This document shows, in pieces, positions 1 through 20,000 of a stretch of 20,000 nt of DNA. The stretch's first letter is position 1; every line of letters begins with the position of its first letter. The position numbers were made by a program, and so were the translations under genes. This DNA comes from an uncultured virus (IMG/VR IMGVR_UViG_3300029775_000206) (taxonomy: Duplodnaviria; Heunggongvirae; Uroviricota; Caudoviricetes). The DNA lies in IMG/VR virus record IMGVR_UViG_3300029775_000206, positions 61,900 through 81,899 of that record; one strand, written 5' to 3'. The notes under the pieces were generated by a model. The model worked only from the letters and a program-made list of their open reading frames with translations. It had not been told where the DNA came from and searched no databases.

Positions 1-243
1 CGTTCGTTTGCGGAAACTGCTCAATGCCGAAAAACGGCGTTTTTACAGGTGCTCTCAGTATGCGGGAATATGTCCAGGTGCTATTTCTACCTATATTACG
101 GCGGGCAGGAGGGATGCCATCGTCTCAACCTGCTCCTCTGCAGTTCATCAAGCCATTATCAAGGTCTCAACCCCAGCTGCCGCTAACTTGGTCGGCATCT
201 TGGTCGCTTAACTTGGTCGGTCAGCGATCAAGTTATTGCTGAC

Positions 244-1362
244 CTACTGCTGCCTGAACCGGTATTTCCCTTTGCCGAATCCGGAAACTGGCTCAGTGAT
301 ACCCTGTTCTGCCATTTCCTTCAAAAGCTCAGAAGCCCTTGACGCTTTCATATCAAGCACGCGCATGACATCCGACCGTCCAAAGATCGTCTGACCTTGA
401 AATTCTTCGCGAAGTTTCAGGATATGCTCCGTCGTTTTAGCTGTAAATCTATTGTCAATATCCGCTTTTAGAGCCTCAATGTCCGATTTTCCATCTTGAA
501 TGTCCGGTTTTTCCGTTTCAATGTCCGGTTTTTCCGTTTCCTTGAACGCTCCGCTGATATGCAATGTCCGGTTGTGAAGCGGATTGTGCTCGCCAAGCAG
601 GAGGTTCCTTAAAAACAGTTCCAGATATTCCGTCGTCTCATGGATGCCTTTTGTGAAGTCATTGTAGTTAGCGCGAACAAGCGAATTGCGGAAATACCAC
701 GCATTTTCAGCGAAGATGTCATTCGTTACGTCAAAACCGAGAGTCCGCAAATACTTGATGAAGAACACCGCCGTGGTCCTGGTATTACCTTCACCGAAAG
801 CATGAATCTGCCAGAGCCTTGAAACGAAAAACGCAAGATGTCGGGTGATCTCATCCATGGAAAGACCCCGATATGAAAACTTCCGCTCCTCGGAAAAATC
901 ATACTCCAATGTCGCTCCGAGCTCAGTCGCACTGCCATAAAGCACCGTCGCTCCGTCGAGCACCCATTCCTTCTTCGTGATGTTATAATCACGAATGCGG
1001 CCAGCATGTGGATAGATGCCCGTAAACAATCTTCTGTGAATTGACAGGTACTCATTCGGTGTAAAACTGAATGCCTGCTCGGACAATATCTCTGCGATTC
1101 TGGCAGAAACCTTGTCAGCCTCTTCCGTGCGGTCACCTGCATCACGGGATGGATTCTCCTTGTAATAGCTCTGCAGAAGCGCATTCGCTTCTTTGAAAGA
1201 AATCTCTCCCTCGATATTGCGAACCGCAGTATGCATCAGATAATCAGATGTCTTCAGGCCATCAACTGCCTGAAGTCCGATGGCCGTATGCCATGCATAG
1301 CCCTTATCCCGCTTATCCGGTTCGGACTCCTTGATATATTCCTTGAAAGGGTCTTTATCCAT
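244..1362 (-). CDS. Fic-domain protein with N-terminal VbhA-like (inhibitory) helix region and C-terminal winged-HTH-like domain
   Basis: 372-aa ORF. Fic motif variant HAFGEGNTRTT (consensus HPFxxGNGRxxR). N-terminal TAIGLQAVDG resembles the (S/T)xxxE(G/N) inhibitory helix. C-terminal FGRSDVMRVLDMKASRASELLKEM...GKGKYRF is wHTH-like. RBS-like GGAAGGTGA upstream of the ATG. Confidence 0.9.
   Translation of the reverse strand: MDKDPFKEYIKESEPDKRDKGYAWHTAIGLQAVDGLKTSDYLMHTAVRNIEGEISFKEANALLQSYYKENPSRDAGDRTEEADKVSARIAEILSEQAFSFTPNEYLSIHRRLFTGIYPHAGRIRDYNITKKEWVLDGATVLYGSATELGATLEYDFSEERKFSYRGLSMDEITRHLAFFVSRLWQIHAFGEGNTRTTAVFFIKYLRTLGFDVTNDIFAENAWYFRNSLVRANYNDFTKGIHETTEYLELFLRNLLLGEHNPLHNRTLHISGAFKETEKPDIETEKPDIQDGKSDIEALKADIDNRFTAKTTEHILKLREEFQGQTIFGRSDVMRVLDMKASRASELLKEMAEQGITEPVSGFGKGKYRFRQQ
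457..540. repeat. In-frame 21-bp tandem repeat (2 exact + 2 degenerate units) inside the Fic gene
   Basis: AATGTCCGGTTTTTCCGTTTC at 499-519 and 520-540, with degenerate copies at 478-498 and 457-477. Encodes ETEKPDI/ETEKPDI/QDGKSDI/EALKADI. Confidence 0.9.
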
Positions 1363-1633
1363 CCGCGCTCACCTTCCTTTTTCCTATTTCAACTGACACT
1401 GCGACACTCATCGTTAAAAAAGTCAAGCTGCGCATGACATCTAATCCCGACACTCGCGCCGTATCTATCTTCACTCCGACTTTGATACAATCGCAGTATG
1501 TAGACCCCCGCACAGGAATGTGCGAGAAAGCCTGAAATAAAGGGATTCCGGCACTCATGGCTTTCCGAACCGCTGCCTGATTACAGCCAAAAGGAAGGAA
1601 CGATGTCCTTACCGCTGTTGTTGTTCCTGGCAT
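1355..1633 (-). CDS. Doubtful 92-aa ORF or gene remnant between mcrC and fic
   Basis: Strong RBS (GGAAGGAGGGG) just before the ATG at 1633, and the stop overlaps the fic start by 8 nt. The translation has no recognisable motif. Confidence 0.25.
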   Translation of the reverse strand: MPGTTTAVRTSFLPFGCNQAAVRKAMSAGIPLFQAFSHIPVRGSTYCDCIKVGVKIDTARVSGLDVMRSLTFLTMSVAVSVEIGKRKVSADG

Positions 1634-1664
1634 TTTGCACCCCTCCTTCCTGTGAGATGTTATA

Positions 1665-1717
1665 ATCGTTAAAATGTATAGCTATCGTTAAAAGGTGTTA
1701 ATTCGTTAAATCGTTTA
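1665..1717. repeat. Clustered direct repeats of ATCGTTAAAA (candidate operator)
   Basis: Exact copies at 1665-1674 and 1684-1693, TTCGTTAAAT at 1702-1711, partial ATCGTTTA at 1710-1717. A further exact copy is at 1410-1419, upstream of fic. Confidence 0.7.
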
Positions 1718-2794
1718 TTGCCTGATGCTTATCCCAAAATGGTCCTTCACAATCTTATTCAACTGATTCTGAATTTCCGAAAACTCCTGATTCAAATCAA
1801 GTGTTTTGACCGATATCTGGTTACCGCTCATCTGATAAACATTGTCGGGGACAAGATCTTCATCCGTCTTTGCATACAGAAGCATCCCGGACACCTTATG
1901 TCCGGTGCCTTGTAACTCAGCTTCCTTATTCTTCACATAGGTGAAGATCTGATACATGTTGCCGGAATGCAGTGTCTTCACATCGAAGTTTGTCTGCAAC
2001 GTCCGCTCATAATACTTGGCATCGATGATAAGTGTCTGGTTCCCATAAGTCAGTGTAATGTCCGTTTGCATAACCGGGAGCAATGCATCATACCCATCAT
2101 CAAGCTGCCACGGAATCTGAAGTGCCCGCGAAGAGAATCCTTTCAGCCGCTGGCCGAATTCCTGTGCATAGTATTCCAGAATGAACTTTTCATAAAGTCT
2201 GCTCATCCGCTGCTCGTCTACGAAACTTGCGAGCCGATACTCACCGCTCTCCGTTGTCAGAAGTGAGCCCTCTATCAGCAGTTGACAAATAGCAAGCAGC
2301 AGTTGATAAGTACGGTTATTCCTCTGGAATCGAATATCCGACCAGCGGATATGTTGTAGTTCGATCTGGTCCACTTCCGAGAAAAGAAGCATTTCTTTTT
2401 TCAGCTCAGCCTTGTACTTTTCCTGCACATCCTTCTGACGCAGAAGAAGGAAAACCGTTGATTTCAGAATCTGATTGAGCAGGTTGTTTTCCGAGAGCTC
2501 GTCATAATCACAGGTTACGATCATCCGATGCTCCAGCCTGTTTTTTATCGTTCCCGGCATGTCAATCTTGCCTCGGACGACCGGCAGGTTTTCTACGCGG
2601 TTGATGTATTCCCGATAGAGTCCCTGCTTCAACTGCAGCCCGATACCTTTTGCCAGAATTGCAGCAAACAGGTTATGAATGTTATCGAACGACTCCTTCT
2701 GGATATCGTCGTAGACGGACTCCTTCAGTGTGGTAAATGCGTAGGACAGCATATAATAGATGTTCTTTATGAATATGCTTTTATCCTTTGTCAT
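1715..2794 (-). CDS. mcrC: McrC-family modification-dependent restriction endonuclease subunit
   Basis: 359 aa. N-terminal IKNIYYMLSYA typical of McrC. PD-(D/E)xK nuclease motif MQTDITL...IIDAKYY followed by YQIFTY. ATGA overlap with the upstream mcrB. Confidence 0.93.
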   Translation of the reverse strand: MTKDKSIFIKNIYYMLSYAFTTLKESVYDDIQKESFDNIHNLFAAILAKGIGLQLKQGLYREYINRVENLPVVRGKIDMPGTIKNRLEHRMIVTCDYDELSENNLLNQILKSTVFLLLRQKDVQEKYKAELKKEMLLFSEVDQIELQHIRWSDIRFQRNNRTYQLLLAICQLLIEGSLLTTESGEYRLASFVDEQRMSRLYEKFILEYYAQEFGQRLKGFSSRALQIPWQLDDGYDALLPVMQTDITLTYGNQTLIIDAKYYERTLQTNFDVKTLHSGNMYQIFTYVKNKEAELQGTGHKVSGMLLYAKTDEDLVPDNVYQMSGNQISVKTLDLNQEFSEIQNQLNKIVKDHFGISIRQ

Positions 2795-5199
2795 TGAAAT
2801 ACTCCGTGCAGGATGTTGTCCCAGCGCTGTACCTTACTGTCGTCATCGAACCAGTATTCCTGCAACATCGGAAGGATGTCGTAATCCACGACCGACTGCA
2901 TCCACTCATCCGTGCAGGTTTCCTTCGTCCTGCCGCAGAAATAGCTGTGGCCAATACAGAAACCTTTTCCGAGCGACTTGTCCCGGCTGATTTCTTCATT
3001 CAGTTCGATGACCTTCTTTATCAGTTCATCGAATGTATCGTTCTCCAGCGTCTGCTGATAGTCGCTGAATCCTTTTGACTCGAATCCCGGATCAATCTCG
3101 AAGAAGCTGAACCGCCGCCGCAGGGCATAGTCGATCATCGCAAGGCTCCGGTCTGCCGTATTCATCATGCCGATGATGTAGAGATTTTCCGGTACAGTAA
3201 AAGGCATGCCATTATAAGCGAGCGTAGCTTTCGTGCCACGGTAATCCTTCTCGATTAACATCAGCAGCTCACCGAAAATCTTACTAAGATTACCTCGGTT
3301 AATCTCGTCAATGATAAAGAAGAACTTCTTGTCCGGTTGATTCTCTGCCTTTTTGCAGAAGCGATAAAACACGCCGTACTTCAATTCAAAACTGTCTCCG
3401 GACGGCTTGTAGCCCATCATGAAATCCTCATAGGAATAATTCTGATGGAACTGCACAAACTCGATGCGGTTATCATCCTTTTTTCCCATGAGAGAATATG
3501 CCAGACGCTTGGCGGCGAATGTCTTACCAACACCCGGTGCACCCTGCAGTATGATGTTCATCTTGTTCAAAAGCACGCCGGAAAGCCTGTCGTATTTCTC
3601 CTCGGTCATATAGACCTCAGACAGAAAAGCATCCTTTGTGTAAGGCGGAATCTTAACTTCGGTATTGAGAGGATTCTCATCACGAATCATGTCCATGATG
3701 AATTCGTATTCGCCCTTGGTAAGCTTGAAGAAGCTGCCGTTTGGATTCTGGAAGAACTCCATTTTTTCAAGCTCTGGGCATTCCTTCAGTGTTTGGTAAT
3801 CAATCGGATTTGCGAGAGATTCTGTCTTTTCAAAATAGATTTTCTGTCCATCATTTGCCGCACTGACCTTTACAAGAGCAACGACCTGCTTGACAGGATT
3901 GGATTCATATCCGATGACAAGATCGCCCGCCTTTGCATCGATGAAATTCTGAAACACACGGCGCTTATTTCCGTTTTCGTTAAAGAGCGTGTAGTCCTGA
4001 ACTTCACCAACCTGCAGATCCGAAAAGCTCCAGATCTTCGGGTTAGCATTCAGCCACCAGTATCCATGTTCTTCCTCGCCGTCTTCCGACTTTGCGTAAA
4101 GATCGACATCCTTCCAATCGACCTGATCCAGAGCTTCAGAAAGTTCGCCCCGGAGTTTCCAGATATAGCCGCCATCCTCATCTTTTGTAGCATGCCTGCC
4201 AACATAAAGGACCGGCCACCATCTGGAATTATCTGAATCACGTGGCATGACCGGACAGCCAGTCTTCTCGACCACTCGTTTTGCCAGTCCGACTGACCCA
4301 GCATTATAAAAGTTCTTACTTTCTCCGTATTTCACCGCAAGCTGAGTACAGGTGGCCTCACCGCCATAGTCCTTGAACCGCCTCATGATTTCAAGGCTGC
4401 TTTGTGTGAATACATCTTTATCATTTAAGAGAGCAATCCATTCCTGAACCGTTATTCCAGGCGAATATTCTTCCTGAGAAGGGAACCACTCGTTGTCGGA
4501 GGAAACGCTATCTCCTTTTTTTGAATACTCCCTTGAAATGTAAAATCCAACATCGAAGGTCAGCGTTTTCAGTTCCGGATCAGGATAGCAATCTGCGGTC
4601 AACTGGCTTCGGAATAAGTTCACCAGTTCTGTGTCCTGCTTCAGTTCTTCACAGATTTCATCATAGAACTTGAAGAAGTTTCGAATGTTGTCGGCGTAGG
4701 CTCCTTTTTTGAATCGGTAATCACTCTCAAGTTCATCAGATACCGATTTGACTTCACCAAATTTATAAACATAGTACTTGTCCGGATAGCGTAACCACAG
4801 GTATACACTAATCGCATTTTCGTATTGATAATGCTGTGCAGCTCCATTCCCATATTTTTCGAGTAAGATGGATGATTTCATTTTGAAGCTGTTGATGCGC
4901 TCATAAACGTCCTTGCTTTCATCAAATAACTCGATATACATCGCCCGGACTTCTTCCGGTGCAGTCTTGGCAAAGCCGATGATCATTCGTGCCGGGAAGT
5001 TATTCATCGAGGCCAGCAGGTTGTATGTCTTGGAAAGAGAACGGCTGAGCATATCCGCGAAATCCTCCGCTTTGACATCCCAGTTATCCTGAAAGCATTT
5101 AACAGCTTCCCATTTGTATTTTTCGTCTTTCCAGTGCTTTGGAAGGAAGTCCTTCTTGTACTGGATGAGTACTTCTTTCAAACGAAACTTATCAAACAT
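2791..5199 (-). CDS. mcrB: McrB-family AAA+ GTPase with extended N-terminus including an EVE-like domain
   Basis: 802 aa. Walker A GAPGVGKT, VQFHQNYSYEDF, Walker B IIDEINRGN, McrB signature MNTADRS, ALRRRF. EVE-like segment YWWLNANPKIWSF...GDLVIGYES. RBS GGAGG upstream. Confidence 0.93.
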   Translation of the reverse strand: MFDKFRLKEVLIQYKKDFLPKHWKDEKYKWEAVKCFQDNWDVKAEDFADMLSRSLSKTYNLLASMNNFPARMIIGFAKTAPEEVRAMYIELFDESKDVYERINSFKMKSSILLEKYGNGAAQHYQYENAISVYLWLRYPDKYYVYKFGEVKSVSDELESDYRFKKGAYADNIRNFFKFYDEICEELKQDTELVNLFRSQLTADCYPDPELKTLTFDVGFYISREYSKKGDSVSSDNEWFPSQEEYSPGITVQEWIALLNDKDVFTQSSLEIMRRFKDYGGEATCTQLAVKYGESKNFYNAGSVGLAKRVVEKTGCPVMPRDSDNSRWWPVLYVGRHATKDEDGGYIWKLRGELSEALDQVDWKDVDLYAKSEDGEEEHGYWWLNANPKIWSFSDLQVGEVQDYTLFNENGNKRRVFQNFIDAKAGDLVIGYESNPVKQVVALVKVSAANDGQKIYFEKTESLANPIDYQTLKECPELEKMEFFQNPNGSFFKLTKGEYEFIMDMIRDENPLNTEVKIPPYTKDAFLSEVYMTEEKYDRLSGVLLNKMNIILQGAPGVGKTFAAKRLAYSLMGKKDDNRIEFVQFHQNYSYEDFMMGYKPSGDSFELKYGVFYRFCKKAENQPDKKFFFIIDEINRGNLSKIFGELLMLIEKDYRGTKATLAYNGMPFTVPENLYIIGMMNTADRSLAMIDYALRRRFSFFEIDPGFESKGFSDYQQTLENDTFDELIKKVIELNEEISRDKSLGKGFCIGHSYFCGRTKETCTDEWMQSVVDYDILPMLQEYWFDDDSKVQRWDNILHGVFQ

Positions 5200-5240
5200 T
5201 CTTGCATCCTCCGCAACACGTTATTAACAGAATAATAAGC

Positions 5241-8165
5241 TCACCATTCCTTAACCGTTAGGAACCCTTTCTCGATTGCATCCGGGAACAAGAATGTCCT
5301 ATTTGCCACGTCAAAAGAGACCATGACTTTGCCGGATTTGATTCCGGTTACTTTTCCTTCGCCATACTTCTTGTGTGTCACAATAGTTCCGACGCGGAAC
5401 TTAGACAGGTCGACTTCCTTAAACTTCGGCTCTGCCTTATACGGCGTCGAACCCTCGGCCACATGAGAGCCTCTCTGCAGTTCCGGAACAGGATATCCCT
5501 GGTTGATTGGCACCACCTTCGGCTTAGCTGGCTCTGGCTTCGGCCTTAATATCGGTTGCTCAATGATAACGGTCTTCTTGAACGGATTCTCCTGCATGGA
5601 CGCTGTCTGAGCTGATGCCATGTCCTTGTATTCGTCCTTGGAAATAACAGTACTGAACAAGCCGACATCCTCGTCCTCAGCATGTTTACTGATTCCGGTG
5701 TATTCCAGCGAAGCGTCTTCATATCGTTTGAAGTTGTAAACTGCACTGTTCATGAGCGAGTCATTGAATATCCCAAGTGATACGAGCAGCTCAAAATCCT
5801 CGACAGTTAGACCAGTGACCTTCTTGAACAAGCCCGGCTCAAACTGAGTGATGACATCCTTCAGGCTGTATTCACGGAAATCGGTCAGGTACATGAAGAT
5901 CGGGATTCTCGTCGCAAACTTGATGAGTTTTTCCTGTATCTCTTTACGCTTGCTCTTGTATTCTTTCTCCTCCTGCGACAGCTCCTTCTTTTCCTTTGGA
6001 GTCATGTCGTCACCTTTTTCGGCTTTAGTCTTCTTGACTGCGTTCGACTTGTTTATGATCGTCTCAATGTCCTTATTCAGGCTTCGGAAGCCTTCAATGT
6101 TCATGATTGCTTTCATAGCATCATCGTTATCGAGAAGACGCTGCAGTGTCTCGTTATCCACATTGACAAGCAGAGCAGATTCCCAGCGCCTTGCGAGAAG
6201 CGTCGCGGAGGTACCGGCCATAGTGATATCCAGAATGTCAGAAGCCGAAACCGCCGTCATTGTGCTGCCATCGAAAGCAAGGACTGGCAGAAAGTGAATG
6301 AAGTCTGCGACCTTTTTCTCCGGATTTGACTCTGAAATATTCAGTCGGCAGCTGTAATCAGAAATCTGGCGCAGAGCACGATCGAGCGCAAAGTCGAAGA
6401 TGTAGCAGTTTTCCTTCATGATTTCTTCGGTACCGTCTTCCTTCTTTACCGTCCAAGGAGACTGAACACGGAAAGCTGCCTGAAAATATGTCTCGGGAGA
6501 TGACAGATTGCGAAGCATGAAAATTCCCGTCCACGGCTTAATCGTCACACCTGTTGTCAGCTTTCCGCAGGAAAGCGTGATGGTTTTTGTCTCAAGCGGC
6601 GGGTCCATAGATTCACGGACGGGTTTGAGAGCAGCAAGACCCACGCCTGCTGCCGTTCCGGCGCAAACATTGACGGTATAGTCGTGATAGAAAACATTCT
6701 GCTTCTCCGCAAGCAGGTTTGCCATTGCGTAGCAGGAGGCGACGTTCGGCAGAAACCACAGCGTGTGATTCAGAACGGAAAGCATTCTGGCATCAGAATA
6801 TGGCATAACCGGCTTGGCATTCTGACCAAGCTTCAAGTCGTCAACCGAGGAAGGTAAATAAGCTCCACGAATAAGGGTGAGCCACTTCTGGACATAGTCC
6901 TTGTAGACGAACTGCGCCGTCTCCGGGTGTCCTTCTACCTCCGGTTTTGCTGCGAAGAATACATTCAAGTCAAATTCGTTAAAGTCCTCGTTATAGGCAA
7001 TGCGGCGAATTTCATCCGGGATACGATATGTCATCAGGACGATCTGCGGCATGGACGCATAGGGATTCGGACCTTTGCTGTCATCCCATTCTTCCTTCGC
7101 CTTCTGCTCATCGGAATATGTCCACGAGAAGATCTGATCCTCCATGAACTCACCGGTGTTCAGAGCGCGGAACGGTGTGCCGGACAGGAAGAGATAATAC
7201 TTCGTCGTGATCGGTAAGAAGTCTTCGTTGATGGCGTTATCTGCCTCGTTCTTCTTATACTTATCGATGTCCAGCTCGTCGTAGCTGTCCTCGTCCTCTT
7301 TTTCAAACAGGTGCTTTGCATTTTCACGCCAGGCGCCAAAATGGTACTCGTCAAATATGACAAGATCCCAGTTCGTGGTATGTACCCATTCGTTCTTGGC
7401 CTTGATGCCTCCAGCAGCATTCGTGCCGAGGAAGTCTTGGAAGGAGCCAAAGCAGACGATAGGTCGCGACTGATCCAGATCCTGCGGACGAATGCCTGTT
7501 TCCTGAGAGACCTCGCGGGAGTAGAACTGCCAGCCTTCGAAGTCCATGTGGGAAAGCAGGTCTGTTTCCCACGACTCCTCAACCGCTGGTTTGAACGTGA
7601 GAATCAGGACACGTTTCATATCCATCGTTTTCGCGAGCTCATAGGATGTGAATGTCTTTCCAAAGCGCATCTTCGCGTTCCACAGGAATTTCGCCGTATG
7701 ATTCGGATTACGCTTGGATTCAGATTCAAAGTAGGCCTTTGTCATTCGGACGGCGCGTGCCTGCTCCGGGCGCATACGGAAGTTCTGCGTCCTGTTCTCA
7801 AGATTTGCGGAGGAAGTCTTGACAGCGAGGATGGCAGCCTTCACGTCATTGACAGTGCATTTGTACCACTCGCTTTTCTTGCCGTCCGGAGACTTCTGCG
7901 CATGGAAGCCGTGTGCTTCCAGCATTCGGTGAACATCATGGTCCATGAAGATTGCTCCGTCAGCATTGAGAGCGGATTCGACGTATTCAACCTTGTACGA
8001 CTGACCCGGAGTAAGCGTCGGATAGTGCTCGTGCATACGCACTTCGATTGGCCTGTCTGTATAGCCGACCTTCAAGCAGCCCGGAAAACGTGTATCGGAA
8101 TAGGCGTAGATGATCGGCTTGACTTCTGTTTTCGGATGAACATATTGATCAAAAATATCAGCCAT
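5241..8165 (-). CDS. Restriction-type SF2 (DExH) helicase/ATPase with N-terminal GIY-YIG/T5orf172-like nuclease domain
   Basis: 974 aa. N-terminal IIYAY...LKVGYT...R (GIY-YIG-like). Motif I AKMRFGKT, motif II IFDEYH, motif III LSGTP, motif VI-like YFQAAFRVQ. TGATG overlap with the upstream methyltransferase gene. Confidence 0.85.
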   Translation of the reverse strand: MADIFDQYVHPKTEVKPIIYAYSDTRFPGCLKVGYTDRPIEVRMHEHYPTLTPGQSYKVEYVESALNADGAIFMDHDVHRMLEAHGFHAQKSPDGKKSEWYKCTVNDVKAAILAVKTSSANLENRTQNFRMRPEQARAVRMTKAYFESESKRNPNHTAKFLWNAKMRFGKTFTSYELAKTMDMKRVLILTFKPAVEESWETDLLSHMDFEGWQFYSREVSQETGIRPQDLDQSRPIVCFGSFQDFLGTNAAGGIKAKNEWVHTTNWDLVIFDEYHFGAWRENAKHLFEKEDEDSYDELDIDKYKKNEADNAINEDFLPITTKYYLFLSGTPFRALNTGEFMEDQIFSWTYSDEQKAKEEWDDSKGPNPYASMPQIVLMTYRIPDEIRRIAYNEDFNEFDLNVFFAAKPEVEGHPETAQFVYKDYVQKWLTLIRGAYLPSSVDDLKLGQNAKPVMPYSDARMLSVLNHTLWFLPNVASCYAMANLLAEKQNVFYHDYTVNVCAGTAAGVGLAALKPVRESMDPPLETKTITLSCGKLTTGVTIKPWTGIFMLRNLSSPETYFQAAFRVQSPWTVKKEDGTEEIMKENCYIFDFALDRALRQISDYSCRLNISESNPEKKVADFIHFLPVLAFDGSTMTAVSASDILDITMAGTSATLLARRWESALLVNVDNETLQRLLDNDDAMKAIMNIEGFRSLNKDIETIINKSNAVKKTKAEKGDDMTPKEKKELSQEEKEYKSKRKEIQEKLIKFATRIPIFMYLTDFREYSLKDVITQFEPGLFKKVTGLTVEDFELLVSLGIFNDSLMNSAVYNFKRYEDASLEYTGISKHAEDEDVGLFSTVISKDEYKDMASAQTASMQENPFKKTVIIEQPILRPKPEPAKPKVVPINQGYPVPELQRGSHVAEGSTPYKAEPKFKEVDLSKFRVGTIVTHKKYGEGKVTGIKSGKVMVSFDVANRTFLFPDAIEKGFLTVKEW

Positions 8166-9724
8166 CAGTCTTCACCTCCCTCACCGGGCATCGGCAAAAT
8201 AGCATCTTCAATATAAGTTTGCTCAGCACCCGACAAATTATATTTTTCATACAATTCTTTGTCGGACCAAGGTCTACTAAAGTCTTGTACAGGCACATAT
8301 GAATAAGATGACTTTGACATATTCATAGATGCCAGCATTTGCATCATAAGAAATCGAGCAAATTTTGTATTTAAATACGATATTAGGTTGTCAGCTTGCT
8401 CCTCATCTTCATATACTCCTGCGACGAGATAACTCTCCGTGCAAGCAGAATTTGGAGGTAGCTTTTGAACCACAGAAAGGACACGCATCTGACCGTTCTT
8501 ATCGGGAACACCTGCGTGCTCAAAAGAGACCTTTGAGACAATGACCTTCCACTTATTCAAAATATTCTTGCCCTGTGTAATGCAAGCATGTCTGATTTTC
8601 CCAAGGCCTTTACTGCTCCTAAGTGTCACGTCTCCATCCTCATCAAAAGGAGTGGCCGAATCTAACCCAAATGGTCTTCTTGATAGCACTTGATCAGCCA
8701 TCGTTTTTTCTTTGAAAGCTTTCACTTTACGGACAATTGCCACAGCTTCATTATTGCGAATAAAGGTTGGAAATTCATTCAAGTTCCGAACCATCGACGT
8801 TTCTATACCACCTTTATTAACGTTTACGATGGTACAGTCATCATTGCTTGAATCTCTTGACCATAAGAAATAGCTGATGCCGCCAGGGATATCTACGCCT
8901 GGAAAGCAATCCTTTGAGTCTGCATAATCAACTAACTTTACGAGCCTTTTGTCTTGGAGCATCTCCTGACGATATGAATCAAGGCCCTTGCCGCCATTTA
9001 ACCAACGAGATGGCGTGATCATCGTCATGTACCTTGGATTGAGCTTCTTTGCTTGTTGCACAAATTTCTGATAAATAGGTGACGCACTCTTGCCAGCACC
9101 ACCACCTCCATCACTGAGTTGATATGGAGGATTACTAATTATCACATCAAACTTCATATTAAATATTTCCTCCGGGTGTAACGTATGTATAAATTCGTAT
9201 GCGTGATTCTCCATTCCTTCACGTTTGATATCATTAAGCTCGTTTCCATAACTTATCCCGCAGTAAATGCAATGTCCTTTAGAATCATTTCGGTCCCATT
9301 TGTGTTTGACTTTGTGAAAAAGTACATTCCCCTGTATATCATCAAACTGCGTAATTGAAAACGAACTGTTCGGATACTTCGAGCAGTAAACCGACCTTCT
9401 GGACAGCAGCGAAGTCAGCTCGGTGATGGCAATGCCATAGAGCTGATTCTTGAAAATCCAGTCGCAGCGCTCCTGCAGATTCGGGATTTTGTCCGCAAGC
9501 CCGGCAATCAGACGCTTCGCGATTTCGCGGAGGAACACTCCGGATTTGCAGGCTGGATCGAGGAACTTCGTATTCGGATCGCGGAATAGCTCCTGCGGCA
9601 GCATGTCGAGCATCTTGTTGGCGACATCTGGCGGAGTGAAGACCTCATCGTTCGACAGGTCAGCGAGGCAGGACAGCACGTCCGGTTTATATACATTGGT
9701 AAATAAATCAGGATTCAGTGGCAT
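8165..9724 (-). CDS. N6-adenine DNA methyltransferase (Eco57I-like, gamma order) with C-terminal target-recognition region
   Basis: 519 aa. DEVFTP (motif X), FLDPACKSGVFL (motif I), VIISNPPYQ (motif IV), ITPSRW. Confidence 0.9.
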   Translation of the reverse strand: MPLNPDLFTNVYKPDVLSCLADLSNDEVFTPPDVANKMLDMLPQELFRDPNTKFLDPACKSGVFLREIAKRLIAGLADKIPNLQERCDWIFKNQLYGIAITELTSLLSRRSVYCSKYPNSSFSITQFDDIQGNVLFHKVKHKWDRNDSKGHCIYCGISYGNELNDIKREGMENHAYEFIHTLHPEEIFNMKFDVIISNPPYQLSDGGGGAGKSASPIYQKFVQQAKKLNPRYMTMITPSRWLNGGKGLDSYRQEMLQDKRLVKLVDYADSKDCFPGVDIPGGISYFLWSRDSSNDDCTIVNVNKGGIETSMVRNLNEFPTFIRNNEAVAIVRKVKAFKEKTMADQVLSRRPFGLDSATPFDEDGDVTLRSSKGLGKIRHACITQGKNILNKWKVIVSKVSFEHAGVPDKNGQMRVLSVVQKLPPNSACTESYLVAGVYEDEEQADNLISYLNTKFARFLMMQMLASMNMSKSSYSYVPVQDFSRPWSDKELYEKYNLSGAEQTYIEDAILPMPGEGGED

Positions 9725-10412
9725 ATTGTACCTCCCAGTAATCTACGGATGGGAACTCTCTGATCGGTGCCGGAGTCCAACCATGTGTCTCGGCGTCGTA
9801 ATCCCAGCCTTGTTTCTTTTTTTCAGCCAGTACATCCATAAAACTCATCTGGCCATCGTCTTCAACCTTTTCTGGTTCCTCATCGCGCATCAAAGCATCA
9901 AGCGTAAAATCCCTGCGTCGCATTCGATACCCTACTGTGAAGTCCCACTGAGAGAAGATTATCGGAGTACCGTCATTTTTCATAAGCGTCAAAGCATCAC
10001 CACACAGAACGTTCTTTTGAAGAATGTATTTTGCGGCAGACCTTATTTCATCACTGGATTCCTTCTTACACTGCTTTGTGTAAGCTTCATCCCATATTCG
10101 AAAGAGCCGCTCCCGGCATTCCTTCACGTTATCTTCCTGAATGTCGATTCCATAGATGCTGGTGAGAGCGAGAAACGCATTCTTCGTATACTCTGAATTA
10201 TTTCTCTTATATTGTCGCTTAACCCTCGCGAGCTTCCGTCGCAGAATTTCCGCGAGGAAGTTTCCATCGCCGCAGGCGGGCTCCAGAAACCGGCTTTCAA
10301 TCCGGTCGGTTTCGCTTTTCACGAGATCGAGCATGGCATTGACTTCACGCTCGTTTGTGAACACTTCGCCGTGCTCCGCGACACGTTCCTTTGATTTTAT
10401 TTGTCTTGGCAT
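9708..10412 (-). CDS. Short methyltransferase-like protein (SAM-binding half only)
   Basis: 234 aa. GEVFT (motif X), FLEPACGDGNFL (motif I), IYGIDI, NVLCGDAL. No NPPY/DPPY catalytic motif. Overlaps the next gene by 17 nt. Confidence 0.85.
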   Translation of the reverse strand: MPRQIKSKERVAEHGEVFTNEREVNAMLDLVKSETDRIESRFLEPACGDGNFLAEILRRKLARVKRQYKRNNSEYTKNAFLALTSIYGIDIQEDNVKECRERLFRIWDEAYTKQCKKESSDEIRSAAKYILQKNVLCGDALTLMKNDGTPIIFSQWDFTVGYRMRRRDFTLDALMRDEEPEKVEDDGQMSFMDVLAEKKKQGWDYDAETHGWTPAPIREFPSVDYWEVQYATES

Positions 10413-10431
10413 AAGCTATCTTACCTACTTT

Positions 10432-12747
10432 TCATTCTTTTTTCTTGACTGCCGCCGTCATCATGTCATAGTGCTGGTTCTGATGCATGACATAGAAAAT
10501 CTGCTTGAATACCCGCTTGTACATGTCTACGTTGTCATAATCCTCAACCACAAGGTTCAAGCCGTCCGTGATGCCGTTCGGATTATTGATATAGGCCAGC
10601 ATCGTAGAGGCGAGCTCGTAGTCGGTCATATCCGGCTGACTACCCGGAACTTCTTTTATAAAGTTTTTCCGGTTCTCCGGATCTTCGAGCAGCTGCTCCC
10701 GGAGGCTGGTGCCCTCGTATCCACAAAGCTGAAGGAAATACGACTCGAGAATCCTGCGCATTACATTCAGCGCCGGAATAACAGAATCCGCATCACGCAG
10801 TTCTTCCCAAAGTGCCGCATATGAGCTCTGCACCGGGTTATAATTCTCAAACTCGGTCTTAGCTTTGTCCTTTGGTCTTTCACAAATATGTACGCGCGAG
10901 ACATTGGCAGTCTTGCGGATCATATAGAAGGTGGTGCAATCGTAATAACCGACCTGCTGGTAGGTTATCTCTCTATGGAAGTACACATTGTGTGTCAGGA
11001 CAAAAATCTGCTTGATATAGTTTCCCGGAACCTTTGGATTTTCCCAATGCGTATTATTTCGGCAAACATTGATCATTTCTCGTACGATGGCACTTACAAG
11101 GAAGAGTGCCGTGCTATCCATGCTGGAAACCGGATCGTCGATGGCGACAATTTTGTCCTTCTTCTCTTCGCTGTTTTGGCTCCCGCGAACAAGTTGATAG
11201 AAATACAGGAAGGCGATGAAGTTTCGTTCCCCTTCGCTTAGGTTTTCTGCAACTTCTCCGGTGTCGCGGATGACCTCGTAATGATTCTTGTTGTTCTCGC
11301 ATTCACGAATGTGAAAGCCCTGAAATCCCGAATCCTTCAAAATCTTGTTGATACCATCGACTGCCGCTTGCGTATTAACGACCTGAAGGTTCAGCGCGGA
11401 TATTTCACTTGTCAGGGTATTGATGGCCTTCTTGAGGCTCCGCCCCTTATCTTCGAGTTTCTTAGCAGCGTCTTCCTGTGCTTTCTTTTCATCAAGGTAG
11501 CCCTTGATCTCATCCTTCAGCAGGAAAGCGAAATACTCGATAACTTCTTTCTTGCACTTTGCTTTACTGGTTCTTTTGGCATTCACAACATCATTATTCG
11601 CCTTGATCTTCTTGTTGATGGCATCGATGAGATCGCCGATTTCGAGCAAAAGGGAATCTGTATCTTCTAGCGATACGATCTTTGATGGCTCTTTGACCTT
11701 TTCGGCAAGACGGCCCGAATTCAAATCAATTTTGCTTTTCAGGAGCGCGAGCTTAGACTTGTATTCCTCGAGCTCGTCATCCAGTCCCGGCACCGTCTCA
11801 CCCAGATTTCCTTCAAGTTTCCGAATAATCGCTTGCGTTTCACGATCATATGTACTCTGAAATTCTCCGAGCTGGGAAACGTTCTCCTGATACTGCGCAT
11901 CAAAGCATTTCTGAATATCCTCCTCAAAAGTGCTTGGCAGCTTCTGCTGGCAGAACGGGCACTTTCCATCTGAGCCAGAAACAAAATGAGTATGCCCTTG
12001 TCGTACCCAGTCAGTTGCTTTTATCTTTCTTACAAACTTGGCGAATTCCGTATTTGCGCTACTGACGACAACTGTAGCCAGCAGATCCTTTCCCGGCAGC
12101 TTTCCATATGTAACAGAGCTGTCAGCTCTCTGGAATTCGGAATAAGTTCTGGAATTCGCGTCAAAAGCAACATCGCATAGTCTTTTTAATTCAGCCGGAT
12201 CGTGATTAGTAGGATTGGTCTCGGCGAGAATTGCATCTACAAACCCTCTTTTCTGTTTCTTACCCTCGAGGGCCTTATCAAATGCGGCTCGCTCTTGTAT
12301 TGTTCGCTTAAAACAATCATCCTGAAAAGTAGAGAGCAAAGTGCCAAGGCCATCTTTTTTAGTGTGCCATTCTTCCTGTGCCTTCGTAAAATCCCCGTTG
12401 AGCTTGTCCTTTTCGGCGGATTTTGCGTCTATCTGGCTTTGTACACTCTTGTTGATTTTATTGAAGATAAATACTCCCGGAAGGTCTCCATAATTTGAAA
12501 AATTGTCTTCAACGAAATCACGGTTATACACCAGCAGATCGTAGTCGCTTGGAATTCGTCCGTCGGCCCATTCAACGCTGTCGTTGTCGCCATTATTCTC
12601 ACTGATGGCATACGCTATGGACGACTTCCCAGCACCATTATTTCCGTAAAAGAAATTAATAAAGGAAAGTTTTTCAATAGGCTCATTATGGAAGGTTGCT
12701 CTGTCAACCGTGATTTTTGTTATCAGTGACGGATATTTTTTGCTCAT
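10432..12747 (-). CDS. RloC/AAA_13-like Rad50-type ABC ATPase with zinc hook and C-terminal HEPN-like domain
   Basis: Walker A YGNNGAGKS, Q-loop-like YNRDFV, zinc hook CPFC within coiled coils, signature LSEGE, Walker B/D-loop IDDPVSSMD, H-loop LTHN, HEPN-like NVMRRILESYF. Start reassigned to the ATG at 12747 (MSKKYP, 771 aa) because AGGAGG lies just upstream and the longer start overlaps the HTH gene. Confidence 0.85.
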   Translation of the reverse strand: MSKKYPSLITKITVDRATFHNEPIEKLSFINFFYGNNGAGKSSIAYAISENNGDNDSVEWADGRIPSDYDLLVYNRDFVEDNFSNYGDLPGVFIFNKINKSVQSQIDAKSAEKDKLNGDFTKAQEEWHTKKDGLGTLLSTFQDDCFKRTIQERAAFDKALEGKKQKRGFVDAILAETNPTNHDPAELKRLCDVAFDANSRTYSEFQRADSSVTYGKLPGKDLLATVVVSSANTEFAKFVRKIKATDWVRQGHTHFVSGSDGKCPFCQQKLPSTFEEDIQKCFDAQYQENVSQLGEFQSTYDRETQAIIRKLEGNLGETVPGLDDELEEYKSKLALLKSKIDLNSGRLAEKVKEPSKIVSLEDTDSLLLEIGDLIDAINKKIKANNDVVNAKRTSKAKCKKEVIEYFAFLLKDEIKGYLDEKKAQEDAAKKLEDKGRSLKKAINTLTSEISALNLQVVNTQAAVDGINKILKDSGFQGFHIRECENNKNHYEVIRDTGEVAENLSEGERNFIAFLYFYQLVRGSQNSEEKKDKIVAIDDPVSSMDSTALFLVSAIVREMINVCRNNTHWENPKVPGNYIKQIFVLTHNVYFHREITYQQVGYYDCTTFYMIRKTANVSRVHICERPKDKAKTEFENYNPVQSSYAALWEELRDADSVIPALNVMRRILESYFLQLCGYEGTSLREQLLEDPENRKNFIKEVPGSQPDMTDYELASTMLAYINNPNGITDGLNLVVEDYDNVDMYKRVFKQIFYVMHQNQHYDMMTAAVKKKE

Positions 12748-12764
12748 ATGAAGTCCTCCTGCAT

Positions 12765-12965
12765 TTACTCTTTTATCTTGCCTTCCCGAACCCATTCATC
12801 TACTTCGGAAATTTTAAATTTATAGCGCTTGCCAGCTCTGTAATAAGGAAGCTTGCCTTCTTTAATCCATGTTCTTACCGTGTCTTGGCTGACGCTCAGA
12901 TGATCCGCGATATCTTCCAAGTTCACCCATTTTTCGACGTTCATTTCTTCATATTCTCGGCTCAT
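12765..12965 (-). CDS. Excisionase/MerR-like helix-turn-helix DNA-binding protein (HTH_17 type)
   Basis: 66 aa. WVNLEDIADHLSVSQDTVRTWIKEGKLP...GKRYKFKISEVDEW is a typical Xis-like wHTH. RBS GGAGGT upstream. Confidence 0.9.
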   Translation of the reverse strand: MSREYEEMNVEKWVNLEDIADHLSVSQDTVRTWIKEGKLPYYRAGKRYKFKISEVDEWVREGKIKE

Positions 12966-13002
12966 GTTTTACCTCCGTAGTATTGCGCTCCATGAGTTGA
13001 AT

Positions 13003-13659
13003 CTAAAGCAGCCGTATCTTACAGCCGTTATTATTAAGTGCTTCTATTACATCAACTTTCTTTATTGCCCAGTGCGTTTCATCCAGCTCGTTTCTGAAAT
13101 CTGTACCGCCGATGCCGAAAGCATCCTTACGTTCATTCAGAATCTGCTGGGCGAATTTTCTGTACTTAAAAAAGTAAATCCAGATGCCATCTTCCTTTAC
13201 TTGCACATCTCGCACGATTCCGAAAAAAGCCCTGTGCCGATCATCAGTACGAGCAAACTGATGATTTGTGCTCGCGAATATAGCCGGGAAACTCTTCACG
13301 ATGTTGATGCACTCTTCGGTAAGATAGGCAAGTTCCCACAGATCCTCCGGCGTACATCTGTCGACCGCGATAGCGTGGTCCTTAGGAACCACGAAATATT
13401 TTCCCTTGAACATCTCATCTGCGATAACGAACAGGTTGTAATAATTCAAATCCAAATCAATCTGTGCTTCCGGTGTATCATCATCGTCATCCTCGTCGTT
13501 GATCGGCAGAAAAACAGATGTCAGCTTTCTTTCTTCATAATGCTGAACGAATCCAATCTGCTTTCCCTTACCGGACTGTTCCATGTGGACATCAATATTC
13601 TGTGGTGACATTTCTGACGGAAGCTGAGGAGAAACCGGCTGGAGCTCTTTATTATCCAT
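13003..13659 (-). CDS. Hypothetical protein (218 aa): N-terminal QIG motif, acidic linker, globular domain ending ELDETHWAIKKVD
   Basis: Long ORF in an operon. RBS GAGGAGG lies inside the 3' end of the upstream gene, with a 4-nt gap to the upstream stop codon. Confidence 0.8.
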   Translation of the reverse strand: MDNKELQPVSPQLPSEMSPQNIDVHMEQSGKGKQIGFVQHYEERKLTSVFLPINDEDDDDDTPEAQIDLDLNYYNLFVIADEMFKGKYFVVPKDHAIAVDRCTPEDLWELAYLTEECINIVKSFPAIFASTNHQFARTDDRHRAFFGIVRDVQVKEDGIWIYFFKYRKFAQQILNERKDAFGIGGTDFRNELDETHWAIKKVDVIEALNNNGCKIRLL

Positions 13660-13663
13660 GCAT

Positions 13664-14584
13664 TCAGTCCTCCTCGTCTTTTTCGTAGTAATTCTCTACA
13701 AATCCAATCTGTGTACCTTTTCCGGATTGTTCAAAGTGGAAATTGAAAACTTTTGGCTGGTTTATTGTCTGTTCCAAGCTCTGCTGGGCACTCTGCTCAT
13801 CTGGCTCTGGAATTGCATCAATGACTTCTGACTCTGGAGAGCCGCTGCCATCTTTTTCATCTGCCTCCTTAGGAATATCAAAATCAGATGGATAGCAGTA
13901 TGTGAGTTTCAACTCACGGTTGCTGTTTTCACCTATCGCAGCTTCATAAGGACGTTCATTATTTCCTTCCGTGGGCGGACACCATTCTTTATAAGTCTCT
14001 TGCCCTATGGAGTTTTTCTTTACCTCGACGATGCAGTAATGCCAAAGTCCAAGCAGAAATGATTCCAGGCAAATAGTTGACTGCCCCAGTAGTTCATCTT
14101 TGGTAATAGTTTCACCTGATTTTTCAGCGTAGAACTTTGTATCACCATCAATTGTTCCGTCTGCATCCAACAGCTCTAGTAATGCTTTCACAAGAAAAAC
14201 ATCCTTATGGGTGTCAGTTCTCAAGTCCAAATATTTATTTGTAAACTCTGTCATCTGAGCCAAGCATCCCTGATAATCGTTCTTTATTCGTTCATCAAAA
14301 GATTTCTTTGCTGCCATATCACCCAAAAGAAACTGCCGCCATCCCCAGCCACGACACGCTTTGAAATCAGATGTTCCATCACGCATTGATTTGTTTTCTA
14401 AGCTCGTTGGCTCTTCGATATCTGGGGTAACTATCCTTGCCAAAGACATAAGTGTCTCTGGCTCAGTTATGCCACTTTTCTTTCCAGTATACATTTCTCC
14501 CTTAGAAGGCATCTGTTTGCGTGCATAGGATATCAATATGAAAAAAGTTCCTCCACAAAGTTTCCATCTATTCCTGTTATCCAT
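13664..14584 (-). CDS. Hypothetical protein (306 aa): globular N-terminal region, acidic disordered linker, C-terminal QIG motif
   Basis: Long ORF with RBS GAGGA upstream. First gene downstream of the promoter at 14763-14791. Confidence 0.8.
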   Translation of the reverse strand: MDNRNRWKLCGGTFFILISYARKQMPSKGEMYTGKKSGITEPETLMSLARIVTPDIEEPTSLENKSMRDGTSDFKACRGWGWRQFLLGDMAAKKSFDERIKNDYQGCLAQMTEFTNKYLDLRTDTHKDVFLVKALLELLDADGTIDGDTKFYAEKSGETITKDELLGQSTICLESFLLGLWHYCIVEVKKNSIGQETYKEWCPPTEGNNERPYEAAIGENSNRELKLTYCYPSDFDIPKEADEKDGSGSPESEVIDAIPEPDEQSAQQSLEQTINQPKVFNFHFEQSGKGTQIGFVENYYEKDEED

Positions 14585-14609
14585 AGATCGTCCTCATTTC
14601 AAAAAACTC

Positions 14610-14633
14610 CGACAAAAGCGACAATCCCGACAA
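14610..14633. repeat. Three CGACAA direct repeats with 9-bp period upstream of the first defence gene
   Basis: CGACAA at 14610, 14619 and 14628. Confidence 0.7.
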
Positions 14634-14660
14634 CATGAAATAAGACAAGTTCTACTTCTT

Positions 14661-14694
14661 AATGACTCTTGTAAGCGAAACAAGAGTCATTTTC
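14661..14694. terminator. Perfect 12-bp inverted repeat (hairpin, terminator-like on + strand, or operator)
   Basis: AATGACTCTTGT (14661-14672), 7-nt loop, ACAAGAGTCATT (14680-14691), followed by a short T run. Confidence 0.5.
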
Positions 14695-14762
14695 AGTTGG
14701 TGGAATGCTTTTATCTACCCTGGGGATATGGATCAGCAACCCGTAACAAACCCCACTAAAGC

Positions 14763-14791
14763 ATTATACCACATGACAATACAACTCTCAA
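14763..14791 (-). promoter_or_regulatory. Sigma-A/70-type promoter for the leftward defence operon
   Basis: On the minus strand: TTGAGA (14791-14786), 17-bp spacer, TATAAT (14768-14763), with extended -10 TGnTATAAT. Confidence 0.8.
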
Positions 14792-14810
14792 TAAAGGCAT
14801 TGTATTGTCA
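14774..14810. promoter_or_regulatory. Perfect 11-bp inverted repeat straddling the -35 box (candidate operator)
   Basis: TGACAATACAA (14774-14784), 15-bp spacer, TTGTATTGTCA (14800-14810). Confidence 0.65.
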
Positions 14811-14917
14811 GAAATTTTTGCTCTTGTCAGCTTCACTTTCACAGACGTTCACCCGGTGCACAGAGGTGGCTCGAACGGATGTGAAGGTCACAACTGAATA
14901 GAGAAACCAGCCTACGA

Positions 14918-14982
14918 GCGTGGCTGGCCGAACGAAACGAGTTGAATTCCCGTTCCGTCTGGCCTGTCACGCCTTCTTTTTT
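14918..14982 (+). terminator. Long imperfect hairpin plus U-tract in the leader of the sigma-like gene (attenuator-like)
   Basis: GCGTGGCTGGCC-GAACG can pair with CGTTC...GGCCTGTCACGC, followed by CTTCTTTTTT. Confidence 0.5.
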
Positions 14983-15024
14983 GTGCGGCCTCCGGTTCGG
15001 GAGAAGCGAACGGAGGTATCGCAC

Positions 15025-15525
15025 ATGAAAAACAATGTCAACCAGAGTAAACGCATCTACGACAAGTTCACCCGCACCTGGTACGAGGTCCCCGAGGACC
15101 AATATCGCGAATATGACCGGAACCGCACTGCGCTTCGGAAGCGTATGCAGTATCGCGGCGAATGCTTCTGCCCGCGCAGCAAATGGTGGCTGTGCGACGG
15201 CAACTGCCTCGACTGCGAGTTCCACAACAACACGACCGTCTCTCTTGACGATCCGCTGCCGGACGGCGAGGGAACGCTCGCCGACTACGTTCCGGACAAC
15301 GCTCCTCTCATTGAAGAGGTGCTTTCCGAGAAGGCGGAGCTGGATCAGCTGTTCTCCCGCCTGCAGGAGTTGATGCCGGAAGCTAAGCAGATCGGCGAGC
15401 TGCGCGAGAAAGGTCTCTCCGATGAAGCCATCGCAAAAATCATCGGCATCAAACGGACGACCTTCCGGTCCAGACTTGATAAGGCCCAAGAGACACTCTC
15501 TAAGGAATTCCCTGACTGGTTCTGA
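15025..15525 (+). CDS. Phage sigma-70 region-4 / ECF-like transcriptional regulator with Cys-rich putative zinc-binding motif
   Basis: Start reassigned to the ATG at 15025 (RBS GGAGGT, 166 aa). CFCP..WWLCDGNCLDCEF cluster, VSLD, and C-terminal HTH GLSDEAIAKIIGIKRTTFRSRLDKA. Confidence 0.8.
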   Translation: MKNNVNQSKRIYDKFTRTWYEVPEDQYREYDRNRTALRKRMQYRGECFCPRSKWWLCDGNCLDCEFHNNTTVSLDDPLPDGEGTLADYVPDNAPLIEEVLSEKAELDQLFSRLQELMPEAKQIGELREKGLSDEAIAKIIGIKRTTFRSRLDKAQETLSKEFPDWF

Positions 15526-15532
15526 TGCTCTG

Positions 15533-15567
15533 CTCCGGCTGCCATATGTGGTGGCCGGAGTTTTTTT
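15533..15567 (+). terminator. Rho-independent terminator after the sigma-like gene
   Basis: Stem CTCCGGCTGCCA / TGGTGGCCGGAG with a 4-nt loop, followed by T7. Confidence 0.85.
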
Positions 15568-15666
15568 CAAAATTTCTTCTTCATCCTTCGTCAAAACGGT
15601 CTGCCCGCCTCCAGTGGGAAGTGTAAGGAGCACGAAAACAAGATGCTCCGGATTGGAGGTAAAGCG

Positions 15667-15870
15667 ATGAATACGACACGCAACAGAAGTCCAGCGGACG
15701 CAGAAACCATCGCAGTTCTTTACGCGATAAGCCAAGTATCCGCAAGACTGGCAAGGAACCTGTCTGTCCTTGCCGCAGGTCAATCCGAGGAAGGAGGAAA
15801 AGGAAATGTCAAAAATGGCAGAAATGGATCAGACCATCAGAGAGCTCCGCGATGCAGCCGCTGCTATTAA
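15667..15870 (+). CDS. Small hypothetical phage protein (67 aa)
   Basis: RBS GGAGGT before the ATG at 15667. Helical core IAVLYAISQVSARLARNL. The tail overlaps the next gene. Confidence 0.55.
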   Translation: MNTTRNRSPADAETIAVLYAISQVSARLARNLSVLAAGQSEEGGKGNVKNGRNGSDHQRAPRCSRCY

Positions 15871-16132
15871 CAGCGCAGCCGACAGGCTCTACCAGCAGTT
15901 TTCAGGAAGTGAGGATGAACCCGCTTCCGATACGACACCGGAGGTAAAACCGGAGCCTGAAAAGAAGCCGCTTGCGCTGGAGGATGTCCGCGCTGTATTG
16001 GCAGACAAGTCTCGCGCAGGCCACACGGCAGAGATCAGGGAGCTGCTCCAGAAGTACGGTGCAAACAAGCTCTCGGCAGTCGATCCGTCACATTATGAGG
16101 CGCTGCTTAAAGATGTGGAGGCGCTCTCATGA
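15806..16132 (+). CDS. Conserved phage hypothetical protein (108 aa), typically found upstream of DUF2800
   Basis: RBS AGGAGG before the ATG at 15806. C-terminal LEDVRAVLADKSRAG...LLQKYGANKLS. ATGA overlap with the DUF2800 gene. Confidence 0.75.
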   Translation: MSKMAEMDQTIRELRDAAAAINSAADRLYQQFSGSEDEPASDTTPEVKPEPEKKPLALEDVRAVLADKSRAGHTAEIRELLQKYGANKLSAVDPSHYEALLKDVEALS

Positions 16133-17268
16133 GCGCGGCATCGCACGCGGTCCTCTCCGCATCCAGCTCCGACAGGTGGCTCCACTGCCCGCCGTCAGTA
16201 AGGCTCAGTGAAAAGTTCGAGGATACCAGAAGCAACTACGCGCTGGAAGGCACCTGCGCACATGCGCTTGCCGAGTTCAAGCTTCGTAAGGCGCTCGGGT
16301 ATCCGGCAGATGATCTCACGGAAAATCTCTCCTTCTATAACGAGGAGATGGACGAAGCCACAGACGGTTACGCCGCCTATGTGCTGGAGAAGGTCGAGAC
16401 CGCAAAGGAAAAGTGCCGTGATCCTGTCGTTCTGGTCGAGCAGCGAGTGGACTACTCCCGCTGGGTACGTGAAGGCTTCGGCACAGCCGATGCTCTCATC
16501 ATCGCAGATGGAACGCTCCGAGTTGTGGATCTGAAATATGGTACCGGCATCGAGGTTTCCGCAGAGGATAATCCGCAGCTTAAATGCTACGGGCTCGGCG
16601 CTCTGGAGCTGTTCGATGACATCTACGACATCGATACAGTCGCTTTCACAATCTATCAGCCGAGGCGTCAGAACATCAGCGAATGGGTAATCCCGAAGGC
16701 TGACCTGCTTTCATGGGCGGAGGAAGTTTTAAAGCCTGCTGCCGACCTTGCTTACAAGGGAGAAGGCAAATTCTCCTGCGGCTCGTGGTGCCGGTTCTGC
16801 AAGGCGAAGAACATCTGCCGGAAGCGTGCCGAGGAGAACCTGAAGCTCGCGCAGCACGAGTTCAAGCTGCCGCCGGAGCTCTCCGACGCGGAGATCGAGT
16901 TCATCCTCTCCCAGGTGGACGAGCTGGTCTCGTGGGCGTCCGACATCAAGGAGTACGCGCTCCAGCAGGCACTCTCCGGCAAGGAGTGGCACGGCTTCAA
17001 GCTCGTCGAAGGCAGGTCCGTCCGCAAGTACGCCAATGAAACCGCCGTCGCCAAGACGGTCGAAGAAGCCGGATTCGATCCGTACGAGAGAAAGCTGCTC
17101 GGCATCACCGCCATGCAGAAGCTCCTTGGGAAAAACCGGTTCAACGAACTCCTGTCGGGCTTCGTCGAGAAGCCGCAGGGCAAACCGACACTCGTCCCGG
17201 ACTCAGACAAGCGTCCGGCGATGAATACAGCAAAAAACGACTTCAAGGAGGTCAAAAATCATGAGTAA
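16129..17268 (+). CDS. DUF2800-family Cas4-like PD-(D/E)xK nuclease
   Basis: 379 aa. HAVLSASSSDRWLHCPPS, EGTCAH, E-Q-R-V, GTAD, VVDLKYG, QLKCY, and C-terminal WCRFCKAKNIC (four-Cys Fe-S staple pattern). Confidence 0.9.
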   Translation: MSAASHAVLSASSSDRWLHCPPSVRLSEKFEDTRSNYALEGTCAHALAEFKLRKALGYPADDLTENLSFYNEEMDEATDGYAAYVLEKVETAKEKCRDPVVLVEQRVDYSRWVREGFGTADALIIADGTLRVVDLKYGTGIEVSAEDNPQLKCYGLGALELFDDIYDIDTVAFTIYQPRRQNISEWVIPKADLLSWAEEVLKPAADLAYKGEGKFSCGSWCRFCKAKNICRKRAEENLKLAQHEFKLPPELSDAEIEFILSQVDELVSWASDIKEYALQQALSGKEWHGFKLVEGRSVRKYANETAVAKTVEEAGFDPYERKLLGITAMQKLLGKNRFNELLSGFVEKPQGKPTLVPDSDKRPAMNTAKNDFKEVKNHE

Positions 17269-17839
17269 GACAACTATGCACAATCCGATGAAGGTTATCA
17301 CTGGCCCGAACACCCGCTGGTCCTACGCGAACGTCTGGGAGCCGAAGTCCATCAACGGCGGAACGCCGAAATACAGCGTAAGCCTCATCATCCCGAAGTC
17401 CGACACCGTGACGGTCGCCAAGGTCAAGGCCGCCATCGAGGATGCCTACAAGGAGGGCGAAGCCAAGCTCAAGGGCAACAGCAAGTCCGTTCCCCCACTG
17501 TCCGCGATCAAGACGCCGCTTCGTAACGGCGACGCGGAGCGTCCGGACGACGAGGCCTACCGCGGCTCCTACTTCGTGAATGCGAACGCAACGACCGCTC
17601 CGGGCATCGTGGACGCGGACCTGAATCCGATTCTTTCCCGCAGCGAGGTGTACTCCGGCGTGTACGGCAGAGCCAGCATCACGTTCTACGCGTTCAACTC
17701 CTCCGGGAACCGCGGCATCGCCTGCGGCCTGAACAACCTGCAGAAGATCCGTGATGGCGAGCCGCTCGGCAGCAAGGCCAGCGCAGAATCCGACTTCGCG
17801 GATTTCACAACCGACAACGACGACGATTTCCTGAACTAA
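17261..17839 (+). CDS. DUF2815-family phage single-stranded DNA-binding protein
   Basis: 192 aa. RWSYANVWEP, KYSVSLIIPK, VYSGVY, GIACGLNNLQK, and acidic tail DDDFLN (T7 gp2.5-like). Confidence 0.9.
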   Translation: MSKTTMHNPMKVITGPNTRWSYANVWEPKSINGGTPKYSVSLIIPKSDTVTVAKVKAAIEDAYKEGEAKLKGNSKSVPPLSAIKTPLRNGDAERPDDEAYRGSYFVNANATTAPGIVDADLNPILSRSEVYSGVYGRASITFYAFNSSGNRGIACGLNNLQKIRDGEPLGSKASAESDFADFTTDNDDDFLN

Positions 17840-17851
17840 GGAGGCAAGACA

Positions 17852-18049
17852 ATGGAAACCATCATGAACATGATTCTCTGCATCATCTACGACCTGCTCG
17901 GCCTCAGCGGCATCGCGCTCCTGATCATCATCTCGGTCACGAGCGCCCGCTCCTACCGGGAGGACAAGGAACTCAGGCTCCATCAGGAGGAGCGCGACAA
18001 GGAGTACCACGAGCGCCGCATGAAGGAGCTGGAAGTGCATCGCGGCTAA
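17852..18049 (+). CDS. Small putative membrane protein (65 aa)
   Basis: RBS AAGGAGG. Hydrophobic N-terminal segment followed by a charged tail. Confidence 0.7.
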   Translation: METIMNMILCIIYDLLGLSGIALLIIISVTSARSYREDKELRLHQEERDKEYHERRMKELEVHRG

Positions 18050-18074
18050 ACCGTAACCCATACAAGTATTGGCG

Positions 18075-18107
18075 GGCGGCAGGGATCTATCTCTCTGCCG
18101 CCTTATT
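18075..18107 (+). terminator. GC-rich hairpin, weak terminator-like, upstream of HNH/polA
   Basis: GGCGGCAGGGA (18075-18085) pairs with TCTCTGCCGCC (18092-18102), followed by TTATT. Confidence 0.55.
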
Positions 18108-18129
18108 CGTGAATTGAGGTGAATACATT

Positions 18130-18654
18130 TTGGAAGAAGTATGGAAAGACATACCGGGATATGAAGGCCGATATCAGGCCAGCACGGAAGGTCGAATCCG
18201 CAGTCTTGTTAGAAATGCTCGCGGCGTATGCCATTTTACCGGAGAGCCATTCTGTCGGACTGTTAGAGGAAGGATTCTCAGTCCCGGTAAATACTGCAAG
18301 GCAGGACATCTGTCTGTGGTTCTCGGTCATGGCACTGCGGGAAAGCCAGTGCATCAACTTATCATGCTTACCTTCGTTGGTCCTCCTCCCGAAGGCATGG
18401 AAGTACTGCATCGAAACGGTGATCCTACAGATAACCGATTGGAGAATCTACATTATGGAACGCGAACTGAAAACATCCTTGACGTTTATCGACAAGGCAG
18501 CAAATGGAGAAAGCTCTCGGTTGATGACGTTCAAGCTATACGATTCGGTTTCTACTGTGGAATCAAAGGAGTTGAACTCGCGGCAATGTACAACGTAACG
18601 CCGTCAATCATCAGCGCAATAAAGACAGGGAGGATTTTTGCATGGCTAAAATGA
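18130..18654 (+). CDS. Free-standing NUMOD4-HNH homing endonuclease
   Basis: 174 aa, TTG start after GAGGTG. NUMOD4 signature EVWKDIPGYEGRYQASTEGRIRS. HNH VHQLI...VLHRNGDPTDNRLENL..GTRTEN. C-terminal HTH-like ELAAMYNVTPSIISAIK. Confidence 0.9.
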   Translation: MEEVWKDIPGYEGRYQASTEGRIRSLVRNARGVCHFTGEPFCRTVRGRILSPGKYCKAGHLSVVLGHGTAGKPVHQLIMLTFVGPPPEGMEVLHRNGDPTDNRLENLHYGTRTENILDVYRQGSKWRKLSVDDVQAIRFGFYCGIKGVELAAMYNVTPSIISAIKTGRIFAWLK

Positions 18655-20000
18655 ACAGCTTGTCCTTGGATCTGGAGACGTTCAGCGACGTCGATCTCGG
18701 CAAATGCGGCGTCTACAAGTACTCCGAATCGCCTGCCTTCGAGATTCTCCTGTTCGGCTACAGCGTGGACGGTGACCCGGTGCAGGTCGTTGACCTCGCC
18801 TGCGGAGAACAGATCCCGGATGACATCCTCGACGCGCTGACTGATGACACGGTTCTCAAGTGGGCGTTTAACGCGAACTTCGAGCGTGTCTGTCTGTCCA
18901 GATACTTGCGGGACATGGGCCGGAGCCTCAACCCGTTCCACGACCATCATCCGCTGTCGACGGAGCCTGCGCGGTTTCTGAGTCCGGAGGGCTGGCGCTG
19001 CTCGATGGTCTGGGCGGCGACAATTGGACTCCCGCTCAGCCTGAAAGGCGTCGGCGCAGTACTGAACCTCGCCGATCAGAAGATGGATGAGGGCAAGGCG
19101 CTCATCCGGTACTTTTCCGTTCCCTGCGCTCCTACGAAGGCGAACGGCGGCAGAACCCGGAACCTGCCATCCAACGATCCCGGCAAATGGGCGACATTCA
19201 AGAAATACAACCAGCGCGACGTCGAGGTCGAGATGTCTATCCAAAGGAAGCTCCGGAATTTCCCGGTGCCGGACTTCGTGTGGGACGAGTACCACATCGA
19301 CCAGGAGATCAATGACCGCGGTGTGCGCATCGACATGGACCTTGTGGAGAAGGCCATTGATATGGACACCCGCTCCCGCGGCGAGCTCACCGAGAAGATG
19401 CAGAAGCTGACCAATCTCGACAATCCGAACAGCGTGCAGCAGATGAAGCAGTGGCTCTCCGACAACGGCATGGAGGTCGACAGCCTCGGAAAGAAGGCCG
19501 TCGCAGCGCTCCTCAAGACCGCGCCGCCGGAGCTGGCCGAGGTTCTGGAGCTTCGTCAGCAGCTCGCCAAATCATCCGTGAAGAAGTATCAGACGATGCA
19601 GCGGGCCGTGTGCGATGACAGCCGGGCTCGCGGCATGTTCATGTTCTACGGAGCAAACCGCACCGGGCGCTGGGCCGGACGGCTCATCCAGCTGCAGAAC
19701 CTGCCGCAGAACCACCTGCCGGATCTGGATGCGGCGCGGGCTCTGGTGAAGTCCGGCGACTACGACGCGGTGAAGCTTCTCTATGAGGATGTGCCTGATA
19801 CGCTCAGCCAGCTGATCCGCACTGCGTTCATTCCGCGTGACGGCTGCCGGTTCTATGTGGCGGACTTCTCCGCCATCGAAGCCCGCGTCATCGCATGGTA
19901 CGCAGGCGAGCAGTGGAAATCCGACGCGTTCGCGAACGGCGAGGACATCTACTGCAGCACAGCAAGCCGCATGTTCCATAAGCCGGTCGTCAAGCACGGC
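18642..20000 (+). CDS. Phage-type family A DNA polymerase (3'-5' exonuclease + polymerase), truncated by the window end
   Basis: Absent from the ORF track because there is no stop in the window. RBS GGGAGG, then ATG at 18642 (alternative 18651). Translates MAKMNSLSLDLETFS (Exo I), AFNANFER (Exo II), YNQRDV (Exo III), RTGRWAG, QLQNLP, FYVADFSAIEARV (motif A). Confidence 0.93.
   Translation, partial: MAKMNSLSLDLETFSDVDLGKCGVYKYSESPAFEILLFGYSVDGDPVQVVDLACGEQIPDDILDALTDDTVLKWAFNANFERVCLSRYLRDMGRSLNPFHDHHPLSTEPARFLSPEGWRCSMVWAATIGLPLSLKGVGAVLNLADQKMDEGKALIRYFSVPCAPTKANGGRTRNLPSNDPGKWATFKKYNQRDVEVEMSIQRKLRNFPVPDFVWDEYHIDQEINDRGVRIDMDLVEKAIDMDTRSRGELTEKMQKLTNLDNPNSVQQMKQWLSDNGMEVDSLGKKAVAALLKTAPPELAEVLELRQQLAKSSVKKYQTMQRAVCDDSRARGMFMFYGANRTGRWAGRLIQLQNLPQNHLPDLDAARALVKSGDYDAVKLLYEDVPDTLSQLIRTAFIPRDGCRFYVADFSAIEARVIAWYAGEQWKSDAFANGEDIYCSTASRMFHKPVVKHG

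Follow-up and report, generated by a model that had tools for sequence, protein, structure and literature searches.

Co-varying motifs in an adjacent gene pair point to a candidate effector/sensor module of the amyloid-signaling type at the head of a phage-borne operon

Introduction

In-register parallel stacking, as established for HET-s and RHIM, requires the same sequence in both partners. Descriptions of amyloid signaling in bacteria have so far concerned Bell/NLR pairs, in multicellular Actinobacteria and Cyanobacteria, and one E. coli pair, Bab/Agp (bioRxiv 10.1101/2020.01.06.895854; 10.1101/2024.11.07.622273). The Bell/NLR pairs, assigned to motif families BASS1-10, carry a matched motif at the C-terminus of the effector and the N-terminus of the NLR, which are encoded by adjacent genes; besides the multicellular Actinobacteria and the Cyanobacteria, they were reported from some Archaea (Dyrka et al. 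2020, bioRxiv 10.1101/2020.01.06.895854). The same preprint counts Firmicutes among the groups that lack Bell domains and have few or no NLR-like architectures (bioRxiv 10.1101/2020.01.06.895854).

Here, we analyze two adjoining minus-strand genes of an uncultured Caudoviricetes virus (IMGVR_UViG_3300029775_000206) that encode a 306-aa protein (A) and a 218-aa protein (B). The original prediction, made from the DNA letters, suggested that the pair could be an undescribed type of NLR-independent system. This needs correction, as one antiphage pair with NLR-independent amyloid signaling, Bab/Agp, has already been described (Ibarlosa et al., bioRxiv 10.1101/2024.11.07.622273). The A/B family itself was not found described in the literature searched, the scope of which excluded subscription-journal papers and bioRxiv supplements.

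Results

Two adjoining genes with one short stretch in common

The window, i.e., the whole 20,000-nucleotide stretch of DNA analyzed, carries the protein A gene at positions 13664..14584 and the protein B gene at positions 13003..13659, both on the minus strand, with the start of B lying 4 nt past the stop codon of A; a recheck of the stretch returned both ORFs and their coordinates as given before. The predicted position of the pair at the head of an operon is borne out by this tight gene spacing together with a near-consensus promoter-like site (14763..14791, minus strand, reading from 14791 to 14763) located ~180 nt upstream of gene A, where TTGAGA, a 17-nt spacer, and TATAAT with a TG extension amount to 11/12 matches. 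Promoter-like sites are not enriched between 12600 and 15000, because two were found there against a mean of 4.5 in shuffled sequences.

A BLASTP alignment of A with B, run as a single comparison, produced one significant segment, a common stretch of 26 residues (15/26 identical, 20/26 positive, E 2e-7), whereas the second-best segment had an E value of 6.6, so that no further significant similarity was found. The similarity far exceeds chance and is confined to the motif, as had been claimed. The identity of 14/19 residues between 13682-13738 (A) and 13531-13587 (B) was reproduced upon recomputation, as was the use of differing codons at 7 of the 14 identical residues; at the nucleotide level, the two segments match at 42/57 positions. 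In a six-frame scan of the whole window, only two copies of the motif were detected (cross-score 83) and no third copy was found, the runner-up being a segment that scored 37 and lies in a frame without a called gene.

The C-terminal motif of A (residues 277-302; 13679..13756, minus strand) is predicted to form a beta-hairpin or beta-arch and is followed by DEED; its strands span residues 278-287 and 291-301 in the AlphaFold2 monomer model, with a pLDDT of ~50. The N-terminal motif of B (residues 19-44; 13528..13605, minus strand) has predicted strands at residues 24-29 and 33-38, likewise at low pLDDT in the monomer model. In B, the motif is kept in 19/19 aligned homologues, down to 33% identity, with Q28, G30, G32, and Y41 being invariant. 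Each motif is set apart from its folded domain by an acidic linker of net charge -9, in agreement with the earlier description: residues 238-276 of A (13757..13873, minus strand), a disordered segment with pLDDT <50, and residues 45-70 of B (13450..13527, minus strand), which contain a D/E run and have pLDDT values of 51-70. The AlphaFold2 models of A and B place both motifs outside the folded domains; the possibility that the motif is an integral strand of a fold was thus not borne out.

Conservation of the pair and co-variation of its motifs

The original prediction expected homologous genes to remain adjacent and their motifs to co-vary within a locus more than between loci, and both expectations held; none of the computational checks named for refuting the idea did so. 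Loci were sampled as the best 80 of 158, 130, and 227 confirmed matches, from collections that overlap. In 143 of 154 A-seeded sequences (153 loci plus the window), the next gene downstream of A encodes the B domain, as called by HMM; three of the remainder have no room, and eight have something else. In the B-seeded search of metagenome loci, A was found directly upstream in 63 of 80, with 12 loci having no room, two having no B ORF, and three falling under other arrangements, these last being either fragments or a locus (L206) in which an ORF that is recombinase-like, as named from its translation, lies upstream on the opposite strand. Going by record titles, the family belongs mainly to Bacillota and their viruses.

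For the co-variation analysis, dereplication reduced the 143 pairs to 50. The mean score between the tail of A and the N-terminus of B was 57.0 for cognate pairs versus 31.7 for non-cognate pairs, and none of 20000 permutations (0/20000) reached the observed cognate sum. The motifs fall into 8 classes on the A side and 12 on the B side, and the two groupings agree with an adjusted Rand index of 0.82 and a distance-matrix correlation of 0.83. The cognate partner ranked within the top 5 in 38/50 pairs and within the top 3 in 34/50, and it ranked first in only 16/50 because related loci have motif classes in common; the co-variation therefore represents ~8 class switches and not 50 independent events. 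In addition, A and B of the same locus resemble each other more than A resembles A of another locus in 1458/2450 comparisons, and more than B resembles B of another locus in 1717/2450. Motif matching thus recurs in homologous pairs elsewhere with other sequences. At the positions identical between partners (n = 562), 22% of residues are N, 15% are G, and 10% are Q, together accounting for 47%. The class found in the window is more charged (E, K) than the remaining classes.

We also assessed the RHIM label that had been attached to the motif. Pfam includes models for both RHIM and HET-s/sigma. At E <= 10, the Pfam amyloid and RHIM profiles matched neither the two window peptides nor any of 12 relatives (14 tails or proteins in all), in searches whose HMMER filters drop weak, short matches. 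The RHIM, PP, and BASS3 motifs have the core G-phi-Q-phi-G (Dyrka et al., bioRxiv 10.1101/2020.01.06.895854). The window cores, in contrast, are GTQIG in A and GKQIG in B, with NTQIG in a related class, so the second position holds T or K and not a hydrophobic residue; moreover, a G-x-Q-I-G core is limited to the window class and one related class and is absent from 6/8 classes. RHIM membership of the A/B motifs is therefore not supported, and the label is a weak one.

Protein A resembles an effector through the architectures of its relatives

Residues 1-237 of A (13874..14584, minus strand) form an unnamed all-alpha domain that we read as an effector and that is always N-terminal in relatives, a family that clusters at 50% identity into 1180 representatives. 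Neither A nor B was matched in Pfam, PADLOC, PHROGs, or NCBIfam, and when 30 A domains and 23 B proteins were scanned against Pfam at a loose threshold, scattered single-member noise alone was returned. For A, there was likewise no fold match in the PDB Foldseek, VIA-wide, and BFVD searches and no usable match in the ESM Atlas. Many polar residues (C, H, K, D, R) are invariant in the domain, among them C10, C77, C172, C202, H182, and K75, a hydrophobic N-terminal helix (residues 9-17) is nearly invariant, and no membrane-like segment is present (KD19 maximum 1.37). Because of the invariant polar residues and the absence of a membrane-like segment, A does not appear by sequence to be a pore former of the Bell/HeLo type.

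Among 55 long A relatives, 21 carry a STAND NTPase (19 NACHT, 13 of which are accompanied by SNaCT14; 1 NB-ARC; and 1 nSTAND3/AAA_16), and further fusions involve CTD6 (two), CTD11 (one), and FHA (two); CTD6 is also found in the A-domain relative P0094. Of the best 150 representatives, 13 are single-chain A-B fusions; the motif is absent from the two such sequences inspected, P0130 and P0145. Integrated architectures in which effector and sensor are fused thus exist in both the A-NACHT and the A-B form. In two loci (L050 and L065), a NACHT+SNaCT14 protein replaces B, and its N-terminus matches the tail of A with scores of 46 and 51, respectively; NACHT partners are confined to these loci and a contig-end copy, L049. 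It is these alternative architectures, fused or NACHT-partnered, that characterize A as an effector. The statement that neither protein looks like a known effector thus needs correction: A is recognizable as one because of the NACHT/NB-ARC fusions and the NACHT partners in L050 and L065.

The proposed independence from NLRs survives in part. It fits the window, where searches with Pfam, PADLOC, PHROGs, and NCBIfam detected no NTPase domain in B, but not the family as a whole, in which fusions of A to NACHT or NB-ARC are common and B may be replaced by a NACHT protein.

Protein B and the downstream genes

Residues 71-218 of B (13006..13449, minus strand) make up a conserved alpha/beta domain, read as a sensor or adaptor, which is likely PUA-like (EVE/YTH/ASCH) on the basis of a moderate fold match. 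No Pfam EVE, YTH, or ASCH match was obtained at E <= 10 for 23 B members; a PDB sequence profile search with B retrieved spidroins alone (E 0.28-0.85), and the ESM Atlas matches to the B domain were unnamed clusters only. A differing N-terminal domain occurs on just two B relatives, P0291 and P0293. The idea that B is a general sensor shared among many effectors was considered and rejected, given that its upstream partner is A in 63/80 B-seeded loci.

The next gene (12765..12965, minus strand) encodes a 66-aa HTH_17/excisionase-type protein (Pfam HTH_17, 8.8e-15). Where there is room (136 loci), a homologue lies <=400 nt past B in 97, and one is also found past the NACHT forms; the HTH_17 gene, usually next in the operon, may open a separable module. 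This protein also matches PADLOC mad1 (8.7e-12) and NCBIfam MADS1 (55.8 bits, under the cut-off of 80). Assignment to a MADS system was rejected, as the mad1, mad2, and mad3 matches are weak and sub-threshold.

The HTH_17 gene is followed by that for a 787-aa AAA_13 ABC-type ATPase (10432..12795, minus strand; Pfam AAA_13, 2.1e-127). In PADLOC, this protein matches the candidate PDC-S06 at 4.2e-210, against a weak 5.3e-16 for LmuB. Among loci with >=3 kb of room, an AAA_13 homologue starts <=2.5 kb downstream of B in 94/108; the ATPase is thus frequent, though not obligatory, downstream of the pair. B may perhaps act as an adaptor to this ATPase rather than as a sensor itself. A canonical Lamassu/ABC-3C operon with B as its CTD-bearing or middle component was considered and rejected: B matches no CTD or middle-component profile, and the ATPase matches PDC-S06 better than LmuB.

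Discussion

A candidate module joined by a homotypic motif

We consider it fairly probable that A and B constitute an effector/sensor module joined by a homotypic motif of the amyloid-signaling type and that this module heads a phage-borne defense operon. In the resting state, A and B would be soluble and their tags unassembled. Infection by a competing phage would gather B molecules, possibly through binding of infection-associated nucleic acid by the PUA-like domain and possibly with the downstream AAA_13 ATPase assisting the clustering. By stacking, the N-terminal tags of clustered B would then form a cross-beta nucleus with the strands in register; A would join this stack through its C-terminal tag, and the A domains, thereby concentrated, would be switched on and cause cell arrest or death (abortive infection). 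By analogy, the requirement of in-register parallel stacking for one sequence in both partners may also account for the shared motif sequence in A and B. Some observations run against the amyloid reading, namely the motif pLDDT of only ~50 in the monomer models, the charged nature of the window class, and the lack of a Pfam amyloid/RHIM match.

If the hairpins simply paired as a small, stable beta-sheet, A and B would be constitutively bound to each other (1:1 or 2:2), much as if the A-B fusion had been split, and B would regulate A allosterically, like a sensor or antitoxin, with neither templating nor polymerization. We judge this arrangement unlikely, but several features suit it: AlphaFold2 predicts simple hairpins, the window motif contains several charged residues, and permanent linkage evidently works in the A-B fusions. 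Since those inspected lack the motif, permanent tethering must be compatible with function, and a stable non-amyloid dimer would fit as well. A heterodimeric sheet, however, needs no strands of the same sequence, yet N, G, and Q are matched like for like through ~8 class changes and make up nearly half of the positions common to partners. The NACHT partners, moreover, show an identical layout, and for such proteins templating driven by oligomerization is documented (Dyrka et al., bioRxiv 10.1101/2020.01.06.895854).

A direct A-B contact would not be needed if both motifs were docking peptides for one further protein, for example the AAA_13 ATPase or a chaperone or protease of the host. Such docking would agree with the frequency of AAA_13 homologues downstream and with the fusion of A relatives to Lamassu/ABC-3C C-terminal domains, which suggests that ATPase-docked effectors exist in the family. 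We nevertheless find it quite improbable: matched motifs persist where AAA_13 is missing, both in L001, L019, and L053 (scores of 85, 55, and 65, respectively) and in the NACHT-partnered loci, the window holds no further copy of the motif, and class switching in step would demand a third co-evolving surface. That the resemblance is a functionless by-product of recent local duplication, gene conversion, or low-complexity composition is barely credible. The motifs are indeed short and compositionally biased, but half of their identical residues use different codons, every aligned B homologue has kept the motif, maintenance and co-variation of the pair extend over 143 pairs, and the fused forms inspected lack the motif.

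Returning to the amyloid-type module, we also put forward, as a tentative possibility, a broader scheme in which at least eight mutually distinct, co-evolving amyloid "address tags" would wire one new, promiscuous cell-death effector domain to interchangeable sensors (a PUA-like reader, NACHT NTPases, and Lamassu-type ATPase adaptors) in a large, mostly phage- or island-borne Bacillota family. In the window, the PUA-like reader would cluster on infection-associated, possibly base-modified, nucleic acid and thereby nucleate an effector-firing amyloid. Under this broader scheme, amyloid signaling would be described for the first time in phage genomes and in Firmicutes that are unicellular, and the tags would form a natural set of orthogonal templating elements.

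If the module operates as proposed, amyloid signaling would extend to Bacillota of the gut and rumen and to their viruses, with a new effector domain and a new small sensor domain. The ~8 co-varying motif classes would provide a natural series for testing the specificity and orthogonality of templating, and short, orthogonal, self-templating tags would serve as switches in synthetic biology. The pair would also give a handle on an uncharacterized effector domain that is carried by NACHT, NB-ARC, and Lamassu-type proteins as well.

Comparison with known systems

Lamassu and ABC-3C are two names for one system, for which Krishnan et al. 2020 is reportedly the source. Its components are an SMC-like ABC ATPase, a middle component, and an effector that bears a C-terminal domain. 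The A/B family resembles it in the CTD6 and CTD11 domains found on A-domain relatives and in the ABC-type ATPase downstream of A/B, but the ATPase in the window belongs to PDC-S06/AAA_13 and matches LmuB only weakly, and Pfam searches found no CTD or middle component in A, B, or the HTH protein.

Effector-associated/Death-like adaptors are folded, helical, homotypic modules that couple effector and sensor. Such domains are mentioned for NTPase conflict systems (Kibby et al. 2022). Homotypic modules are common to both arrangements, whereas the coupling in A/B would rely on a beta motif of ~24 residues with a high content of N, Q, and G. The fungal HET-S/NWD2 pair follows a like logic, a C-terminal prion-forming motif being templated by the N-terminal copy of the adjoining sensor, and fungal amyloid systems also have integrated (fused) alternatives; kingdom, domains, and motifs differ from those of A/B.

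The layout of the Bell/NLR pairs is reproduced, with a NACHT partner, in L050 and L065, and BASS1-10 comprise several unrelated motif families, as is the case here (bioRxiv 10.1101/2020.01.06.895854). The A/B family differs in occurring mainly in Bacillota and their viruses, in having a non-Bell effector, and in its usual partner being a non-NLR protein. The window pair therefore lacks the NLR sensor of the classical definition, which Bab/Agp had already relaxed.

Bab/Agp (BASS11) of E. coli ECOR25 likewise consists of adjacent genes with the motif C-terminal in the effector and N-terminal in the sensor (bioRxiv 10.1101/2024.11.07.622273). Also shared are a non-NLR sensor, a location in a prophage defense island, and a motif of ~20-25 residues (bioRxiv 10.1101/2024.11.07.622273). 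The Bab effector is a helical, Bell-related domain of 109 aa whose N-terminus carries a conserved membrane-targeting motif (bioRxiv 10.1101/2024.11.07.622273). By comparison, the domain of A spans 237 residues and has no fold match, and the Bab membrane-targeting motif was not recognized in it; the matched-motif sequences of the two systems also differ. Bab/Agp is an antiphage pair and A/B is known from sequence alone, and the A/B genes, unlike Bab/Agp as described, are usually followed by those for the HTH protein and the AAA_13 ATPase.

The shared motif and the predicted layout of A and B

Genes A (13664..14584, 306 aa) and B (13003..13659, 218 aa) lie on the minus strand, B starting 4 nt after A, and the motif at the C-terminus of A recurs near the N-terminus of B. 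The original prediction gave the two copies 14 identical residues out of 19, with 7 of these 14 encoded by different codons, and both figures were confirmed; the two 19-residue stretches share 42 of 57 nucleotides. The proteins are indeed similar only in the motif, since the only significant BLASTP segment between A and B spans 26 residues, of which 15 are identical and 20 positive (E = 2e-7), with the runner-up at E = 6.6. A six-frame scan did not find a third copy in the window (A/B cross-score 83, next best 37).

Neither protein matched Pfam, PADLOC, PHROGs, or NCBIfam. AlphaFold2 modeled A (43-sequence alignment, mean pLDDT 80.6) as a confident all-helical domain (residues 1-237), a disordered stretch (238-276), and two low-confidence strands (278-287 and 291-301), and B (23-sequence alignment, mean pLDDT 78.6) as low-confidence N-terminal strands (24-29 and 33-38) ahead of a confident alpha/beta domain (about residue 66 to 218). 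The acidic linkers described between motif and domain are present, with a net charge of -9 in each protein. Because of these linkers and the AlphaFold2 layout, the motif is placed in neither folded domain, rather than being an integral strand of one, an outcome that the original prediction had named as refuting it.

The A-B pair is conserved and its motifs co-vary

The A-seeded collection comprised 160 fetched loci; of the confirmed hits, these were the 80 best-scoring of 158 from species genomes and the 80 best-scoring of 130 from IMG/VR. The A ORF was present in 153 of them, which together with the window gave 154 sequences. Using an HMM built from an alignment of the B domain (A1), we found a B-domain protein directly downstream of A in 143 of the 154, bearing out the predicted adjacency; 3 had no room downstream and 8 showed other arrangements. 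A NACHT+SNaCT14 protein (782/781 aa) replaces B in loci L050 and L065, and the same A as in L050 sits at a contig end in L049. A and NACHT are fused into one 890-aa chain in L074 and L156, A carries another C-terminal extension in L075, and the B-domain ORF overlaps A in a different frame in L048. L078 has no B ORF in the 953 nt available downstream of an N-terminally incomplete A (246 aa).

Conversely, A lay directly upstream of B in 63 of 80 B-seeded loci from metagenome contigs, both collections being overlapping, best-scoring subsets; among the remainder, 12 had no room, 2 lacked a B ORF, and 3 were fragments or L206. Judged from this search, B appears partner-specific to A. In L206 (52-1458, minus strand), a B gene whose N-terminal motif is intact stands without A, and the expected place of A is held by an opposite-strand ORF that, judged by its translation alone, resembles a serine recombinase.

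A tails and B N-termini differ strongly between relatives, yet agree within each locus, as in L023 (A tail ...QQNGDGNTVIPNYGTININ vs B N-terminus ...QQTGNDNVMIPNYGTVNIN), L056 (...FNFNAPIHTFNNQVGTVVNNY vs ...NNFNAPIDTFVAHTDAVQNNY), and L079 (NVHYGTGDIYSDIETLTIN vs NVHTGSGDIYSNIGSVTVN). The 143 A/B pairs were dereplicated to 50, among which the mean local-alignment score was 57.0 for cognate and 31.7 for non-cognate combinations, the loci of one motif class being related and the independent events nearer the number of classes than 50. None of 20000 permutations reached the observed sum of cognate scores, and the cognate partner ranked first in 16, within the top 3 in 34, and within the top 5 in 38 of the 50. 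Clustering yielded 8 A-side and 12 B-side motif classes (adjusted Rand index 0.82), and the A-side and B-side distance matrices correlated at 0.83. The within-locus match exceeded that of orthologous A tails across loci in 60% of comparisons and that of orthologous B N-termini in 70%, which indicates, at the level of aligned sequences, that the two motifs change in concert, beyond shared descent alone.

Domain families of A and B

In a search of 1.84 billion proteins, the A-domain profile matched 1180 cluster representatives (50% identity) at E <= 1e-3, and among the full-length matches listed the aligned stretch starts at residue 1 of the protein or close to it. Among the best 150 representatives, 74 are 271-335 aa long, nearly all with an N/Q/G-rich tail at the end, 13 are single-chain fusions with a B domain, and 17 exceed 700 aa. 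A Pfam scan of 55 long members revealed fusions with NACHT (n = 19, 13 of them also with SNaCT14), NB-ARC (n = 1), nSTAND3/AAA_16 (n = 1), CTD6 (n = 2) or CTD11 (n = 1) of ABC-3C, FHA (n = 2), and a Response_reg-like region (n = 1; E = 4e-4, 21 bits, under the 30.2-bit cut-off), with no family in the other 28. P0094 is a further CTD6 fusion. The A domain is constantly at the effector position on STAND NTPases and Lamassu-type effector proteins and, by that logic, would be an effector.

Several relatives are built differently. The A domain, a short NACHT, and SNaCT14 form one chain in P0156, P0220, P0229, P0253, and others, as well as at L074:6980-9652. Since the bNACHT01-like clade 14 is reported to be the exception without effector fusions (Kibby et al. 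2022), these proteins may be effector-bearing members of, or neighbors to, that clade. P0174, P0234, and P0159 carry FHA (two) or the weak, sub-cut-off Response_reg-like region (one), a hint that some relatives are under phospho-dependent control. In P0133, P0288, P0289, and L182, a further helical region of ~190 residues is inserted ahead of the motif or B domain, after the A domain; P0288, a fused A-insert-B chain, retains one motif-like stretch. In P0144 (403 aa), a Fic domain is combined with the initial ~100 residues of the A family; this protein may be a chimera from recombination within such islands.

Further profile searches likewise assigned the B domain to no family at the sequence level. 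Its predicted fold moderately resembles YTH, McrB-N, Lon-N, and PH1033 chains (Foldseek, E 0.02-0.2), and two independent fold comparisons, spanning the whole domain, agree on one superfamily, so that the fold is likely PUA-like. A different N-terminal domain precedes the B domain in P0291 and P0293.

A phage-borne defence island of separable modules

CheckV rates the 81,899-bp virus record 100% complete, and the window (61900-81899) covers its terminal 20 kb. The phage has a ~14-kb defence island (G+C 43-51% vs 51-61% in the adjacent replication module), in which B is followed on the minus strand by an HTH_17 protein (12765..12965, 66 aa), an AAA_13 ATPase (10432..12795, 787 aa; best PADLOC match PDC-S06, 4.2e-210), a methyltransferase in two ORFs (9708..10412 and 8165..9724), a T5orf172+ResIII helicase (5241..8165, 974 aa), an EVE-AAA_5 McrB-like protein (802 aa) with McrC (359 aa) (1715-5199), and a Fic-domain protein (244-1362, 372 aa). 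A survey of Streptococcus thermophilus lists PDC-S06 among its candidates, as a single-gene one (PMC11514479). The plus-strand replication module (DUF2800, Enc34-type SSB, family A polymerase) starts near 14.9 kb. A near-consensus promoter-like site (14791-14763, minus strand) lies about 180 nt upstream of A, B and HTH are 37 nt apart, and HTH and ATPase overlap; because of this site and the short gaps, including that between A and B, the pair is placed at the head of the operon, as predicted. A 314-aa minus-strand ORF (14839-15783) that overlaps plus-strand 201-aa and 120-aa ORFs in a high-GC region is probably no gene.

The restriction-modification enzyme (5241-10412, minus strand) is apparently divided among three ORFs, namely the N-terminal part of an MTase (234 aa), an Eco57I-type MTase (519 aa), and the 974-aa helicase, the last two matching consecutive parts of one 1359-position PADLOC type IIG profile. 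Because a 234+511/519-aa pair recurs in related loci (L002, L003, L082, L083, and L087), the two-ORF MTase is, on this comparison, a conserved arrangement rather than a fresh frameshift. The EVE-McrBC block of the window also follows the A-B-ATPase module in L079, and an EVE-AAA_5 McrB-like protein does so in L045.

An HTH homologue lies within 400 nt after B in 97 of 136 loci with room, ORFs having been called mechanically (minimum 50 aa), so that some small HTH genes may have been overlooked; of the 108 loci offering 3 kb or more downstream, 94 have an AAA_13 homologue that starts within 2.5 kb. Matched motif pairs are retained in the other 14, which lack the ATPase (e.g., L001, score 85; L053, score 65), and the annotated ones, L019 and L036, carry SNF2+DUF4391 or HsdM/HsdS instead. 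NACHT forms of A have HTH downstream, and AAA_13 was not found there. In view of this persistence, the A-B pair is, by gene content, a module separable from the HTH-ATPase-restriction block, with which it usually co-occurs. The 63-66-aa HTH_17 protein (MAD1-like, sub-threshold) follows both B-type and NACHT-type partners (L050, L065, and L074) and lies upstream of a range of restriction-type modules (HsdM/HsdS, SNF2+DUF4391, Dam+AlwI, and McrBC); it may act as a shared regulator or mark a module boundary.

Mechanism and comparison with known systems

The family presents a putative effector with a C-terminal tag and an adjoining putative sensor that bears this tag N-terminally, together with several unrelated tag families, fused alternatives, and NLR partners in some loci. 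Residues identical between partners (562 positions) are 22% Asn, 15% Gly, and 10% Gln. Because the tag sequence is kept alike in both partners, and the positions they share hold Asn, Gln, and Gly, the most economical reading of the alignments is that the A and B tags would stack as in-register cross-beta, one partner templating the other. We consider such amyloid-type templating the probable means of coupling, with some reserve. Alternatively, the motifs might form a stable, non-amyloid tether of A and B, which we regard as possible and distinctly less probable. That both bind a shared third partner seems improbable, and that the motifs have no function is very improbable.

Templating would align the pair with amyloid signaling in fungi and bacteria, for which this tagged effector/sensor layout is defined (Dyrka et al. 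2020, bioRxiv 10.1101/2020.01.06.895854). The same layout has been shown experimentally for a non-NLR pair, Bab/Agp, whose BASS11 motif (~20 residues) forms fibrils and is required for abortive infection (bioRxiv 10.1101/2024.11.07.622273).

The RHIM-like label holds only for the partial core, G-T/K-Q-I-G; 6 of the 8 motif classes lack it and no Pfam profile matched 2 window peptides and 12 relatives at E <= 10, and membership in RHIM/BASS3 is not supported. Family and defence-profile searches of the window proteins likewise speak against a canonical Lamassu operon. The suggested NLR independence stands for the window, in which B is not an NLR, and does not extend to the family, which elsewhere has NACHT partners or fusions. 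By record labels, A-family hosts are mainly Lachnospiraceae, Oscillospiraceae, Erysipelotrichaceae, Eubacterium, Dethiobacter, and Desulfosporosinus, as well as viruses of these, while a few MAGs bear other labels, among them Bacteroidota and Verrucomicrobiota; Dyrka et al. 2020 (bioRxiv 10.1101/2020.01.06.895854) count Firmicutes among the groups that lack Bell domains and have few or no NLR-like architectures. By its layout, known here from sequence and predicted structure, the A-B pair would work like BASS-type signaling, and its effector domain, sensor domain, motif classes, and host range differ from the published systems that we found, the BASS motif lists in bioRxiv supplements excepted.
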